A stretch of DNA of 64,000 nt from positions 304,090 to 368,089 of the forward strand of contig CAVSUO010000008.1 in assembly GCA_963731255.1 (NCBI GenBank), given 5' to 3'. Under the pieces are notes generated by a model that saw only the letters and a list, made by a program, of their open reading frames with translations, was not told the DNA's origin and did no database searches. The first letter of the stretch is position 1; every line of letters starts with the position of its first letter. Origin of the DNA: an uncultured Actinomycetes bacterium. GTDB lineage: Bacteria; Actinomycetota; Acidimicrobiia; Acidimicrobiales; AC-9. Of the stretch, positions 1 through 64,000 are shown in pieces. Made by a program: the position numbers and the translations under genes.

Positions 1-113
1 CACCGGGCGCTGCCGGTTCGTCGCCGCCGACGACGGCGCCGGCGGCCCGCGCGACGCCGGCCCCGCCAGCGTCTCCCAACCACGCGACGGTCTCGGGCTC
101 CTCCCAGCGGTGA
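1..113 (+). CDS. 3' end of an upstream ORF with a Pro/Ala-rich tail; its position suggests an FtsL-like septal protein
   Basis: The frame is open from the window edge to TGA 111-113, overlapping GTG 110 of ftsI (GTGA coupling). Identity is positional inference only. Confidence 0.2.
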   Translation, partial: PGAAGSSPPTTAPAARATPAPPASPNHATVSGSSQR

Positions 114-2083
114 GCCCGAGCCGGATGACGCGGGACGCCCGTCCCACGGAGACACCGGCTCCCAGGGACCGTACCGGCAGACCAACCCGGAACGGGCACC
201 CGGCAGGATCGGTCCGCTCGAACGGTCACCCCCGCTCGGCGCCCGCGGCGAACGGACGAGCCGGCCCGGAGACACGGTCGATCCGCGCCGCCCGCCCGCC
301 GAGACGGCCGCCCCTCCAGAGCCGCCGCCTCGTCGTGATCTTCCTCGTGATGGCAGCCGTCGTCGTGGCGGTGGTGGCCCGTCTGATGTACGTCCAGGGT
401 GTCGCGGCCGGCCGGTACGCGGCCGTCGGGCAGGCTCAGCTCCTCCACACCGTGACCGTGCCCGCCCTTCGGGGCTCGGTCGTCGATCGCAACGGCCAGC
501 CGCTCGCCATGTCGGTGCTCCAGACGACCATCGTCGCCGATCCGCACCAGGTCTCCGACCCGAAAGGGGAGGCGGCCGCGCTTGCACCCGTGCTCGGCAC
601 CGACCCCGCCACGCTCGAGCAGAAGCTGAGCCAGAACGCGGGCTTCGTCTACCTGGCTCGGGCCGTCGGTGACGACGTGGCCTCACAGGTCAAGGCGCTG
701 CATCTGCCCGGGCTCACGTTCCTCCCCGAGCCCAAGCGGTTCCTGCCTCAGGGCAACCTGGCCGGCTCGGTGATCGGCCAGGTGGGGACCGACGGGCACG
801 GGCTGGGCGGGGTCGAGTACCAGAAGGACCAGCAGCTCGCGGGCCACGCCGGCAGCACCGTGGTGGAGCGCGACCCCAACGGGAGGCAGCTGCCCGGGGG
901 CCGAGTCGTGCAGTCGGCGCAACCGGGCCAGGGCGTGGTCTTGACCATCGACCGCTCGCTGCAGTTCGACGCCGAGCAGGCGCTGAGCAACGAGATCGTG
1001 ACGTCCAACGCCAAGGGCGGGACCGCCGTGGTCATGGACGCACGCAGCGGTGAGATCCTGGCCATGGCCAACATGACCGCGGGCGCCAACGGTGGCGCTC
1101 CCGTGCAGGCTCCGTCCAACACCGCCCTGACTGGCGTCTACGAGCCAGGATCGGTCACCAAGGTCGTGACCATCGGAGGAGCCCTCCAGGAGCACGTCGT
1201 CACACCCGACCAGCGCTTCACGGTGGCTGACTCGACGCGGGTGGCCGACTCGGTGTTCCACGACGCCGAGGGCCACCCGACGCAGTCGATGTCGGTCTCG
1301 GACATCCTCGCCCAGTCGTCCAACGTGGGGACCATCGGGATCGCCCAGCAGCTCGGCAAGGACAAGCTCGGCGCCTACCTCCGCGCCTTCGGCCTCGGGA
1401 AGCGAACCGGGCTCGGATTTCCAGGCGAGTCGGCGGGGCTGCTGCTCAACCCGGCGCACGAGTCGGGTACCGACATCGCCACCGTCCCGATCGGCCAGGG
1501 CGAGGCGGTGACCGCGGTTCAGATGCTCGACGCCTACAACACGGTGGCCAACGGGGGGTCCTTCGTCCCGCCCCGGTTGGTGCGGGCGACGATCGGCTCC
1601 GACGGCGCCCAGCACGCAGTTCCGACGGCTCGAGCGCACCGCGTCGTGTCGACGAGCACGGCCCAGCAGCTGACGACCATGCTGCAACAGGTGGTGCAGT
1701 CGGGGACGGGCACGACGGCGGCCCTCAGCGGCTACTCGGTGGCAGGCAAGACCGGCACCGCCCAGAAGCCGCTCGCCAACGGCACGGGGTACCAGCCCGG
1801 CGCCTACATGGCGACGTTCGTGGGCTTCGTCCCCGCTCAGCACCCGGCCATCAGCGCCATCGTGGTGCTGGACCAGCCGACCCCGATCTTCGGCGGCGTG
1901 GTGGCGGCCCCTGTGTTCGCCCAGATCGCCCAGTACGAGCTGCATCGCCTGGGAGTCCCGCCGACTCCGCCGGCCCCGCCGGGAGCGCCCGCCCAGCCGG
2001 GGGCGCCGGGGGGAGCGAGCGGGCCGACGACGAGCCCGCCCACTACGCTCGCCGGGTCAAGTACGACGCGAAACTCGCCGTAG
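110..2083 (+). CDS. ftsI: Penicillin-binding protein 2 / FtsI-type transpeptidase
   Basis: Intact 657-aa ORF with an N-terminal TM helix (LVVIFLVMAAVVVAVVA). Carries the SxxK (SVTK), SxN (SSN) and KTG (GKTGTA) motifs and sits at the head of the dcw cluster. The exact start is uncertain. Confidence 0.9.
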   Translation: MSPSRMTRDARPTETPAPRDRTGRPTRNGHPAGSVRSNGHPRSAPAANGRAGPETRSIRAARPPRRPPLQSRRLVVIFLVMAAVVVAVVARLMYVQGVAAGRYAAVGQAQLLHTVTVPALRGSVVDRNGQPLAMSVLQTTIVADPHQVSDPKGEAAALAPVLGTDPATLEQKLSQNAGFVYLARAVGDDVASQVKALHLPGLTFLPEPKRFLPQGNLAGSVIGQVGTDGHGLGGVEYQKDQQLAGHAGSTVVERDPNGRQLPGGRVVQSAQPGQGVVLTIDRSLQFDAEQALSNEIVTSNAKGGTAVVMDARSGEILAMANMTAGANGGAPVQAPSNTALTGVYEPGSVTKVVTIGGALQEHVVTPDQRFTVADSTRVADSVFHDAEGHPTQSMSVSDILAQSSNVGTIGIAQQLGKDKLGAYLRAFGLGKRTGLGFPGESAGLLLNPAHESGTDIATVPIGQGEAVTAVQMLDAYNTVANGGSFVPPRLVRATIGSDGAQHAVPTARAHRVVSTSTAQQLTTMLQQVVQSGTGTTAALSGYSVAGKTGTAQKPLANGTGYQPGAYMATFVGFVPAQHPAISAIVVLDQPTPIFGGVVAAPVFAQIAQYELHRLGVPPTPPAPPGAPAQPGAPGGASGPTTSPPTTLAGSSTTRNSP

Positions 2084-2105
2084 TCAGGTAGGGATCGTCG
2101 GGCCC

Positions 2106-3539
2106 GTGCGACTCGATCGACTGCTCGGGCAGGTCGACGTGCTGGAGACCCGAGGGGACCCAGCTGATGTCGACGTGCGCACCATCACCTTCGACACCGC
2201 TGACGTGGTTCCCGGGGCGCTCTACTGCTGCGTCCCCGGCGGCCGCTTCGACGGCCACGACTTCGCGCCCGGCGCCGTGGCCGCGGGAGCGTCGGCCCTG
2301 CTGTGCGAACGGCTCCTGCCGCTCGACGTCGTGCAGGTCCGCGTGCAGGAGGGGTGTGTGCGGCCGGCGATGGCCCAGGTCGCAGCCGCCTTCCACGACC
2401 ATCCTGCCGATCGCCTCCGCGTCGTGGGCGTCACGGGCACCAACGGCAAGACCACGGTCACCCATCTCGTGGGCGCCATCCTCGGAGGCGAACGGATGGC
2501 CGACCGCGGTGATCGGCACCCTCACCGGAGGGCTGACCACGCCCGAGGCGCCCGTCGGTGCAACGTAGCCTCGCGTCCGACCGGGATGCGGGGCGGGTGG
2601 CCGTGGCCATGGAGGTCTCGTCCCACGCCTTGATCCAGCACCGCGTCGATGCCATCCGCTTCGCCGTCGCCGTCTTCACCAACCTGACCCAGGACCACCT
2701 CGACTACCACGGCACCATGGACGCGTACTTCGCGGCCAAGGCGCTGCTGTTCACACCGGAGCGGAGCCGAGACGGCGTGGTCAACGCTGACGACCCCTGG
2801 GGCCGGCGGCTGCTCGACGACGGCGGAGATCGAGCTACGCCCCTTCTCACTGGCTGACGCCGCCGACCTCGCGCTGGGTCCGCTCGGCAGCTCCTTTCGC
2901 TGGGGGGGCACGTGCGGTGACCCTCACCTCAGCGGGCCGGTTCAACGTCGTCAACGCCCTGGCGGCCGCCACCGCCGCCCGCCAGCTCGGCGTCGACCCG
3001 CGGCGTCGTGGCCGACGGGCTGTCGTCGCCTCGCCGGTGTCCGGGCCGGTTCGAGATGGTCGACGCCGGCCAGGCCTTCACGGTCGTGGTCGACTACGCC
3101 CACACCCCCGACGGCGCTCGAGCAGGCGCTCGGCCGCTGCCGGACGTCGCGGCCCCGGGCGGCCGGGTGATCGTGGTGTTCGGGTGCGGCGGCGACCGCG
3201 ACCGGCCAAGCGGCCCGCTGATGGGCGCGGCGTCGCCACGGCTGGCCGACCTCGCCGTGCTCACCTCGGACAACCCCCGCAGCGAGGATCCGCTGGCCAT
3301 CATCGGCGAGGTCGCGGCCGGCGGGGTCGACCGGCGCCGACCGGCTGGTCGTCGAGCCCGACCGGGCGGCCGCCATCGCGCTGGCCGTCGACTGCCGCCC
3401 GGCCCGGGCGACGTCGTGCGTCGTGGCCGGCAAGGGCCACGAGACCGGGCAGGAGATCGGCGACCGCGTGCTCGCCTTCGACGACCGCGAGGTCGACCCG
3501 GCGCCGCCATCGCGGCTGGCCGGGGCGTCGGCGATGATC
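2106..3539 (+). pseudogene. murE: UDP-MurNAc-tripeptide synthetase MurE, frame-disrupted as sequenced (several indels)
   Basis: MurE motifs are spread over four frames: GTNGKTT (ORF 2106), EVSSHAL/DHLDYH (ORF 2558), DYAHTPD, GCGGDRD and LTSDNPRSEDP (ORF 3008), AGKGHE (ORF 3423). An extra G at about 2484-2485 causes the first shift. Confidence 0.85.
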
Positions 3540-4604
3540 GCCCTCCTCCTCGCCGGCGGCGTCGCCCTGCTCGTCGCCGCTGCTCGGCACGCCGCTGCTG
3601 ATCCGCTGGCTGCGCGGCCACGGGCATCGGCCAGCAGATCCGCGAGGACGGCCCGCAGGGCCACGTCACCAAGGCGGGCACCCCGACCATGGGCGGCATC
3701 GGCGATCGTCGCCGCCGCCGTCTGGCTATGCCGCCGGCTACCTCGATCGGCTCACGGCCTCGAGATCGGCGCCGTCTTCACCACTCCGGGGCTGACGGTG
3801 ATGCTCGCCATCGTGCGGCGCCGGCGCTCGTCGGCCTGGTCGACGACTGGATCAAGGTGCGCCAGCCAGCGCAGCCTCGGGCCTCAACAAGCGGGCCAAG
3901 ATCGCTCGGCCAGCTGGTGGTCGGCCGTCGGCTTCGCCGTCGCTCGCGCTGCACTGGGCGAGGTCGACACCCACCTGTCGTTCACCCGCTCGAACTCGCC
4001 GGCGCTCGCACCTGGGCAGCGTCGGGTGGGCGGTCTTGGCCGTGCTCGTGCATCATCGGCTCGACCAACGCCGTCAACCTCACCGACGGGCTCGACGGCC
4101 TGGCCGCCGGCTCGTCGGCCTTCGCCTTCTCGGCCTTCGCGGTCATCGGCTACTGGCAGTTCCGCCACTTCGGCCTCTACCACGTGCCCCAGCCACGCCC
4201 TCGACCTGGCCCTCATCGCCGCGGCGATGGTCGGCGGCCTGCGCCGGCTTCCTGTGGTGGAACGCCGCGCCCGGCCCAGATCTTCATGGGCGACACCGGC
4301 TCGCTCGCCATCGGCGCCGCGCTGGCCGGCCTGTGCCTGGTCGAGAACGTCGACCTGCTGCTGCCCGTCATCGGCGGCCTGTTCGTGCTCGAGACGCTGT
4401 CGGTGGTCATCCAGGTCGCCAGCTTCCGGCTGTTCCACCGGCGGGTGTTCCGGATGGCGCCGATCCACCACCACTTCGAGCTGCGGCGGCTGGCCGGAGA
4501 CGACGGTGATCGTGCGGTTCTGGATCCTGGCCGGCGCTGTGCACGGCCCTGGCCCTCGGGCTCTTCTACGCCGACTTCATCTCCCTCGGGTGGCGGTCGA
4601 CTGA
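3536..4604 (+). pseudogene. mraY: Phospho-MurNAc-pentapeptide translocase MraY, frame-disrupted
   Basis: MIALLLAGG start at ATG 3536. GTPTMGG, VDDWIKV, NAVNLTDGLDGLAAG, FMGDTGSLAIGAALA and APIHHHFEL segments alternate between ORFs 3423, 3689 and 4036. TGA 4602-4604 overlaps ATG 4604. Confidence 0.85.
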
Positions 4605-6000
4605 TGGCCGGTCCGGCGCCGCGTCCCGCGCCGGTGCGCTCGTGGTCGGCCTGGCGTCACCGGCGAGGCCGTGGCCCGGCACTGCTGCGACGGGGCCACG
4701 CGCGTGGTCGCCGTCGACGACCGCCGCCGACGAGGCCGCGCGCGCCGGGCCGCCGAGCCTCGGCGTCGAGCTCGTCGAGGCGCCGACGGCCGCGACGCTG
4801 GCCGAGCCCTGGCGGCCGGCGCCGAGCTGGTGGTGCCGAGCCCCGGCGTGCCCGGCCAGCCACCCGGTGTTCGCGCTCGGCGACGCGCCGGCGTCCCGTG
4901 GTGGAGCGAGATCGAGCTGGCGGCGCCGGCTGGGCCGAGCGCTCCCGCTGGTGGCCATCACCGGCACCAACGGCAAGACGACGGTGACCACCCTGGTCGA
5001 CCGCCATGCTCGCCGGCGTCGGGCCGCGCGCGGTGGCCGCCGGCAACATCGACCTGCCGCTGGTCGACGCCGTCGACGCGCGGCGCTCGACGTGATGGTG
5101 GTCGAGGTGTCGTCGTTCCAGCTTGCAGCTTCACCGAGCGCTTCCATCCCGGCGTCGGCCGCTGGCTCAACGTGGCCGAGGACCACCTCGACTGGCACCC
5201 GACGTCGACGCACTACGTCGCGGCCAAGGCCCGCATCTGGGCCAACCAGGGCCCGGCGACGTGGCCGTGGCCAACGCCGACGACCCGGTGGTCGATGGCC
5301 GCGGCCGGCGTCGGCCGGCCGGTGTCCGGTGGTCACGTTCGGCCTCGGGCGCCGGCGGAGCTGCCGCGTCGACGGGCGAGCCGCTGGTCGACGCCGGCCG
5401 GCGAGCCGATCGCCGGCGTCGGCGAGCTGCCCCGCGCGCCTGCCCCACGACCTGGCCAACGCCCTGGCCGCCGCGGCCAGCGCGCTCGGCGGCCGGCGCC
5501 GACGCTCGACGGCGTGCGCGCGCCGTGCTGCGCCGACTTCGCGGGGCTCGCCCACCGGGTCGAGCTGGTCGGCGAGGCTGGTGGGCGTGCGCGTGGTACG
5601 ACGACTCCAAGGCGACGACGCCGGCGTCGGTGCTGGCCGCCGCTGGCGGGCTTCGACTCGGTCGTGCTCATCGCCGGCGGGCCGCAACAAGGGCCTCGAC
5701 CTGGCGTCGCTGCGGGCACGCGCGCCGCCGGTGCGCGCCGTCGTCGCCATCGGCGAGGCGGCCGCCGAGGTCGAGGCGGCCTTCGCCGGAGCCGGCGCCG
5801 AGGTCGTGGCGGCCGGCGTCGATGGACGAGGCGGTGCGCCGCCGCCGGCGGCCTGGCCCGCCCCGGCGACGCCGTGCTGCTGTCGCCCGGGCTGCGCCTC
5901 CTTCGACTGGTACCGCTCCTACGCCGAGCGGGGCGACGACTTCGCCCGCCTGGCTGCGCGGGTGCGGACCGGCCGGCCTCCGGTGGGACGGCACTGGGAC
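4604..6000 (+). pseudogene. murD: UDP-MurNAc-L-Ala-D-Glu ligase MurD, frame-disrupted; the 3' boundary is approximate
   Basis: [46 protein letters not shown] and [20 protein letters not shown] segments hop among ORFs 4642, 4671 and 5123. I found no stop codon in any + frame between about 5097 and 6195. Confidence 0.8.
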
Positions 6001-7346
6001 GACGACCGCCCGTGCGTCGACCCACGGCGGCGTCGGCGGGGCGACCCGCCGGGACCGCGCCACCGTGGCTCGGCCGCGGTCGCAGACCGGCCGGCCGCCC
6101 GCCGTCCCACGGGCAGCGCGGACTGGCGCTCGGGGCCGTGCGTCGGCCTCGGCTCGTCCGTCGGTCAGCGTGCTCACTCGTCGTCATCGGCCTGGTGATG
6201 GTGCTGTCGGCCTCGTCGGTCGCAGGCGATCGTCCAGTACGGCATCCCGTGGTCCTACTTCGAGCGCCAGGTCCTCTGGGTGGCCTCGGCGCGGTCGCCC
6301 TGGCCGTGTGCGCCAGGCTCGACTACCGCACTGGCGCCGCTTCAGCGTCCCGCTGCTCGGCCTCGTCGCTCGTCCTGCTCGTCGCGGTGCTGGTCCCCGG
6401 CGTCGGGCGTCGCTGTCGACGGGTCGAGCCGCTGGCTCGGGTTCGGGCTCGTTCCAGATCCAGCCGTCGGAGCTGGCCAAGCTGGCCCTCGTCGCTCTTC
6501 GCCGCCGACCTGCTGGCCCGGCGGGCCGATCGGATGCGCGACAGTGGGCGTGCACCGTGCCGGCCGGTGGCCATGGTCGTTCGTCGTCGCTGGCCGCTGC
6601 TCGTCATGAAGCAGCCCGACATGGGCACGACGATCGTCCTGGTCGGCATCGCCGTTCGGCCATGCTCTTCGTGGCCGGCACGCCGGCTCGCGACGCTGGC
6701 GGTCCTCGTCCTGGGCAGCGCCGGCGGCCGGCGGTCCTGCTCGGCGTCGCCGCGCCCTACCGGCTGCACCGCGCTGCTGTCGTTCCTGCGACCCGTGGGC
6801 GCGACCGAGCCGAACACCGGCTACCAGGTCGTCCAGGCGCTGGTGGGCTTGGGCTCGCGGCCAGCTCGTGGTCGGCGTCGGGCTCGGCGCCAGCCGGGCG
6901 AAGAGGGGCTACCTGCCCAACGCCCACACCGACTTCATCTTCGCCATCATCGGCGAGGAGCTGGGCCTGATCGGGTGCCTCCTCGTGGTCGGCCTGTTCG
7001 TGGCGCTTCGCCGTCCTCGGCGTGCGCACGGCGGCCCGGGCCCCCGACCGCTTCGGCGCGCTCCTGGCCGCCGGCATCACGGCGTGGATCGTCGTGCCAG
7101 GCCCTCATCAACATCGGCGCCGTGATCGGCCTGCTGCCGGTGACCGGCGTGCCGCTGCCGTTCGTCTCCTTCGGCGGGTCGTCGCTGGTGATCGTCATGG
7201 CTGCCACCGGCCTCCTGTTGAGCGTGGCGCGCGAGCGGCCGGCCCCGTCGGGCGCCGGTCGCCAGCGTCACTCCAGCGGCTACGCAGGAGGTCGTGGTGA
7301 CCAGGACGGCGTGGCGCGGGCGGACCCGGTCAGCGCCATGCAGTGA
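6000..7346 (+). pseudogene. ftsW: Lipid II flippase / SEDS protein FtsW, frame-disrupted; the 5' boundary is approximate
   Basis: [58 protein letters not shown] and [13 protein letters not shown] segments are split over three frames. TGA 7344-7346 overlaps GTG 7343. Confidence 0.8.
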
Positions 7347-8561
7347 CCGATCCCGTGCGACCGACTCGTCCGCGACCGGGTCGCCTGTCGCCGCGTGCAC
7401 CTTCGCCGTGGTCGCCGGCGGCGGGACCGCCGGGCACGTCCTGCCCGCCCTGGCCGTCGGCCGGGCCCTGGTGGAGCGGGGACGTCCCGCCGATCCATCC
7501 ACTTCGTCGGGCTCTCGGCGCGGCATCGAGGCCCGCCTGGTGCCCGAGGCCGGGTTCGCGCTGACGCTCCTGCCCGGCCGGGGGATCGAGCGCCGGCTCA
7601 GCCGGGCCAACCTGGACGCCGTCGCCGGGCCTCGCTGTGGCCGTCGGCCGGTCGCTCGGCCTGGTGGCCAGCCGGCGGCCGGCCGTCGTGCTCGTCCGTC
7701 GGCGGCTACGCCGGCGTTGCCGGCGGCTCTGGCTGCGGTGTTGCTGCGGGTGCCGCTGGTCGTGGCCGAGTCGAACGCCGTGCCGGGCGCGGCCAACCGC
7801 GCTGGCCGGCCGGTTCGCGGCGGCCGCCGCCGTGGCCTTCGCCGGGACACGCCCTGCCCCGGGCCGTCGTGACCGGGAACCCGGTGCGGCCCGAGGTGCT
7901 CGCCGTCGACCGCGTCGTCGGCGGGTCGGCGCGGCGGCCCGGGCCGAGCTCGGGCTGCCGACCGGGCCGGTCGCGTCGTCGCCGTGTTCGGCGGCTCGCT
8001 CGGGGCCTGCGGCATCAACGAGGCCGCGCTCGACCTGGTCAGGCGCTGGGCCGACCCGCAGGACGTGCCATCTACCACGTCGTCGGGCGCGGGACTGGCC
8101 CGAGCTGTCGAGCCGGGCCGCGGCGCTCGAGCTCGACCGGCCTCTCTACCGGCCGGTGCGAGTACGAGGACCGGATGCCGACGCTGCTATGCGGCCGCCG
8201 ACCTCGCTGTCTGCCGGGCGGCGGCCACCACGGTGGCCGAGCTCGCCGTCGGTGGGTCTGCCCGCCGTGCTCGTGCCCCTGCCCGGCGCCCCGGGACGAC
8301 CACCAGACGGCCAACGCTCGGCTGGCTGGCGGAGGCCGGCGCCGCCGTGAGTCGTGCCCGACGGCGAGTGCACAGCGGTCCGGCTGGCGGCCGAGCTCGA
8401 CGCCCTGCTGGCCGATCCCGACCGGCTGGCGGCGATGGGCGGCCGAGCGCGGCAGGTGGGACGGCCCCGGGCGGCCGACGAGGTGGCCGGCCTCGTCGAG
8501 AAGCACGCCCGCCCGAGACACGGCCGGCCCGGAGGCCGGCCCGGAGGCCGGCCGCACGTGA
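7343..8561 (+). pseudogene. murG: Lipid II GlcNAc transferase MurG, frame-disrupted
   Basis: FAVVAGGGTAGHVLPALAV (ORF 7294) and later MurG-like segments lie in ORFs 7395, 7637, 7984 and 8354. The end GTGA at 8558-8561 overlaps the murC start. The start is uncertain (GTG 7294 follows an AGGAGG and is an alternative). Confidence 0.75.
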
Positions 8562-9943
8562 CCGAGCGCGTGTCGTTCGATCTCAGCGCGCCGCGGCGCA
8601 TCCATCTGGTCGGCATCGGCGGCGCCGGCATGAGCGCCATCGCGACGGTGCTGTCGGCCATGGGCCACACCGGTCACCGGCAGCGACCTCAGGGCGTCGC
8701 TCACGCTCGATCGTCTCGGGGCCGCCGGGGTGCAGGTGTCGGTCGGTCACGGGCCGAGAACCTGGGGAGCGCCGACGCCGTCGCCGTCTCGACGGCGGTG
8801 CCCCGGTCGAACCCCGAGGTCGCCGCGGCACGCGAGCGCGGGCATCCCGGTGCTGCGCCGGGCCGAGATCCTGGCCGCCATCGTCGCCACCCGGCGCACC
8901 GTCGCGGTCGCCGGCACCCACGGCAAGACGACGACCTCGCTCGATGCTCGCCCTCGTCCTGGTCGAGGCCGGACTGCGACCGTCGTTCATCGTCGGCGGC
9001 GACCTCAACGAGGTCGGTACCGGGGCGGTCTGGGACGACGGGGAATGGCTGGCGGTCGAAGCCGACGAGAGCGACGGCACGTTCCTGCAGCTCGCGCCCG
9101 AGGTGGTGCTCGTCACCAACGTCGAGCCCGATCACCTCGAGCACTACGGTTCGTTCGAGTCCCTCGTCGGGGCGTTCGAGTCGTTTCTGACCGAGGCGCC
9201 CGGCCCGAGGGTCGTCTGCGCCGACGATCCTGTCGCTGCCAGGCTGGGCGCCCAGGTGGGTGCGATCAGCTACGGCATGTCGCGCTCGTCGACCTATCGG
9301 ATGATCGACGTGGAGAGCCGCCGGAGCAACACGACCTTCTCGCTCGAGCACGAGGGCCGGCGCATCGGTCGGCTCGAGCTGCCCGTACCCGGTCTGCACA
9401 ACGCCCCCAACGCGCCGGGGCGGTCGTGACGGGGTTGGCGCTCGGTGCGGACATGGCTGCGGCTCAGCGGGCGCTCGCCCGCTTCGCCGGCGTGGCTCGC
9501 CGGTTCCAGTTCCGGGGTGAACAGGGAGGGGTGAGCTTCGTCGACGACTACGCCCACCTGCCCGGCGAGGTGCTGGCGACCCTCGGCAGCGGCGCGGTCT
9601 GGAGGCTGGCGTCGGATCGTCTGCGTGTTCCAGCCCCACCGGTACTCGCGTACGGCGACGCTGTGGCGGGACTTCGCCGACGCCTTCGAGGGAGCCGACG
9701 TCGTGGTCGTCACCGACGTGTACCCGGCCGGCGAGCGGCCCCGGCCCGGCGTGTCGGGCCAGCTCGTGGTCCAGGCCGTGCGGGACGCCCATCCCCGCCA
9801 GCAGGTGAAGTACGTGCCTGGTCGGGCGGCTCTCATGTCCGAGCTGCGGGGAACGCTCGCGGCCGGGGGACCTCTGCCTGACCCTCGGTGCCGGCGATCT
9901 CACCTCCCTACCCGACGAGTTGCTGGTCGACGCCGCGTGGTAG
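8558..9943 (+). pseudogene. murC: UDP-MurNAc-L-alanine ligase MurC, frame-disrupted
   Basis: HLVGIGGAGMSAIA (ORF 8354), VAGTHGKTTT (ORF 8730), EADESDGTFL..NVEPDHLEHYG (ORF 7984), VDDYAHLPGEV (ORF 8730) and FQPHRYSRT (ORF 9625). TAG at 9941-9943. Confidence 0.85.
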
Positions 9944-10890
9944 CCAGGGCGGCCGGAGGGCGCGGAGCGGTCGAGCGCGGAGCCGTCGAGCAGGCGGCAG
10001 CGGTGCTCGGGGCCCGTGCACGGCGTGACCGGCCCATCGGTCCGCTCACGACGTACCGGGTGGGAGGACGGGCGGCGCTTGCAGTGGAGATCGCAAGTAG
10101 CGACGACCTCCGCGTGGCGCGCGACGCCGTCAGCGCCAGCGGCGTGCCGGTGCTGGTCGTGGGCAAGGGCTCCAACCTCCTCGTCGCCGACGCCGGCTTT
10201 CCCGGGCTCGTCGTCCAGCTGGGCGACGCGTTCTCCACGATCGAGATGGACGGGACCCGGGTTCGGGCCGGTGCCGCCGTGGGTCTCCCGGTGCTGGCCC
10301 GACGATCGGCCCACGTCGGGCTGACCGGGCTCGAATGGGCAGTGGGCGTCCCGGGATCGGTCGGCGGGGCGGTGCGCATGAACGCCGGCGGGCACGGCTC
10401 GGAGACGAGCGAGCGACTCGAGCGGTGCTGCCTCGTCGACCTGCGTAGCGGGGACGAGGAGGTCGCAGGCGTCGACCGGCTGGACTACTCGTACCGCCAC
10501 TCGAGTGTGACGAGCCACCACGTCGTCCTCTGGGCCGACTTCGCCGTGTCCACCGGCGACGTGGAGGCGGCCGAGGCGGAGATCGCCGAGATCGTCCGGT
10601 GGCGTCGCCAGCACCAGCCGGGGGGCCAGAACGCCGGCTCGGTGTTCACGAACCCGCCCGGTGACTCCGCGGGCCGGCTCATCGAGACCGCCGGCCTCAA
10701 GGGCCACCGCATCGGCTCGGCGTGCGTGTCGACCAAGCACGCCAACTTCTTCCAAGCGGACCCCGGTGGCTCGGCCGACGACGTTCGGGCCCTGGTCGAC
10801 GAGGTCCGTCGCCTGGTGGCCGAGCGCGTCGGCGTGACGCTTCGAACCGAGCTCAAGCTCATCGGGTTCGAGACCTCGACCTCAACCTGA
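9937..10890 (+). CDS. murB: UDP-N-acetylenolpyruvoylglucosamine reductase MurB
   Basis: The 3' part of ORF 9625..10890 is intact: PLTTYRVGG, VLVVGKGSNLL, GSVGGAVRMNAGGHG, GSVFTNP. GTG 9937 overlaps the murC stop. Confidence 0.85.
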   Translation: MVARAAGGRGAVERGAVEQAAAVLGARARRDRPIGPLTTYRVGGRAALAVEIASSDDLRVARDAVSASGVPVLVVGKGSNLLVADAGFPGLVVQLGDAFSTIEMDGTRVRAGAAVGLPVLARRSAHVGLTGLEWAVGVPGSVGGAVRMNAGGHGSETSERLERCCLVDLRSGDEEVAGVDRLDYSYRHSSVTSHHVVLWADFAVSTGDVEAAEAEIAEIVRWRRQHQPGGQNAGSVFTNPPGDSAGRLIETAGLKGHRIGSACVSTKHANFFQADPGGSADDVRALVDEVRRLVAERVGVTLRTELKLIGFETSTST

Positions 10891-10993
10891 GCCTCAACTT
10901 CACCTTTACCGTGGACCTCCAGTTGACGGTGAGCTCGGCCCGCCGCCAGGTGGGATCCCCGCCATGGGAGGAACGACGTGAAAGGGTGAGGGC

Positions 10994-11793
10994 GTGACCG
11001 GGCTGCGTTCCAGACCTGTCAGCTCGTCAGCGCCCCCCCGAATGGACCCCCGCATCCGCCAGCGCCGGTCCGCCGTCAGGCGGCGGGAGGGCCAGCGCCG
11101 GCTCAGAGTCGTGCTCGCCGTGGTGGGATGCACCGTGGTGACGGCGGCGACCCTCACCCTCCTGTACTCCCCGCTGCTCAGCGTCCGCCAGGTCAACGTG
11201 TCAGGCGCCCGTCACACGAGTCGTCGAGGCGATGCTTCGTGCTACCGGGCTCGATGGTCACCCGCTCATGATGCGTGTCGACACCCGCCGGCTGCAGCAG
11301 CGCCTGGACGCGCTGCCCTGGGTGGCCACGGCCACCGTGACCCGCGACTGGCCGTCGACGGTCGGGATCTCGGTCGCGCGAGCGCGTCCCGGCAGCCGTG
11401 GTGACCACGGCAAACGGCGAGTGGGCGGTCGCCGACGACACCGGACGGGTGCTGCAGCGCTCGACCGGCGCCCCACCCGCGCTTCCCGCGTTCCGCGCCG
11501 TCGAGAAGCTCCCGGCGCCGGGGTCACAGTTGCCCGCCTCGTCGGGTCCAGCCCTGCGTGTGCTCGGCGCACTCCGTGGGCGCCTCATCACCCAGGTCCT
11601 CTCCGTCGACGTGCGTCCTGACGGAGAGGTCGCCCTCACCGTGTCGTCCGGCGTCGTCGTCCAACTGGGCGACGACACCCAGCTCGATCGAAAGCTGGCG
11701 GCGACGCAGACCATGTTGTCCCAGGTGAGACCGCCTGGCGTGCAGACGATCGACGTGAGGGTGCCAGAGGACCCGGCCCTCGTGCCCCGATGA
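10994..11793 (+). pseudogene. ftsQ: Cell division protein FtsQ (POTRA domain), two frameshifts at about 11215 and 11390
   Basis: Basic N-terminus plus a TM helix (ORF 10994), then the POTRA-like segment LDALPWVATATVTRDWPSTV (ORF 11232), then the C-terminal domain (ORF 11398). Sits between murB and ftsZ. Confidence 0.75.
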
Positions 11794-11897
11794 CCGGCGC
11801 CTGACGGCGGCGGTCCTGCGGTGGAGGTCGTGGCCTGCGCCTCTCGCTCACCCTGACGGATGTCGCGGCGCGGACACGAGGTTACGAAAAAGAAGTC

Positions 11898-11927
11898 TTG
11901 ACCGCGCCCTGACAGCAGCCGTATGGT
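11898..11927 (+). promoter_or_regulatory. Candidate sigma-70-type promoter upstream of ftsZ (TTGACC, 18 nt, TATGGT)
   Basis: The hexamers were read directly in a locally lower-GC patch of the 370-bp ftsQ-ftsZ spacer. No experimental support. Confidence 0.3.
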
Positions 11928-12167
11928 CGCGCCCGGCTTGAGATGTCATACGGACCCTCGAGCTGCCGTCGAGGTTGAGGATGAGGTCGAGGCGGGCGGC
12001 GATCAGCACGGTCGGGAAATGCGTCAGAGCCCTGTTGGGCGGGCGTGCTGTGCACCACTGAGCGTCAATCGCGACCCCAGCCCTGCCCCCGTCGGAGAGG
12101 CTGGCAAATGAACAGCGAGGACACGGCGCACGGCGCGCGGTGCACACTCAGGGGAGGCGAACAGCCT

Positions 12168-13267
12168 ATGGCGGGCCCAGCGCAGAACTACATAGCCGTG
12201 ATCAAGGTCGTCGGCATCGGCGGCGGCGGCGTGAACGCGGTGAACCGGATGATCGACGCCGGCCTCAAGGGCGTCGAGTTCATCGCGGTGAACACTGACG
12301 CTCAGGCGCTGCTGATGAGCGACGCCGACGTCAAGCTGGACATCGGTCGCCAGCTGACCAGGGGCCTCGGGGCTGGCAGCGACCCCGAGATCGGCCACGA
12401 AGCCGCCGAGGAGCACGCCGAGGAGATCGAGGAGGTGCTCAAGGGCGCCGACATGGTCTTCATCACGGCGGGCAAGGGTGGGGGCACCGGTACCGGCGGG
12501 GCACCCGTTGTGGCCGAGATCGCCAAGGGCGTCGGCGCCCTGACGATCGGCGTCGTCACGCGGCCCTTCTCCTTCGAAGGGCGACGGCGGGCGGTTCAGG
12601 CCGAGCAGGGCATCCAGCGGCTGAAGGAAAAGGTCGACACCCTCATCATCATCCCCAACGATCGCCTGCTCACCGTCTCCAACGACAAGACGTCGATGGT
12701 GAACGCGTTCAAGATGGCCGACGAGGTGCTCCTCCAGGGCGTGCAGGGGATCACCGACCTGATCACCACGCCGGGACTCATCAACACCGACTTCGCCGAC
12801 GTGAAGATGATCATGCGCAACGCCGGGACGGCGATCATGGGCATCGGCAACGCAGCCGGCGACGGGCGCGCCGTCAACGCCGCGCGCGGCGCGATCACGA
12901 GCCGCTGCTGGAGGCGTCGATCGAAGGCGCCCGCGGCATCCTCCTCCAGATCGCGGGCGGCAGTGACCTCGGTCTGTTCGAGGTCAACGAGGCGGCCGAG
13001 ATCATCCACGGTGTCGCCCACCCGGACGCCAACATCATCTTCGGCAGCGTTGTCGACGACGCCATGGGAGACGAGGTCCGGGTGACCGTCATCGCCGCCG
13101 GTTTCGAGCACTGGGACGAGGGGGTCCCGCGACGGGAGGAGCCGGCGCGGGGGCTCGGGCTCGACCGCGACGGGGAGGACGGGCTGGCCGTGAGCGATCT
13201 CGGCGGAGGCGACGAGGAGCTGAGACTGCGGGACGACGACTTCGACGTCCCGTCGTTCCTGAAATGA
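12168..13267 (+). pseudogene. ftsZ: Tubulin-like GTPase FtsZ, single 1-nt deletion at about 12902
   Basis: ATG 12168 follows [20 protein letters not shown] and [13 protein letters not shown] motifs are present. The frame switches at agc-c(c)g-ctg, and the C-terminus ([10 protein letters not shown]) continues in ORF 13064..13267. Confidence 0.9.
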
Positions 13268-13271
13268 ACTC

Positions 13272-13937
13272 GTGAGGTTCGGTGCCGGCCCCGTCCAAGC
13301 CCGTTGGACGGGGCGGCCCGAGGGTGACCTCGGGCCGGCCGACGCCAGCGACGGCTCGGAGCTCGAGCTCCGACGCCGCGCCCTCGTCGACCGGTCATGG
13401 AGCTGGGCCACGCAGGTGCACGGCGCCGACGTCGTCGTTGTCCGCGACCCCGACGACCCCGGAGGTGCTCGGGCCGACGCCCTCGTGAGCGATCACCCTG
13501 CATCCTGTCTGGCCGTCTTCACCGCCGACTGCGCACCGATCGCCCTCTCGAGCCCGGAAGGTGTGCTCGGCGCCGTGCACGCCGGCTGGCGGGGACTGAT
13601 GGCGGGGGTCGTCGGCAGCGCCGCCCGAGCCATGCGTGACCTCGGCGCCACGCGGGTCGAGGCAGCGCTCGGTCCCTGCATCCACGTCGAGTGCTACGAG
13701 TTCTCGCCCGCGGATCTCGACCGCGCTGTGGACCGCTTGGGGCCCACCGTCGGGGGAGTCACGGCGTCGGGACGGCCGGCGCTCGATCTGCCCGAGGCGG
13801 TCAGGGTCTCCTTGCGGGAGGCCGACGTCGAGCTCGTAGCCTACGAGGACGTGTGCACCGCCTGCTCGCCCGGTCACTTCTCCTACCGGGCTCGCGGCGA
13901 ACGACAGCGGATGGCGCTCGTGGTATGGCGTGCATAG
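13272..13937 (+). CDS. pgeF: YfiH/PgeF laccase-domain (peptidoglycan editing factor) protein
   Basis: TADCAPI, HAGWRG and C..C..FSYR motifs, in the conserved position after ftsZ. Confidence 0.8.
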   Translation: MRFGAGPVQARWTGRPEGDLGPADASDGSELELRRRALVDRSWSWATQVHGADVVVVRDPDDPGGARADALVSDHPASCLAVFTADCAPIALSSPEGVLGAVHAGWRGLMAGVVGSAARAMRDLGATRVEAALGPCIHVECYEFSPADLDRAVDRLGPTVGGVTASGRPALDLPEAVRVSLREADVELVAYEDVCTACSPGHFSYRARGERQRMALVVWRA

Positions 13938-14605
13938 CCGCGGCCGAGATCAGCGAGCGCCTGGACCGGCTCCGCCGTCGGATCGCCGACGCCGGCGGCG
14001 ATCCGGCCCGGGTGAGCATCATCGGCGTGACCAAGACGTTCGGACCCGACGTCGTGCAGGCGGCGATGGCGGCCGGGGTGCGTGACCTCGGTGAGAACTA
14101 CGCCGGCGAGCTCGGCGCCAAGGCACGAGCCGCGGAGGAGATGGGCCTCGCTCCGCGCTGGCATTTCATCGGGGCGGTCCAGCGCAACAAGGTTCGGTCG
14201 GTGGCGCCGTATGTCCACCTGTGGCACGGGGTGGCGCGGGCCGAAGAGGGTGCGGAGATCGCGCGGTGGTCCCCCGGGGCCGCGGTGCTGGTGCAGGTGA
14301 ACGTGAGCGGGGAGGCGACGAAGAACGGCGTCCCGCCGGGCGATGTGGCGGACCTCGTGGCTCGCCTCGTCGACGTCGGCTTGGACGTCCGGGGTCTGAT
14401 GGGCATCGCGGCGCAGGGCCAGGCCGAAGCGGCCCGGGGCGGGTTCCGGATGCTCGCCGACACCGCCCGCGAGCTGGAGCTCGCCGAGCTCTCGATGGGG
14501 ATGACCGACGACATTGAGGTGGCCGTCCAGGAGGGCGCCACGATGGTCCGCGTGGGCCGGGCCCTGTTCGGTCCCCGCCCATCGCGACTGGGGCTGCGAG
14601 AATAG
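13925..14605 (+). CDS. yggS: YggS/YlmE family PLP-binding protein
   Basis: ATG 13925 overlaps the pgeF end. GVTKT (PLP lysine), HFIG.VQRNK and SMGMTDD motifs are present. Confidence 0.85.
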   Translation: MACIAAAEISERLDRLRRRIADAGGDPARVSIIGVTKTFGPDVVQAAMAAGVRDLGENYAGELGAKARAAEEMGLAPRWHFIGAVQRNKVRSVAPYVHLWHGVARAEEGAEIARWSPGAAVLVQVNVSGEATKNGVPPGDVADLVARLVDVGLDVRGLMGIAAQGQAEAARGGFRMLADTARELELAELSMGMTDDIEVAVQEGATMVRVGRALFGPRPSRLGLRE

Positions 14606-14632
14606 GCTGAGGGAAGCCAGAAGGAGGCGTGG

Positions 14633-15154
14633 ATGGCTTCGTTTGTCCGACGAACGATGATCTATCTCGGCTTGGCCGATGACGAGTACGAGGAGTACGA
14701 GCACTACGAGGAGCCCAGGGCGACGACCTCGGGCCGTCGCCAGTCGCGCGTGTACCCCGAGGGTGAGCCCGAGGAGGCGACGCCTGGGACCATCCGGACC
14801 CTGACTCGCGAGCAGGCCTCACCGGCGCCGCAGCGCGAGGAGCGCCCCACGATCGTGCGTCCGATCACGCCCGACAAGGCTCCCCGTGTGCACGTGGTCG
14901 CGCCCGCTCGCTTCGCCGACGCCCAGGAGATCGGCGACCGGTTGAAGGACGATCAACCGGTGATCGTCAACCTCCAGGTCGTCGATCGCGACCTCGCCCG
15001 CCGCATGATCGATTTCTGCAGCGGGCTCGCTTACGCGCTCAGCGGGTCGATGGAGAAAGTTGCCGACCAGGTGTTCCTGCTCACCCCGTCGGACGTCGAG
15101 GTCTCAGCTGAGGAGCGACAGCGCCTGCAGGAGCGCGGCCTGTTCCGCTCGTAG
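14633..15154 (+). CDS. sepF: Cell division protein SepF
   Basis: Begins MASFVRRTMIYLGL, with a disordered linker and a conserved C-terminal domain (PVIVNLQ..D..ARRMIDF..G). AAGGAGG lies upstream. Confidence 0.9.
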   Translation: MASFVRRTMIYLGLADDEYEEYEHYEEPRATTSGRRQSRVYPEGEPEEATPGTIRTLTREQASPAPQREERPTIVRPITPDKAPRVHVVAPARFADAQEIGDRLKDDQPVIVNLQVVDRDLARRMIDFCSGLAYALSGSMEKVADQVFLLTPSDVEVSAEERQRLQERGLFRS

Positions 15155-15157
15155 GCA

Positions 15158-15421
15158 GTGGGCGTCAAGACCATCATCGCCTGGGTCATCCAGGCGTACG
15201 TCATCGTCATCTTCGCCCGCGTCATCCTCAGCTGGTTCCCCATCACTCCGGGTACACCGATGGCCTCGGTCGCCAGGGTGCTGTACAGCGTCACCGAGCC
15301 GGTGCTCGGTCCCATCCGTCGGGTCCTGCCTCCGATGCGCATGGGCGGCATGGGCCTCGATCTCTCGCCGATCGTCGTGCTGATCGGGCTGCAGATCGTG
15401 TCCCGAGCTGTGCTCGCCTGA
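15158..15421 (+). CDS. YggT family membrane protein
   Basis: 87 aa with two TM segments and the ILSWFP / TEP.L.P.RR..P motifs, in the dcw-distal position. Confidence 0.85.
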   Translation: MGVKTIIAWVIQAYVIVIFARVILSWFPITPGTPMASVARVLYSVTEPVLGPIRRVLPPMRMGGMGLDLSPIVVLIGLQIVSRAVLA

Positions 15422-15464
15422 CCATCCGCGCCCCGCTCGGATGTCGTAGGTACTCTGGCCACTC

Positions 15465-16379
15465 ATGGATATCGAGGTCTCAGCCAGAACGCTACGAGAG
15501 GTCGAGTTCCGTGAGAAGTTGCGGGGCTACAACCAGGACGACGTCGACGAGTTCCTCGAGCGGGCGGCGGCGGGCGTCGAGTTGCTGCACGACCGCCTGC
15601 GGCAGGCCATGGAGCGGGCGATGCGGGCCGAGCAACGGGTCTCCGATCTGCCCGACGACGACGATGCGCTGCGGCGGACCTTGGTGCTCGCTCAGCGGAC
15701 GGCGGACATGGCCGTGAAGGAGTCGCAGCAGCAGGCTCGAGAGACGCTGGCGAACGCCCAGTCCGAGGCTCGGTCGATGGTCACCGAAGCCGAGGAGCGC
15801 GCCCGGCGCACCACCGAGGAAGCCGAGCGCGATCTTCGGGAGGAGCTCATCCGACTGGAGAGTGCCCGCCAGCAGCTGCACCAGGACATCATCCTCCTCG
15901 AGCGTCACGTCGAGGAGGAGCGCGGTCGGATGCGTGCGGCGCTCGCCAACGCGGCCGCCTGGGTCGATCAGAACCTGTCTGCCATGGCGCCGCCACCGCC
16001 GTTGAGCGACGTCGACGTCCCGGCACCGACTGCACCTCCGGCGCCTCCGCCCGGACCATCCGACGACGGCTTCGATGGCGATGGCCTCGATGGGGATGGC
16101 GAAGCGGACGCCGACCAGGGTGGCGCCGAGCAGGGTCCTGCCGAGGAAGGTCGCCCGCCTGTACCCGTCGGCATGGGTGGCGCCGGCGCACCGAGTGGCG
16201 CGGGGCGGGAGGATCGCCCGCCGGGAGCCGGTAGCGGCATCTTCGACGCCGAGCAGTGGGAAGGCGCAAGTGAGGACAATCCGACCCGAATCATCAGGGT
16301 GCAGGGCTCCGCCGGAGAGCACGCGCCCACCCGCGTGATCAGGGGCCAGGGCCCGACCGGGGGTCGTGGGCAGGTCTAG
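15465..16379 (+). CDS. divIVA: DivIVA domain protein (Wag31-like)
   Basis: N-terminal FREKLRGYNQDDVDEFLERAA, followed by coiled-coil sequence and then a Pro/Gly/Asp-rich tail. Confidence 0.9.
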   Translation: MDIEVSARTLREVEFREKLRGYNQDDVDEFLERAAAGVELLHDRLRQAMERAMRAEQRVSDLPDDDDALRRTLVLAQRTADMAVKESQQQARETLANAQSEARSMVTEAEERARRTTEEAERDLREELIRLESARQQLHQDIILLERHVEEERGRMRAALANAAAWVDQNLSAMAPPPPLSDVDVPAPTAPPAPPPGPSDDGFDGDGLDGDGEADADQGGAEQGPAEEGRPPVPVGMGGAGAPSGAGREDRPPGAGSGIFDAEQWEGASEDNPTRIIRVQGSAGEHAPTRVIRGQGPTGGRGQV

Positions 16380-16395
16380 AACGGCTCGTTCTAGA
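16375..16395. promoter_or_regulatory. Perfect AT-rich inverted repeat TCTAGAACG-gct-CGTTCTAGA spanning the divIVA stop codon
   Basis: Read directly: 9-bp arms with a 3-nt spacer. The composition is atypical for this genome. It could be an operator or a terminator stem. Confidence 0.4.
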
Positions 16396-16453
16396 ATACT
16401 CAAGTGCGATAGACAGTCGGCGTGGCCGAACGCTGCGCTTCGGCTCCCCCCAC

Positions 16454-17626
16454 TTGGCTCCCTGGGATGGTGGCTCGGTGTTGTTACTTTTGACCGTCGG
16501 CCTCCTGCTGATCGGCCTGGTCACCCTGGTGATCGGATTCCTGAACAGCTCGTTGGCCCTCGACTACATCTCGATCGCTGCCAGCGCTCTTTCCTTCGCG
16601 CTCGTGCTGCTGTTCACCCGACTCGGACGGGCTCGGTCGGCCCGGACCGCGGCCGCTCGCGGCCGGCAGGAGCCGGCGCCGTTGGCGTCGAGCGACACCG
16701 GCGACACCGGTGTGATCGAGCTCGATCCCGCCGACTCCCTCGCCCCTGAGACGGCGGCCTTCCCGCCGGCCTCGCGGGGCCCGCGGGCAACACCGAGGGC
16801 ACCGGAGCCGGCGATGCCGCAGGCGTTCGACGAGCCACCCCTGGAGGAAGAGGACGAGGACGACGCATCGGTCTGGGAACCCGAGCCGGCGCCGCAGCCT
16901 GCCCCGCCGGTCTCGGCCCGTGCACCCCGCGGTCGGTCGCCCTACGAGCGTCCGTCGTCGCGGGAGGCTGACATCGCCCCGCCAGTGCCTGCCCCCGTCG
17001 GTCGCCGCGACGACCATCGCGACGACCATCGCTACGACGACGATCGCTACGAGGACGAAGTCGATGAGGGCGGACGGCACCTCCAGGAGTACGACGATCT
17101 GGAGTTCCCCATCGCCGACTACGACGACCTCCGCGTGGCCGAGATCCTTCCTCTGCTGGAGGAGCTCGAGCCTGACGAGATCGAGGTGGTGCGCCACCGC
17201 GAGCAGTCGGGTCGCAATCGCGCCGTCGTGCTCCGCAAGTTGGACGAGCTGATCGGTGGGGCCGCTGTTCCCTCGGCGGGTCGCCGCCCGGCGACGCCGG
17301 TCGTGAACGGGACCCGCCATCGCCCGACGGCCGAGCGCCCCGCCGAAGTCGGCTACGACGACGAGGACGCCGCATACGGTGACGGCTACGACGGTGCCGA
17401 GGCGGACTACGACGACGGCGGCACGGGGCCGCAGCACGTCGCCTTCCCGATCGCCGACTACGACGATCTGCGTCTGACCGAGATCCTGCCCCTCCTGCCC
17501 CAGCTGGAGCCGGTCGAGCTCGAGATGGTGCGCCAGCGAGAGCTCGAGGGCGAACGGCGGGCCACCCTGCTCAACCGCATCGACGCCCTGATCGGGACCG
17601 GACCCGCCCGGGCGTCCTCCCGCTAG
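16454..17626 (+). CDS. Membrane-anchored hypothetical protein with two copies of a roughly 50-aa FPIADYDDLR...LI module
   Basis: Two N-terminal TM helices, a Pro/acidic low-complexity region, and internal repeats at nt 17105-17260 and 17444-17599. The start could be TTG 16454 or GTG 16478. Confidence 0.6.
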   Translation: MAPWDGGSVLLLLTVGLLLIGLVTLVIGFLNSSLALDYISIAASALSFALVLLFTRLGRARSARTAAARGRQEPAPLASSDTGDTGVIELDPADSLAPETAAFPPASRGPRATPRAPEPAMPQAFDEPPLEEEDEDDASVWEPEPAPQPAPPVSARAPRGRSPYERPSSREADIAPPVPAPVGRRDDHRDDHRYDDDRYEDEVDEGGRHLQEYDDLEFPIADYDDLRVAEILPLLEELEPDEIEVVRHREQSGRNRAVVLRKLDELIGGAAVPSAGRRPATPVVNGTRHRPTAERPAEVGYDDEDAAYGDGYDGAEADYDDGGTGPQHVAFPIADYDDLRLTEILPLLPQLEPVELEMVRQRELEGERRATLLNRIDALIGTGPARASSR

Positions 17627-17656
17627 CGGTCGCTCGCCCGCGGGGCGCAGCGGGAC

Positions 17657-20600
17657 TCAGACGACCCGGCTCAGGCCGACACCGATCGAGCGAGACCGCC
17701 CGACGTCGTAGCGGGCCTCGTAGTCGAGGCCGGAGCGGTCCAGCGGGGCCAGCTCCAGGTCGTCGGCGAGGGTCTGTTCCATGAGGTATCGCCGATGGGA
17801 CCCCACGGCGTCACCCGCTTCCCGGTCGAGATCCAGCACCAGCCGGATGTGGTCGGAGACATGGAGGCCGGCGTCCCGGCGGGCCATCTGCACGGTGCGG
17901 ATCAGGTCGCGCGCCAGCCCCAGCCGGGCCAGCGCCGGTGTGACCTCGAGATCGAGGGTGACCACGCCGTCGTTCCGGGGCAGGCTCCGGCTGGAGACCT
18001 CGTCGCGGGGCTTGAGGCGCACGGCGAACTCGTTCGGCGCCAGGGTCACGCCCGCCGCCTCGACCTCGTCGTCCGAAACCCTGGACCAGTTGCCCTGGCG
18101 TGCCGCGGCCAGGACCTTCTGGGTGTCGGCGCCGAGGCGCGGCCCGACGACCGAGGGGTCGACGGCCAGGATGAGCTCGCCCGCCTCGTCCACGTCCTCG
18201 GTGAGATGGACGTCCTGGACGTTGACCTCGTCGGCGATCAGGCCCACGAAGGGCTCGAGCCGACGGGCGTCTCGAGCGGCCACGGTCAGGGACGCGAGCG
18301 GCAGCCGGGCCCGCCGGTCGTTGGCCTTGCGCACCGAGTGGGCGGCAGAGGCCACCTCGCGCACGAGGTCCATGTCGGCGACGAGTGCGGGATCAGCCGG
18401 CAGGGCGTCGCGCCCCGGCCAGTCGGTCAGATGGACGCTGCGCTCGCCCGTGAGGCCGCGGTACACAGCCTCGGTGACCAGTGGGAGCAGCGGCGCGGCC
18501 ACCTGGCACAGCACCCGGAGCACGGTGGCCAGCGTGTCGTAGGCAGTCCCGCTTGTCGCCGTCGGTCTCCGGGTCGTCGCCCACGGGCTTCCAGAACCTG
18601 TCTCGGCTTCGGCGGATGTACCAGTTGGTGAGGGCGTCGAGGAAGCCGCCGATGGCGGCACACGCTCCCGGCAGGTCGTCGGCGTCCATCCTGGTCGTCA
18701 CCTGGTCGACCAGGGCCGAGGTCTTGGCCAGCACGTAGCGGTCGAGCACGCCCGTGGCGTCGGTCCGCCAGCGCCCCCGGATCCGGTCTGTGTTGGCGTA
18801 GAGGGTGAGGAAGTACCAGGCGTTCCAGATGGGATTGATGACCTGGCGCACGGCGTCGGAGAACCCCTTGTGGTCCACCATCTGGTCCTGTCCCCGCAGG
18901 ACGGCCGACGAGAGCAGGAACCAACGCATGGCGTCGGCCCCGTAGGTGGCGAAGACCTCGTTGGCCTCGGGGTAGTTGCCCAGCCGCTTCGACATCTTGC
19001 GTCCGTCGTGGCCCTGCAGGATCCCGTGGGCGATACAGCTCGTGAAGGCGGGGCAGTCGAACAGCGCCGTCGACAGCACGTGGAGCGTGTAGAACCAGCC
19101 CCTCGTCTGGCTCACGTACTCGACGATGAAGTCGGCCGGGAAATGGGACTCGAAGCGCTCGCGGTTCTCCATCGGATAGTGGAGCTGGGCGTAGGGCATC
19201 GATCCGGACTCGAACCAGCAGTCGAGGACGTCGTCGACCCGGCGCATCGTCGAGGCGCCGGTGGGGTCGTCGGGGTTGGGACGGGTGAGGGCGTCGACAG
19301 CGGGGCGATGGAGATCGGTCGGCCGTACCCCGAAGTCACGCTCGAGCTCGTCGAGGGTGCCGTACACGTCGATTCGCGGATAGCGGGGGTCGTCGCTCTT
19401 CCACACCGGGATGGGCGCGCCCCAGAAGCGGTTGCGGCTGATCGACCAGTCCCTGGCTCCTTCCAGCCACTTGCCGAAGGCCCCGTCGCGCACGTGGGCC
19501 GGCGTCCAGCGGATGCGCTGGTTGAGCTCGACCATCCGGTCGCGGAAGGCCGTCACCTGCACGAACCACGAGCTCACGGCCCGGTAGATCAGAGGCGTGT
19601 CCGTTCTCCAGCAGTGCGGGTAGCTGTGGACGTAGCTCTCCCGGGCGAGCAACGCGTCCGAGGCGGCGAGGTCCTCGATGATCGCCTCGTTGGCGTCGAG
19701 CACCTGCAAGCCGGCATAGGGGGGGACCTCGTTGGTGAACCGGCCCCGGTCGTCCACGGGAGCGACCACGGGGATGCCGTTGGCCTCACCGAGGCGCTGG
19801 TCGTCCTCGCCGAAGCCGGGCGCGGTGTGGACGATGCCGGTGCCCTCCTCGGTCGACACGAAGTCTCCGGCGAGGACGCGGAAGGCCCCCGGCGTGTCGG
19901 CGAAGAAGTCGAACAGGGGACGATAGGTCCGGCCCACCAGGTCGCTGCCCTTGAGCGTTGCGACCCGCACTGCGTCCCCCAGGACGTCCTCGTAGGCCTC
20001 GGCTCTCGCCTCGCCCACGACGTAGCGCTTCCCGTCGCGATCGAGGACGACGTAGTCGATGTCCGGCCCCACCGCCAGGGCGAGGTTGGACGGAAGTGTC
20101 CACGGCGTCGTCGTCCACACCAGGACCCGCAGCGGCTCGCCGTCGAGCTCGAAGGCCACCGTCACGGCGGGGTCCTCCCGGGGGCGGTAGGCGTCGTCCT
20201 GTCGGGTCTCGAAGTTCGACAGGGGCGTCTCGCACTCCCAGCAGTAGGGGAGGACGCGGTAGCCCTCGTAGATCAGCCCCTTGTCCCACAACCGGCGAAA
20301 GGCCCACAGGACGCTCTCCATGTACGAGAGATCCATCGTCTTGTAGTCGTTGCCGAAATCGACCCAGCGAGCCTGTCGGGTGACGTACCGCTCCCACTCG
20401 TCGGCGGTGCGCAGGACCAGGGAGCGGCAGTGGTCGTTGAACCGCTCGATCCCCATCGCCGTGACGCCGGCGCGACCGGACACGCCCAGCTCCTTCTCGG
20501 CCACCATCTCGGCGGGCAGCCCGTGGCAGTCCCAGCCGAAGCGCCGTTCGACCCGGCGCCCCCGCATGGTCCGGTACCGGGGGACGGCGTCCTTGACGAA

Positions 20601-20813
20601 GCCGGTCAGCAGGTGGCCGTAGTGGGGGAGACCGTTGGCGAACGGTGGACCGTCGTAGAACACGTACTCGTTGGGACCGGCTTCTCTCGCCCCCACCGAC
20701 GCCGCGAACGTGCCGTCGGCCGCCCAGAAGTCCAGGATCTGCTCCTCGAGCGCCGGAAGCTCGGGCTGCTGCTCGACCTGGGGATACGGCATCGGTGCGG
20801 GCTCGCCGGCCAT
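17657..20813 (-). pseudogene. ileS: Isoleucyl-tRNA synthetase (type 2), one frameshift at about 18540
   Basis: ORF 18393..20813 carries [14 protein letters not shown] (HIGH) and [10 protein letters not shown] (KMSKS). The C-terminal domain continues in ORF 17657..18661. Total length is 3157 nt, which is 3n+1. Confidence 0.9.
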
Positions 20814-20954
20814 GGACCCACAGTAGGCGGGACAAGTCTGCGTTCCCGGCGGGTTTCACGGGCATCCACCGGCTGGTCGGGACGGGAGTCGTTGCTGTTG
20901 CCGGGCCTGTCGGGTACGATCCGACGCCCTCGGCGACTTCTCAGGACCGAGCTC
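20814..20954 (-). promoter_or_regulatory. Structured ileS leader; weak candidate for an actinobacterial ileS T-box
   Basis: On the minus strand there is a hairpin GUCGG-AUCGUAC-CCGAC presenting an AUC (Ile) triplet in its loop. Downstream lies CCGGUGGAUGCCCGUG, with a helix CCGGUGG/CCGCCGG. The match to the T-box consensus is poor. Confidence 0.2.
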
Positions 20955-21857
20955 ATGCCTCGAGCATCACGTTCATCAAACCCGGCCCGGCAACCGGGTA
21001 CCCGCAAGGGATCCGCTACAGCTGGTCGATCTTCGGCCCAGGCCGCCCGGGCCGCCAAGCCCCGCGCCGCCCCGGCGGCGAAGACGAGTCGGTCCGGCGG
21101 GCGAAGCCCGCAGGCGCGAGGCGCGACGGTCGCCACGGGAGGTCGGACCGGCGGGAAGGCCGACGCATCCGGGACCCGGTCGGAACGGGGACGGGCAGCG
21201 GGGGCATCGGGCAGGGCCCAGCGGGGCGGTGGGACGTCGGCCACCGCCAAACGCGGCAGCGACCGGGTGGCGACGCGGCGCGCCGGCAGCGGAGCCCGGA
21301 CCAAGGCCGGGGCGAGCACACGAGTGCCGACCAAGGCCCGGACCGGGCGAGCGCCAGCGCCCAAGGCCGGCGCCAGGAGGGTGGCAGAACGGGAACGGGC
21401 GGGCACCGCCAAGACACTGGCTCGTCGGGCGGGTGCCGCCACGTCCACTGGCGGGGCGGCGAAGGCCCCGAAGGCGCGGCGCAAGGTCACGGACAAGTTC
21501 CTGCTGGAGCAGCAGGGCCTGCTGCGGGCCGAGCGGGCTACCTACCTCGAGCAGGCCGAGGCGCTCAAGGCCGAGGCCGATTCCCTGGCCCAGGAGATGG
21601 AGCCCGGCGACGTGCAGTTCGACGAGGAGTCCGGCGAGGGCGGCACCGTCACCGTGGACCGCGAGCGGGACCTGGCCCTTTCCGCCCAGGCGAGGGCGGC
21701 CGTCGAGGACATCGACCACGCTCTGGCCAAGATCGAGTCCGGCACCTACGGCTTGTGCGAGGGCTGCGGCGAGCCGATCCCGAGGGCCCGGCTCAAGGCT
21801 CTGCCACAGGCCCGGCTGTGCGTCACCTGCAAGAGCGGGGGGTTGTCGAGGCGCTGA
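20955..21857 (+). CDS. DksA/TraR C4 zinc-finger protein with a long basic Ala/Arg/Gly/Lys-rich N-terminal extension
   Basis: C-terminal CEGCGEPIPRARLKALPQARLCVTC preceded by a coiled-coil. The first roughly 190 aa are low-complexity and basic. Only this 3' part of ORF 18870..21857 is credible; the rest is antisense to ileS. Confidence 0.75.
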   Translation: MPRASRSSNPARQPGTRKGSATAGRSSAQAARAAKPRAAPAAKTSRSGGRSPQARGATVATGGRTGGKADASGTRSERGRAAGASGRAQRGGGTSATAKRGSDRVATRRAGSGARTKAGASTRVPTKARTGRAPAPKAGARRVAERERAGTAKTLARRAGAATSTGGAAKAPKARRKVTDKFLLEQQGLLRAERATYLEQAEALKAEADSLAQEMEPGDVQFDEESGEGGTVTVDRERDLALSAQARAAVEDIDHALAKIESGTYGLCEGCGEPIPRARLKALPQARLCVTCKSGGLSRR

Positions 21858-22321
21858 GCCGGGACTGGTCTCGCCCACACCTCCAGCTGATCATCGGGGG
21901 GACGGCAGCTCTCGTCGTCGCCGTGGACCAGTTGACCAAGTCGCTGGCCGTGCACTTTCTCCGCGACGCTCCGGTGCACCTGGTCGGTCCGCTGCGCCTC
22001 GCCCTCACGTTCAACTCGGGAGCCGCCTTCAGCCTGGCTCGAGGCCTCACACCCGAGCTGGTGATCGTCGGCGTGGCCCTCATCGCTGTCGTCGTCGTGG
22101 TCGGGCGGACCGCCTCGACCGCGTCGACGGCGATCGCCGTGGGCCTCATCCTGGGTGGCGCAGTCGGGAACCTGGTCGACCGGCTGGTCCGGTCCAACGG
22201 GGGCGCCGTGATCGACTTCATCGACCTGCGTTACTGGCCGACGTTCAACGTGGCCGACGCGTGCATCGTGGTTGGTGCCTTCCTGCTGATCGCCGTCGGG
22301 TTTCGCCGGCGGGCGCCGTGA
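21818..22321 (+). CDS. lspA: Lipoprotein signal peptidase II
   Basis: DQLTK, FNSGAAFS, GGAVGNLVDR and DFIDL..WPTFNVAD motifs. GTG 21818 overlaps the end of the preceding gene. Confidence 0.85.
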   Translation: MRHLQERGVVEALSRDWSRPHLQLIIGGTAALVVAVDQLTKSLAVHFLRDAPVHLVGPLRLALTFNSGAAFSLARGLTPELVIVGVALIAVVVVVGRTASTASTAIAVGLILGGAVGNLVDRLVRSNGGAVIDFIDLRYWPTFNVADACIVVGAFLLIAVGFRRRAP

Positions 22322-23241
22322 AGGCTTCCATTCCAGCGGCGCTGTCGGGCGAGCGGGTCGACCGGGCTGTGGCTCTTCTGGGCGGCTTGACCCGAGCCCA
22401 GGTGGCCGAGCTGGTGCGAGCAGGCCGGGTACGGCTGTCGGGCACGCGGGTGTCGACCCGCAGCCGTCGGGTGGCCGGAGGGGAGGACCTCGAGGTGGAC
22501 CTGCCGCCTCCAGGTGCTCCGCCCGGGGTCGAACCCGACCCCACGGTCGACGTGGCGGTCGTCCACGCCGACGACGACATCGTGGTCGTCGACAAACCCT
22601 CCGGCCTGGTCGTCCATCCAGGTGCGGGCAACCGCGCCGGCACGCTCGTGCATGGCCTGGTCGGACGATTTCCCGATCTGGCCGACGCTGGAGCGGGCCA
22701 GCCGGATCGTCCCGGCATCGTCCAGCGCCTCGACAAGGGCACCTCGGGCCTCATGGTGGTGGCCCGGACGCCGGCTGCCCACCGGTCGCTGGTGGCCCAG
22801 CTCAGCGCCCGGCCCAGGGGTGTCGAGCGTCGGTACCTCGCCCTGGTCCTGGGGTCGGTCGAGGCCGACGCCGGAGAGGTCGAGGCCCCGATGGGGCGGT
22901 CGGACCGCGACCCGACGCGAATGGCCGTGTCCCGCCGGGGCCGTCCGGCACGCACCGTGTACGTGGTCCAGCGGCGCTACCAGCACCCACAGACGGCGAG
23001 CCTGGTGGACTGCGGGCTGGAGACCGGCCGCACCCACCAGATCCGGGTGCACATGGCTGCCATCGGTCACCCCGTGGCCGGCGATCCCCGCTACGGGGGC
23101 GCCACGCCCGGCCTGGCGCTCGGGCGACCGTTCCTGCATGCCCACCGGTTGTGCTTCGACCACCCCCGCAGCGGGGAGCGACTCAGCTTCTCGTCCCCGC
23201 TGCCACCCGACCTGCAGGCGGTGCTGGCCAGCCTCTCGTGA
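22318..23241 (+). CDS. rluD: RluA/RluD family 23S rRNA pseudouridine synthase
   Basis: S4-like N-terminus, with VVDKPSGLVVHP, VQRLDKGTSGLMVVA and GRTHQIRVH motifs. GTGA overlap with lspA. Confidence 0.85.
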   Translation: MKASIPAALSGERVDRAVALLGGLTRAQVAELVRAGRVRLSGTRVSTRSRRVAGGEDLEVDLPPPGAPPGVEPDPTVDVAVVHADDDIVVVDKPSGLVVHPGAGNRAGTLVHGLVGRFPDLADAGAGQPDRPGIVQRLDKGTSGLMVVARTPAAHRSLVAQLSARPRGVERRYLALVLGSVEADAGEVEAPMGRSDRDPTRMAVSRRGRPARTVYVVQRRYQHPQTASLVDCGLETGRTHQIRVHMAAIGHPVAGDPRYGGATPGLALGRPFLHAHRLCFDHPRSGERLSFSSPLPPDLQAVLASLS

Positions 23242-23269
23242 GTGGCGCTCCGCTGGGCGGCATCGCCAC

Positions 23270-23392
23270 AGCCCCGGGCGGGGCCCCAGCCCGCCCCACT
23301 GCCGGCCGTTCTGCTGGCGGCTTCGCCGCCCCGGGCGGGGCCCCATCCCCGCCCTCCTCCGAGCGGCGGGGGCCCCCAGCCCCGCCGCCGGC
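23270..23392. repeat. Array of three related GC-rich stem-loops in the convergent rluD/sigma spacer (likely bidirectional terminators)
   Basis: Hairpins at 23276-23297 (GGGCGGG/CCCGCCC), 23333-23354 (GGGCGGGG/CCCCGCCC) and 23365-23386 (GGCGGGG/CCCCGCC). Units 1 and 3 are followed by GCCGGCCGT. Confidence 0.55.
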
Positions 23393-23394
23393 CG

Positions 23395-24312
23395 TCAGGC
23401 GGCGAGCAGGAGGGACTCGAGCTCGGGGAAGGTGGCCAGGCGACGGAGGGCGTCGCCTTCGACCTGTCGTGCCCGCCGCACGCCGATGCCCAGGCGTCGG
23501 GCCGTGTTCTCGAGGGACGCGGGCTGGCCCGTGTCGAGCCCGAACCGCAGCCACAGCACGTCACGCTCGAGGGGGCTCAAGCTCTCGACGGCTCGCCGGA
23601 GCTGGTCTCGCCCTATGGCCGCGTCCACCTCCTCCTCGAAGGCCTCGCCGGCGGGAGCCACCAGCTCGCCCAGGCTGGTCTCCGAGTCCGGCCCGACCGT
23701 CTGGTCCAGGCTGGCCACGACCCGCGCCGCCTGACGCAGATCCGACAGCTGGCTGCGCGTGACGCCGGCCGCCTCGGCCAGCTCCTCGTCGTCGGGCTCG
23801 CGTCCCAACTCGACGGCCAGCTCGCGGCGGGCGGTGTCGACCCGACGAGACCGCTCGGCGGCATCCATGGGCAGGCGAATGGACTGCCCCGTGTTGTGCA
23901 CGGCCCGCTGGAGGGCCTGACGGATCCACCACGTGGCGTAGGTCGAGAACCGGAATCCCCGCCGCCAGTCGAACTTGTCGACCGCCCGCATCAGGCCGAA
24001 GGTGCCCTCCTGGACGAGGTCGCCCAGGTCCACGCCCCGGTCCTGGTACAGACGGGCCCAGTGCACGACCAGCCGCAGGTTGGCCGTGATCATGCGCTGC
24101 CTGGCCTCGTCGTCACCGGCTTCGATCCGCTGAGCCAGCTCCACCTGCTGCTCGGCCGTGAGCAGGGGATATCTGGCCAGGTCGTCGAGGAAGAGCCCGA
24201 CGGCATCGCCCAGCGGCGCAGATGTCCTTCTCGCCGCATCCTTGGTGGCGGTATCCCGTGCTCTAGCGATGATGTTCACTCCTCTCGAACTGATCCCCAA
24301 AGACCCAAACAC
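23395..24312 (-). CDS. Sigma-70 family RNA polymerase sigma factor (group 2/3-like, regions 2-4)
   Basis: [54 protein letters not shown] and a region 4 HTH ([18 protein letters not shown]). The start codon is uncertain. Confidence 0.85.
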
Positions 24313-24427
24313 CCCGATCGCCCCGGCAATTCCGCCGGGGCCGGGGGTGTATGCCGTCTATGCGCCCCGCCCCGTCGATGTGGCGGCCGCCGCCCGGCCG
24401 CCTCCGCCTCCACTGTCGGTGTGGTGA

Positions 24428-25516
24428 GTGCCTCCGGTCCGTGCGCCTGGCCCGAGGCGGCGGCCCACCCGGACCACTTGCCCAGTCTTACCCATTGCGG
24501 TTGGATCGCGCTCGATGGTTTCCGAGCCCGATTCGCCGTCCGGGAGCGGCGAATCCGGCCCGGGAGGCCGGCCCAGGAAGGCAGCCGGCCCGGGAGGCCG
24601 GCCCAGGAAGGCAGCCGGCCCGGGAGGCCGGCCCAGGAAGGCAGCCGGCCCGGGAGGCCGGCCCAGGAAGGCAGCCGGCCCGGGAGGCCGGCCCAGGAAG
24701 GCCCCCGGATCGGGCAGATCAGGCGGGTCGCCCGGTCCCACCACCCTGGCCGTCGACATCGGGGGCACGGGGGTCAAGGCCTCGGTGCTCGATCGGGCGG
24801 GCGCCATGATGGTCGACCGCCTGCGGGTGAAGACGCCCCATCCCTGCCCGCCGGGCGTGCTCGTGGACTCCCTGTGTGGGCTGTCCGAACGCCTTCCGCC
24901 CTTCGACCGGGTGTCGGTGGGCTTCCCCGGCGTGGTGCGCCAGGGTCGGGTCGTCACCGCCCCCAACCTGTCCACCAGGGGCGGGGCCGGCACGCCCGTG
25001 CTGGACGAGCTGGTGCAGGCGTGGCACGGCTTCGATCTGTCCGCCGTCATCGAGGAGCGGACCGGCAAGCCGACCCGCGTGGTCAATGACGCCGATCTCC
25101 AGGGCCTCGGCGTGGTGAAGGGAGAGGGTCTCGAGCTCGTGATCACGTTGGGCACGGGCATGGGCAGCAGCTTCTTCCTGGACGGCGAGCTGGCCCCCCA
25201 CCTGGAGCTCGCCCACCATCCCTTCCGCAAGGGCGAGACCTACGAGGAGCAGGTGGGAGAGGCGGCCCGAGTCAGGATCGGCAACAAGCGCTGGAGCCGA
25301 CGGGTGGCCGTGGCGGCCGAGACCCTGGATGCGCTCATGCTCTTCGACCGGCTCTACGTCGGCGGGGGCAACGCCAAGCACCTCAAGGTCGACCTGGGGG
25401 AGAAGGCGGTGCTGGTCGGCAACACCGGCGGGATCCTCGGAGGCCTTCGGCTCTGGGACGGGGCGGGCGACGGCCGCCGGCTCCGGGCGACGGCGCCCCG
25501 GCGGCCCCCGGGCTAG
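24428..25516 (+). CDS. ppgK: ROK family kinase, polyphosphate glucokinase-like, with a repeat-containing N-terminal extension
   Basis: LAVDIGGTGVK, GFPGVV, VVNDADLQG, ITLGTGMGS and YVGGGNAKH motifs. The alternative in-frame start is ATG 24515. Confidence 0.75.
   Translation: MPPVRAPGPRRRPTRTTCPVLPIAVGSRSMVSEPDSPSGSGESGPGGRPRKAAGPGGRPRKAAGPGGRPRKAAGPGGRPRKAAGPGGRPRKAPGSGRSGGSPGPTTLAVDIGGTGVKASVLDRAGAMMVDRLRVKTPHPCPPGVLVDSLCGLSERLPPFDRVSVGFPGVVRQGRVVTAPNLSTRGGAGTPVLDELVQAWHGFDLSAVIEERTGKPTRVVNDADLQGLGVVKGEGLELVITLGTGMGSSFFLDGELAPHLELAHHPFRKGETYEEQVGEAARVRIGNKRWSRRVAVAAETLDALMLFDRLYVGGGNAKHLKVDLGEKAVLVGNTGGILGGLRLWDGAGDGRRLRATAPRRPPG
24556..24705 (+). repeat. Perfect 30-bp tandem repeat x5 (ccggcccgggaggccggcccaggaaggcag), in frame within ppgK
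   Basis: Copies 1-4 are identical and copy 5 differs only in its last bases. It encodes (GPGGRPRKAA)n. Read directly from the sequence. Confidence 0.95.
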
Positions 25517-25541
25517 GCGCTCGCGCCGGCGCCTGCCTCTC

Positions 25542-25605
25542 GACGCCGGCCTCCCGGGCCGGCCGTGCTCACTGACGCCGGCCTCCCGGGCCGGCCGTGC
25601 TCACT
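25542..25605. repeat. Perfect 32-bp tandem duplication, each copy holding a GCCGGCC-tcccg-GGCCGGC hairpin (terminator-like)
   Basis: gacgccggcctcccgggccggccgtgctcact occurs twice (25542-25573 and 25574-25605), with hairpins at 25545-25563 and 25577-25595. Copy 2 contains the stop codon of the DUF2630 gene. Confidence 0.85.
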
Positions 25606-25843
25606 GCCGGTAGTGCTCGACGGTGTCGGTGTCGCGAGCCTCGGCCTCGTCCGGGTCGAGACCCGCGTGGCGGCGGGCCCGCCGCTGGCGCAGCAGGTCC
25701 CAGCACTGGTCCAGGCTCGCCTCCAGGCTGGCGAGACGGCGCTCCTGAGCCTCGTCCAGGCCGTCCGCACCCGCCGCCTCGAGCAGGGTGTGCTCTTCGC
25801 CGACCAAGCCGCCGATGTGCCCGAGGATCTCCTTGTCGTCCAC
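25601..25843 (-). CDS. DUF2630-like small protein
   Basis: 80 aa, MDDKEILGHIGGLVGEEHTLLE...GLDPDEAEARDTDTVEHYRQ. The family assignment is from memory of actinobacterial DUF2630 sequences. Confidence 0.6.
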   Translation of the reverse strand: MDDKEILGHIGGLVGEEHTLLEAAGADGLDEAQERRLASLEASLDQCWDLLRQRRARRHAGLDPDEAEARDTDTVEHYRQ

Positions 25844-25853
25844 GGGTACCGGT

Positions 25854-26851
25854 CTACTCGACGAGCTCGACCGGTGTCACCGTGACCTCGAGGACCCGAT
25901 CGTCGCGGAGGATACGAAGTACGGCGGCCTTGCCGATGGCGTCGCCGATCATCAGCGTCTGCAGGTCGCCCGCCGTCTCGACATCGGTGTCGTCGATGCT
26001 GAGGATGACGTCCTTGGGTCGCAGGCCGGCCCGGGCGGCGGGGCTCGCCTCGACGACCTCGGCGACGCCGACGCCGGCGTCCCGCCCGAGGACCGAGCTC
26101 TGGCGGGGCGGCAGGGCCCGAAAGGCTCCGGCGATCCCGATGTAGGCCCGGCGGAACCTGCCCTCGCTCATCAGGGCGCCGATGATCTGCCGGGTCGTGG
26201 CATTGACCGGCACGGCCAGGCCCAGCCCCATGCCGGCCACGGCGGTGTTGATCCCGACGACCTCCGAGCGGCCGTCGGCGAGGGCGCCCCCGAGTTGCCC
26301 GGGTTGAGGGCGGCGTCGGTCTGGATCACGTTCTCGACGATCCGGGTGGCGCTGCCGGCCCTGGTCGGCAGGGACCGCCCCAGCCCGCTCACCACGCCGG
26401 CGGTCACCGAGCCGGCCAGCCCGAGCGGGTTTCCGATGGCGACGACCAGCTGGCCGACCCGAAGCGCGTCGGCGTCACCCAACACCGCCGGACTGAGTCC
26501 GGAGCCCCGGGCGCGGACCACGGCCAGGTCGGAGAGCCGGTCCGTGCCCACGATCTCGAGCTCGAGCTCGCGGCCGTCGGTGAAGCTGGCCGTCCCCGTG
26601 CGGCTCCCGCCGACGACGTGGGCCGAGGTCAGCATGAACCCGTCGGGTGTGATGGCGACCCCGGTGCCCGCACCCTCGGGCGCCTCGCGGGCTCCCCGCC
26701 GACCGGGGCGGCCGACGCGAAGGCTGGCGACCGATGGCAGCAGGGTGGCAGCCACCGAGGACACGACTCTCGAGTAGGCGTCGAGAGGTGCCTCGTCGCG
26801 TACCTCGGGTGTCGTGACGAGCACGTCGTCGGGCAGGTGATGTTCGGTCAT
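25854..26851 (-). pseudogene. htrA: HtrA/DegP-type trypsin-like serine protease with a PDZ domain; 1-nt deletion inside the GNSGG motif
   Basis: TSAHVV (His), DLAVV (Asp) and NPGNSG then frame loss at the C-run 26287-26291 (five, six expected). The PDZ domain is in ORF 25854..26240. AGGAG lies before ATG 26851. Confidence 0.85.
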
Positions 26852-26861
26852 GCGTGCTCCT

Positions 26862-27401
26862 CTAGATCGTCGTCGGTCCCTCGCCCCGCACCCGGTGCAC
26901 GTGCACCAGGGCGTCGCGGAGGTCGGTCAACCAGTCCGTCTCGTGTCGGCCCACCAGGCGGACGCACCAGGCCAGTGCGTCGCTGCGACTGCGGGCCACG
27001 CCCGCAGCGACGAGGATGTCGAGCACCGCCCGCTCGCCCATGCGCAGCCGGGTCATGACAGGGACGCTCATGGTCGTGAAGAGCTCGTGAGACTCGCCGC
27101 AACGCGCTCCCCACGACACCTTGCGGCCGAATGCGTGCTCGGCCTCCTCGGCGGTGCGCATCCGCCCTTCACGCGTCTCCTCCCGAAACTGGCGGATGCG
27201 GGCCACCCTCGCCGCCGCCTTCGTCGCATCGGTGGAACCCCGCTCGATCGCGGGCTCGTCGAGGCTCCCGACGATGAGGATCTCGTCGTCGTCCACGTTC
27301 ACGGTGGGTGACTCGGCGAACCAGCCCCGTGGTACGTGCTGCACGATCCACCGCCGGATGTGCTCGGTCTCTGCTCGCTCTGACTGCGCCTTGGGTGCCA
27401 T
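26862..27401 (-). CDS. Conserved hypothetical protein with a C-terminal ribbon-helix-helix-like segment, co-oriented upstream of htrA
   Basis: Intact 179-aa [41 protein letters not shown] resembles a strand-helix-helix fold. The stop lies 10 nt before the htrA ATG. Confidence 0.5.
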
Positions 27402-27627
27402 GGTCTTACAAGATTACACCGTTTCGGCGAGAGGCAGACGGGTTCGTCGGGCCGGTTCGGTCAGCGTGGAGATCGGGTGGGCCGCGAGGTGCGAACCGAT
27501 ACCCTTTGGCCGTGGGCGGTCAACGGCGCCTTGCCTTGGGGACCGGCTCGTCGAGGGGTCTCCACAGGCAGGCTCCGTGACGTCGGTGGCACCGGAGGGC
27601 CGAGTGGCGCGGGGCGCATGGCCGACC

Positions 27628-28833
27628 ATGAGGCCCCATCGGCCCGAGCCGTCCGCCGAGCCGTCACCAGGCGAGCCTGCTCGGCCGGGACGGCGGCGGA
27701 CCTGGATCAGGTGGGTCCGCGGGATCCTCGCCGTCGTCATCCTGATCGCGGCCGCCGTCGCCGCCAGCACCCAGACCAAGCAGCTGGGGCGGGGCGCAGC
27801 CCTGCTGACCCATATCGAGTGGGGCTGGCTGGTCGTCGCCATCGCCTTCGAGCTGGCGTCGCTGGTCGTCTTCGCCCGTCTCCAGCGGTGGCTGCTGCAC
27901 GCCGGCGGCGTGCGTCTCGGGTTCGGGGCGCTCTTCGAGATCACCCTGGCCGGCAACTCGCTGGCGGTCACGCTGCCGGGCGGCGCCGTCTGGGCCGCCG
28001 CCTTCGCCTTCGAGCAGCTCCGGCGCCGCGGTGCCGACCGGGTGCTGGCCGAGTGGGTGATCCTCGTCGCCGGCGCCCTGTCGAGCTTCGCCATCTTCTG
28101 CATCCTCGCCACCGGTGTCTGGGTGGCCGGCAGCCAGGGCCCCGTTGCCAGCCTGCGGTGGCTGGCGGTCGCGCTGGCGGCCATCCCGGTGCTCGCCGGG
28201 GCCGTGGGCCTGGCGGTGCGCTACTCCTCGTGGGCTCGACAGCGGTGCCGCGCGTTGGTGGCGTGGACCGAGCGCCTCGTTCCCCGGAGCGGACGGGTCG
28301 CAGCGGTCCTGCAGCTGTTCTGGTCGCGGGTCCGGCGCGTCCGTCCCGGCCTGCGCGGCTGGCTGGTGGCCTTCGCCCTGGCCATGGCCAACTGGCTCTG
28401 CAACTGCGCAACGCTGATCGCCTGCACGCTCGCCCTCGGGGCCCACGTCCACTGGCGGGGCGTGCTCGTCGCCTACGCCCTGGCCCAGATCTCGGCCAGT
28501 CTCCCGATCACTCCCGGCGGCATCGGGATCGTCGAGGGGAGCCTCACCTTCGCCTTGATCGCCTACGGGCAGAGCGCCAGCGAGGCAGTGGCCATCGTGC
28601 TCCTCTACCGCATCGTGAGCTTCTGGGGTGTCGTCCCCCTCGGCTGGTTGTCCTGGGCCTACCTGGCGCTGCAGCAACGCCGGGGTCGGCGCCACGGCAA
28701 GCACCATCCCTGGGCCATCCACCACCGTCAGCGCCCGTCCCGATCGGAGCGCCCGACCGAGCGGCGCGACGTCGACACCGGCAGCCCGGTGTCACCGACC
28801 GGTCACCCCCTCGACGCGCGGAGGGCGACCTGA
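27628..28833 (+). CDS. Flippase-like / LPG-synthase-TM (YbhN, UPF0104) family membrane protein
   Basis: Polytopic membrane protein with the [15 protein letters not shown] motif typical of this family. ATG 27628 lies within ORF 27121..28833. Confidence 0.6.
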
Positions 28834-29407
28834 TCGTCACCCTCGTCCGTCACGGCGAGACGGACTGGAGCCGCTCAGGGCGTCACACCGGACGCACGGA
28901 TGTCCCACTGACCGACGGGGGACGGCGTCAGGCCGAGCAGGCGGGGGCCGAGCTCGCCGGCCGGCGGTTCTCGCGCTGGTGCTGACCAGTCCCCTGACCC
29001 GCGCCGCGGAGACGTGCCGGCTGGCCGGCGTGGGCGACGGCGAGCCGTGCGACGACCTGCTCGAGTGGGACTACGGCGACTACGAAGGTCGCACGACCGA
29101 CGACATCCGCGCCGAGCGACCGGGCTGGCTCCTCTGGCGCGACGGGTGTCCAGGAGGCGAGCGACCTGACGACGTGGGACGGCGGGCCGACCGTGTCATC
29201 ACCGCCATCCGGGACGCCACCGGTGACGTCATCCTCTTCGCCCATGGCCACATCCTGCGGGTGCTGGCGGCCCGCTGGGTGGGACTGGCGCCGGCGGACG
29301 GGAGCCGCCTGGCGCTCGACCCGGCGACGATCAGCGTCCTCGGCTACGAGCGGGAGACCTCCGTCATCCGGTTGTGGAACGACGAGCCTTCCCGGTCGGC
29401 TAGGTGA
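28834..29407 (+). pseudogene. Histidine phosphatase (phosphoglycerate mutase superfamily), one frameshift at about 28965; start unresolved
   Basis: [10 protein letters not shown] (RHG motif) is in ORF 27477..28985. TSPLTRAAET and FAHGHILRVL are in ORF 28628..29407. Confidence 0.7.
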
Positions 29408-29855
29408 GCGGGGCCAGGGGCGTGGCCCACCCGCGCGACCGTGAGACCATGTCGGCGAGCGTGAAGGAGTCGAGGTGGGACCGCATGTGCCCGCCCACCT
29501 CCGACCACACCGCCAGCAGCACGCACTGGCCCTCGTGGTCGCAGGCACCGTTCTGGTGGGGGGAGCCGAAGTCGCCGGCCACGATGGGGCCGTCGACGGC
29601 GCTCACGATCTGGCCCAGGGTGATCTCGTCCGCCGGCCGGGCCAGGACGTAGCCACCGCCCACGCCCCGCTTGGAGCGCACCAGGCCGGCGCCCTTCAGG
29701 GCCAGGAGGATCTGCTCGAGGTACGGCTGGGGTAGGCCGGTCCGCTCGGCCAGGTCGCGTACCGAGGTGGGTCCGTCGTCGGCTGCGTGCAGCGCCAGGG
29801 ACAGCAGCGCCCGGCTGGCGTAGTCACCCCTCGTCGACACCTTCACGTATTCCAT
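29400..29855 (-). CDS. Rrf2 family transcriptional regulator
   Basis: MEYVKVSTRGDYASRALLSLA, with the HTH segment SVRDLAERTGLPQPYLEQILLALKGAGLVRSKRGVGGGY. Confidence 0.85.
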   Translation of the reverse strand: MEYVKVSTRGDYASRALLSLALHAADDGPTSVRDLAERTGLPQPYLEQILLALKGAGLVRSKRGVGGGYVLARPADEITLGQIVSAVDGPIVAGDFGSPHQNGACDHEGQCVLLAVWSEVGGHMRSHLDSFTLADMVSRSRGWATPLAPLT

Positions 29856-29885
29856 GGTAGGGCGCCTGGGCGTAAGGTCGCTGTA

Positions 29886-31070
29886 GTGGAGGCCGAGCCG
29901 ACCCCGACCCCGACGGTGCCGGACGACGCTGCGTCCCCGGGCGGCGCGCCGTCACCGGCCTCGGCGACCCCGAGCCCCGTGCTCCCCGCCTACGGCGGCC
30001 CCTGCCTGACCGGCCTCGTGGGCGCGCTGCTCGAACGCCGGAGCGGCGAGCCTCCGACCTGGCTTCCCGAGCCGGTGCGGGACGCGACCCAGGTCGTCCT
30101 GTTGGTCCTGGACGGGTTCGGCTGGGAGCAGCTGCTCGAACGGCCCCATCTGGCTCCGACGATGCGGACCCTTGCGGGAGGACCGATCACGTCGGTGGTT
30201 CCGACGACGACGGCGACGGCCCTCACCTCGATCACGACCGGCCTCACCCCGGCGGAGCACGGTGTCGTCGGCTACCGGGTGCACGTGGGGGAGCAGGAGG
30301 TGATGAACGTCCTGCGGTGGAGGACCGAGACGGGCGACGCCCGGACCAAGGTGCGGCCGCCCGTCTTCCAGCCCTCGCCGGCCTTCGCCGGGAGACGGGT
30401 CCCCGTCGTGACGAGGGCGGAGTTCGTCAGCACCGGTTTCACCGCCGCCCACCTCGCCGGTTCCCCGATCCGGGGCTGGCGCATGCCGTCGACGCTGCCG
30501 GTCGAGGTGGCTCGGTTGCTGACCGAGGGCGAGCCACTCGTGTACGCCTACTACGACGGCATCGACAAGGTGGCCCACGAGTGGGGGCTGGACGCCCACT
30601 ACGAAGCGGAGGTGGCGGCCGCCGATCATCTCGTGGCCGGCGTGCTCGCCGCCCTACCGGCCGGTGCCGCGCTGCTCGTCACGTCCGACCACGGGCAGGT
30701 GGACGTCGGCGACGACACGATCACCCTGTCCCCCGAGATCATGGCCGACGTCACGTTCCTGTCGGGCGAGGGCCGCTTCCGCTGGCTGCACGCCCGGCCC
30801 GGGACAGTGGACAGGCTGGCCGAGCGAGCGTCGGCCGCCTACGGCCACGTTGCCTGGGTGCGCACCAGGGAGCAGGTCCTGGCCGAGGGATGGCTCGGAG
30901 GGATGCCCGTGCCCGAGGTCGAGCAGCGCCTCGGCGACGTCGCCCTGGTCGCGCACGCGCCGGTGGCGTTTCTCGATCCCGCCGACACGGGTGAGGTCAG
31001 CCTCGTCAGCAGGCACGGTTCGCTGACATCGGCCGAGATGCTGGTGCCGCTGCTGGCGCGCCGGGCCTGA
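29886..31070 (+). CDS. Alkaline phosphatase / type I phosphodiesterase (nucleotide pyrophosphatase) family protein
   Basis: VLLVLDGFGWEQL, PTTTATALTSITTGLTPAEHG and TSDHGQ motifs. GTG 29886 follows the divergent Rrf2 start. Confidence 0.75.
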   Translation: MEAEPTPTPTVPDDAASPGGAPSPASATPSPVLPAYGGPCLTGLVGALLERRSGEPPTWLPEPVRDATQVVLLVLDGFGWEQLLERPHLAPTMRTLAGGPITSVVPTTTATALTSITTGLTPAEHGVVGYRVHVGEQEVMNVLRWRTETGDARTKVRPPVFQPSPAFAGRRVPVVTRAEFVSTGFTAAHLAGSPIRGWRMPSTLPVEVARLLTEGEPLVYAYYDGIDKVAHEWGLDAHYEAEVAAADHLVAGVLAALPAGAALLVTSDHGQVDVGDDTITLSPEIMADVTFLSGEGRFRWLHARPGTVDRLAERASAAYGHVAWVRTREQVLAEGWLGGMPVPEVEQRLGDVALVAHAPVAFLDPADTGEVSLVSRHGSLTSAEMLVPLLARRA

Positions 31071-31089
31071 TCCGGACTAAGGATCGAAG

Positions 31090-31614
31090 ATGGCTCCTGA
31101 CAGACCGGAAGCTCCTCCGAACGTCGTCGTCGTCCCCCCGGGCGCGGTCGGCAGCCGCCCGAGCGCCGAGGCCGACGAGGCGCCTGCCGGGGGCGGCGCC
31201 GTCGAGCCCACCGAGACGGTGGCCCAGCCGGCGAGAGTCATGCGCATCGGGTCCATGATCCGCCAGCTGCTCGAGGAGGTCCGCCAGGCTCCGCTGGACG
31301 AGAAGAGCCGGACCCGGCTGCGAGAGATCTACGACACGTCGGTGCACGAGCTGAGCGACGGGCTCTCGCCCGACCTGGCCGCCGAGCTCGGCCGGCTCTC
31401 GTCTCCCTTCGATGCGGCGACGCCGAGCGAGGGCGAGCTCAGGGTCGCCCAGGCCCAGCTTGTCGGCTGGCTCGAGGGACTGTTCCAGGGCATCCAGGCG
31501 ACCCTCTTCGCGCAGCAGATGAACGCCCGATCGCAGCTCGAGGAGATGCGGCGGCGCCAGCTACCGCCGGGTGCCGAGGACTCGCCCTCCTCCCGTCCCG
31601 GCACCTATCTCTGA
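31090..31614 (+). CDS. bpa: Bacterial proteasome activator Bpa (PafE) family protein
   Basis: 174 aa with MRIGSMIRQLLEEVRQAPLDE and AQAQLVGWLEGLFQGIQ. The C-terminal GTYL matches the GQYL/HbYX-type tail known for Mycobacterium Bpa. Confidence 0.75.
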   Translation: MAPDRPEAPPNVVVVPPGAVGSRPSAEADEAPAGGGAVEPTETVAQPARVMRIGSMIRQLLEEVRQAPLDEKSRTRLREIYDTSVHELSDGLSPDLAAELGRLSSPFDAATPSEGELRVAQAQLVGWLEGLFQGIQATLFAQQMNARSQLEEMRRRQLPPGAEDSPSSRPGTYL

Positions 31615-31643
31615 GTTGACAGAGCTGGCGCGCCGAGGCCGGT

Positions 31644-31711
31644 GAGGGAGCGGCACGCTCGGCTGGCTCCCATTCTGACGAAATGGGCGCCAGCCGAGGC
31701 ACCGCTCCCTC
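31644..31711. other. Long compound hairpin (10 + 10 + 6 bp) downstream of bpa
   Basis: GAGGGAGCGG..CTCGGCTGGC pairs with GCCAGCCGAG..CCGCTCCCTC, with an inner CCCATT/AATGGG stem and the loop ctgacga. Confidence 0.6.
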
Positions 31712-31771
31712 TGGCCCCGCCGACGAGGTGATGCTCCGGCAGGAGCAGGTCGAGTGCACAGGGTGAGCTGG

Positions 31772-31816
31772 TCGGCGCATCGGCCCGGATTTCGAAGAAC
31801 CGGGACGATGCGCCGA
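31772..31816. other. Second strong hairpin in the bpa-dnaE spacer
   Basis: TCGGCGCATCG-G-CCCGG / CCGGG-A-CGATGCGCCGA with the AT-rich loop atttcgaagaa. Confidence 0.6.
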
Positions 31817-31965
31817 GCCGGCTCGCCCACAAAGGTCGAGAGCCACGAGCAGCTGCGGCCCTATCTGGGCGGCGGAGCCGGTGGTGCTGAGGTAGGGTGA
31901 ATGACAGCGGTGTAACTCGTCCACAGGGCTGTGGACAACGGGGCTCGAGGAGAGGAGGGCGGCGC

Positions 31966-34900
31966 GTGGCCGGCGGAGCTGGAGGCGACTCGTTCGCCCA
32001 CCTTCACGTCCACACCGAGTTCTCCATGCTGGACGGGGCCGCCCGGGTCAAGGACCTGGTGGCGGCGGCGGCGGCCGACGGGCAGCCGGCCCTCGCCATC
32101 ACGGACCACGGCAACATGTACGGCGTCCTGGACTTCTACAAGGAGTGTCAGGCCCAGGGCATCGTGCCCATCGTCGGGATCGAGGCCTACATGGCCGCCG
32201 CCAGCCGCCACGAGCGACCGGTGCGGCGCGGCAGGGTCGACGACACCGGCGGCGACGTCGACGGCGGCGAGAAGCTCTACTACCACCTCACGCTCCTCGC
32301 CGAGTCCACCGTGGGCTACCGCAACCTCATGCAGCTCTCGAGCGCGGCCTACCTGGAGGGCTACTACTACCAACCCCGGCTCGACTGGGAGCTGCTCGAG
32401 CGCCACCACGAGGGCGTCATCGCCACGACGGGTTGCCTCGGCGGGCTCGTCCTCCAGACCCTGCAGCGGGGCGATGTCGCCGGGGCCACAGCGCTGACGG
32501 GGCGGCTCCAGGACATATTCGGTCGGGAGCATCTCTTCGTCGAGCTCCAGGACCACGGCCTCGAGCTGCAGCGCAAGACCAACGCCAGCCTCATCGACAT
32601 CGCCCGTCAGCTGGGGGCACCGCTGCTCGCCACCAACGACAGCCACTACACCCACCGCACCGACGCCATGGCCCACGACGCGCTCCTGTGTGTCCAGACC
32701 GGGGCCCTGCGAGACGACCCGAAGCGGTTCAGGTTCGAGGGAGAGGAGCACTACCTCAAGTCGGCGACGGAGATGCGGACGCTGTTCCGCGATTGGCCCG
32801 ACGCGTGCAACAACACCCTCTGGGTGGCCGAGCGCGCCGCGGTCGACATCGAGTTCGGCAAGCCCAAGCTGCCCGAGTTCCCCGTGCCGGAGGAGTTCGC
32901 GGCCGGCGGCGGCGAGACCGCAGCCGCGGCCTACCTCCGCCACCTGAGCATGGTGGGAGCAGAGGAGCGGTACGGCCGGCCCGTTCCGACGGCGGTGGTC
33001 GAGCGGCTCGACTACGAGCTCGGTGTCATCGCCGAGATGGGCTTCTCGGCCTACTTCCTCGTGGTGTGGGACCTCATCCGCCACGCCCGAACATCCGGCA
33101 TCCGGGTCGGGCCCGGCAGGGGTTCGGCCGCCGGCTGCTGTGTCGCCTACTGCCTGCGGATCGTCGATCTGGATCCCATCCACCACGACCTGCTCTTCGA
33201 GCGCTTCCTCAACCCCGGCCGCCGGGAGATGCCCGACATCGACATGGACTTCGACGAACGGGGTCGAGGGGAGATGATCCGCTACGCAGCCGAGCGCTAC
33301 GGGTGGGACCGCGTCGCCCAGATCGTGACGTTCTCGACCATCAAGGCTCGGGCGGCGGTGCGCGACGCCGCCCGCGTGCTCGGCTACCCCTACGCGGTGG
33401 GGGACCGCATCGCCAAGGCCATGCCGCCCCTCGTGATGGGCCGCGACACCCCGCTGGGCGCCTGCCTCGAGCGTCGCGAGGGCCAGGAGGACGGCTTCAA
33501 GATGGCGACCGGTCTCCGGGAGATGTACGAGAGCGATCCCGAGGCCCGGCAGGTGATCGACGTGGCCAAGGGCTTGGAGGGATTGCGGCGCCAGGCCGGT
33601 ATCCACGCCGCCGCCGTGGTCATCACGCGCGACCCCCTCACCGAGCACCTCCCGATCCAGCGGAAGCCCGATCCCTCGACAGCCGCCGAGGACGCGCCCA
33701 TCGTCACGCAGTACGAGATGCACGGTGTCGAGGAGCTGGGCCTGCTCAAGATGGACTTCCTCGGCCTGCGCAACCTGAGCGTCATCGAGCGGGCGCTCGA
33801 TCTCATCGAGCGCTCACGGGGCGAGCGACCCGACATCGACGCCCTGCCACCCGACGACGAGGCCACCTTCGCCATGCTCCGAGAAGGACGGTCGGTGGGG
33901 GTCTTCCAGCTGGAGGGCGCGCCCATGCGGGCGCTCATGCGATCGCTCGCTCCCAGCCGTTTCGAGGATGTCGCCGCGCTCGTGGCCCTCTACCGGCCGG
34001 GTCCCATGGCGGCGAACATGCACAACGACTACGCCGACCGGAAGTGCGGCCGCAAACCGATCACCTACCTCCACCCCGACCTCGAGGACATCCTGGCGGA
34101 CACCTACGGGCTCATGATCTACCAGGAGTCGATGATCCGCGTGGCCCAGCGCTTCGCCGGCTACAGCCTGGCCGAGGCCGACCGGCTCCGGAAGGCCTGC
34201 GGCAAGAAGATCCGGTCGCTCATCGCGGCTGAGCGGGAGCAGTTCGTGGCGGGCTGCGAGCGGACGGGCTACGGCGCCGCCCTCGGCACGTCGCTGTTCG
34301 ACCTCATCGAGCCGTTCGCCGACTACGCCTTCAACAAGAGCCATTCCTACGGCTACGGCCTGGTGGCCTACCAGACGGCCTGGCTCAAGGCCAACTATCC
34401 CGTGGAGTACATGGCCGCCCTTCTCACGAGCGTGAAGGACGACAAGGACCGCACCGCCGTATATCTCGGCGAGTGCCGGGCCCGTCACATCCAGGTGCTG
34501 GTACCAGATGTCAACGTCTCTGCGTCGGACTTCACCGCCCAGACGACGTCCAAGGACGGCTCGGGAGCCATCCCGTTCGGGCTCTCGGCCATCCGCAACG
34601 TCGGCGAGGGTCTCGTCGCTCAGGTCGTGGCCGAGCGGGAGCGCGGCGGCCCGTTCCGTGACTTCTACGACTTCTGCGACCGCGTGGACCCGACCGTGCT
34701 CAACAAGCGGACCGTGGAGTCGCTCATCAAGGCGGGCGCGTTCGACTCGATGGGTCATCCGCGCAAGGGCTTGTGCCTCGTCTTCGAGCAGGTGGTCGAC
34801 CGCACCCTCGCTCGGCGTCGAGAGGCCGAGCTGGGCATCATGAGCCTGTTCGCCGGGCTCGACGGAGGCGGGACCGGTGCGAACGGCAACGGCACGAGCG

Positions 34901-35601
34901 GCGAGACCGGGACGACGATCGGCTTCGACGACTCGAGGGTGCCGATCCCCGACGTCGAGTTCGACAAGGCGCAGCGTCTGTCGTTCGAGAAGGAGATGCT
35001 CGGTCTGTACGTGAGCGATCATCCGCTCATGGGCATGGAGACGGCCCTGGCCAAGCACGCCGACTGTACGATCACCGCGCTGCGGGAGATGGCACCGGCC
35101 GCGGCCAACGGCAACCGCGACACCGAGGTTCGGGTGATCGGGGGTGTCGTCACCAACCTGGTGCGCAAGTACACCAAGAGTGGCGATCAGATGGCCACCT
35201 TCGTCCTCGAGGACCTCGAGGCCTCGATCGAGACCTTCGTCTTCCCGAGCGCCATGCGCCAGTTCGGGGCCCTGCTCGAGGAAGACGTGGCCGTCTGTGT
35301 CCGGGGTCGGATCGACACTCGCGACGACCAGCCCAAGCTGGTGTGCATGGGCCTCACCCGTCCCCAGCTCGTCGCCGACGACGGACCTCCATTGCGGATC
35401 TGCCTCCCGCTGGCCAGTCTCACCGATCCGTTGCTACAGGGCCTCAAGCAGCTGTTCGTCGACCACCCCGGCCCGTCGCCGGTGTACCTGCACGTCGGCG
35501 CCAAGGTGCTTCGCCTGCCGGACGAGCTCAACGTGGATGCTCGGTCCGGCGTGGTCGCCGAGGTGCGGGTCCTGCTCGGCCCCAACGCCGTCGTCAGCTG
35601 A
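31966..35601 (+). CDS. dnaE: DNA polymerase III alpha subunit
   Basis: Intact ORF. The PHP domain begins FAHLHVHTEFSMLDG. GTG 31966 lies 7 nt after GGAGAGGAGGG (the ORF track start at 31897 is probably too early). Confidence 0.95.
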   Translation: MAGGAGGDSFAHLHVHTEFSMLDGAARVKDLVAAAAADGQPALAITDHGNMYGVLDFYKECQAQGIVPIVGIEAYMAAASRHERPVRRGRVDDTGGDVDGGEKLYYHLTLLAESTVGYRNLMQLSSAAYLEGYYYQPRLDWELLERHHEGVIATTGCLGGLVLQTLQRGDVAGATALTGRLQDIFGREHLFVELQDHGLELQRKTNASLIDIARQLGAPLLATNDSHYTHRTDAMAHDALLCVQTGALRDDPKRFRFEGEEHYLKSATEMRTLFRDWPDACNNTLWVAERAAVDIEFGKPKLPEFPVPEEFAAGGGETAAAAYLRHLSMVGAEERYGRPVPTAVVERLDYELGVIAEMGFSAYFLVVWDLIRHARTSGIRVGPGRGSAAGCCVAYCLRIVDLDPIHHDLLFERFLNPGRREMPDIDMDFDERGRGEMIRYAAERYGWDRVAQIVTFSTIKARAAVRDAARVLGYPYAVGDRIAKAMPPLVMGRDTPLGACLERREGQEDGFKMATGLREMYESDPEARQVIDVAKGLEGLRRQAGIHAAAVVITRDPLTEHLPIQRKPDPSTAAEDAPIVTQYEMHGVEELGLLKMDFLGLRNLSVIERALDLIERSRGERPDIDALPPDDEATFAMLREGRSVGVFQLEGAPMRALMRSLAPSRFEDVAALVALYRPGPMAANMHNDYADRKCGRKPITYLHPDLEDILADTYGLMIYQESMIRVAQRFAGYSLAEADRLRKACGKKIRSLIAAEREQFVAGCERTGYGAALGTSLFDLIEPFADYAFNKSHSYGYGLVAYQTAWLKANYPVEYMAALLTSVKDDKDRTAVYLGECRARHIQVLVPDVNVSASDFTAQTTSKDGSGAIPFGLSAIRNVGEGLVAQVVAERERGGPFRDFYDFCDRVDPTVLNKRTVESLIKAGAFDSMGHPRKGLCLVFEQVVDRTLARRREAELGIMSLFAGLDGGGTGANGNGTSGETGTTIGFDDSRVPIPDVEFDKAQRLSFEKEMLGLYVSDHPLMGMETALAKHADCTITALREMAPAAANGNRDTEVRVIGGVVTNLVRKYTKSGDQMATFVLEDLEASIETFVFPSAMRQFGALLEEDVAVCVRGRIDTRDDQPKLVCMGLTRPQLVADDGPPLRICLPLASLTDPLLQGLKQLFVDHPGPSPVYLHVGAKVLRLPDELNVDARSGVVAEVRVLLGPNAVVS

Positions 35602-35738
35602 GCGGCGTTGCGCCGGGCCACCCGCCGGCCGCGAGCCCCCGATCGGGCGGGCCCCGCATGGGACAGATCCCGGCGCCATCCCGTAATCTGGAGGGGAACA
35701 AGCCAGGCACCAGGTCGAACGGGAGTACTCAAGAGGTC

Positions 35739-36407
35739 ATGTCCATCGAGGTCGACACCAAGGACTGCACGGCGCTGAGCGACGCCGAGTTGGCCGACAT
35801 GGCCGACATCTGCACCGACGGCTCGGCGGGCTTCGACGTCGGGTTCCTCTCCAAGCAGCGCGACGAGTGGGTGCTCGTCACCCAGGCCCGCGAGGGCGGA
35901 AGGCTCGCCGGGTTCTCGTTCTGCACGCTCGAGCGCATCGGCGGGACACCCTCGCTGCTCGTCGGTCTCGCCTCGGTGAAGCCGACGTCCAAGCGGGAGC
36001 AGGTTGTTCGGGCGCTCATGAACGACCAGTACCGCCGGGCCCTGCTCGCGTTCCCCGACGAGGACGTGCTCGTGGGTACGCGCATGGCTGACCCTGGCGC
36101 CTTCGACGCCTTCAAGGGGCTCTCCGACGTCGTTCCCCGGCCTGAGCACCGACCCACGGGGGAAGAGCGGGCGTGGGGCCGTCGACTGGCGAAGCGCTTC
36201 GGGGCCGACGGGCGCCTCAACGACCGGTCCTTCGTGCTGGGTGGTACGGGATCGCCCGCCGGGGTGCTCGAGTACCGCAGCCTCAAGTCGGGCCCCGCCG
36301 ACGTCGCCGCCTTCTTCAAGCCGTTGACCCAGAAGCGCTTCGACTGCCTCGTCGCCTTCGGATGGGCCATGGCCGAGGACCTGGCCGAGGGCCGGTTGGG
36401 CCGGTGA
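35739..36407 (+). CDS. Hypothetical protein (222 aa)
   Basis: Intact ORF with AAGAGG before ATG 35739. No motif I can assign. Confidence 0.5.
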   Translation: MSIEVDTKDCTALSDAELADMADICTDGSAGFDVGFLSKQRDEWVLVTQAREGGRLAGFSFCTLERIGGTPSLLVGLASVKPTSKREQVVRALMNDQYRRALLAFPDEDVLVGTRMADPGAFDAFKGLSDVVPRPEHRPTGEERAWGRRLAKRFGADGRLNDRSFVLGGTGSPAGVLEYRSLKSGPADVAAFFKPLTQKRFDCLVAFGWAMAEDLAEGRLGR

Positions 36408-36446
36408 GCCGGCCCGCCTCGCCGTAGTTCGCCACCGGGGGGGATC

Positions 36447-37391
36447 GTGAAGCTCGGGGTGGTCTTGGGCGCCGGTGGGGTGGTTGGCCTCGCGTACCAC
36501 GCCGGCGTGCTCCGCGCCCTCGAGGAGGAGGGTGGGGTGCGGCTGGCATCAGCCGACCTGGTCGTCGGCACCAGTGCTGGAGCGGCCATCGCCGCCTACC
36601 TCCGTAGCGGCTGGTCGACGGCTGACTTCTGGAACGAGGCGCTGGACAGTGCGACCGAGCAGCGGGACGGATGGAGGGGAATCCTCGCCCCCAACTTCGC
36701 CTCACCCGTCGAGTTCGTACAGCGCGGTCTCGGATCGGCCTACGTCCTGAGCCGGTCGGTGCTCCGGGTCCCGATCCCGGCGGTGCCGGGGGTGCTCCGA
36801 CGGGTCTTCCCGGGCGGGCTGTTCGCCATGGCCGAGGGGAGCGAGCGCCTCGATGCCGAGCTGCCGGCAGCCTGGCCGGCCGCGCCACTGTGGCTGTGCG
36901 CCGTCGACATCCACAGCGGTCGGCGGGTCGTCCTCGGCCGCGACGACGACGTTCGCATCGACCTGCCCCGCGCCGTTCAGGCCTCGTGCGCCATCCCGGG
37001 GATCTTCGCGCCCGTGCGCGTCGGTGACCACGTGCTCGTCGACGGCGGCGCCCACTCGACGACCAACCTCGACCTGGCCGGGCGCGCCGGCTGCGACCTG
37101 ATCATCGGCGTGGCGCCACTTGCGTACGACCCCGCGGGACCCCCGGGGCCGTTGATCCAGCTGGCCCGCAGGGTGCCCGCCCGGGCCCTGGCCCAGGAGG
37201 CTGGCGCAGCGCGGCGCCGAGGCGCCCAGGTTCTGCTCCTGCGCCCGTCGGCGGACGAGGTGCGGGCCCACGGCATCAACCTCATGCGCGGTGCCGGCCT
37301 CGACCGGACAGCCCGCGACGCCTACGAGGCGACGGCGCGCACGATCGCCACCGACCGCTTCCGCCGGGCGCTGTCGGATCTGGCCGCCTGA
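36447..37391 (+). CDS. Patatin-like phospholipase family protein
   Basis: Has GAGGVVG (oxyanion GxGxxG), GTSAG (GxSxG nucleophile) and VDGG (the Asp of the catalytic dyad). Confidence 0.85.
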   Translation: MKLGVVLGAGGVVGLAYHAGVLRALEEEGGVRLASADLVVGTSAGAAIAAYLRSGWSTADFWNEALDSATEQRDGWRGILAPNFASPVEFVQRGLGSAYVLSRSVLRVPIPAVPGVLRRVFPGGLFAMAEGSERLDAELPAAWPAAPLWLCAVDIHSGRRVVLGRDDDVRIDLPRAVQASCAIPGIFAPVRVGDHVLVDGGAHSTTNLDLAGRAGCDLIIGVAPLAYDPAGPPGPLIQLARRVPARALAQEAGAARRRGAQVLLLRPSADEVRAHGINLMRGAGLDRTARDAYEATARTIATDRFRRALSDLAA

Positions 37392-37405
37392 GCGCGACGG
37401 CCCGC

Positions 37406-38074
37406 CTACTGCCGGGGGAGCACGGCCGCCAGCGTCTTGTAGCAGTGACCGTTGCGCGGCGGGGCGAGCGCGACCAGCAGGTAGTGCGGGCGGTGGCCGA
37501 GCGCCCGGGCGAGCGCCCGCCCGCCGAGGCGAGTCCGGTCGCTGCCCGCCAGGGCCGCTGACAAGCGGGCGTCGTCGACGGGCATGTGGTACTGGTTGCC
37601 TGCCCAGTGGAACCGGGCCCACAGGGTGCCGTCGGTCTCGCGCCTGGCGACCGACAGGCCGTCGCTCGGGGTGACGAGGGCGAGCGAGGGACGGGTGCCG
37701 TTCAGGGTCCAGTAGGGCGTGGCCGAGGCGGGGAAGCCGAGCAGCGGCTCACCGTCCGGTGCCACGAGGGCCCGCAGGTAGCGCTTCACCCGCCCGCGCC
37801 TGACGCGGCGGGCCGGCCGGGCCGGCCCGGCCATGGTGACCGCTTCGGGCTGCGACAGGTCGCTGGCATGTTCGTTGGTCGCCAGCTCGACCTTGATCAC
37901 GTCGAGGATGTGGCGCGGGCCGCTACCGGTGTCAGTGGCGCCGTGGGCCCGTACGAACGCCCCCGAGTCGATGTCGACCGCCAGGTACTCGTCCTGGCGC
38001 TCGGCCAGGACCAGGAGCCGGAGCTCCGCGCCGGCGAGGTCGAGCCGGGGCGAGGAGAGACCGGTACGACTCAC
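37406..38074 (-). CDS. Conserved hypothetical protein (222 aa), co-oriented downstream of the DUF255 gene
   Basis: The 3' part of ORF 37406..39235 from GTG 38074. The upstream part of that ORF is out-of-frame overlap with the neighbouring gene. Confidence 0.5.
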   Translation of the reverse strand: MSRTGLSSPRLDLAGAELRLLVLAERQDEYLAVDIDSGAFVRAHGATDTGSGPRHILDVIKVELATNEHASDLSQPEAVTMAGPARPARRVRRGRVKRYLRALVAPDGEPLLGFPASATPYWTLNGTRPSLALVTPSDGLSVARRETDGTLWARFHWAGNQYHMPVDDARLSAALAGSDRTRLGGRALARALGHRPHYLLVALAPPRNGHCYKTLAAVLPRQ

Positions 38075-38121
38075 GCCCCCATCATGCCTTCCCCTGCCGC
38101 GTGTCTTGTCGGATGGACGGG

Positions 38122-40116
38122 TCATCGGGTGGTCAGCTGGGCCTCCAGGTCCTCGACCCTCGACGTGGGCGCCAGGCACGCGTAGTCGCGACAGACGTAG
38201 GCCATGCCATCGTCCCGACCGTCCCACAGCGGCGACGGGTACGGCTCCCCCCAGGCCAGGACGGCACGGGGCAGATAGCGGCGGTGCGCCGCCTCGACCA
38301 GGTCGGGGCGGTCGCCGGTGACCGCGACCTCGGTCAGTCCGTCGGCCAGCAGGTCCACGGCGCCGAGGGCGTGGGTGAAGGCGGTGGGCTGAGCGGCCAT
38401 GACCTCTCCCAGCGTGGCGAGGATGGCCATGGCGCAGTCGGTGTAGCCCTCCTCGCCGGTCAGCGCTCCCAGTCGGGCCAGGGCCGTGGCCCCAACCGAG
38501 CTGGCGGACGGCGTGGCCCCGTCGAACAGCTCCTTCGACCGGACGATGAGCCGTTCGGCGTCCTCCCCCGTGGTGAACAGCCCGCCGTCGGTCACGTCCC
38601 AGAACAGCATGAGCATGGCCTTGGCCGTGCCTCGCGCCGCCTCGATCCACCGGGCCTGGCCCGTGAGCTCCGACAGCCGGGTGAACGCGTCGACCAGCCA
38701 CGCGTAGTCGGCGGCCACCGCCAGGTGGCCGGCCTTGCCGCCCTGCCACGAGCGCAGCCACCGCCCGTCGCTTCGGCGCAGGGATCGCAACAGGAACTCG
38801 GCGACCGACACGGCCTCGTCCCGCCAGTCGGACCGACCGGTGGCCGCTGCCGCCTCGGCCAGCGTCGAGCAGAACATGGCGTTCCATTCGGTCAGCACCT
38901 TGTCGTCGAGCCCGGGCCGGACGCGCCGGGCTCGATGCTCGAAGAGGAGGCGTCGGGCTCGCTCGACCGCAGCGGGCCGCAACAGGTCGCCCCGCTCGGG
39001 CCGGTGGAGGATGTTCGAGCCCTCGAAGTTCCCCGCCGCCGTGATGCCGTACCAGTCGATGGCTGCCGGTGCGAGCTCGGGGCCGAGGACCTCCGTCACC
39101 TCGTCCACGGTCCAGACGTAGAAGCGACCCTCGACACCCTCGGAGTCGGCGTCCTCGGCCGAGTACAGGCCGCCCCCGGGTGCGCGCAGGTCGCGCAGCA
39201 CGTACGCCACCGTCTCCTCGAGCACCTGCCGCCACTGGGGCGACCCTGTCACCTGCCAGCCGTGGAGGTAGACGCGGGCCAACCCGGCCTGGTCATAGAG
39301 CATCTTCTCGAAATGCGGGACCATCCAGCGGCCGTCGACCGAGTACCGGGCGAACCCACCTCCGAGGTGGTCGTAGATGCCGCCGGAGGCCATGGCGTCG
39401 AGCGTGGTCGACACCATCGTGAGCGCGGCGTCGCCTCCCGTCCGGTCGTGGGCCCGGAGCGCCAGCTCGAGCATCGAGGGCTGGGGGAACTTGGGGGCCG
39501 CTCCGAACCCTCCCCAGGCGGGGTCGTACGCCGCCTGCAGCGCGGCGAAGCCGCCCTGCAGGAGCTCGGCGGGATCCGCCACCGGTCGCCCGTCCGCTGC
39601 TTCGGTCGAGGGGATCTGCACCCTGGCCTCGACTGCCCCGACCAGTTGCTCGGCCTGGCCGATGACCTCGTCGCGCCGCTCACGCCAGGCCGCGTCGATG
39701 GCCTGCAGCACCGTCGTGAAGCTGGGCATCCCGCCCCGGTCACCCTTGGGGAAGTAGGTGCCTCCGTAGAAGGGTCGTCGGTCGGGGGTGAGGAAGACCG
39801 TCATCGGCCACCCACCCCGTCCGGTGATGGCCTGCACGGCTTCCATGTACACGGCGTCGACGTCCGGCCGCTCCTCCCGGTCGACCTTCACGCTCACGAA
39901 CCGCTCGTTCAGCAGGGCGGCCGTGCGTTCGTCCTCGAACGACTCGTGCGCCATCACGTGGCACCAGTGACACGAGGAGTACCCGACGGAGAGCATGACC
40001 GGCCGGTCCTCGACGAGCGCCCGGGCAAAAGCCTCGTCGCCCCACGGGTACCAGTCGACGGGGTTGTCCCGGTGCTGGCGGAGGTAGGGGCTCGTCTCGG
40101 CAGCCAGACGGTTCAT
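38122..40116 (-). CDS. Thioredoxin-domain (DUF255, YyaL-like) protein with a C-terminal alpha/alpha-toroid region
   Basis: [22 protein letters not shown] and [18 protein letters not shown]. Intact at 664 aa. Confidence 0.85.
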
Positions 40117-40126
40117 GTGCCCGAGC

Positions 40127-40747
40127 CTACGGGCCGGCCGATGGACGCCGGCCCGTGAGCCCGGCGATGACGGCGTCGATCACCGTCTCGACCAGTGACC
40201 GCTCCAGCTCGGGATCGAACTCGGGCCCGGCGAGGATCACGGTGGCGACACCGTGGGTGGCGGTCCAGATGGCCAGGGCGGCCAGGTGGGGGTCGACCCT
40301 GCCGAGCAGCCCCGCACGGGCCAGCTCGAAGACCGGAGCGGCGCCGACCTGAAAGGCCTCGGTCGCCATCGTGGCCATGGCCTGGGCGTCCTGGGGCTCG
40401 GCCGTCAGCTCGGGCCGAACCATGAAGATGGCCTTGAACAGCGCCGGGTTCTCTTTCGCGTAGTCCACGTAGGCCAGGCTGCGGGCTCGGATGAGGGTCA
40501 GGGGATCCGTCGCCGGGATGGACCGGATGCGCTCGATCACCCGCCGGCCCTCCTGGTCGGCCACGCCCTGGAGCAGGTCGCGCTTGTCGGTGACGTGGGC
40601 GTAGAGGGCGGGAGCCGTCACTCCGAGGGCGCCGGCGACCCGGCGCAGGGACACGGCATCGATCCCCTCGGCCGCCAGCAGGTCGCGCGCCGCATCGATG
40701 ATCGCCTGGCGGGAGAGCCGAGCACCCATGCTCCAGGGTCGCGCCAT
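40127..40747 (-). CDS. TetR/AcrR family transcriptional regulator
   Basis: [44 protein letters not shown]. Start at ATG 40747 (or 40729). Confidence 0.85.
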
Positions 40748-40825
40748 CCGGATCGTTTCGCCCTCGGGGGTCATCGTCGTGACACGATCGAGGTCCCGGA
40801 AGGTTGTGTCCCGGTGGGGGGCCGC

Positions 40826-42130
40826 GTGGCAGGCTGGCCTCGGTCGCGCGGGCTCTTTGCCGACCTCCGGTTTCGTGGTCTCGTCCAGCAGGTGAGTGAC
40901 GCCGGGCTGGCTGACAGGCTCGACGGGGAGACCTTGACGGCCTACGCCGGGTTCGATCCCTCGGCCGACAGCCTCCACGTCGGGCACCTCATCGGCGTCT
41001 TCTACCTGCGTCGCCTCCAGCAGGCCGGCCACCGGCCGATCGCCCTGGCAGGTGGCGGCACGGGGATGATCGGCGACCCGAGCGGCAAGAGCGAGGAACG
41101 CCAGCTCCTGAGCGCCGACACGCTCGAGGCCAACATGGCCGGGATCCGTGCCCAGCTCGGCCGGTTCCTGGACTTCACACCTGCCGCTGGCGGCGCCCAG
41201 GCCGTCCTGGTCGACAACTCCGAGTGGCTCGGCGAGCTGCGGCTCCTGGAGTTCCTCCGAGACGTCGGGAAGCACTTCGGTGTCGGCCAGATGATCGCCA
41301 AGGAGACGGTGCGGGCCCGGCTGGCCACCCCTGAGCAGGGCATGTCGTTCACCGAGTTCAGCTACATGCTGCTCCAGGCCTACGACTTCCTCCGACTCTC
41401 CGACGACTACGGGTGCCGGTTGCAGCTGGGAGGCAGTGACCAGTGGGGCAACATCACCATGGGCATCGACCTCATCCGCCGCCTGCGCGGCGAGGAGGCC
41501 TGGGGCCTCACCTGGCCGCTCCTGGTGCGACCCGACGGGACCAAGTTCGGCAAGACCGCGTCTGGCAACGTGTGGCTGGACGAACGGCGGACCAGCGCCT
41601 ACCAGCTCTTCCAGTTCTTCCTTCGCACCGAGGACAGCGTGGTGGGCACCTACCTGCGCTACTACACCTGGCTCGACCACGAGCGGCTCGAGGAGCTCGA
41701 CACGGCCGTGGCCACCCGCCCCGAGGCTCGCGAGGCCCAGCGGACCCTCGCCCGGGAGGTGACCGGCCTGGTCCACGGGACCGAGGCTGCGGCCAAGGCC
41801 GAGCGGGCGGCGGCGGCCTTGTTCTCCGAGGAGATCGCCGGGCTCGACGAGCGGACGCTCGTGGACGTGCTCGCCGACGCACCGTCCAGCACCTGGTCGA
41901 GGGACCGTCTGGCGGACGGCGGGCTCTCACTCGTCGAGGCCATGGTCGAGACGGGACTGGCCCCGTCCCGCTCGGCCGCCCGCACGACCATCGAGCAGGG
42001 CGGCGCGTACGTGAACAACCACCGCGAGCTCGACCGGGGCCGCCAGCTCGGCCCGGCGGACCTGTTGCGCGACCGCTACCTGCTGCTGCGCCGAGGACGA
42101 CGGGACCAGCACCTGGTGCGCTTCGGGTAG
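40826..42130 (+). CDS. tyrS: Tyrosyl-tRNA synthetase
   Basis: YAGFDPSADSLHVGHL (HIGH), KFGKT (KMSKS) and a C-terminal S4-like domain. Start at GTG 40826 or 40814. Confidence 0.9.
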   Translation: MAGWPRSRGLFADLRFRGLVQQVSDAGLADRLDGETLTAYAGFDPSADSLHVGHLIGVFYLRRLQQAGHRPIALAGGGTGMIGDPSGKSEERQLLSADTLEANMAGIRAQLGRFLDFTPAAGGAQAVLVDNSEWLGELRLLEFLRDVGKHFGVGQMIAKETVRARLATPEQGMSFTEFSYMLLQAYDFLRLSDDYGCRLQLGGSDQWGNITMGIDLIRRLRGEEAWGLTWPLLVRPDGTKFGKTASGNVWLDERRTSAYQLFQFFLRTEDSVVGTYLRYYTWLDHERLEELDTAVATRPEAREAQRTLAREVTGLVHGTEAAAKAERAAAALFSEEIAGLDERTLVDVLADAPSSTWSRDRLADGGLSLVEAMVETGLAPSRSAARTTIEQGGAYVNNHRELDRGRQLGPADLLRDRYLLLRRGRRDQHLVRFG

Positions 42131-42173
42131 CAGCCCGGCTGCCTGGTTGCGCCGGCCTCGGGGTCGTGGCCGG

Positions 42174-42647
42174 TCACCCTCCCTGCTGGGGCGCGTCGCT
42201 GACCGCCTCGGTCGCCAGGGCGGCGCGGACGGCCGCCGCCACCCGGGCCTCGGCCTCGTCGTCCTCGTAGCGCTGCCGGGGCCAGAGGAAGCCCCTGAGC
42301 CCGTCCTTGAACCGCCGGGGCACCACGTGGATGTGGAGATGGGGCACGCTCTGGCTCACGCGGTTGTTCATGAGCACGAGGCTGCCGTCGGCCTCCATGG
42401 CTCGGGCCACGGCGCCGGCGACTCGCCTCGTCGTGGCGAAGAGCGGCCCGACCAGTCGGAGCGGCAGGTCGACCAGCGTCTCGAAATGGGGCCGGGGCAC
42501 GACCAGCACGTGGCCCGGGAACACCGGTCGCCGGTCGAGGAAGGCCACCATCAGGCTCTCGTCGAGCACCAGATCGGTGGCGACGTCGTGGGCGACGATG
42601 TCACAGAACGTGCAACCGGGGAGCCGGTCGCCTGGCGACGGGGTCAT
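42174..42647 (-). CDS. HIT (histidine triad) family protein
   Basis: CTFCDI followed by the histidine triad HLHIHVVP. Confidence 0.85.
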   Translation of the reverse strand: MTPSPGDRLPGCTFCDIVAHDVATDLVLDESLMVAFLDRRPVFPGHVLVVPRPHFETLVDLPLRLVGPLFATTRRVAGAVARAMEADGSLVLMNNRVSQSVPHLHIHVVPRRFKDGLRGFLWPRQRYEDDEAEARVAAAVRAALATEAVSDAPQQGG

Positions 42648-42687
42648 CGCCGGGCGAGCCTACGGGCGACGTGTGCGACCATGCGCC

Positions 42688-43128
42688 ATGGCTGACGAGT
42701 CCCCCATCTCCCTCTCGGGCGGTCCGCCCGAGACGCAGCTCGCCCTGGCTCCGGCTGCCGCCCGAGAGCGGCTCCAGGCCGCGCTCGAGCTCGGGCCCGA
42801 TCAGCGGCGGGCTGCGGTGGTCGAGGTCGCAGCCGCCTTCCCCCGGTACCTCGACGCGTGGGCGTCTCTCGGCGATCTGGCCCGGGACGACATCGAGGCC
42901 TATGCGTACTTTCGCGTCGGGTACCACCGCGGGCTCGACGCGCTGCGGGGCGCCGGCTGGCGGGGCTCGGGTTACGTGCGATCCAGCCACGAGGCGAACC
43001 GCGGGTTCCTCCGCTGCCTGGAGGGCCTGGCCCGTGTCGCTGCGGCCATCGGCGAGGCCGACGAGGCCGAGCGGTGCCGGCACTTCCTCCACCAGCTCGA
43101 CCCGGGTTGCGCGCGAGAGCACGTCTGA
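42688..43128 (+). CDS. DUF3151-like protein
   Basis: AYAYFRVGYHRGLDALRGAGWRGSGYV..HEANRGFLRCL. The family assignment is from memory. Confidence 0.55.
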   Translation: MADESPISLSGGPPETQLALAPAAARERLQAALELGPDQRRAAVVEVAAAFPRYLDAWASLGDLARDDIEAYAYFRVGYHRGLDALRGAGWRGSGYVRSSHEANRGFLRCLEGLARVAAAIGEADEAERCRHFLHQLDPGCAREHV

Positions 43129-43220
43129 GGGCTGAGACGCCGTGCCGGCGCCCTCGAGGACCCGACGGCGACTGCGACCGCGCCGCCGGCGGCGGGCCCT
43201 CGGACGGTACCGTGGGCGTC

Positions 43221-46200
43221 GTGCCGCCACTGCTCGAGGCGGAAGTCACCGACCTCGCTCGGCGCATCGCCGAGCTCGGCTCGGGTGAGCGGGCTCGGGT
43301 CTACCGGCTGTCGTGGTGGAGCGAGCGGATGCTGGCCTGGGCCATGGCCAACCCGTCGTTCAAGACCCAGCTGTTCCGTCTGGTCGACGTGTTCCCCGCC
43401 ACGACCGGAGATGCGGACGCCCTCCGTCATCTCCACGAGTACTTCGCCGGCGCCGATGCACCGCGGCTGCTCGACCTGGGCGTGGGTGTGGCCGAGCATC
43501 TGCCCCGCGGAGAGCGGCTGTCGGCGGCCGTGGCCCGCCGCAACATCGCTCGCATGGCCCAGCAGTTCATCGTCGGGACGACGCCCGCCGAGGTGGCGGA
43601 TCGGCTCGGGCGTCTGTGGCGCGCCGGCACGGCCTCCACCGTCGATCTGTTGGGTGAGAAGACGCTCACCGGAGCCGAAGCGGACCGGTATGCGGCGCGC
43701 GTGGACGAGGTGCTTCGCGTGCTGCTGGACGCCAGCACCGGCTGGGCACCCGACGACCACCTGGAACGCGACGACGTGGGACCGCTGCCACGCGTCAGCG
43801 TCAGCATCAAACCGTCCGCCCTGGCACCGCGGTTCGGGCCCCTCACCGGGACCGAAGCGATCGCCCAGGCCGCCGACCGCTTGCGCCCCCTGCTCAAGCT
43901 CGCCGTCGACCGGGGTGCGTTCGTCTGGCTGGACACCGAGGACTACGACAGCAAGGAGCTGGCCTTCGAGCTGTTCCGGACCATGCTCAACGAGCCGGAC
44001 CTGGCCCGCCTGGATGCGGGCGTGGTCGTGCAGGCCTACCTCAAGGACGCCGCCGCCGACCTGACCGACTTCGTCACCTGGTCCGCCGGGCGGATGGCGA
44101 CGGTCGCCGGCGCCCGGCCGATCGGGGTGCGTCTGGTGAAGGGGGCCTACTGGGACGCCGAGACCGTGCGGGCCGGAGCCGAGGGGTGGTCGGTCCCGGT
44201 GTTCGAGGACAAGGCCCAGACCGACGCCAACTACGAGCGTTGCGCACGGCTGCTGCACGATCACCACGGCAAGGTCAGGGCCGCCTTCGGCTCGCACAAT
44301 CTCCGCTCGCTCGCGTACTCCATCGCCTACGCCCGCAGCCTCGGCATCCCCGACACCGGCTACGAGCTCCAGATGCTGTACGGGATGGCCGAGCCGGTGC
44401 ACGCCGCCATCGGGCGACTCGGACTGCGGCTGCGGGTGTACGCCCCGATGGGCGAGCTGGTGCCGGGCATGTCCTACCTCGTGCGGCGGTTGCTGGAGAA
44501 CACGTCCAACGAGAGCTTCGTGCGTCGTCAGTTCGCGCAGCGACGAGGCCTCGATGATCTGCTGGCTCCACCGCGGGCGGGCGACCTTCCTGGACCGACC
44601 CTCCCGGCCAGTCGTCCCGCCACCGACCCCGACGAGCCAGGTCGCTACCACCACGAGCCTGTGGCCGAGTGGCGGCGCGCCGGCGTCCGCGCTGCCTTCG
44701 CCGCTGCTGTGGAGCACAGGCAGACCACCGTCGGAGAACGAGGTCGGGGTCTCGACGTGCCGGCGGTGATCGGTGGGGAGAAGGTGCACACGACCGCGAC
44801 CATCGCCTCCGTCGACCCGGCCGAGCCCGACTGCGTGGTTGCGAACTCGGCATCGTGCGGCCCCGAAGAGGCCGATCGTGCCGTCGAGGTCGCGGAGCGG
44901 GCACTGGAGCGATGGGCGAGGACGCCGGCACGTGAGCGGGCGGCGGTCCTCTTCCGTTTGGCCGAATGGATGCGGGCCCGCCGTACCGACCTGGCCACCC
45001 TCGAGATCTTCGAGGCGGGAAAGCCGTGGGCCGAGGCCGACGCCGACGTGTGCGAGGCCATCGACTTCTGCGAGTACTACGGCAGGGAGATGCTCCGCCT
45101 GGATCAGGGGGGCGCCGTCGAGTCACCGCCGGGGGAGACCAACCGGCTCACCTACCGGCCGAGGGGCGTGGGCGTGGTGATAGCACCCTGGAACTTTCCC
45201 CTGGCCATCCCCACCGGCATGGTGACGGGGGCGTTGGTGGCTGGCAACCCGGTGATCCTCAAGCCGGCCGAGCAGGCACCGGCGGTGGCTTCGATGCTGA
45301 TCGAAGGCCTGGCCGCGGCGGGTCTGCCGCCGGGGGTGGTGGGTTTCCTGCCCGGGCTCGGCGAGCTGGTCGGGGCGCACCTCGTGTCCCATCCCGGCGT
45401 GAGCTTCGTCGTCTTCACCGGCTCGAAGGCCGTGGGGCTGGCGGTGAACGCCAGCGCAGCCCAGCACCGCCCGGGCCAACGTCAGCTCAAGAGGGTCGTC
45501 GCCGAGATGGGCGGCAAGAACGCCATCGTCATCGACGCCGGACGCCGATCTCGACCAGGCCGTCCCTGCCGTCGTGCAGTCGGCGTTCTCCTATGCCGGA
45601 CAGAAGTGCTCCGCCGCCTCGCGCCTGATCGTGCTCGAGCCCGTCTTCGACGAGTTGGTGAGGCGGGTCCGAGGCGCCGCCCTCGAGCTGTCGATCGGCC
45701 ACCCGCGGCACATGGCCACCGAGGTCGGGCCCCTCATCGACGCAGACGCGCAGTCGCGGGTGCGAGCCTGCTCGGAGGCGGCCCATACCCAAGGAAGAGT
45801 CGTGCTGCACCGCGACGACGTGCCCGAGACGGGCTACTTCGCCGGGCCCCTGGTGGTGGCCGACGTTGCGCCGGACGCAGCACTGGCGAGGGAGGAGATC
45901 TTCGGTCCCGTGCTGGCCGTGCAGCGCGCCGCGTCCTTCGCCGATGCGGTCGAGTTGGCCAACCACACCGACTACGCGCTGACTGCGGGTCTCTTCTCGC
46001 GTTCTCCGGCCCACATCGCGCTGGCCTCGAACGAGCTGCGGGCCGGCAACGTGTACGTCAACCGGGGGATCACGGGCGCGGTGGTCGGGCGCCAGCCCTT
46101 CGGGGGCTACGGCTTGTCGGGAGTGGGCTCGAAGTCGGGCGGCCCGGACTACTTGTTGCAGTTCCTGGACCCCGTTGTCAGCAGCGAGAACACGCTGCGC

Positions 46201-46236
46201 CGGGGCTTCGCGCCAGCCGGCTCCGAGGAGGCATGA
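43221..46236 (+). pseudogene. putA: Bifunctional proline dehydrogenase / L-glutamate-gamma-semialdehyde dehydrogenase (PutA-like), one inserted G at about 45540
   Basis: PRODH part: VRLVKGAYWD, LQMLYGM, YLVRRLLENTSNESF. ALDH part: APWNFPLAI, FTGS, EMGGKNA, then the frame switches to ORF 45574..46236 (YAGQKCSA, EIFGPV). Confidence 0.85.
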
Positions 46237-46697
46237 AGCATCAGCGGTGGTACGTGTCGGCCGCTGTCGTCGTCGCTTCGATGACGATGGCCGCCTGCTC
46301 GTCGGGGCCCGACGTCTCGGGCACGCCAGCACAGCGGGTCCAGGGGTGGTCGCGCGGGGTGGGGCTCACCGCGTCCAGCGCCAAGATCGGCTCCGAGCTC
46401 GACCAGGTGACGAAGAGCGCCACCGCCGGGGATCTGGGAGGCCTGCAGGCGGTCAGTGTCCAGCTCCAGGACGACACGACCATCGCCCACGCCCAGCTCC
46501 CCAGTCCCGATCAGAGCTTGACCAACCAGCTGGACACGGCGTACCAGACGGCGTACCAGCTGGCCAACCACTACCTGGACAAGGGTCTCGGCGCCAACCG
46601 GGCGGCGGGACTGGCTGCGATCGTGCGCCAGGCGGACACGGCCCGCCAGGCGCTCGAGTCGGCCGGAGCCCGCGCCGCCACGCTCGCTCGTTCCTGA
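46233..46697 (+). CDS. Putative lipoprotein (154 aa)
   Basis: ATG 46233 overlaps the putA stop and follows GAGGAGG. The signal peptide ends in MTMAAC, a lipobox-like Cys. Confidence 0.6.
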   Translation: MKHQRWYVSAAVVVASMTMAACSSGPDVSGTPAQRVQGWSRGVGLTASSAKIGSELDQVTKSATAGDLGGLQAVSVQLQDDTTIAHAQLPSPDQSLTNQLDTAYQTAYQLANHYLDKGLGANRAAGLAAIVRQADTARQALESAGARAATLARS

Positions 46698-46704
46698 GGG
46701 TCTT

Positions 46705-46728
46705 CTGGCCGGTGGTCACGCCGGCCAG
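46705..46728. terminator. GC-rich hairpin between the convergent lipoprotein and marR genes
   Basis: CTGGCCGG-tggtcacg-CCGGCCAG. There is no clear U tract. Confidence 0.35.
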
Positions 46729-46758
46729 CTTGGTCGGTAACGGTGGGCGACGAGAAGC

Positions 46759-47295
46759 TCACCCGTAGCGGACGCGAGCCTCCCGTTCGAGCGGGCAGTG
46801 GCCGGCGGGCCGCCCGCAGGCAGAGAGATCGCACAAGCGGCACATCCATCGGGTCGCGCCTGGTTCGCGCATCATGCCGACGAGGATGCGCCCGACGAGC
46901 GCGGAAAGGGTCCGGCGCTCGGCGTCGGTCAGCGGCTCGAGAACGCCATCGAGGACCTGGAGGCGGGTCGCCTCGAGCCGGCGCGCCGCTCGGTGGCCCG
47001 CGGGCGTCAGCGACACCGTCGTGATCCGGCCGTCCTCGCCCGGCCCGCGCCGCACCAGGCCGTCCTGCTCGAGGCGGTCGACGAGACGGACCGTGCCCGA
47101 CTGACTGAGCCCGAGCACCTGCGAGAGCCGGTCGATCGATGGTCGGCCGAGGAACTGGTCGAGGGCCGACAGTGCCGCCGCCGCGCTCTCCGAGTACCCC
47201 GATCGATCTGTGACCGCCTCCGCCACCCGGTCGGTGACGGCGAGGGCCAGGGCCCCGAGCAGGTTGGCGGTCTGGTCGGCCGGAGCCGCGGTCAC
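46759..47295 (-). CDS. MarR family regulator with a C-terminal Cys cluster
   Basis: wHTH segment (LSQVLGLSQSGTVRLVDRLEQDGLVRR) and the tail CRLCDLSACGRPAGHCP. GTG 47295 lies 1 nt after the DUF3224 stop (TGAcGTG). Confidence 0.8.
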   Translation of the reverse strand: MTAAPADQTANLLGALALAVTDRVAEAVTDRSGYSESAAAALSALDQFLGRPSIDRLSQVLGLSQSGTVRLVDRLEQDGLVRRGPGEDGRITTVSLTPAGHRAARRLEATRLQVLDGVLEPLTDAERRTLSALVGRILVGMMREPGATRWMCRLCDLSACGRPAGHCPLEREARVRYG

Positions 47296-47296
47296 G

Positions 47297-47693
47297 TCAA
47301 AGGTCGTAGTCGAGGCTGAACGTCCCGGTGGAGCCCATGGGAGCGACCGCGACACCCGTGCCGCGCAGACCCTTCAGCTCGCCGGTCGAGGTGCCCGGCA
47401 CGACCTCGAGGCGGCGTCCTCGCCTCTTTGCCGTCGAACTCGCCGAGGCCCTTGAGCACGAACGTTCCGGCCTTGTCGCCGATACGGCCTCGGAGTCGCT
47501 GGTAGCCGACGAAGTCGGCGGTGCCGTCGTCGCGGTAGGCCATCACCATGTCCCATCTGGTCTCCGCTTCGATGCCGCCCGTGAACCGCTGACCGATTCC
47601 GGCGTTCGTCACCTTGGCGGCGCCCTCGAGCCCGCCAGCCTGGTCCTCCGACCACGAGGTGACTTCGAAGACGCCTTCGAGATGTGTGGACAC
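47297..47693 (-). pseudogene. DUF3224 domain protein, one frameshift at about 47420
   Basis: GVFEVTSWSEDQ..GIGQRFTGGIEAETRWDMVMAY..GTFVLKGLGEFDG, then VVPGTSTGELKGLRGTG..FSLDYDL in another frame. GAGGAAGGG lies before GTG 47693. Confidence 0.7.
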
Positions 47694-47713
47694 GATCGCC
47701 GCCCTTCCTCGAG

Positions 47714-48067
47714 TTACATGTGTGATGCATGCATTCTTATCCCCCCGAAGTTCACCGTCAAGGGCTTGGCCAGGTAGTCGTCGGCGCCCAGGGTGAGGCC
47801 CTCGACCCGATCCTCGAGATCGCCGGCGGCCGTGAGCATCAACACCCTCGTGGCCGTCCCCTGATCGACGACCTCGCGGCAGACGTCGTCGCCGTGGAGA
47901 CCGGGCAGGTCGCGGTCCAGCACGATCACGTCGTAGCCCACGACGCCGATGCGTTCGGTGGCCGAGAGGCCGTCGAGGACGACGTCGACGGCCATGCCCT
48001 CGCGACGCAGTCCCGTCGCCAGGGTCTCGGCCAGGAGCCGCTGATCCTCGACAATCAGCACCCTCAC
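47714..48067 (-). pseudogene. Response-regulator receiver domain only, ending in an AT-rich non-native tail (truncated OmpR-type regulator?)
   Basis: VLIVEDQ, VIVLDRDLPGLHGDDV, MLTA and DDYLAKPL, followed by TVNFGGIRMHASHM-TAA. There is no winged-helix output domain and no adjacent kinase. Confidence 0.6.
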
Positions 48068-48217
48068 GGGTCCACACCCACCTCCTGGCGCCAGCGCCTC
48101 CCATGGGCCTGGCCGGACGCCAGCCGTGTCGAGCCGGGCGGAGGTGCTCCTGCGCCAGGAAGAGCATGCCCGACGGGCGGTTACAGCGTGGTAACAGGGC
48201 GCTCCCGGTGCGGCGCT

Positions 48218-48775
48218 ATGTTCGGCACCATGGCTGGAGCGACGAGCGGGCTGGTCGGCCCCTTCCCACCGGGCGCAGATCCCGAGGAGTACGACAAGGT
48301 CCGCCGGCGCGTGCTGTGGACCATGCCCAGCGGGCTGTACGTGATCGGTAGCAGCGCCGGGGGCCGGCGGAACCTCATGACCGCCAACTGGGCCACCCAG
48401 GTCTCGTTCGATCCCAAGCTGGTGGCCGTCAGTGTCGAGCAGGAGGCCCTCACCGCCACGCTCATCGCCGACGGCGGCACCTTCAGCCTCTCGGTCGTCG
48501 ACCGCGAGGATCGCGCCATCGTCCGCAAGTTCGTGAAGCCCGTCGAGCACGACGAAGCGTCGGGCACGCTCAACGGCTTCGCCGTCCACGAGGCGGCAAC
48601 GGGCGCGCCGATCCTCGACCAGGCCCTCGCCTACGTGGACTGCGAGGTGCGCCAGCGAGTGCCGGTCGGAGATCACGTCCTCTTCGTGGGCGAGGTGGTG
48701 CAGGCGGGGTTCCAGGGAGACGAGGACTCGCTGCCGCTGCGCATGGAGGACACCCGCATGAGCTACGGCGGCTGA
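48218..48775 (+). CDS. Flavin reductase family (FMN-binding split-barrel) protein
   Basis: SGLYVIGS....NLMTANWATQVSFDPKLVAVSV and GDHVLFVGEVV. Confidence 0.75.
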   Translation: MFGTMAGATSGLVGPFPPGADPEEYDKVRRRVLWTMPSGLYVIGSSAGGRRNLMTANWATQVSFDPKLVAVSVEQEALTATLIADGGTFSLSVVDREDRAIVRKFVKPVEHDEASGTLNGFAVHEAATGAPILDQALAYVDCEVRQRVPVGDHVLFVGEVVQAGFQGDEDSLPLRMEDTRMSYGG

Positions 48776-48969
48776 CGGGTTCTGTCAGTCGAGGGTCTGC
48801 AGGCGCGGGCCCGCCGTACGGTAGCGTCGGGATCGATGACGCCACATCGACTCGACGACGCAGGGGCCTTCGAGTCGAGCTGGTTCACCGAGCTCACCGG
48901 TCGCGACGCCGGGCTCGTGAAGGGCTGAGCGGTCTGGCCAGCCCGAGCTGGGTCGACGCCCAGCCCGCC

Positions 48970-50100
48970 ATGGACGAGTTGCTCGCGGAGATCGAGACCG
49001 CGCCGGTGTACGGCTTCGACACCGAGTTCCATCGCGAGCGCTCGTACTTTCCGCATCTGGCCCTCGTCCAGATGGTGTGGCCGGGGGGAGTGGCCCTCGT
49101 CGATCCGTACCGTGTCGACCTCACCGGGCTGCGACGGGTGCTGGAGGGTCCCGGCCTCGGCGTGGCCCACGCGGCCGAGCAGGATCTCGAGGTACTCGAG
49201 CTGGCGTGTGGGGCCAAGCCCCGGCGACTCTTCGACACTCAGCTGGCCGCCGGCTTTCTCGGCCTCTCGGCCCCGTCCCTGACGACCCTGGTCGAGCACC
49301 TGCTCGGCCAGCGCCTGGCCAAAGGCGACCGCCTCACCGACTGGACCCGACGCCCCCTCAGCGCCGAGCAGCGCCAGTACGCGGCCTCCGACGCCGCCCA
49401 CCTGCTCGACCTCCATCGAGCGCTGGTCGCCGAGCTCGATCGCCTGGGCCGCCTCGGTTGGGCGGAGGGGGAGTGCCAGATCATGCTCTCCCGGCCCAGC
49501 CGGCGTGTCGAGCCCGACGAGGCGTGGTGGCGGTTGAAGGAGGCCCGCCAGCTCAGGGGCCAGTCACGTGCCGTCGCCCAGACGGTGGGCGCGTGGCGCG
49601 AGCGCCGCGCCGCCGCCACTGATCGGCCGGCCCGCTTCGTGCTGCCTGATCTCGCGCTCGTCGCCATCGCCCAGCGGCCACCCACCACGGCCGACGAGCT
49701 GGCCGGGGTGCGGGGGCTCGACGGTCGCCGGGCCAAGGTCGCGGCCGAGGCCGGGTTGCTCGATGCCGTCCGCGCCGGCCTCGAGCTCGGCGACGGCGCC
49801 CTCCGGCAACCCCCGAGCGATCAGATCGAGCGCCGGCTGCGTCCGGTCGCCACCCTGGCAGGCGCCTGGCTCGCCCAGCGGGCGACGGAGCTCCGGATCG
49901 ACGGGGCACTGCTCGCCACCCGGGCGGATCTGCACGCCCTGCTCCGCGACAGCGCCGAGTCCCGTTTGGCCAACGGGTGGCGCCGGACGCTGGTCGGGGA
50001 GCCCCTCCGCCAGCTGTTGGCCGGAGAGGGGGCGCTCGCGGTGGGCGGCCACGGGGAGCTGGTTCTCGAGGCGCGCTCGCATCGGCGGATCGCCGGCTGA
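48970..50100 (+). CDS. rnd: Ribonuclease D (DEDD 3'-5' exonuclease + HRDC)
   Basis: FDTEF, HAAEQDLEVL and YAASDAAHLLDL exonuclease motifs, with an HRDC-like region after them. Confidence 0.8.
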   Translation: MDELLAEIETAPVYGFDTEFHRERSYFPHLALVQMVWPGGVALVDPYRVDLTGLRRVLEGPGLGVAHAAEQDLEVLELACGAKPRRLFDTQLAAGFLGLSAPSLTTLVEHLLGQRLAKGDRLTDWTRRPLSAEQRQYAASDAAHLLDLHRALVAELDRLGRLGWAEGECQIMLSRPSRRVEPDEAWWRLKEARQLRGQSRAVAQTVGAWRERRAAATDRPARFVLPDLALVAIAQRPPTTADELAGVRGLDGRRAKVAAEAGLLDAVRAGLELGDGALRQPPSDQIERRLRPVATLAGAWLAQRATELRIDGALLATRADLHALLRDSAESRLANGWRRTLVGEPLRQLLAGEGALAVGGHGELVLEARSHRRIAG

Positions 50101-50113
50101 GCAGTGGGTGGCG

Positions 50114-51691
<1,578 letters not shown>

Positions 51692-51779
51692 GGCCTGGCA
51701 CGGTAGTCGGCGGTGCCGGTTCCCTCGGAGCGCGGGCGAACTAGGTTGGGGGTTCCCTAGTGCATAGGGGGGGACATTC

Positions 51780-53675
51780 GTGATCCAGCATCACTCCAAC
51801 CCACCGAAGCCCGGCCCGCCGACGGACCCGCCGAAGCGCCCGGTGCCACCACCGCCTCCTCGCTGGCGGATCTGGTTCCTCGTGGTCGGCATCGTCGCCA
51901 CCGTCGGCCTGCTCTTCATACCGGCCATGGGCAGCGCCCCACCGGTCTCCAACCTCAACTATTCGACCTTCGTCGACAAGGTCAACGCCAACCAGGTGTC
52001 CACGGCCACCATCGACCCCAACGGCAAGGTCACCGGCCAGTTGAAGGGGAATGCCGGCCAGCACTACAGCTCCCAGATACCGCTGGCTCTCGGCAACAAC
52101 CAGCTGGCGCCCACCCTCCAGGCCCACGGCGTGGCCATCACGGGTGTGGGCCCAAGCAGCTCGGTGCTGCCCACGATCCTGTCCTTCCTGCCGTTCGTCC
52201 TCTTCCTCGGCCTGTTCCTGCTCCTGGGTCGGCGCTCGGCCCGGGCGGCGGGCGGGATCATGGGGATCGGCAGCTCCCGCGCCAAGCTCTACGACGAGGA
52301 GCGACCTCCGACCAGGTTCGCCGACGTGGCCGGCTACGAAGGGGTCAAGCAGGAGGTGAGCGAGGTCGTCGACTTCCTCACCCACCCCGACCGCTACTCC
52401 CGCGCCGGCGCCATCGGACCCAGGGGGGTGCTCATGGTCGGGCCCCCCGGTACGGGCAAGACGCTCCTGGCCCGGGCGGTGGCGGGGGAGGCCGAGGTGC
52501 CGTTCTTCGCCATCACCGGCTCGAGCTTTGTCGAGCTGTTCGTGGGCGTGGGGGCGTCCCGGGTCCGGGACCTGTTCGCCACCGCTCGCAAGCGGGCGCC
52601 ATCGATCATCTTCATCGACGAGATCGACGCCATCGGCGGCAAGCGTGGAGCCGCGCTGTTCGCGTCCAACGACGAGCGGGAGCAGACCCTGAACCAGCTC
52701 CTCGCCGAGATGGACGGGTTCGACCCGGCCACCGGGGTGGTCGTCATGGCCGCCACCAACCGCCCCGAGACCCTCGATCCCGCCCTGCTGCGCCCCGGCC
52801 GCTTCGACCGGACGGTCGAGATCCCCCTGCCCAACCGGGCCGAGCGGGCCAAGATCCTGGCCGTGCACACCAAGGGGCGGAGGCTGGCGCCCGATGTCGA
52901 CCTCGGCGTCGTGGCCGGGCTGACACCCGGGTTCTCCGGTGCGGACCTCGCCAATCTGGTCAACGAGGCCGCCATCGTGGCCGTGCGGGCCGACCGGGAG
53001 GTGATCGCCGCCGCCGACTTCTCCGAGGCCCGCGATCGAATCCTGCTCGGCCGCCGCGACGCGTCCAACGCCCTGCTCCCCGACGAGAAGCGCTCGGTCG
53101 CGGTGCACGAGGGTGGGCACGCCCTGGTGGCCGTGTTGTCCCCCCATGCCGACCCCGTCGCCAAGGTCACGATCCTTCCGTCGGGCATGGCCCTCGGGGT
53201 CACCGAGCAGCTCCCGGTCGACGAGCGCCACCTCTATCCCGAGAGCTACCTGCTCGATTCGCTGGCCGTCCGCCTCGGTGGCCGGGCTGGCGAGCTGCTC
53301 GTGCTGGGCGAGGCCTCGAGTGGGGCGAGCAACGACCTCGCCGGCGCCACCGAGCTGGCGACCCGGATGATCCGCGACTTCGGCATGAGCGATCGGCTGG
53401 GGCCCGTCGGCTTCTCCTCGCCGGCTCCCAACTACCTCGGCCCCGACGGTCGAGGCCGGCCGTACGCAGAGGGCACCCAACAGCTGATCGACGAGGAGGT
53501 GGCCCGGCTACTGCGCCAGGCCGAGCAGCGGGCGACCCGGCTGCTGACCGAGCACCGCTCTGCGCTCGACCGGGTGGTCGACCTGCTCCTCGAACGAGAG
53601 ACGATCGACGGGCGCGACGTCGAGGCCGCCGTCGCCACACCGGGACGTCAGCCAGCTCGAGCCGGCACCGGCTGA
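51780..53675 (+). CDS. ftsH: ATP-dependent zinc metalloprotease FtsH
   Basis: N-terminal TM helices, [11 protein letters not shown] (Walker A), IIFIDEID (Walker B) and HEGGHA (zinc site). Confidence 0.95.
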
Positions 53676-53965
53676 CGAGCCGTATCGGCGGGCGCCGAGC
53701 CGGCTCCGTCGTCATCGGCACCGCGGTCGTCGCGAACGTCGTCGTCCGCGACAGCATCGTCTGCCAGCTCGTCGTCGGGCTCATCCTCGGGCTCGCTGCT
53801 GAGGTCGGTCCACCCCGCCCCCGGCTCCGCGCTCCACTGGACCCGGCGGTGTTTCGGGCCGCCGCTCACGGTGAGCCGACCGCACGAGCACGTCCGCACG
53901 TCCCAGGGATGGCTGGAGTCAATGATGTCCCCGCAGACGTCGCAGCGGGCCCGCGACCCGGTCAC
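53648..53965 (-). CDS. Small zinc-ribbon-like protein with an acidic tail, translationally coupled to clpP
   Basis: CDVCG...CSCG cysteine pairs, then an Asp/Glu-rich C-terminus. GTG 53965 overlaps the clpP stop (GTGA). The 3' end overlaps the convergent ftsH by 28 nt. Confidence 0.5.
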   Translation of the reverse strand: MTGSRARCDVCGDIIDSSHPWDVRTCSCGRLTVSGGPKHRRVQWSAEPGAGWTDLSSEPEDEPDDELADDAVADDDVRDDRGADDDGAGSAPADTARQPVPARAG

Positions 53966-54591
53966 GACGCCGCGGCCGCTGCCAGCGCGGCCACGCCCCG
54001 CCGGGGGGCGATGATGTCGTCGACGATGCCGTAGGCCAGAGCTTCCTCCGCCGTCATGTAGAAGTCGCGGTCGATGTCGCGTTCGACCCGCTCGATCGGC
54101 TGATGGGTGTGGTGGGCGAGGATCTGGGCCATGCGCCTGGTGGTCGCCAGCGCCTCCTGGAGCTGTATCTCCATGTCGCGTGGCGCTCCACGGGCCCCGC
54201 CCGATCCCTGGTGGATCATGACCTTGGAGCTCGGTAGGGCCGAGCGCTTGCCGGCGGCGCCGCCGGCGAGGATCATGGCCGCCGCCGACATGCCCATGCC
54301 GACGCAGATGGTGGCCACGTCGCAGTGGACGTGCTGCATCACGTCGTAGATGGCCATCCCCGCGTACGCGAGGCCGCCGGGCGAGTTGATGTACAGGTAG
54401 ATGTCCTTGTCGGGGTTCTCGGCGTCGAGGTAGAGGATCTCGGCGATCAGGAGGTTGGCGATCTGGTCGTCGACCTCCTGACCGAGGAAGACGATCCGTT
54501 CGCGCAGAAGGAGCGAGTAGATGTCGAATGCCCGCTCGCCGCGCGGCCCGCTGTCGAGCACCGTGGGGATGAGGGAGTGATAGGACGCCAT
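53962..54591 (-). CDS. clpP: ClpP family serine protease subunit (triad positions retained)
   Basis: YINSPGG, GMGMSAAAMIL (Ser aligned with the ClpP nucleophile), MIHQ (His) and ERDIDRDFY (Asp). ATG 54591 is preferred; the ORF track start is 54648. Confidence 0.8.
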   Translation of the reverse strand: MASYHSLIPTVLDSGPRGERAFDIYSLLLRERIVFLGQEVDDQIANLLIAEILYLDAENPDKDIYLYINSPGGLAYAGMAIYDVMQHVHCDVATICVGMGMSAAAMILAGGAAGKRSALPSSKVMIHQGSGGARGAPRDMEIQLQEALATTRRMAQILAHHTHQPIERVERDIDRDFYMTAEEALAYGIVDDIIAPRRGVAALAAAAAS

Positions 54592-54716
54592 GGCCACCTC
54601 GCTTCCGTCGTGTTCCAGCGCCTGACCGCCGGCGTCTATACCATACATGCGATATTACCAACGAGTTATCATCGTTGACATGAGCGGACCTCGTCCGGAC
54701 GTGTCGCAGTGCCCCG

Positions 54717-55055
54717 GTGGCCGGTTCTCGACAGATGGGTGAGCGCAGGCACGATCGCTACCTGCCCGGCTTCGGCGACGTGGCCCGGCGCCGACAGGCG
54801 CTGGCCGAGGCCCTGGTGGCCCGGCGCGTGGCGGTCGGCCTCTCCCAGACCGAGGTTGCGGCCCGCATGGGAACGTCGCAGTCGGCCGTCGCCCGCCTCG
54901 AGTCGGGCCAGGGCGACGTGCGCCTCTCGAGCCTCGAGCGCTATGCCGCCGCCGTCGACCAGGTCATCGACTGGCGACTGGGTGGGCCTGAGGACGCGGA
55001 AGCCGGGCCGGCGACCGGGCTGGCTCCTCCCGCCCGCGGGGACGACGTCGGATGA
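54717..55055 (+). CDS. XRE family helix-turn-helix regulator
   Basis: LSQTEVAARMGTSQSAVARLESGQ. The stop overlaps the ATG of the next gene (ATGA). The alternative start is ATG 54735. Confidence 0.8.
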   Translation: MAGSRQMGERRHDRYLPGFGDVARRRQALAEALVARRVAVGLSQTEVAARMGTSQSAVARLESGQGDVRLSSLERYAAAVDQVIDWRLGGPEDAEAGPATGLAPPARGDDVG

Positions 55056-55603
55056 CCGGGATCTTTCCGTCCGGGGACCCCCGGCTGTCGGCCGAGCGGG
55101 CGTTGCTCGACCGGAGGATCATCCTGCTCAGCGGCAGGATCGACCATCAGCGGGCGAGCGACGCGGCGGCCACGATGATGACCCTGGACGCCCTCGGCGA
55201 CGATCCGGTCGAGCTGCGGCTGAATGCCGAGTCCGACTCGCTCGACGTCGCCTTCGCCCTCATCGACACCATCGACGTGCTCGGCGTGCACGTCACCGCG
55301 ACGGTCGCCAGCACGGTGGGCGGGACCATGGCGGGTGTGCTCGCCGTCTGCAGTCACCGTCGGATCGGAGCCCTCGGCCGGATCCACCTCCGCGAGCCGA
55401 CCGCCGACTTCTCGGGTCCGGCGACCGATCTGCAGCGGCGGGCCACCGCTCTGGAGGCCCGCGTGCTGCTGTACGTCCGCCGCCTGGCGGAGGCGACCCG
55501 CCAGCCCTTCGAGCACGTCGAGGCGGACCTGCGCCTCGGGCGGCACCTCTCGGCCGAGACCGCCCTCGGCTACGGCATCGTCGACGAGATCGTCGGACCG
55601 TAG
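55052..55603 (+). CDS. Divergent ClpP-like protein (ClpR-like; oxyanion and Asp positions appear substituted)
   Basis: By manual alignment to ClpP, YINSPGG corresponds to RLNAESDS, the Ser and His positions are plausibly kept (VASTVGG, RIHLREP), and the catalytic Asp position reads Gly (DLRLGRHLS). GYGIVDEIV is the typical ClpP C-terminal motif. Confidence 0.65.
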   Translation: MTGIFPSGDPRLSAERALLDRRIILLSGRIDHQRASDAAATMMTLDALGDDPVELRLNAESDSLDVAFALIDTIDVLGVHVTATVASTVGGTMAGVLAVCSHRRIGALGRIHLREPTADFSGPATDLQRRATALEARVLLYVRRLAEATRQPFEHVEADLRLGRHLSAETALGYGIVDEIVGP

Positions 55604-55643
55604 CCCCCCCGGACGAGGGACCCCCGGGGGCCCCGGGCGGCGC

Positions 55644-55865
55644 CTAGTCCCGGGGGCGCAGGTCGATGCGCAGCGTGAGGATGCCGTCCTCCAGCTTCCC
55701 CTCGGCGTCGCCGAGCATGGCGAAGTCCATGAAGTCACGCTGGGCCTGTTCGGCGAAGCGCCGACGCTCGGGGCCCTCGACGGGCGGGAGGCCCCGATTT
55801 CGCACCGCCACGGCCCGCTGCCGGAAACGCTCTATCATGGCTTGAACATCAAGCTCTTCGGGCAT
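55644..55865 (-). CDS. Small hypothetical protein (73 aa)
   Basis: Read from ATG 55865 (MPEELDVQAMIERF...). The longer ORF track start at 55958 is less likely. Confidence 0.4.
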   Translation of the reverse strand: MPEELDVQAMIERFRQRAVAVRNRGLPPVEGPERRRFAEQAQRDFMDFAMLGDAEGKLEDGILTLRIDLRPRD

Positions 55866-55971
55866 CGCGGCAGACCCTAGCCAGTTTCGTGGGCGGTTCC
55901 GTAGGAGCTTGGTCGCGGCGACGGCGGGGTACACTGTCGCCACAGCACCTGTCGACACCTGGGAGCGGCTC

Positions 55972-56157
55972 GTGAAGAAGGGACGTCACCGGCGCTTCGA
56001 AGAGGCACGCACGTTGAAGCTCGGACAGCAGGGTCAAACCACGGTGCGTGACGCGGACGGCGCCGCAGAGCAGTGCCCGGAGTGCGGAGCCGAGGCCGGG
56101 AAGGGACACGCGTCCTGGTGCCTGGCCGAGGCCGAGGAGCTCGACGAGGAAGCCTGA
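55972..56157 (+). CDS. Small basic/acidic protein with a CPECG...HASWC motif (61 aa)
   Basis: GTG 55972 lies 6 nt after GGGAG. The N-terminus KKGRHRRFEEAR is basic and the C-terminus is acidic. Confidence 0.4.
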   Translation: MKKGRHRRFEEARTLKLGQQGQTTVRDADGAAEQCPECGAEAGKGHASWCLAEAEELDEEA

Positions 56158-56200
56158 CGCCGCCGGTCCGACAGTGCCGCGGCGCCGGCTCGGCCGATGC

Positions 56201-56966
56201 TCAGCGGCGGCGAACGGCGGGGTGGGGCACCGGTACAGCCGGGTAGGCGCTGCCGTTGAAGTAGCGGTCGGTGAGGTAGCGGCTCACCCGATCGTAGGGA
56301 TCCCGCCCGACCAGGGCGATGAGCTCGTCGCGCAGGGTGCGGAACACCGGCTCCGAGCCGACGAACGCGTCCGGGGCCTCGGTGCACCACCAGTGGAACT
56401 CGGCGCCTCCTGCTCCCCAGTGACGGCGCTCCCACTGCCCGACGGTCGTGGTCACGTGACCGTCGTCGTCGGCGTCGTCCTCGAGTCGCAGCGGCAACTG
56501 CCAGCACACGTTGGGCTTCAGGTCCATCGGAGACCGGTGCTGCTCCACGGCGGCGAGGTGCAGCGCACAGCCGGCGCCCCCCGGGAACCCCGGACCGGTT
56601 CAAGAAGACGCAGGCCCCGTCGACGATCCTCGTGGCCAGGTCGCCCGACTTTGTGCGCTTGAGCGGACCAGACCGCGCTCGATGGGCGAGCTGCCACTGG
56701 TCAGGTCCGAGCGTGGCCGCCGCCCGCTCCACGCGCGCCGCGTCCTCGTCGTCAGTGAAGTGGGCGCCGTACGAGCAGCACCCCTGGCCGAGCTCGGGGG
56801 CGGCCTCGGTGAGCACGCCCTGGCACCCCCGTCCGAAGATGCAGGTCCACGAGCTCAGCAGGAAGGTGACGTCGAAGACCCACGTCCGGTCCTCGTCGGG
56901 ATCCTCGAAGCTCACCCACTCGTGCAGGCCGTCCGGATACTGGTCCTTGCGTCTCGACCGCGACAT
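56201..56966 (-). pseudogene. Conserved Cys-rich protein (YkgJ / CxxCxxCC-like), one frameshift at about 56580
   Basis: WTCIFGRGCQG, GCCSYGAHF and DGACVFLN are in ORF 56034..57044. KPNVCWQLPLRLE is in ORF 56201..56548. Confidence 0.55.
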
Positions 56967-57113
56967 CACGGCCACGGTAGTCGTGACGTCCGCCTGTCGG
57001 CGGGATCCGCGTCGATTTCTCCGCCTCGTCGACGTGCTCGCCACTTTCGACGCAATGTGGAACCGGAGGACGACACGAGCGCGCCGGGGCCGATGGGGAA
57101 CCCCTCCGGTCCG

Positions 57114-58567
57114 TCAGTCGGACATCTGGCCCAGCGGTCCGAGCTGCCCGGCCGTCGGCTCGGCGCAGCAGAACCAGGGCTCGGTCAGGCGAGGCCGTCC
57201 TTCCCCGGCTCCTGCGGCGACCAGCACCGGCGCGCGCATCCGTCGTCGGAGTCGGCACCCATCGCCTCGGCGGTGGCCCGTCGGATCCGCAGGTAGGTGG
57301 TCCCGGCGGCCTCACCGGTCGCCGCCGCCTCCTCGGCGATCGAGGCCAGCCGGGCCTGCAGGGCGTCCACCCGGGCGTCAGGCGACAGCCACGCGTAGCT
57401 CAGCAGCTCAGGGTCGTAGGGTCCGAGCGGACAGCTGGTCGTCGCCGAGCAGGAGCGAGCCCTGGGGCACGAGCAGCCTGATGCTGTACTGGACCGGGTC
57501 GACGTTGGGGACGAGATCGTGGCGGGCGACGAAGTCCACGATGTCGGCCACGTCCTGCAGCGACGTCCACGGGCGTGAAGGGCAGCCAGGACGGGCGCGA
57601 TCTCGATCCCGTGGGCCCGCAGGATCTCCACCGCCTCGGCGGCCTGGGCGGCGGTGTGGCCCTTGTCCAGCCGGGCGAGGATGTCGTCGTTCAGGCTCTC
57701 GAACGCCGACACCACGAACAGGCACCCGGCCGCCGCCATCTCCCTCCAGATCCCGCGGTGGGCGAGGATGTGCTCCACCTTCGTCGTGCAGTCGAAGGTC
57801 AGCTGCGGGAAGCGCTCGTGGACCGCACGCACGACCCTGAGCGAATGATGTGGTCCGTTGAGGAAGTCGGGGTCCCCGAAGGTGATGTGGCGGGCGCCAC
57901 TGGCCACCAGGCCGGCGACGTCGGCCACGACGACGTCCTCGCCGACGAGCCGGGTGCGGCCGTCGTAGACGACGGGTACGGGGCAGTGTCGACAGCGGTG
58001 GGCGCAGCCGTGGCTGGCCTCCACGTAGCCGACCGTGCGTTCCTCGCCCCCGACGGCGAGGCGGGCGTAGCTGCTCGAGGGGAGGGAGAAGGTCGCGGGC
58101 GGGCGGGGAGAACCGGCCTCGCCCCAGCTCGAGGCTGACCGTCGCCGCCGTTGGCGACAGGCGCGCCGATTGGCCCGTCATCCCCCGCCAGCTGGTTGAC
58201 CCAGTCCACGAGGGCGGGCTCGTACTCCCCGGCGATGGCGCGGTCGGCGAGGCTGGCGACGCTGGGGTCGTCAGCCATCGGCGCGTACAGGCCGTAGAAG
58301 CACAGCGGCAGCTCGGGGCGGCGTCGTCGCACGGCATCGGGCGGCAGTGGCGGCCAGGCGCATGGCCGTGTGCATGGGGACGGAGAAGGCCACCGCCTCG
58401 GCCCAGTCCACGGCCTCGGGCCCGAGCTCGTCCCATCGCTGCACGGACAGGTCCAGACAGCGGGGCTCGTGGCCGGCGCGCGCCAGCGCCGCCGCGGGGG
58501 AGGCGACGTGGAGCGGCTGGTGACCCAGCTCGTAGGTCGACACGAGCAGCACCCGCACACCGCCCAC
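57114..58567 (-). pseudogene. Radical SAM protein of the CUAEP/CCAEP-tail type, frame-disrupted several times
   Basis: N-terminal VRVLLVSTYELGHQP (B12-binding-like) is in ORF 58271..58876. EASHGCAHRCRHCPV (CxxxCxxC) is in ORF 57185..58024. The tail PWFCCAEPTAGQLGPL is readable only in a third frame (CCAEP at 57156-57170, stop at 57114-57116). Confidence 0.7.
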
Positions 58568-58568
58568 G

Positions 58569-59830
58569 CTAACCGTCACCCTCCTCGTCTTCGACGATCG
58601 CGCACCTCGAGCTTGGCCGTGAGCCTGGCGGAGGGTCGCCTCGACCTCCTCGGGCGTGTCGCGCCTTGGCGAACAGGAAGCCGAGGTACCGGTCCCCCTC
58701 GGGGAGCGGACGCACCCTCCGGCCCGGCGCGATGGAGATGTCCAGGCCCGTGATGCCCGGCACCTGTCGGCGCCCGGTCCTGGCCGCCGACGGCCGCCAG
58801 GCGGCCCTCGGCGGCGGATCGGGAGCATCATGACCCCGGCGGCCTGTCGCTCCCGTGCGAGCCCGTCGAGAGGCATGCCGAGGGCATGGGCGCACGATCA
58901 GCTGCTCGAGGCTGACGCCGACCCCGAACGAGAGGGCGCGGGAGCACAGGCCGCCGATGGAGCGGGCCGCCACCTCGATCAGCCACGCCGCTGCTCCGTC
59001 GGTGCGCAGCTCGGCGTGGACCGGGCCTCTCGACCAGTCCCATGGCGGCGCAGGCCTCGGCCGCCGTCCGCTCCACCGCGGCGACAGCGGCCTGCGGCAG
59101 GCGGGACGGCGTGACGTAGATCGTCTCCTCGAAGTAGGGCCCCTCGAGCGGATCCGGCTTGTCGAACACGGCCAGGGTCTCGAGCAGCCCCACCACGGAG
59201 CAGGCCCTCGACGGGCACCTCGGCGCCGGGCACGTAGGCCTCCACGAGGAGCGGCCGGCTGGGGTCCTCACCGGCGTCGGCGAGGATGGCCCGGACCCGG
59301 TCGCCGGCCAGCTTCGCTCCAGCCGCGTCGTCGGCCCTGATGACGCCGCGGCTGGCGGACAGCGACGGTGGGCTTGATCACGCACGGAAAGCCGACCGTC
59401 GCCGGCCACCTCGGCGACATCCTCGTCGACGGCGACGCTGGCGAAGCGGGGCTGGCGGGACGCCGGCCGCCGCCAGGCGTCGCGCATGGCCAGCTTGTCT
59501 CTGGTCGCCATCACCGCCTCCGGCGGGTTGTGGGGCAGGCCCAGGCGGCTCGCGGCCAGGGCCGCGGCCAGCACGCCCTGGTCGTCGACGGCGACGATGC
59601 CGTCGATCCGGCGCCGGCGGGAGCAGGGCCACGATGGCTGCCGGCCGCCGCGTCTGGGCGTCGCAGGTCGATCTGGAGGAACCGGTCCTCCATGGTCGTC
59701 GGCCAGCACCTGCGGGCGCTCCGAGGCCACCACCACCTCGGCGCCCAGCCTGGGCGGCGGCGGCCAGAAAGTCGGCGGCCCGGTAGGTGGCGGTGGGAAG
59801 GATCAGGAGAAGGCGGGCCACGGACCTATC
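58569..59830 (-). pseudogene. ATP-grasp domain protein, heavily frame-disrupted, immediately upstream of the radical SAM gene
   Basis: VARLLLILPTATYRAADFL (ORF 59378..59932), IDGIVAVDDQGVLAAALAASRLGLPHN and DKPDPLEGPYFEETIYVTPS (ORF 58828..59736), and SIGGLCSRALSFGVGVSLEQLIV (ORF 58569..58973). The TAG stop lies 1 nt before the rSAM GTG. Confidence 0.65.
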
Positions 59831-59913
59831 ATGTTCCTGTGCCCATGGCCGGGGTCCACGGCCTGAACGAGACCGACGACATCTCAGGCGAGGGTACCGT
59901 CGGGGGTGAGGAT

Positions 59914-60573
59914 ATGAGCTCGCAGCAGACACCTGAGTTCCAGCCCGTGCTGAAGGTCAGCGACCGGGCTCGCGGCATGGTGCTCGATGTCCGGGCGATC
60001 GGAGACCGACGGGGATCGGCTGGCCCTGTGGCTGGAGGTCAGCGGGGTCGCCGGCTCGAACTACACCTACGACATGTACTTCGAGGCGGCGGCGGACGCC
60101 GGACCCGACGACCTGGTGCAGCACGACGACGAGCTGACGGTCGTCATCCCCGAGGCGAGCGTGGACAAGATCCGCGGCGCCACGCTCGACGTGAGCGGCG
60201 CCGGGGACGATGCGGGCATGGTGATCATCAACCCCAACACCCCGCCCTCCCACGGGCAGCCCGGCCATGGGCGACAGGCCCGCCGGCGGACCTGAGCGGG
60301 GACGTCGCCCAGCGGGTGGTCGCCGTGCTCGACGCCCAGATCAACCCGAGCATCGCCGCCCACGGAGGCCGGGCCGACCTGGTGGCCGTCGAGGACGCGA
60401 CCGCCTACCTCCGGCTGAGCGGCGGGTGCCAGGGATGCGGGCTGGCCAAGGTCACGCTCAGCCAGGGCATCGAGGTGGCGATCACCGACGCCATCCCCGA
60501 GGTGACGTCGGTCGTCGACGTGACCGACCACGCCAGCGGAGACAACCCCTACTACGAGCCGGCCAAGAAATAA
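59914..60573 (+). pseudogene. Nfu/NifU-C-terminal-domain Fe-S scaffold-like protein with a HesB/IscA-like N-terminus, two compensating frameshifts
   Basis: The N- and C-termini are in ORF 59368..60573 (INPSIAAHGGRADLV, SGGCQGCG) and the middle (LALWLEVSGVAGSNYTYDMYF) is in ORF 59987..60295. Confidence 0.7.
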
Positions 60574-60635
60574 GTTAGTACGGGCACGTCGTCGCCCGCA
60601 CAACACGGCCTCGACCGGGGTCCTAGTCTTGACCG

Positions 60636-61825
60636 GTGGTTCTGTCTGTGGCGGTCAGACGCCACCGTCTCATCGTTCTGCTCGGGCTCGTTCTCGCTCT
60701 CCTGTCGGCCGGTCCTGCCGGGGCTCGGTCGGCGGTCGCCGCCGTGCCCCCGCCTGCGCCCGCCGCCGCCCGGCACGCCCCCTCCGGGTACGCCGGGACT
60801 GCCTCCTCCTGCAGGTCCGGCGGCGTGGGTCGTCGTGGACGCCGACACCGGTAACGTCATCAACGCCGCCAACGATCACATCGGGATGCGGCCGGCCAGC
60901 ATCAGCAAGGTGTTGACGGCCATCGTCGCCGTTCAGCACCTGCCCTCGAACAGCGTGGTCCCCGTCAGCCCCGTCGCCCAGGGCACCGAGTCGGTCAATC
61001 TGGGTCTCAAGGTGGGGCAGGTGTGGGCGTTCACCGACATCCTCCACGCCATGCTCATGCTGTCGGCCAACGACGCGGCGCACGGCGCTGGCCGAGCGGG
61101 TGAGCGGCACCCGCGAGGCGTTCGGGGCCGAGATGCAGCGCACGGGCGCCGACCTTCACCTGGTCGACCATCCGGTCCTCCGTGACCCCGCTGGGCTCGA
61201 CGACCAGTTCTCCGTCCAGGGAGGAAACGTCATCTCCGCCTACGACCTGGCCATCATCGCCCGGACGGCGTTGGCGATCCCCGATATCCGCCAGATCGTC
61301 GATCTGCCGGAGTACCGGTTCACGGCACCCGACGGGGTGGTCCACGTGATCCGCAACGTCGACCGTGGGCTGGAGCTGTACCCAGGAGCCATCGGCATCA
61401 AGACCGGCTACACCAAGGCGGCCGGGAACACCTTCATGGCGGCGGCGACGCGTGACGGGCGCACGATGGTGGCGGTCGTCCTCCAGTCTCCCGACATCTA
61501 CCGCTCGGCGACTGCGCTCCTCGACCTAGGTTTCGCCACGCCGGTCACCAGGGAGTCGCGGGTCGACCACCTGCCTGCCATCTCGACGCAGGTCCCTGCG
61601 CCGACGGCCACCACCACGCCCAGCTCGGGGACACGCAACGCCCCGGCGGTCTCGCCGCCGCTCGGCCGCACGGCGCGGGACTCCTCGACGGCTGGTTCCG
61701 CGACGTCGTCGTGGCCGTGGCCGCCGTCCTGTTGGTGCTCGCCGCCGTCGTCGTGGCCCTCCGAAGGCGCGGTCGTGCGCCGGCGGCGGAGCCGCTACGG
61801 GTCGTTGGCGACTCGGCGCCACTAA
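60636..61825 (+). pseudogene. D-alanyl-D-alanine carboxypeptidase (peptidase S11, PBP5-like), frame-disrupted
   Basis: Signal peptide (ORF 60636), SxxK ASISK and SxN SAND (ORF 60835), KTG IKTGYT (ORF 61100), and a C-terminal TM anchor in yet another frame (ORF 61711). Confidence 0.75.
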
Positions 61826-61834
61826 CGTTCGGCG

Positions 61835-62450
61835 GTGGCCGCGTTGCTGGTGGGCGCTTGTGCCGCGGGTGGGCTTGGTGCCGGGTCCCTCGTGCGCCTG
61901 GGCCGGCCGTTCACCGAGCTCTCGACTGCCGCCCTGTTCGCGGCCGCTGGCCTCCGGTTCGGCTTCGACGCCGTCCTCCCCGCCTACTGCCTCTTCTTCG
62001 CCGCCCTCGTGGCGGTGGCAGCGCTCGACGTCGAGCACCGCGTGGTCCCCAATCGGGTCCTTCGCCCGGCATTGGTGCTGACGGTCGTGCTGCTCGGCGG
62101 GGCGGCGATCGCCGAGGCGGCCGGTCGCGCTGCGCTCGACTCCGTCGTCGGAGGCCTGGTGGCGTTCGCCGCCCTCGGCCTGGTGCACCTGGTCCAACCC
62201 CGGGGGATGGGCTTCGGCGATGTCCGGCTCGCCGGCTTCATCGGGCTGTACCTGGGCTGGCTCGGCCTTGGCTACGTCGCGACGTGGACTGCTTCTCGGC
62301 TTCCTCCTGGCGGTGGTCGCCGGGGTCGTCCTGATGGTGGTGACCGACAGCGGCCTCATGGCGCGGCTGCCGTTCGCTCCCTTTCTCGGCGCCGGGGCCG
62401 TGCTCGTCGTGCTCTGGGGCGCTCCGCTCACACGCGCCTGGTCGGGCTGA
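61835..62450 (+). pseudogene. Prepilin (type IV leader) peptidase, A24 family, one frameshift at about 62285
   Basis: Polytopic membrane protein. GMGFGDVRLAGFIGLYLGW is in ORF 61835 and LPFAPFLGAGAVL is in ORF 62220. Confidence 0.7.
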
Positions 62451-62498
62451 ACTCCCGAGCCGGCGCTGCGAGAGGGGCCCCCCGGTAGATTGGGTCTC

Positions 62499-63696
62499 GT
62501 GCTGCGCTTCCTCACCGCCGGCGAGTCCCACGGAAAGGCGCTCGTCGTCATCGTCGAGGGGCTGCCGGCCGGGCTGCCGCATCACGGTGGAGGACGTGCA
62601 GGGCGAGCTGGCCCGGCGCCGGCTCGGGTACGGCCGGGGCCCGCGGATGCGCTTCGAGGAGGACGAGGTGACCCTGCTCGGCGGCATCCGCCACGGCCGG
62701 ACCCTCGGCTCGCCCGGTGGCCATCGAGATCGCCAACACCGAGTGGCCGAAGTGGTCGAGGAGATGTCGCCCGCGCCCGGGCGCGCCGCGAGGGTGCTGA
62801 CCCAGCCCCGGCCCGGCCACGCCGACCTGGCCGGGATGCAGAAGTACGGCTTCGACGACGCCCGCGACGTGCTCGAGCGGGCGTCGGCGCGCGAGACGGC
62901 GGCGCGTGTCGCCGCCGGCGCGCTGCGCCAAGGCGCTGCTCGCCCGCCTCGGCGTCGACGGTCCTCAGCCACGTGGTGGCCGCTCGGGCGCGGTCGAGGC
63001 GCGAGTCGGAGCCCGGCCCGAGCCGCGGCGACCTCGCGCGAGTCGACGCCTCGCAGGTGCGGTGCTTCGATCCCGAGGCCGAGGAGGCCATGGTCGCCGA
63101 GGTCAAGGCGGCGGCCAAGGTCGGGCGACTCGCTGGGAGGAGAGGCCGAGGTGCTGGCCTACGGCGTGCCGGTCGGGCTCGGGAGCCACGTGCACTGGGA
63201 CCGCAAGCTCGACGGCCTCCTCGCCCAGGCCTGATGAGCATCCAGGCCGTGAAGGCCGTCGGGATCGGCGACGGCGCCGACCTGGCCGGCCGGCGGGGCT
63301 CGGAGGCCCACGACGCCATCGCCTGGGACGCCGACGCCGGCGACGTACCGGCGCGAGACCACGCGGGCCGGCGGGATCGAGGGCGGCATGTCGACCGGGC
63401 GAGCCTCCTGGTGGCCCGGGTGGCCATGAAGCCGCTGGCCACGCTCAACCGCCCCGTGCTCAAGACGGTCGACGTGGTCGACGAAGGAGGAGACGGTCTC
63501 GTTCAAGGAGCGCACCGACGTCACCGCCGTGCCGGCCATGGGCGTGGTGGCCGAGACGATGGTCGCGCTGACGCTGGCCGGCGAGGCGCTGCGCAAGTTC
63601 GGCGGCGACTCGCTGGCCGAGGTCGTGCGCAACCGCGACGCCTACGTGGCCACCCTGAGGGAGCCGGTGTCGGAGGTCGGCACCCGAGATGGCTGA
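62499..63696 (+). pseudogene. aroC: Chorismate synthase, heavily frame-disrupted
   Basis: VLRFLTAGESHGKALV (ORF 62490), RRRLGYGRG.RM and RPGHADLAG..KYG, SARETAARVAAGA (ORF 62587), with later segments in other frames. The stop overlaps the aroK ATG. Confidence 0.8.
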
Positions 63697-64000
63697 GCAC
63701 ATCTTCATCGTCGGCATGATGGGAGCGGGAAAGACGACGGTCGGACGGCTCCTCGCCGAGCGGCTCGGGTGGCGTCATCTCGACAGCGACGAGCAGGTGG
63801 GACGCGACACCGGGCAGACGGTTCCGGAGATCTTCGCCGACCGTGGCGAGCCTGCGTTCCGGGCCGCTGAGAAGCGCGCGCTCGCCGCCGCCGCCGTCAG
63901 CTGACACGCCGACGGTGGTGTCCGTGGCGGGCGGCGCCGTGCTCGATCCGGACAACCGCCGCGTGCTGCGGCGCAATGGCGCCGTCGTGTGGCTGCGGGC
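63689..64000 (+). pseudogene. aroK: Shikimate kinase; frameshift at about 63900, and truncated by the window end
   Basis: IFIVGMMGAGKTTVGRLLA (P-loop) and DSD. After the ORF stop at 63904 the homologous frame continues (VSVAGGAVLDPDNRR). Confidence 0.8.

What the first reader, a model, noticed from the sequence alone, without database searches (positions are those of the whole stretch)
53648..55603. Accessory Clp locus: ClpP + coupled zinc-ribbon gene, divergent from XRE regulator + degenerate ClpP-like gene
On the minus strand sits a ClpP paralogue with Ser/His/Asp positions intact. It is followed by a GTGA-coupled 105-aa CxxC...CxC protein with a poly-acidic tail. Across a locally AT-rich 125-nt spacer, the plus strand carries an XRE HTH gene ATGA-coupled to a 183-aa ClpP-like protein. 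By manual alignment to ClpP, the oxyanion-loop motif of that protein (YINSPGG reads RLNAESDS) and its catalytic Asp (reads Gly) appear lost, as in ClpR-type inactive subunits. This is not the canonical tig-clpP1-clpP2-clpX context. A regulator hard-wired to an inactive ClpP subunit, opposite an active one with a zinc-ribbon partner, suggests a self-contained regulated hetero-oligomeric protease module or adaptor system. From memory only, Streptomyces has an analogous accessory clpP3-clpP4 operon controlled by a divergent regulator, PopR. I cannot verify any relationship.
Basis: partly seen in the sequence, partly recalled or inferred. Interest (0 to 1): 0.6.

Follow-up and report, generated by a model that had tools for sequence, protein, structure and literature searches.

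The report
ClpP, dead ClpP twin, repressor module
An active ClpP protease gene sits back-to-back with a repressor gene fused in translation to a catalytically dead ClpP copy, a gene set conserved across the soil actinobacterial order Acidimicrobiales and apparently undescribed, so it may be a new way of controlling a major protein-degrading machine.

Summary

- **ClpP-A** (53962-54591, minus strand) is a canonical ClpP. It keeps the Ser/His/Asp triad, the N-terminal loop and the unfoldase-docking pocket.
- **ClpP-like B** (55052-55603, plus strand) has a confident ClpP fold. It has lost all three triad residues, the oxyanion loop, the N-terminal loop and the docking-pocket tyrosines. The same losses hold across 104 family members. 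dN/dS of 0.17-0.37 shows purifying selection.
- **The XRE gene** is stop/start-overlapped with B in almost every locus examined.
- **Conservation.** The core (ClpP-A, divergent from XRE and B) recurs in about 24 other Acidimicrobiales loci. These include 3 of 3 loci picked by ClpP-A similarity alone. The zinc-ribbon gene (DUF7695) follows ClpP-A in at least 7 lineages.
- **Operator.** The spacer is the lowest-GC stretch of the window. In relatives it holds a near-perfect palindrome (ATGATATCTCA-N4-TGAGATATCAT) over -10-like boxes facing both ways.
- **Regulator family.** The XRE protein is not ClgR/PopR-like in sequence or operator.
- **Docking-like motif.** In relatives, either B's tail or the zinc-ribbon tail ends in RR-[ILV]-G-[FY], which resembles the ClpX/ClpC docking tripeptide. 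The window's own copies lack it.

Whether these genomes also carry a canonical clpP1P2 locus could not be tested. Physical assembly of A with B is inferred, not shown.

The parts
53962..54591 (-). ClpP-A: canonical, catalytically competent ClpP (209 aa from ATG 54591). The public record calls a 228-aa form starting at 54648.
   Evidence: Pfam CLP_protease scores E=1.5e-73. NCBIfam PRK00277 scores 277 bits against a cut-off of 249. The alignment to Francisella ClpP (3p2l) shows Ser, His and Asp in register. In 60 of 60 A-family sequences the triad, the N-terminal loop residues P4/V6/R15 and pocket Tyr62 are conserved. dN/dS is 0.04-0.08.
53648..53965 (-). DUF7695 zinc-ribbon gene (105 aa). Its GTG start overlaps the ClpP-A stop (GTGA). 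It has an N-terminal CxxC...CxC ribbon (about 56 aa) and an acidic tail. Its 3' end overlaps the convergent ftsH gene.
   Evidence: Pfam PF24749 scores E=1.7e-12. The N-domain is 52-93% identical in relatives and lies directly downstream of ClpP-A in at least 7 lineages. N-domain dN/dS is 0.15-0.33. The AF2 model has pLDDT 80 and is an all-beta ribbon with no PDB fold match. The tail differs from L010/L049 by a 15-nt deletion and a 1-nt indel near 53707/53708.
54634..54685 (.). AT-rich control region between the divergent genes. It contains the conserved block GCGATATTACCAACGAGTTATCAT (54649-54672), with -10-like boxes TATCAT on the + strand and TAATAT on the - strand.
   Evidence: This is the lowest-GC 50-nt stretch in the 64 kb. 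The block occurs once in the window against 0.01 expected. It is conserved in L010-L013. More distant loci carry a near-perfect palindrome, ATGATATCTCA-N4-TGAGATATCAT, at the same position. GATATC-N10-GATATC occurs in 6 loci, once each. All five where both flanking genes are held (L009, L021, L023, L042, L043) have it inside this intergenic region; in the truncated locus L026 it lies just upstream of the XRE gene.
54735..55055 (+). XRE-family HTH regulator (106 aa from ATG 54735; an alternative GTG start lies at 54717). It has a conserved N-terminal RRHDRYLPGF segment. Its stop overlaps the start of B (ATGA).
   Evidence: Pfam HTH_3 scores E=3.2e-10. The 106-aa form is the one in the public collection. 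The best PDB relative is the phage 434 repressor at E=3.3e-7. The protein is 50-95% identical in 30 loci. ATGA/GTGA overlap with B is seen in nearly all of them.
55052..55603 (+). ClpP-like B: a 183-aa pseudo-protease with a ClpP fold. The triad, oxyanion loop, N-terminal axial loop, hydrophobic docking pocket and ring-ring sensor pair are all replaced.
   Evidence: Pfam CLP_protease scores E=3.6e-18, but the protein is far below every NCBIfam cut-off. The AF2 model has pLDDT 92.3. Foldseek's top hit is T. thermophilus ClpP with TM 0.90 and rmsd 1.0 A. Across 104 family members, S97 is Gly in 103, H122 is Arg/Cys/Thr/Ala/Val, D171 is Gly in 94, Y60 is Glu in 92 and Y62 is Arg in 95. dN/dS is 0.17-0.37.
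51780..53675 (+). FtsH-family AAA+ metalloprotease (631 aa), convergent with and overlapping the zinc-ribbon gene. It is a neighbour only and not part of the conserved module.
   Evidence: NCBIfam TIGR01241 scores 687 bits against a cut-off of 600. The gene is adjacent only in the closest relatives: L001/L013, L010, L011, L049, L050 and L057.

Best explanation
This is a conserved chromosomal ClpP control module of Acidimicrobiales.

**Shown**
- ClpP-A is an active-type ClpP.
- B is a ClpP-fold pseudoenzyme kept under purifying selection.
- The XRE gene is translationally coupled to B.
- The divergent spacer carries a conserved inverted repeat.

**Inferred**
- The XRE protein is a 434-repressor-like dimer. 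It binds the inverted repeat, which covers -10-like boxes facing both ways. It therefore represses clpP-A and its own XRE-B operon together.
- B is a non-catalytic partner. Because it has lost every site that a ClpP uses for catalysis, gating and unfoldase docking, it cannot be a second protease. It most likely binds ClpP-A (as a ring or subunit partner), the XRE protein, or both. This would link the amount or state of ClpP-A to XRE activity, in the way a partner switch works.
- The DUF7695 zinc-ribbon protein is made in step with ClpP-A. It is an optional ClpP-A-binding accessory.
- In relatives its acidic linker ends in RR-[ILV]-G-[FY]. In lineages without the ribbon gene the same kind of motif sits on B's own C-terminal tail. 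I read it as a peptide that docks in the hydrophobic pockets of ClpP-A, as the (L/I/V)-G-(F/L) loops of ClpX and ClpC do.
- In the window's own clade this motif is degenerate (RLGA in L010) or absent.
For: **Gene identities and loss of sites in B.**

**Fold of B.**

**Selection.** dN/dS is 0.17-0.37 for B, against 0.04-0.08 for ClpP-A.

**Linkage**
- A scan anchored on B found 36 loci. Twenty distinct Acidimicrobiales loci among them have ClpP-A divergent from XRE-B.
- Three of three loci picked only by ClpP-A similarity have the HTH plus a roughly 180-aa CLP_protease pair.
- A scan anchored on the zinc ribbon found ClpP-A immediately upstream in 6 of 8 loci with enough flank.

**Coupling.** ATGA/GTGA overlaps of XRE with B are seen in nearly all of 30 loci.

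**Operator**
- The palindrome and its position are shown.
- The conserved block is unique in the window.
- It lies in the lowest-GC stretch of the window.
- In Pseudonocardiaceae a similar GAGATAyC element sits just upstream of the XRE start codon.

**Motif**
- B tails of the form [ILMVF]GF[RQA]P occur in 11 of 16 modules without the ribbon gene and in 0 of 7 with it. Fisher p is 0.0046, not corrected for phylogeny.
- [LIVMF]G[FY] occurs in 16 of 116 DUF7695 tails, against 2.6 expected from shuffling. It is nearly always preceded by R or P and lies at the extreme C-terminus.
- The tripeptide definition and its pocket docking are taken from PMC8745299.

**Genomic setting.** The module lies in core chromosome. 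There are no phage or defence hits.
Against: - No physical interaction was modelled or measured.
- B is co-transcribed with the regulator, not with ClpP-A. Known hetero-ClpP pairs (clpP1P2, clpP3P4, clpR-clpP3) are co-transcribed with each other (my knowledge).
- B has also lost the ring-ring sensor residues, so canonical stacking on ClpP-A is not assured.
- XRE-B pairs exist without a neighbouring ClpP-A in Pseudonocardiaceae. Orphan B paralogues also exist.
- Five module lineages have neither a ribbon gene nor a GF tail.
- The window's own B and ribbon proteins lack the motif.
- The operator in the window's clade is only weakly symmetric. The generic promoter scan found nothing there.
- The direction of regulation (repression or activation) is inferred only from overlap with -10-like boxes.
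Confidence: 0.45

Rival explanations
1. B is a co-regulator or ligand sensor for the XRE protein and does not assemble with ClpP-A. The remodelled, conserved charged surface and former active-site cleft (E60/R62/R112, NAESDS, VGGT) would bind a peptide or small signal, or the conserved N-terminal RRxxx[FL]PGF segment of XRE. This would modulate DNA binding. ClpP-A would be simply one regulated target.
For: - The XRE-B pair is the minimal conserved unit. It occurs without a neighbouring ClpP-A in 10 loci, including the cultured Pseudonocardia sp. H11422.
- Translational coupling is near-universal.
- The replaced residues are themselves highly conserved within the family.
- An operator-like element lies directly upstream of the XRE gene in those loci.
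Against: - In Acidimicrobiales, ClpP-A and XRE-B are linked in every locus checked. This includes 3 of 3 chosen blind to B.
- The complementary placement of the GF tail on B or on the ClpP-A-coupled ribbon protein points to ClpP-A as a physical target.
Confidence: 0.2
2. A and B together are the organism's main (possibly only) ClpP core. This would be an essential ClpP/ClpR-type heterocomplex like cyanobacterial ClpP3/ClpR, rather than an accessory system. XRE would be its homeostatic regulator.
For: - ClpP-A is extremely conserved. It is 70-97% identical across the order, and its dN/dS of 0.04-0.08 is lower than that of the neighbouring genes.
- It has a classical N-terminus and docking pocket.
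- The module lies in core chromosome beside dcw, dnaE and aminoacyl-tRNA synthetase genes.
- No other clpP gene is in the 64-kb window.
Against: - This was not testable here, because no whole genome could be scanned.
- Actinomycetota generally carry tig-clpP1-clpP2-clpX (my knowledge).
- B lacks the ring-ring sensor and is not co-transcribed with ClpP-A.
Confidence: 0.15
3. XRE-B is a type II toxin-antitoxin-like pair. XRE would be the antitoxin and autorepressor. The dead ClpP copy would be a toxin that poisons ClpP complexes or their partners.
For: - The layout is a two-gene operon with the antitoxin first, overlapping stop/start codons and a palindromic operator at its own promoter.
- The XRE protein has weak similarity to HigA/HipB-type antitoxins.
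- The pair occurs alone in varied metabolic contexts in Pseudonocardiaceae.
Against: - There are no hits in PADLOC for B. No relatives were found in IMG/VR.
- Inheritance looks vertical, with divergence tracking that of ClpP-A and conserved synteny in near relatives.
- No mobile-element genes flank the module in the window.
- The XRE protein is more conserved than B (76-85% against 52-54% identity in L018, L019 and L021). That is unusual for antitoxins.
Confidence: 0.1
4. B is a decaying duplicate of clpP with no function.
For: Every recognisable functional site of ClpP has been lost.
Against: - The reading frame is intact in more than 100 sequence clusters.
- dN/dS is 0.17-0.37.
- The fold prediction is confident.
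- The substituted residues are strongly conserved.
- Translational coupling is conserved.
Confidence: 0.02

Closest known systems
ClpR subunits of cyanobacterial and plastid Clp cores (ClpP3/ClpR mixed rings)
   Same: Both are ClpP-fold paralogues that lack the catalytic triad and are kept by selection alongside an active ClpP.
   Different: - B is not co-transcribed with the active ClpP but with a transcription factor.
- B has additionally lost the N-terminal loop, the docking-pocket tyrosines and the ring-ring sensor.
- Its closest solved relatives are ordinary bacterial ClpPs, so it looks like an independent origin within Actinomycetota.
- Assembly with ClpP-A is untested.
Streptomyces PopR/clpP3-clpP4 and ClgR/clpP1-clpP2 circuits
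   Same: An XRE-type HTH regulator is dedicated to a clpP locus. That PopR is divergent from its clpP operon is my recollection. The regulatory roles are documented in PMC9765437.
   Different: - The XRE protein here resembles the 434 repressor and HigA, not ClgR.
- Its operator (GATATCTCA..TGAGATATC) is unrelated to the ClgR box WNNWMGCYNNNRGCGWWS.
- It has no C-terminal Ala-Ala.
- It probably acts as a repressor, whereas ClgR and PopR are activators.
- ClpP3 and ClpP4 are, to my knowledge, both triad-bearing and co-transcribed.
Asymmetric ClpP1P2 heterotetradecamers (Mycobacterium, Streptomyces, Listeria, Pseudomonas, Chlamydia)
   Same: Two ClpP paralogues divide the labour. In Streptomyces one ring supplies catalysis and the other supplies unfoldase docking (PMC9765437).
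   Different: In those systems both partners keep the fold's functional sites, or all but one. B keeps none of them. It cannot be the docking ring either, because its pocket is charged.
IGF/LGF docking loops of ClpX/ClpA/ClpC and their ADEP mimics
   Same: The tails of B and of the ribbon protein in relatives carry [ILV]-G-[FY]. This matches the (L/I/V)-G-(F/L) tripeptide that inserts into ClpP hydrophobic pockets (PMC8745299).
   Different: - Here the motif lies at a C-terminal tail of non-ATPase proteins and is flanked by Arg.
- Tyr often replaces Phe or Leu.
- Binding to ClpP-A is a prediction only.
- The motif is absent from the window's own proteins.
Type II toxin-antitoxin and ImmR/ImmA-type pairs (an XRE regulator coupled to a second protein)
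   Same: An XRE regulator is translationally coupled to a partner protein, with a palindromic operator at its own promoter.
   Different: The partner is a ClpP pseudoenzyme, not a known toxin or metalloprotease. The distribution is chromosomal and looks vertical, with no phage or defence signal.

Membership tests
ClpP (Pfam PF00574 / MEROPS S14): ClpP-A | Full-length match to the ClpP profile above the curated threshold | tested here: met
   Pfam scores 247 bits against a cut-off of 20.2. NCBIfam PRK00277 scores 277 bits against 249. The protein is below the TIGR00493 equivalog cut-off (263 against 308.6).
ClpP (Pfam PF00574 / MEROPS S14): ClpP-A | Ser-His-Asp triad and NSPGG oxyanion loop in register | tested here: met
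   Shown in the alignment to 3p2l. S97, H122 and D171 are conserved in 60 of 60 A-family sequences.
ClpP (Pfam PF00574 / MEROPS S14): ClpP-A | N-terminal axial loop and hydrophobic pocket for unfoldase docking | tested here: met
   P4, V6, R12, E14, R15, L23, L48, Y62, I90 and L114 are conserved. The differences are F82 to His and, in the window, F112 to Ser. The list of pocket residues comes from my knowledge of E. coli ClpP.
Active ClpP: ClpP-like B | Catalytic triad | tested here: not met
   Ser is Gly in 103 of 104 sequences. His is Arg, Cys, Thr, Ala or Val. Asp is Gly in 94 of 104. The same holds in the Pseudonocardiaceae copies.
ClpR-type inactive Clp core subunit: ClpP-like B | ClpP fold without catalytic residues, maintained by selection | tested here: met
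   The model has pLDDT 92 and TM 0.90 to ClpP. dN/dS is 0.17-0.37.
ClpR-type inactive Clp core subunit: ClpP-like B | Assembles into a ring or barrel with an active ClpP | not testable with these tools
   Only single-chain prediction was available. The ring-ring sensor residues (equivalents of D170/R171) are replaced.
ClpR-type inactive Clp core subunit: ClpP-like B | Orthology with cyanobacterial or plastid ClpR | not tested
   No ClpR sequence was compared directly. The top 60 PDB sequence hits are all ordinary ClpP chains. The family is confined to Acidimicrobiales, Pseudonocardiaceae and a few other MAGs.
ClgR/PopR clp-gene regulators: XRE protein | Sequence similarity to ClgR | tested here: not met
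   In the PDB search at E<=1 the best hit is the 434 repressor at 3.3e-7. No chain named ClgR is listed. A C. glutamicum ClgR structure is reported in PMC2905415. That it is deposited in this PDB copy is my recollection, not something I checked.
ClgR/PopR clp-gene regulators: XRE protein | ClgR operator WNNWMGCYNNNRGCGWWS upstream of the clp genes | tested here: not met
   There are 0 matches in the window. The conserved element is instead GATATCTCA..TGAGATATC.
ClgR/PopR clp-gene regulators: XRE protein | C-terminal Ala-Ala degron, with turnover by ClpP | tested here: not met
   The C-termini are variable and none ends in AA. Turnover itself is not testable. The degron rule comes from my knowledge.
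Type II toxin-antitoxin pair: XRE + B | Antitoxin-first bicistron with overlapping ORFs and an autoregulatory palindrome | tested here: met
Type II toxin-antitoxin pair: XRE + B | Match to known toxin or defence families; patchy or mobile distribution | tested here: not met
   PADLOC gives no hit for B. The IMG/VR scan found none. Synteny in near relatives is conserved and the setting is core chromosome.
Type II toxin-antitoxin pair: XRE + B | Growth arrest by the second gene, relieved by the first | not testable with these tools
   This needs an experiment.
DUF7695 (PF24749): zinc-ribbon protein | Profile match above threshold with four Cys ligands | tested here: met
   The score is 47.4 bits against a cut-off of 25. 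C8, C11, C26 and C28 are invariant in 23 sequences. The family has 322 clusters at E<=1e-3.
Clp-ATPase-type ClpP-docking tripeptide (L/I/V)-G-(F/L) | Motif present in the window's B or zinc-ribbon protein | tested here: not met
   Window B ends ...IVDEIVGP. The window ribbon protein ends ...PVPARAG. The nearest relatives L010 and L049 end ...SRLGARR.
Clp-ATPase-type ClpP-docking tripeptide (L/I/V)-G-(F/L) | Motif present and enriched in relatives' tails | tested here: met
   Eleven B tails and several ribbon tails carry it. It occurs in 16 of 116 DUF7695 tails against 2.6 expected.
Clp-ATPase-type ClpP-docking tripeptide (L/I/V)-G-(F/L) | Binds the ClpP hydrophobic pocket | not testable with these tools
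   This needs multimer modelling or biochemistry.

The most novel reading that the evidence does not exclude
B is a ClpP mimic that reports on ClpP-A to the repressor it is co-translated with. A heptameric pseudo-ClpP ring would present seven RR-IGF-type tails. In other lineages the DUF7695 zinc-ribbon protein would supply the same tail in trans. These tails would dock symmetrically (7:7) into the unfoldase pockets of ClpP-A. This would cap or activate ClpP-A in competition with ClpX/ClpC. Partner-switching with the XRE repressor would then tie pocket occupancy to clpP-A transcription. If so, this would be the first protein-encoded, non-ATPase ligand of the ClpP docking pocket (a natural analogue of ADEP). 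It would also be a new logic for protease homeostasis.
Probability: 0.15. Interest if true: 0.85.

Novelty: new variant of a known kind. Interest (0 to 1): 0.62.

Why it matters
ClpP is a central protease and an antibiotic target. How cells set its level and decide who may dock on it is known for only a few lineages.

- This module would add a family of more than 100 dead ClpP paralogues hard-wired to a repressor.
- It would give a first functional context to a domain of unknown function (DUF7695).
- It makes a concrete prediction: short RR-[ILV]-G-[FY] tails on non-ATPase proteins occupy the same pocket as ClpX/ClpC loops and ADEP antibiotics.

All parts are small soluble proteins that can be expressed in the laboratory. 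One cultured Pseudonocardia isolate carries the XRE-B pair.

If the genomes lack clpP1P2, the module would also show that a whole actinobacterial order runs on a ClpP/pseudo-ClpP core.

Tried and rejected
- **Locus scans with broad alignments.** The narrower alignments A3 and A5 worked.
- **Word-index search for the zinc ribbon.** It found only 2 proteins. The exhaustive search was needed.
- **Promoter and repeat tools.** The generic sigma-70/terminator scan and the inverted-repeat tool found nothing useful in the window's spacer. The operator became visible only by comparing loci. My first pattern search had the wrong spacing and gave 0 hits; it was corrected.
- **Zinc-ribbon fold.** The model has no significant PDB match, so no link to the ClpX zinc-binding domain could be made.
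- **Defence, phage and RNA readings.**
  - PADLOC gave only generic HTH hits.
  - PHROGs gave only generic ClpP-like and HTH hits.
  - No B relatives are in IMG/VR.
  - There are no Rfam families and no tRNA genes in the window.
- **ClgR/PopR membership.** Rejected on sequence, operator and C-terminus.
- **Window genome record.** The look-up for the window's B protein returned nothing. The paper by Bellier and Mazodier (2004) is not held.
- **P0240 ending.** The apparent 'PLLGFA' ending of P0240 and similar ORFs is an artefact of reading antisense through ftsH. I discounted it.

Full report
**1. What is in the window**

The window has 72% GC. Homologues place it in Acidimicrobiales, a lineage of Actinomycetota. 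Exact-sequence look-up ties it to a public NCBI contig of 848,283 bp.

The surrounding genes are core chromosome. They include a PBP, MurB, FtsZ, IleRS, a primary-type sigma factor, DnaE, TyrRS, RNase D and FtsH. There are no tRNA genes and no Rfam matches.

At the stated coordinates there are four genes:

- **ClpP-A** on the minus strand. Pfam CLP_protease scores E=1.5e-73.
- **A DUF7695 zinc-ribbon gene** (PF24749, E=1.7e-12). Its GTG start overlaps the ClpP-A stop codon (GTGA).
- **An XRE/HTH_3 gene** on the plus strand (E=3.2e-10).
- **A second CLP_protease-like gene, B** (E=3.6e-18). The XRE stop codon overlaps its start (ATGA).

The 125-nt spacer has a core at 54634-54685 with 38-40% GC. 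This is the lowest 50-nt stretch of the whole 64 kb.

The likely starts are ATG 54591 for ClpP-A and ATG 54735 for XRE. The first has a Shine-Dalgarno sequence, and homologues are 209-211 aa. The second is the form held in the public collection.

**2. The two ClpP-like proteins**

ClpP-A aligns end to end with solved ClpPs at E about 1e-68. Ser, His and Asp are in register. In 60 relatives the triad, the N-terminal loop and the key pocket residue Tyr62 are invariant.

B is different in kind.

- *Triad and oxyanion loop.* Against solved ClpPs and in a 104-member family alignment, Ser97 is Gly in 103 of 104. His122 is Arg, Cys, Thr, Ala or Val. Asp171 is Gly in 94. NSPGG reads NAESD.
- *N-terminal loop.* The first 15 or so residues that form the axial loop are missing.
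- *Docking pocket.* Pocket residues Tyr60 and Tyr62 are Glu and Arg, and Phe112 and Leu114 are Arg and Gly.
- *Ring-ring contact.* The Asp/Arg ring-ring sensor pair is gone.

I took residue numbering and the list of pocket residues from my knowledge of E. coli ClpP.

Yet B folds confidently as a ClpP. The model has pLDDT 92.3 and TM 0.90, with rmsd 1.0 A to Thermus ClpP and the long handle helix in place. The substituted residues are themselves conserved. dN/dS among close relatives is 0.17-0.37, against 0.04-0.08 for ClpP-A.

B is thus a maintained pseudoenzyme. It is ClpR-like in principle but has lost far more than the triad.

**3. Conservation of the gene set**

*Anchored on B.* The family has 117 sequence clusters, essentially all from Acidimicrobiales or metagenomes. 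A scan of one genome per species returned 36 loci. tblastn with the window's proteins showed three arrangements:

- ClpP-A (60-97% identical) divergent from XRE-B, in 20 distinct Acidimicrobiales loci.
- XRE-B without a neighbouring ClpP-A, in 10 loci. Most are Pseudonocardiaceae, including the cultured Pseudonocardia sp. H11422. There the pair sits between glycerate kinase and fumarate reductase genes.
- An orphan B subgroup with an N-terminal extension.

*Anchored on ClpP-A.* More than 120 clusters are at least 74% identical to it. Three loci chosen only by that similarity all carry the divergent HTH plus a roughly 180-aa CLP_protease pair.

*Anchored on the zinc ribbon.* Six of 8 loci with enough flank have ClpP-A immediately upstream. 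Four of them show the complete four-gene unit.

The ribbon gene is present in at least 7 lineages: the window's clade, L022/L056, L047/L053, L051 and L046. FtsH adjacency is limited to the closest relatives.

None of about 30 loci shows tig or clpX next to ClpP-A.

Stop/start overlap of XRE with B (ATGA or GTGA) is nearly universal. The XRE protein is more conserved than B. It is 76-85% identical in the loci where B is 52-54% identical (L018, L019, L021).

**4. The control region**

Comparison of the spacers shows a near-perfect inverted repeat in most lineages. In L042 it reads CATGATATCTCAT-AG-ATGAGATATCATG.

GATATC-N10-GATATC occurs in six loci, once each. In the five where both flanking genes are held, it lies inside the ClpP-A/XRE spacer. 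In the truncated locus L026 it lies just upstream of the XRE gene.

Each half contains TATCAT, a -10-like TAnnnT box that reads outward on each strand. A bound dimer would therefore cover both divergent promoters. This step is inference.

In the window's clade the element is less symmetric: GCGATATTACCAACGAGTTATCAT at 54649-54672. It is conserved in L010-L013 and unique in the window.

Pseudonocardiaceae loci carry a related GAGATAyC element about 10-20 nt upstream of the XRE start codon. This is consistent with autoregulation.

**5. What the regulator is not**

ClgR and PopR regulate clp genes in Streptomyces and are themselves ClpP substrates (PMC9765437).

The XRE protein here finds the phage 434 repressor (E=3.3e-7) and HigA-type antitoxins in the PDB. 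No ClgR chain is among the hits at E<=1. PMC2905415 reports a C. glutamicum ClgR structure; I did not verify that it is deposited in this PDB copy.

The published ClgR box WNNWMGCYNNNRGCGWWS (PMC2905415) is absent from the window. No orthologue ends in Ala-Ala.

The PopR analogy therefore holds only for gene layout.

**6. A recurrent tail motif**

In eleven modules without a ribbon gene, B carries an extra tail of about 20 residues. It ends in RRIGFRP, RSVGFRP, HPIGFRP, PPMGFRP or PGFGFR.

In the seven lineages with a ribbon gene, B has no such tail. Fisher p is 0.0046. This is not corrected for shared ancestry, so it may reflect only one or two evolutionary events.

The ribbon proteins in turn end, after an acidic linker, in similar sequences:

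| Locus | Ribbon tail ending |
|---|---|
| L046 | ...PQRRIGF |
| L022, L055, L056 | ...ERRLGYHLH |
| L047, L053 | ...GRVLGYGPP |
| L051 | ...RRRPGF |

Across 116 DUF7695 proteins with tails, 16 carry [LIVMF]G[FY], against 2.6 expected from shuffling. The motif is almost always preceded by Arg or Pro and lies at the extreme C-terminus.

This matches the (L/I/V)-G-(F/L) tripeptide by which Clp ATPases dock into ClpP pockets (PMC8745299). B's own pocket is destroyed and ClpP-A's is intact. The natural target would therefore be ClpP-A.

This is a prediction, not a result. It does not apply cleanly to the window itself:

- Window B ends ...IVGP.
- The window ribbon protein ends ...PVPARAG.
- The nearest relatives (L010, L049) end ...SRLGARR.
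- They differ from the window by a 1-nt indel near 53707/53708.

The window also shows an apparently frameshifted ileS gene. An assembly error in the ribbon tail therefore cannot be excluded.

**7. Reading**

The best-supported account is a chromosomal ClpP control module. It has four elements:

- an active ClpP;
- a 434-like repressor acting on a shared operator;
- a co-translated ClpP pseudoenzyme that links the repressor to ClpP-A, or to a signal;
- an optional zinc-ribbon accessory of ClpP-A.

What is shown is the gene identities, the loss of sites in B, selection on B, linkage, coupling and the conserved palindrome. What is inferred is DNA binding, the sign of regulation and all protein contacts.

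The rivals are these:

- B works only with XRE as a sensor.
- A plus B is the main core of these organisms.
- XRE-B is a toxin-antitoxin-like pair.
- B is a relic. The data effectively exclude this.

There is no defence, phage or mobile-element signal.

**8. Novelty**

Full-text searches found nothing on DUF7695. No paper combined the terms ClpP, ClpR, 'catalytically inactive' and actinobacteria.

Inactive ClpP paralogues, hetero-ClpP cores and XRE-type clp regulators are all known kinds. This particular combination appears undescribed: a pseudo-ClpP coupled to the regulator, and docking-like tails on non-ATPase proteins. I rate it a new variant of a known kind.

The main gap is that I could not test whether a canonical clpP1P2/clpX locus coexists in these genomes.

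Noticed in passing
window 54680-54742 (+): An ATG lies 7 nt downstream of the -10-like TATCAT box, which is the geometry of a leaderless transcript. It opens a 20-codon ORF (MSGPRPDVSQCPGGRFSTDG). The stop of this ORF overlaps the XRE start (ATGGGTGA). The same arrangement is present in L010, L011 and L012. In L013 the start is GTA. In L042 the equivalent ATG is in frame with the XRE gene.
   Followed up: partly
window 51780-53675 (+) and 53648-53965 (-): A full-length FtsH-family gene (631 aa) converges on the zinc-ribbon gene, and their 3' ends overlap by 28 nt. In relatives the antisense of the ftsH 3' end stays open. Gene callers therefore produce long false extensions of the ribbon protein, such as P0240 ending ...PLLGFA. 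I did not examine whether this FtsH is the housekeeping copy or a paralogue.
   Followed up: partly
window 17657-20813 (-): Isoleucyl-tRNA synthetase appears split into two overlapping ORFs in different frames. One is 806 aa with the catalytic domain. The other is 334 aa with the anticodon-binding domain. This points to a frameshift, most likely an assembly indel. The aldehyde dehydrogenase at 45574-46236 and the peptidase S11 at 61100-61825 also match only the C-terminal parts of their profiles. This matters for trusting the 1-nt indel in the zinc-ribbon tail.
   Followed up: partly
window 53707/53708 and 53762/53763 (-): Relative to two independent relatives (L010, L049), the window's zinc-ribbon tail has a 15-nt in-frame deletion and a 1-nt deletion. 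The 1-nt deletion changes the last 20 or so residues, from ...DDGGSRLGARR* to ...[22 protein letters not shown].
   Followed up: yes
window 55644-55958 (-): A 104-aa ORF immediately downstream of B, on the opposite strand, is conserved at 86-94% identity in the closest relatives (L001, L010-L013). It has no Pfam, NCBIfam or PADLOC match.
   Followed up: partly
L018 and L020 (same 5.93-Mb contig CAWICN010000001.1, about 38 kb apart); L007, L008, L015, L017: B-family paralogues occur without XRE or ClpP-A. They have a conserved N-terminal extension (MADWRLVEGGEGPDPS...). One genome carries both a full module and such an orphan copy.
   Followed up: partly
L030-L033, L036, L038, L040 (Pseudonocardiaceae): The B proteins of these loci have a proline-rich N-terminal extension (W.P.PPPEPxPRRTPWQPDPRPPAPLP..PSQW) in place of the ClpP axial loop. 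Their XRE start codon lies about 7 nt downstream of a TAnnnT box, which suggests leaderless transcripts.
   Followed up: no
XRE orthologues in 30 loci (window 54744-54773): The regulator has a strongly conserved N-terminal segment ahead of the HTH: RRHDRYLPGF, RESVFPGF or RRTSFPGL. Its RR...[FL]PG[FL] pattern loosely resembles the RR-x-G-[FY] tail motif of B and the ribbon proteins. L051's ribbon protein has RRRPGF. The significance is unknown.
   Followed up: no
L019 (labelled Acidobacteriota), L034 (labelled Methylomirabilota): Module or pair loci with 54% and 36% identity to B carry non-actinobacterial MAG labels. These are short contigs from metagenome bins, so mis-binning is likely.
   Followed up: no
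ClpP-A family, E. coli positions 82 and 112: Pocket residue Phe82 is His in 59 of 60 A-family sequences. Phe112 is Ser in the window's clade and Phe in most others. The docking pocket of this ClpP clade is therefore somewhat unusual.
   Followed up: no

Follow-up and report, generated by a model that had tools for sequence, protein, structure and literature searches.

ArsL, the radical SAM enzyme of arsinothricin biosynthesis, converts SAM to MTA and an aminocarboxypropyl species, and the cysteine motif at its C-terminus binds the substrate As(III) (bioRxiv 10.1101/2024.02.01.577332; 10.64898/2026.04.29.721666). All three cysteine residues of its RCCLKC tail are required (10.64898/2026.04.29.721666). 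AprD4, a diol dehydratase of the radical SAM superfamily, has a Rossmann-like N-terminal domain free of cobalamin and acts on an aminoglycoside by canonical 5'-dA chemistry. AprD4 and ArsL homologues have been grouped in a review as non-cobalamin-binding members of the 'B12-like' radical SAM network (PMC12931638). The CUAEP/CCAEP-tail radical SAM (seleno)protein family, which is represented by the NCBIfam model NF040546 (curated cut-off of NCBI, 500 bits), has been called uncharacterised, and CU motifs are otherwise known from heavy-metal and organometallic proteins (bioRxiv 10.1101/2022.07.06.499078). The first-pass annotation of the locus described below described this family as poorly characterised and without an assigned function, in agreement with that paper; a literature search for CUAEP, CCAEP and NF040546 gave no functional study of the family beyond the one sentence that terms it uncharacterised.

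The window analysed here, a stretch of 64,000 nucleotides from an uncultured Actinomycetes bacterium, contains a gene for a member of this family on the minus strand at 57114-58567 (stop codon counted). In the deposited sequence, the minus-strand ORF 58024-57185 translates as MEASHGCAHRCRHCPVP... and is terminated by a stop codon at 57185-57187, and another minus frame gives ...RPRLTEPWFCCAEPTAGQLGPLGQMSD followed by the stop codon TGA at 57116-57114. The tail is out of frame solely because the gene contains eight small indels. When these indels are corrected with reference to the metagenome contig L001, which contains this gene and the adjacent ATP-grasp gene intact and in the same order, the radical SAM protein consists of 482 amino acid residues with no internal stop and carries GCAHRCRHC and the C-terminal sequence ...EPWFCCAEPTAGQLGPLGQMSD (minus strand, 58567-57114). 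Projected onto the L001 frame, it shows 95.9% identity to P0001, its orthologue from that contig. Thus, a CCAEP tail hidden in a third frame and a stop of the annotated frame at 57185, both of which had been described from the deposited sequence, are confirmed, and removal of the indels brings the tail into frame.

The corrected protein matches NF040546 with 572.2 bits, above the 500-bit cut-off, as expected from the family assignment in the first-pass annotation. The E value of this match (7.5e-172) and its extent (model positions 1-467 of 468) indicate that the reconstruction is not a product of chance; a crude hand reconstruction of the protein scores 561.6 bits. Close homologues number in the thousands, and several of them carry the NCBI name CUAEP/CCAEP-tail radical SAM (seleno)protein. 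Pfam searches give Radical_SAM with 56.7 bits and B12-binding with 25.8 bits, the latter under its gathering score. The B12-binding-like N-terminus that had been proposed is a Rossmann-like domain, and its nearest relatives, those of ArsL and AprD4, reportedly bind no cobalamin (PMC12931638). The protein shares the CxxxCxxC motif, the Rossmann-like N-terminal domain and the C[CU]AEP tail with NF040546, and no difference is seen at the family level. As judged from its sequence, the locus encodes a functional-looking Cys-Cys member of a known family, and nothing in the window is categorically new.

The CxxxCxxC motif for the [4Fe-4S]/SAM cluster, C-AHR-C-RH-C within SHGCAHRCRHCPVP, is located at 57983-58006 (minus strand, as read from the translations), and its three cysteine residues (C188, C192 and C195 of P0001) are invariant in an alignment of 23 family sequences. 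The CCAEP tail motif (TGC TGC GCC GAG CCG) is located at 57156-57170 of the same strand, 13 residues ahead of the stop codon, in the segment WFCCAEPT that spans residues 463-470 of 482. The Cys-Cys pair is encoded by TGC TGC at 57170-57165, and not by a codon pair with TGA, as had been noticed; selenocysteine is therefore absent at the second tail position of this protein, which is permitted by the family definition of NF040546. In the 23-sequence alignment, the first tail cysteine is invariant, and the tail is the best-conserved stretch outside the catalytic core and is preceded by a variable linker. Among 80 relatives, the second position is Cys in 44 and an in-frame TGA codon (Sec) in 35; the tail column is readable in 79 of them, and the remaining locus ends with its contig. 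The sequence AEPTxxQ(F/L)GxL is conserved in the relatives directly after the Cys-Cys or Cys-Sec pair. In an AlphaFold2 (AF2) model, the pLDDT value is below 50 for the linker and about 75 for the tail. The alternation of Cys and Sec at the second position points to a chemically active residue.

Both genes of the pair had been described as riddled with frame breaks. Comparison with L001, to which the window is 93.9% identical at the nucleotide level over 13.4 kb, bears this out: the radical SAM gene contains seven one-base insertions and one 2-base deletion, and the ATP-grasp gene contains 15 one-base insertions, one one-base deletion and one three-base insertion (16 of these 17 events break the frame), giving 25 indels, 24 of them frame-disrupting, within 2.7 kb. 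These indels, together with the truncated 279-aa product of ORF 57185-58024 that is present in NCBI, are what would be expected if the radical SAM and ATP-grasp genes were genuine pseudogenes of a decaying locus. However, the two genes lie in a patch of small indels at 56201-64000, which breaks every gene inside it. The indel density is equal in every gene from 56.2 kb to the end of the window, including housekeeping genes such as aroC, whereas the region of 50.6-56.2 kb has only five frame-breaking events. The patch contains 61 such events in total, with one-base insertions outnumbering one-base deletions 52 to 7. After correction, all 14 genes checked are free of stops, no nonsense substitutions remain, and synonymous differences from L001 exceed non-synonymous ones in 13 of the 14 genes, including every gene of the patch; the ratios of codon differences are 48:19 for the radical SAM gene and 68:38 for the ATP-grasp gene. 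The patch is not delimited by a stop-free frame profile of the window at such high G+C. Because the genes of L001 are intact, one-base insertions dominate, the corrected frames are stop-free and synonymous differences are in excess, the frame breaks most likely stem from errors of sequencing or assembly in a stretch that was poorly polished. The patch-wide, insertion-biased indels and the synonymous excess lead us to reject gene decay, which is almost certainly not the cause.

The ATP-grasp gene is located on the minus strand at 58569-59821 and encodes 411 amino acid residues after indel correction. The gene pair described for the span 57114-59830 is thus real, but the start codon of the ATP-grasp gene is GTG at 59821 instead of 59830. 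The corrected protein has no internal stop and shares 90.5% identity with its intact counterpart in L001 (P0278). It matches the Pfam families ATPgrasp_N (41.3 bits), ATP-grasp_4 (93.4 bits) and LAL_C2 (31.9 bits), all above gathering, and the same architecture is precomputed in 120 ATP-grasp homologues and is shared with the L-amino acid ligases BL00235, BacD, RizA and DdaF. Its best solved relative is BL00235 (3vot; E = 7.4e-29), and the match to BacD has an E value of 2e-11. Unlike these ligases, the protein reaches no curated equivalog (46 vs 850 bits for BacD, 24 vs 840 bits for DdaF) and has strongly conserved motifs of its own, FDKPDPLxGPxFEET and ARSIGGLCSR, and its dipeptide-forming activity is a prediction. 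Its matches to protein-modifying ligases of the RimK/LysX type amount to only 25-30 bits.

The two genes meet at 58565-58571, where the minus strand reads GGT GAC GGT TAG C GTG GGC GGT GTG CGG GTG CTG. The TAG codon of the ATP-grasp gene (58571-58569) is separated by a single base (58568) from the GTG start codon of the radical SAM gene (58567-58565), exactly as had been observed, and GGAGG is located 12 nt upstream of this GTG. The junction is the same in L001, in which the genes are called at 8764-9999 and 10001-11449. In 38 of 51 relatives with the same gene order, no more than 50 nt separate the ATP-grasp stop codon from the first aligned codon of the radical SAM gene, and stop and start codons overlap by 4 nt in 12 of the 41 loci in which a start codon could be picked. 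Such a tight junction makes translational coupling of the two genes probable; co-translation, the term used previously, is too strong.

NfuA carries Fe-S clusters to radical SAM enzymes, among them LipA and MiaB. The divergent Nfu-type gene that had been seen upstream of the pair is present at 59914-60573 on the plus strand, and encodes a protein with a degenerate A-type-carrier N-terminal domain and an Nfu domain containing GGCQGCG. This protein matches Pfam NifU with 69.2 bits and shares the two-domain layout and the CxxC motif of the Nfu domain with NfuA, but it scores only 91.2 bits with the equivalog model TIGR03341 (model positions 3-190 of 190; cut-off 269). It is therefore NfuA-like in architecture only, and it might be the general Fe-S carrier of the host.

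Of 80 species-representative genomes surveyed from several phyla, 58 have this ATP-grasp gene at a distance of at most 2 kb from the radical SAM gene. Neighbours were counted by tblastn, because de novo clustering of ORFs undercounts them, genes being merged or missed at high G+C. Among the 48 loci with full flanks (at least 3 kb on both sides), 38 have an NfuA-like gene no more than 3.5 kb away from the radical SAM gene, and 35 have both ATP-grasp and NifU. The genes occur in at least four different orders across phyla, with a stop/start overlap or a short spacer in most loci, and one protein of 850 aa (P0263) is a fusion of ATP-grasp and radical SAM. Reciprocal look-ups from ATP-grasp homologues agree with these counts, NifU and radical SAM being recovered in two of the three places returned. 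The 22 loci without a nearby ATP-grasp gene belong chiefly to one subclade of Acidimicrobiia, suggesting that the ligase is encoded elsewhere or is dispensable there. From gene content, the NfuA-like, ATP-grasp and radical SAM genes are a module that is kept with rearranged order in Actinomycetota, Chloroflexota, Acidobacteriota, Rokubacteria and Nitrospirota. The neighbours of the module in Acidimicrobiales are housekeeping genes (aro genes, clpP and efp).

The first-pass annotation also counted a Cys-rich gene among the neighbours. This gene, which is DUF3109/Rv0495c-like, is indeed present downstream of the radical SAM gene on the minus strand (56966-56201). Its product matches Pfam DUF3109 only weakly (21.8 bits, below gathering), and PF11307 is precomputed on the L001 orthologue. 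However, only 9 of the 80 loci contain the gene at a distance of up to 400 nt on the downstream side of the radical SAM gene, and a homologue is found about 3.7 kb upstream on the opposite strand in three further loci. Thus, of the genes named in the first-pass annotation for a co-occurrence check with radical SAM, ATP-grasp and Nfu are conserved with it, and the Cys-rich gene is a neighbour that probably reflects lineage-specific synteny and not part of the module. No transporter, regulator, protease or exporter gene is conserved with the module in the 80 loci, and an Rfam scan of 55.5-60.8 kb for a riboswitch gave two sub-threshold chance matches only.

Apart from NF040546, only the ArsL model (NF040542) gives a substantial score with the corrected radical SAM protein (288.8 bits; cut-off 450 not reached), and every other family model gives 45 bits or less. 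Conversely, the ArsL-family protein P0253 reaches 340 bits with the CUAEP model and shows 34% identity to P0001. Among characterised proteins, ArsL is the nearest relative (about 34% identity over some 400 residues), and it has the same two-domain architecture and a cysteine motif on a C-terminal tail. The two differ in this tail, which has three thiols (CCxxC) in ArsL but two (CC or CU, followed by AEP) and no third conserved cysteine in the window protein. They also differ in their partners, ArsM for ArsL and the ATP-grasp and Nfu proteins for the window protein; neither ars-like nor other metalloid genes recur near the module in L001 or the 80 loci. A sequence search of solved structures gives no match to the radical SAM protein at E <= 0.001, so that no ArsL-family structure is available for comparison. 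The AF2 model of P0001, which is 96% identical to the window protein (pLDDT 90), matches AprD4, TsrM and OxsB over both domains, AprD4 (PDB 6fd2) being the best match with a TM score of 0.68-0.72. AprD4 is, however, only 16-17% identical to the window protein and has no Cys-Cys/Sec tail.

By analogy with ArsL, the radical SAM protein may pass a 3-amino-3-carboxypropyl group to a soft nucleophile, such as a chalcogen or metalloid species, which would be carried by the flexible conserved Cys-Cys tail (Cys-Sec in other members). The product would be a 2-amino-4-X-butanoate, and the ATP-grasp protein would join it to a second amino acid or an amine, or alternatively prepare the acceptor beforehand. 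The NfuA-like protein would load or repair the radical SAM cluster. We are highly confident in the joint claim of family identity, artefactual frame breaks and a conserved module. Aminocarboxypropyl transfer to a tail-held nucleophile followed by ligation is, taken by itself, a possible but tentative proposal, and the explanation that blends this mechanism with the three parts of the joint claim has slightly better than an even chance of being correct.

Several other functions have to be weighed against this proposal. The protein may be a canonical enzyme, in which the 5'-deoxyadenosyl radical takes a hydrogen atom from a small molecule that is made or processed by the ATP-grasp protein, and in which the Cys-Cys/Cys-Sec tail serves as a swinging redox arm or a hydrogen-atom donor. 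The C-terminal GCUG of thioredoxin reductase and the C-terminal Cys pair of ribonucleotide reductase are models of such a tail, and neighbouring Cys and Sec residues form a classic redox centre. A conserved tail on a flexible linker suits a swinging arm, and the best structural matches, AprD4 followed by TsrM and OxsB, are canonical enzymes with a Rossmann-like N-terminal domain. The 5'-dA chemistry is used by nearly all members of PF04055 (10.64898/2026.04.29.721666). This function is nevertheless doubtful, since by sequence the nearest relative is by a wide margin ArsL instead of AprD4 (289 vs 27 bits), and no invariant cysteine other than the three cluster ligands is available for electron exchange with the tail. 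At the other extreme, the protein may be isofunctional with ArsL or a close variant of it, such that arsenic or another metalloid is organified and the ligase converts the product to a Trojan-horse dipeptide antibiotic, as with BacD and anticapsin or RizA and APPA. A vicinal dithiol is able to bind As(III) or methyl-As(III), the two families are sisters, and L-amino acid ligases, two of which, BacD and DdaF, match the ATP-grasp protein weakly, typically make dipeptide antimetabolites. Such an identity of function is very unlikely, however: the ArsL cut-off is missed, the third cysteine of RCCLKC is absent, arsM, ars resistance, exporter and immunity genes are not conserved nearby, and the very wide distribution beside housekeeping genes is unlike that of a specialised antibiotic cluster. 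Membership in the ArsL family itself is rejected from the score, the lack of a three-Cys tail and the lack of an ars operon context.

The acceptor may also be a macromolecule. By analogy with diphthamide, the aminocarboxypropyl group would be attached to a residue of a protein or an RNA, and the ATP-grasp protein would ligate or amidate the new carboxylate. An ATP-dependent amidation is included in diphthamide synthesis. Dph2 performs the radical aminocarboxypropyl transfer in that pathway (bioRxiv 10.1101/2024.02.01.577332; 10.64898/2026.04.29.721666). The module is self-contained, with no conserved transporter, regulator or precursor gene and with housekeeping neighbours in Acidimicrobiales, as would suit such a modification. 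Nonetheless, a macromolecular acceptor is quite unlikely, because the ATP-grasp protein has the C-terminal domain of L-amino acid ligases and matches ligases of free amino acids best, its matches to RimK/LysX-type ligases are poor, and there is no candidate target. Pairs of radical SAM and ATP-grasp proteins occur in RiPP clusters as well, where a radical SAM maturase and an ATP-grasp protein act on a ribosomal precursor peptide. A precursor peptide had not been seen in the first-pass annotation, and a small-ORF check of the gaps, L001 and the 80 loci likewise gives none that is conserved with the module. The intergenic gaps are just 147 bp and 92 bp, are open in every frame because of a G+C content of 72%, and contain no small ORF conserved past the closest relative. 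In addition, the ATP-grasp protein is of the L-amino-acid-ligase (LAL) type instead of the microviridin type, no SPASM or auxiliary-cluster Cys motif is present in the 23-sequence alignment, and neither a protease nor an exporter accompanies the module. Maturation of a RiPP is thus highly improbable and is rejected. The pairing of a ligase with a radical SAM enzyme had been taken to indicate modification of a peptide or a small molecule; the LAL-type ATP-grasp and the absence of a conserved precursor favour a small-molecule product, or a macromolecular one other than a RiPP, over peptide maturation.

The CUAEP/CCAEP family is large, with thousands of sequences from soil, freshwater, marine and sponge-associated bacteria, and the reaction of ArsL, its only characterised relative, is among the rarest of the radical SAM superfamily. 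Where long contigs contain indel-rich patches, like that of the window, tails of this kind are hidden and truncated proteins enter public databases. The family is accompanied by one particular LAL-type ATP-grasp protein and an NfuA-like carrier in different phyla and gene arrangements, in one case with the ATP-grasp fused to the radical SAM protein. The trio may constitute a widespread undescribed pathway, in which a second ArsL-type enzyme would form a carbon-heteroatom bond (such as C-S, C-Se or C-metalloid) by aminocarboxypropyl transfer to a tail-borne species and the ligase would convert the product to a dipeptide-like metabolite common to Acidimicrobiia, Thermoleophilia, Chloroflexota and Acidobacteriota, although we regard this full picture as rather unlikely. 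The conserved module offers a useful lead, which could bring to light another radical SAM enzyme that transfers an aminocarboxypropyl group, along with a new metabolite.

The longest minus-strand ORFs in 57114-59830 are fragments. The ORF at 58024-57185 (-) reads MEASHGCAHRCRHCPVP... and stops at 57185, and a second minus-strand frame ends with ...RPRLTEPWFCCAEPTAGQLGPLGQMSD-stop at 57114. This second frame contains the CCAEP motif (TGC TGC GCC GAG CCG) at 57170-57156 (-), where the Cys-Cys form of the tail claimed for this copy in the first-pass annotation is read. The pieces in alternating frames join into a B12-like/radical SAM protein (58567-57114, -) and, upstream, into an ATP-grasp protein (59821-58569, -). 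At the junction, the TAG stop codon of the ATP-grasp gene (58571-58569, -) is followed one base later by the GTG start codon of the radical SAM gene (58567, -), with GGAGG located 12 nt upstream of this GTG. An Nfu-type gene (59914-60573) is divergent from this pair, and a Cys-rich DUF3109/Rv0495c-like gene (56966-56201, -) is located downstream. The earlier statements on the sequence itself all hold, except that the ATP-grasp gene starts at 59821, not at 59830.

The nearest database homologue of the window radical SAM protein is P0001 (482 residues), encoded on a 26-kb metagenome contig (L001), in which every gene is intact and the gene order is that of the window (aroC, peptidases, NifU, ATP-grasp, radical SAM, Rv0495c-like, clpP, ftsH). 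L001 aligns with 50637-64000 at 93.9% identity. Relative to L001, the region of 56.2-64.0 kb contains 52 one-base insertions, 37 of them without an identical adjoining base, and 7 one-base deletions (61 frame-breaking events in total), and that of 50.6-56.2 kb contains only 5 frame-breaking events. Eight such events are located in the radical SAM gene and 16 in the ATP-grasp gene, which also contains one in-frame 3-base insertion. When the indels are removed, no internal stop interrupts any of the 14 genes examined. Relative to L001, synonymous codon differences outnumber non-synonymous ones in the radical SAM (48:19) and ATP-grasp (68:38) genes, and this excess is equally observed for indel-corrected genes inside and outside the indel patch. 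The patch (56201-64000) breaks all of its genes (DUF3109-like, radical SAM, ATP-grasp, NfuA-like, peptidase S11, prepilin peptidase and aroC) and is most simply explained as a part of a long-read assembly that had not been polished. From this comparison of sequences, we infer that the frame breaks, including those that hide the tail of the window copy, are an assembly artefact. The truncated 279-residue product of the ORF at 57185-58024 (-) is present in NCBI (P0137, on a contig of 848,283 bp), suggesting that the assembly error has spread into the public protein database.

The corrected 482-residue protein matches the whole NCBIfam model NF040546, 'CUAEP/CCAEP-tail radical SAM (seleno)protein', with 572.2 bits in the profile search (curated cut-off, 500 bits), in agreement with the family assignment first given to it. 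The second-best model is that of ArsL (NF040542), with 288.8 bits, under its cut-off of 450, and all other models give 45 bits or less. Reciprocally, P0253, a true ArsL-family protein (516 bits on NF040542) that ends with ...RCCIKC, shares 34% identity with P0001 and gives 340 bits on the CUAEP model. These cross-scores indicate that the two families are mutual nearest relatives by a wide margin. The family was said to be poorly characterised, and the sole mention found in the literature indeed calls it uncharacterised (bioRxiv 10.1101/2022.07.06.499078); it is already catalogued, and the window copy is one further member. The AlphaFold2 model of P0001 is confident (pLDDT 90, pTM 0.90), and its best structural matches are AprD4 (TM 0.68-0.72), TsrM and OxsB. 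Because AprD4 and ArsL homologues have Rossmann-like domains without cobalamin binding (2026 review, PMC12931638), the term 'B12-binding-like' for the N-terminus is appropriate as a description of the fold, but not as a hint of cobalamin.

In the alignment of 23 family sequences (identity 32-69%), invariant cysteines occur only at the three cluster-ligand positions and at the first tail position. Among the best 80 of 586 relatives, found by a scan at one genome per species, Cys occupies the second tail position in 44 and an in-frame TGA does so in 35, and the frame continues with AEPTxxQ(F/L)GxL in every case. These counts confirm the Sec/Cys alternation behind the family name. In the 35 TGA loci (among L003-L082), the TGA lies ~40-50 nt from the 3' end of the radical SAM gene, and the conserved AEPTxxQFGxL that follows indicates genuine Sec recoding, as judged from sequence. 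Of 150 proteins among the 50%-identity cluster representatives listed, 37 end exactly at ...W[FY]C, the signature of a miscalled Sec codon; CCAAP, CCAMP and CCSEP tails are found among other representatives. In the P0001 model, residues 441-452 form a disordered linker (pLDDT <50), and the tail that follows is modelled with moderate confidence (~75). The Cys/Sec tail is chemically significant and sits on a flexible tether.

NifU, ATP-grasp and radical SAM genes form a conserved module across phyla, in which the ATP-grasp and radical SAM genes are tightly coupled. In 58 of the best 80 of 586 relatives' loci, the ATP-grasp gene is located no more than 2 kb from the radical SAM gene, as was anticipated for this neighbour. 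Where both flanks extend for 3 kb or more (48 loci), ATP-grasp and NifU are both present in 35, NifU only in 3 and neither in 10. The co-occurrence holds for these three genes, but not for the Cys-rich gene, which is directly downstream in only 9 of the 80 loci, all with actinobacterial labels; no gene beyond the trio was found to be conserved across phyla in these loci, and an Rfam scan of the window module region (55.5-60.8 kb) found no element. In Actinomycetota and most Chloroflexota, NifU(-) precedes ATP-grasp(+) and radical SAM(+). Blastocatellia show ATP-grasp, radical SAM and then NifU; one Rokubacteria genome shows radical SAM, NifU and then ATP-grasp; and some Chloroflexota and one Nitrospirae genome show radical SAM and then ATP-grasp. 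Adjacency has survived these rearrangements, which favours a functional link over synteny by inheritance. Three other results agree with this link. When ATP-grasp homologues are used for a reverse look-up, NifU is present on one side and radical SAM on the other in two of the three places returned; the third (L084) contains NifU, with no radical SAM gene called after ATP-grasp. P0263 (850 residues, CCAAP tail variant) is 34% identical to both proteins and looks like a natural ATP-grasp::radical SAM fusion. Of the 51 loci that share the gene order of the window, 38 have no more than 50 nt between the ATP-grasp stop and the first radical SAM codon that aligns, and stop and start overlap by 4 nt in 12.

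Several other features of these loci were observed. An Acidimicrobiia subclade (~50% identical; L038, L040, L044, L051-L057, L059, L068, L069, L071) is without ATP-grasp and NifU nearby, and in several members the radical SAM gene is instead preceded by an alpha/beta-hydrolase-like gene and directly followed by an ABC-2-type transporter; these genomes may encode the ligase at another place, or the functional context may differ. Among the 80 loci, a DUF169 gene adjoins NifU in 14, which are from Acidimicrobiales and Chloroflexota (cluster c3; for example, L084 4524-5240), and may be a module accessory or reflect lineage synteny only. Two short contigs, one with NifU, ATP-grasp and radical SAM (L072, labelled Burkholderiales MAG) and one of 3 kb with ATP-grasp and radical SAM (L041, labelled Bifidobacterium breve MAG), encode an actinobacterial-looking module whose proteins have 54-66% identity to those of the window, and both are probably mis-binned. 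In the window, the intergenic region upstream of the DUF3109/Rv0495c-like gene (56967-57050; GTCGAAAGTGGCGAGCACGTCGACGAGGCGGAGAAATCG...) is near-identical to that of L001, has no match in Rfam and may be a promoter or operator. The small ORFs at 55972-56157 (61 residues, CPEC...H..C) and 55644-55865 (73 residues) have no Pfam match on record, and their proteins are 100% identical to those of L001 despite 6% nucleotide divergence.

The ATP-grasp protein contains ATPgrasp_N, ATP-grasp_4 and LAL_C2 domains (Pfam), and its own invariant motifs include FDKPDPLxGPxFEET and ARSIGGLCSR. Among solved structures, the L-amino acid ligase BL00235 gives the best match (E = 7.4e-29), with BacD second; the protein reaches the cut-off of no curated equivalog. 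The alignment of the Nfu protein spans the whole NfuA model, but with only 91 bits. ArsL, the only characterised relative of the tail enzyme, splits SAM at the S-C(gamma) bond to form an Fe-bound aminocarboxypropyl species, which is captured by As(III) on three C-terminal cysteines (bioRxiv 10.1101/2024.02.01.577332; 10.64898/2026.04.29.721666), whereas the CC(U)AEP tail carries two chalcogens. By analogy, we tentatively propose that the tail enzyme would transfer an aminocarboxypropyl group to a soft nucleophile bound by the two chalcogens of its tail, that the resulting 2-amino-4-X-butanoate would be ligated by the L-amino-acid-ligase-type partner, and that supply or repair of the cluster would fall to the NfuA-like protein.

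The main rival, in which the enzyme would use ordinary 5'-deoxyadenosyl chemistry and its tail would act as a redox arm or donate a hydrogen atom, is itself a possibility to be taken seriously, if a doubtful one. A macromolecular acceptor is unlikely, and an arsenic-specific, ArsL-like role somewhat more so. RiPP maturation is very improbable; the first-pass annotation saw no precursor peptide, and no conserved small ORF was found in the gaps of the window, in L001 or in the best 80 of 586 relatives' loci. Least probable of all is that the genes are true pseudogenes, and the insertion-biased patch also breaks aroC, which argues that the frame breaks do not represent gene decay. For the family, the present analysis adds a three-gene module, with its conservation across phyla put in numbers, and a relation to ArsL as a sister family, which together make the proposed aminocarboxypropyl transfer and ligation a directly testable hypothesis.
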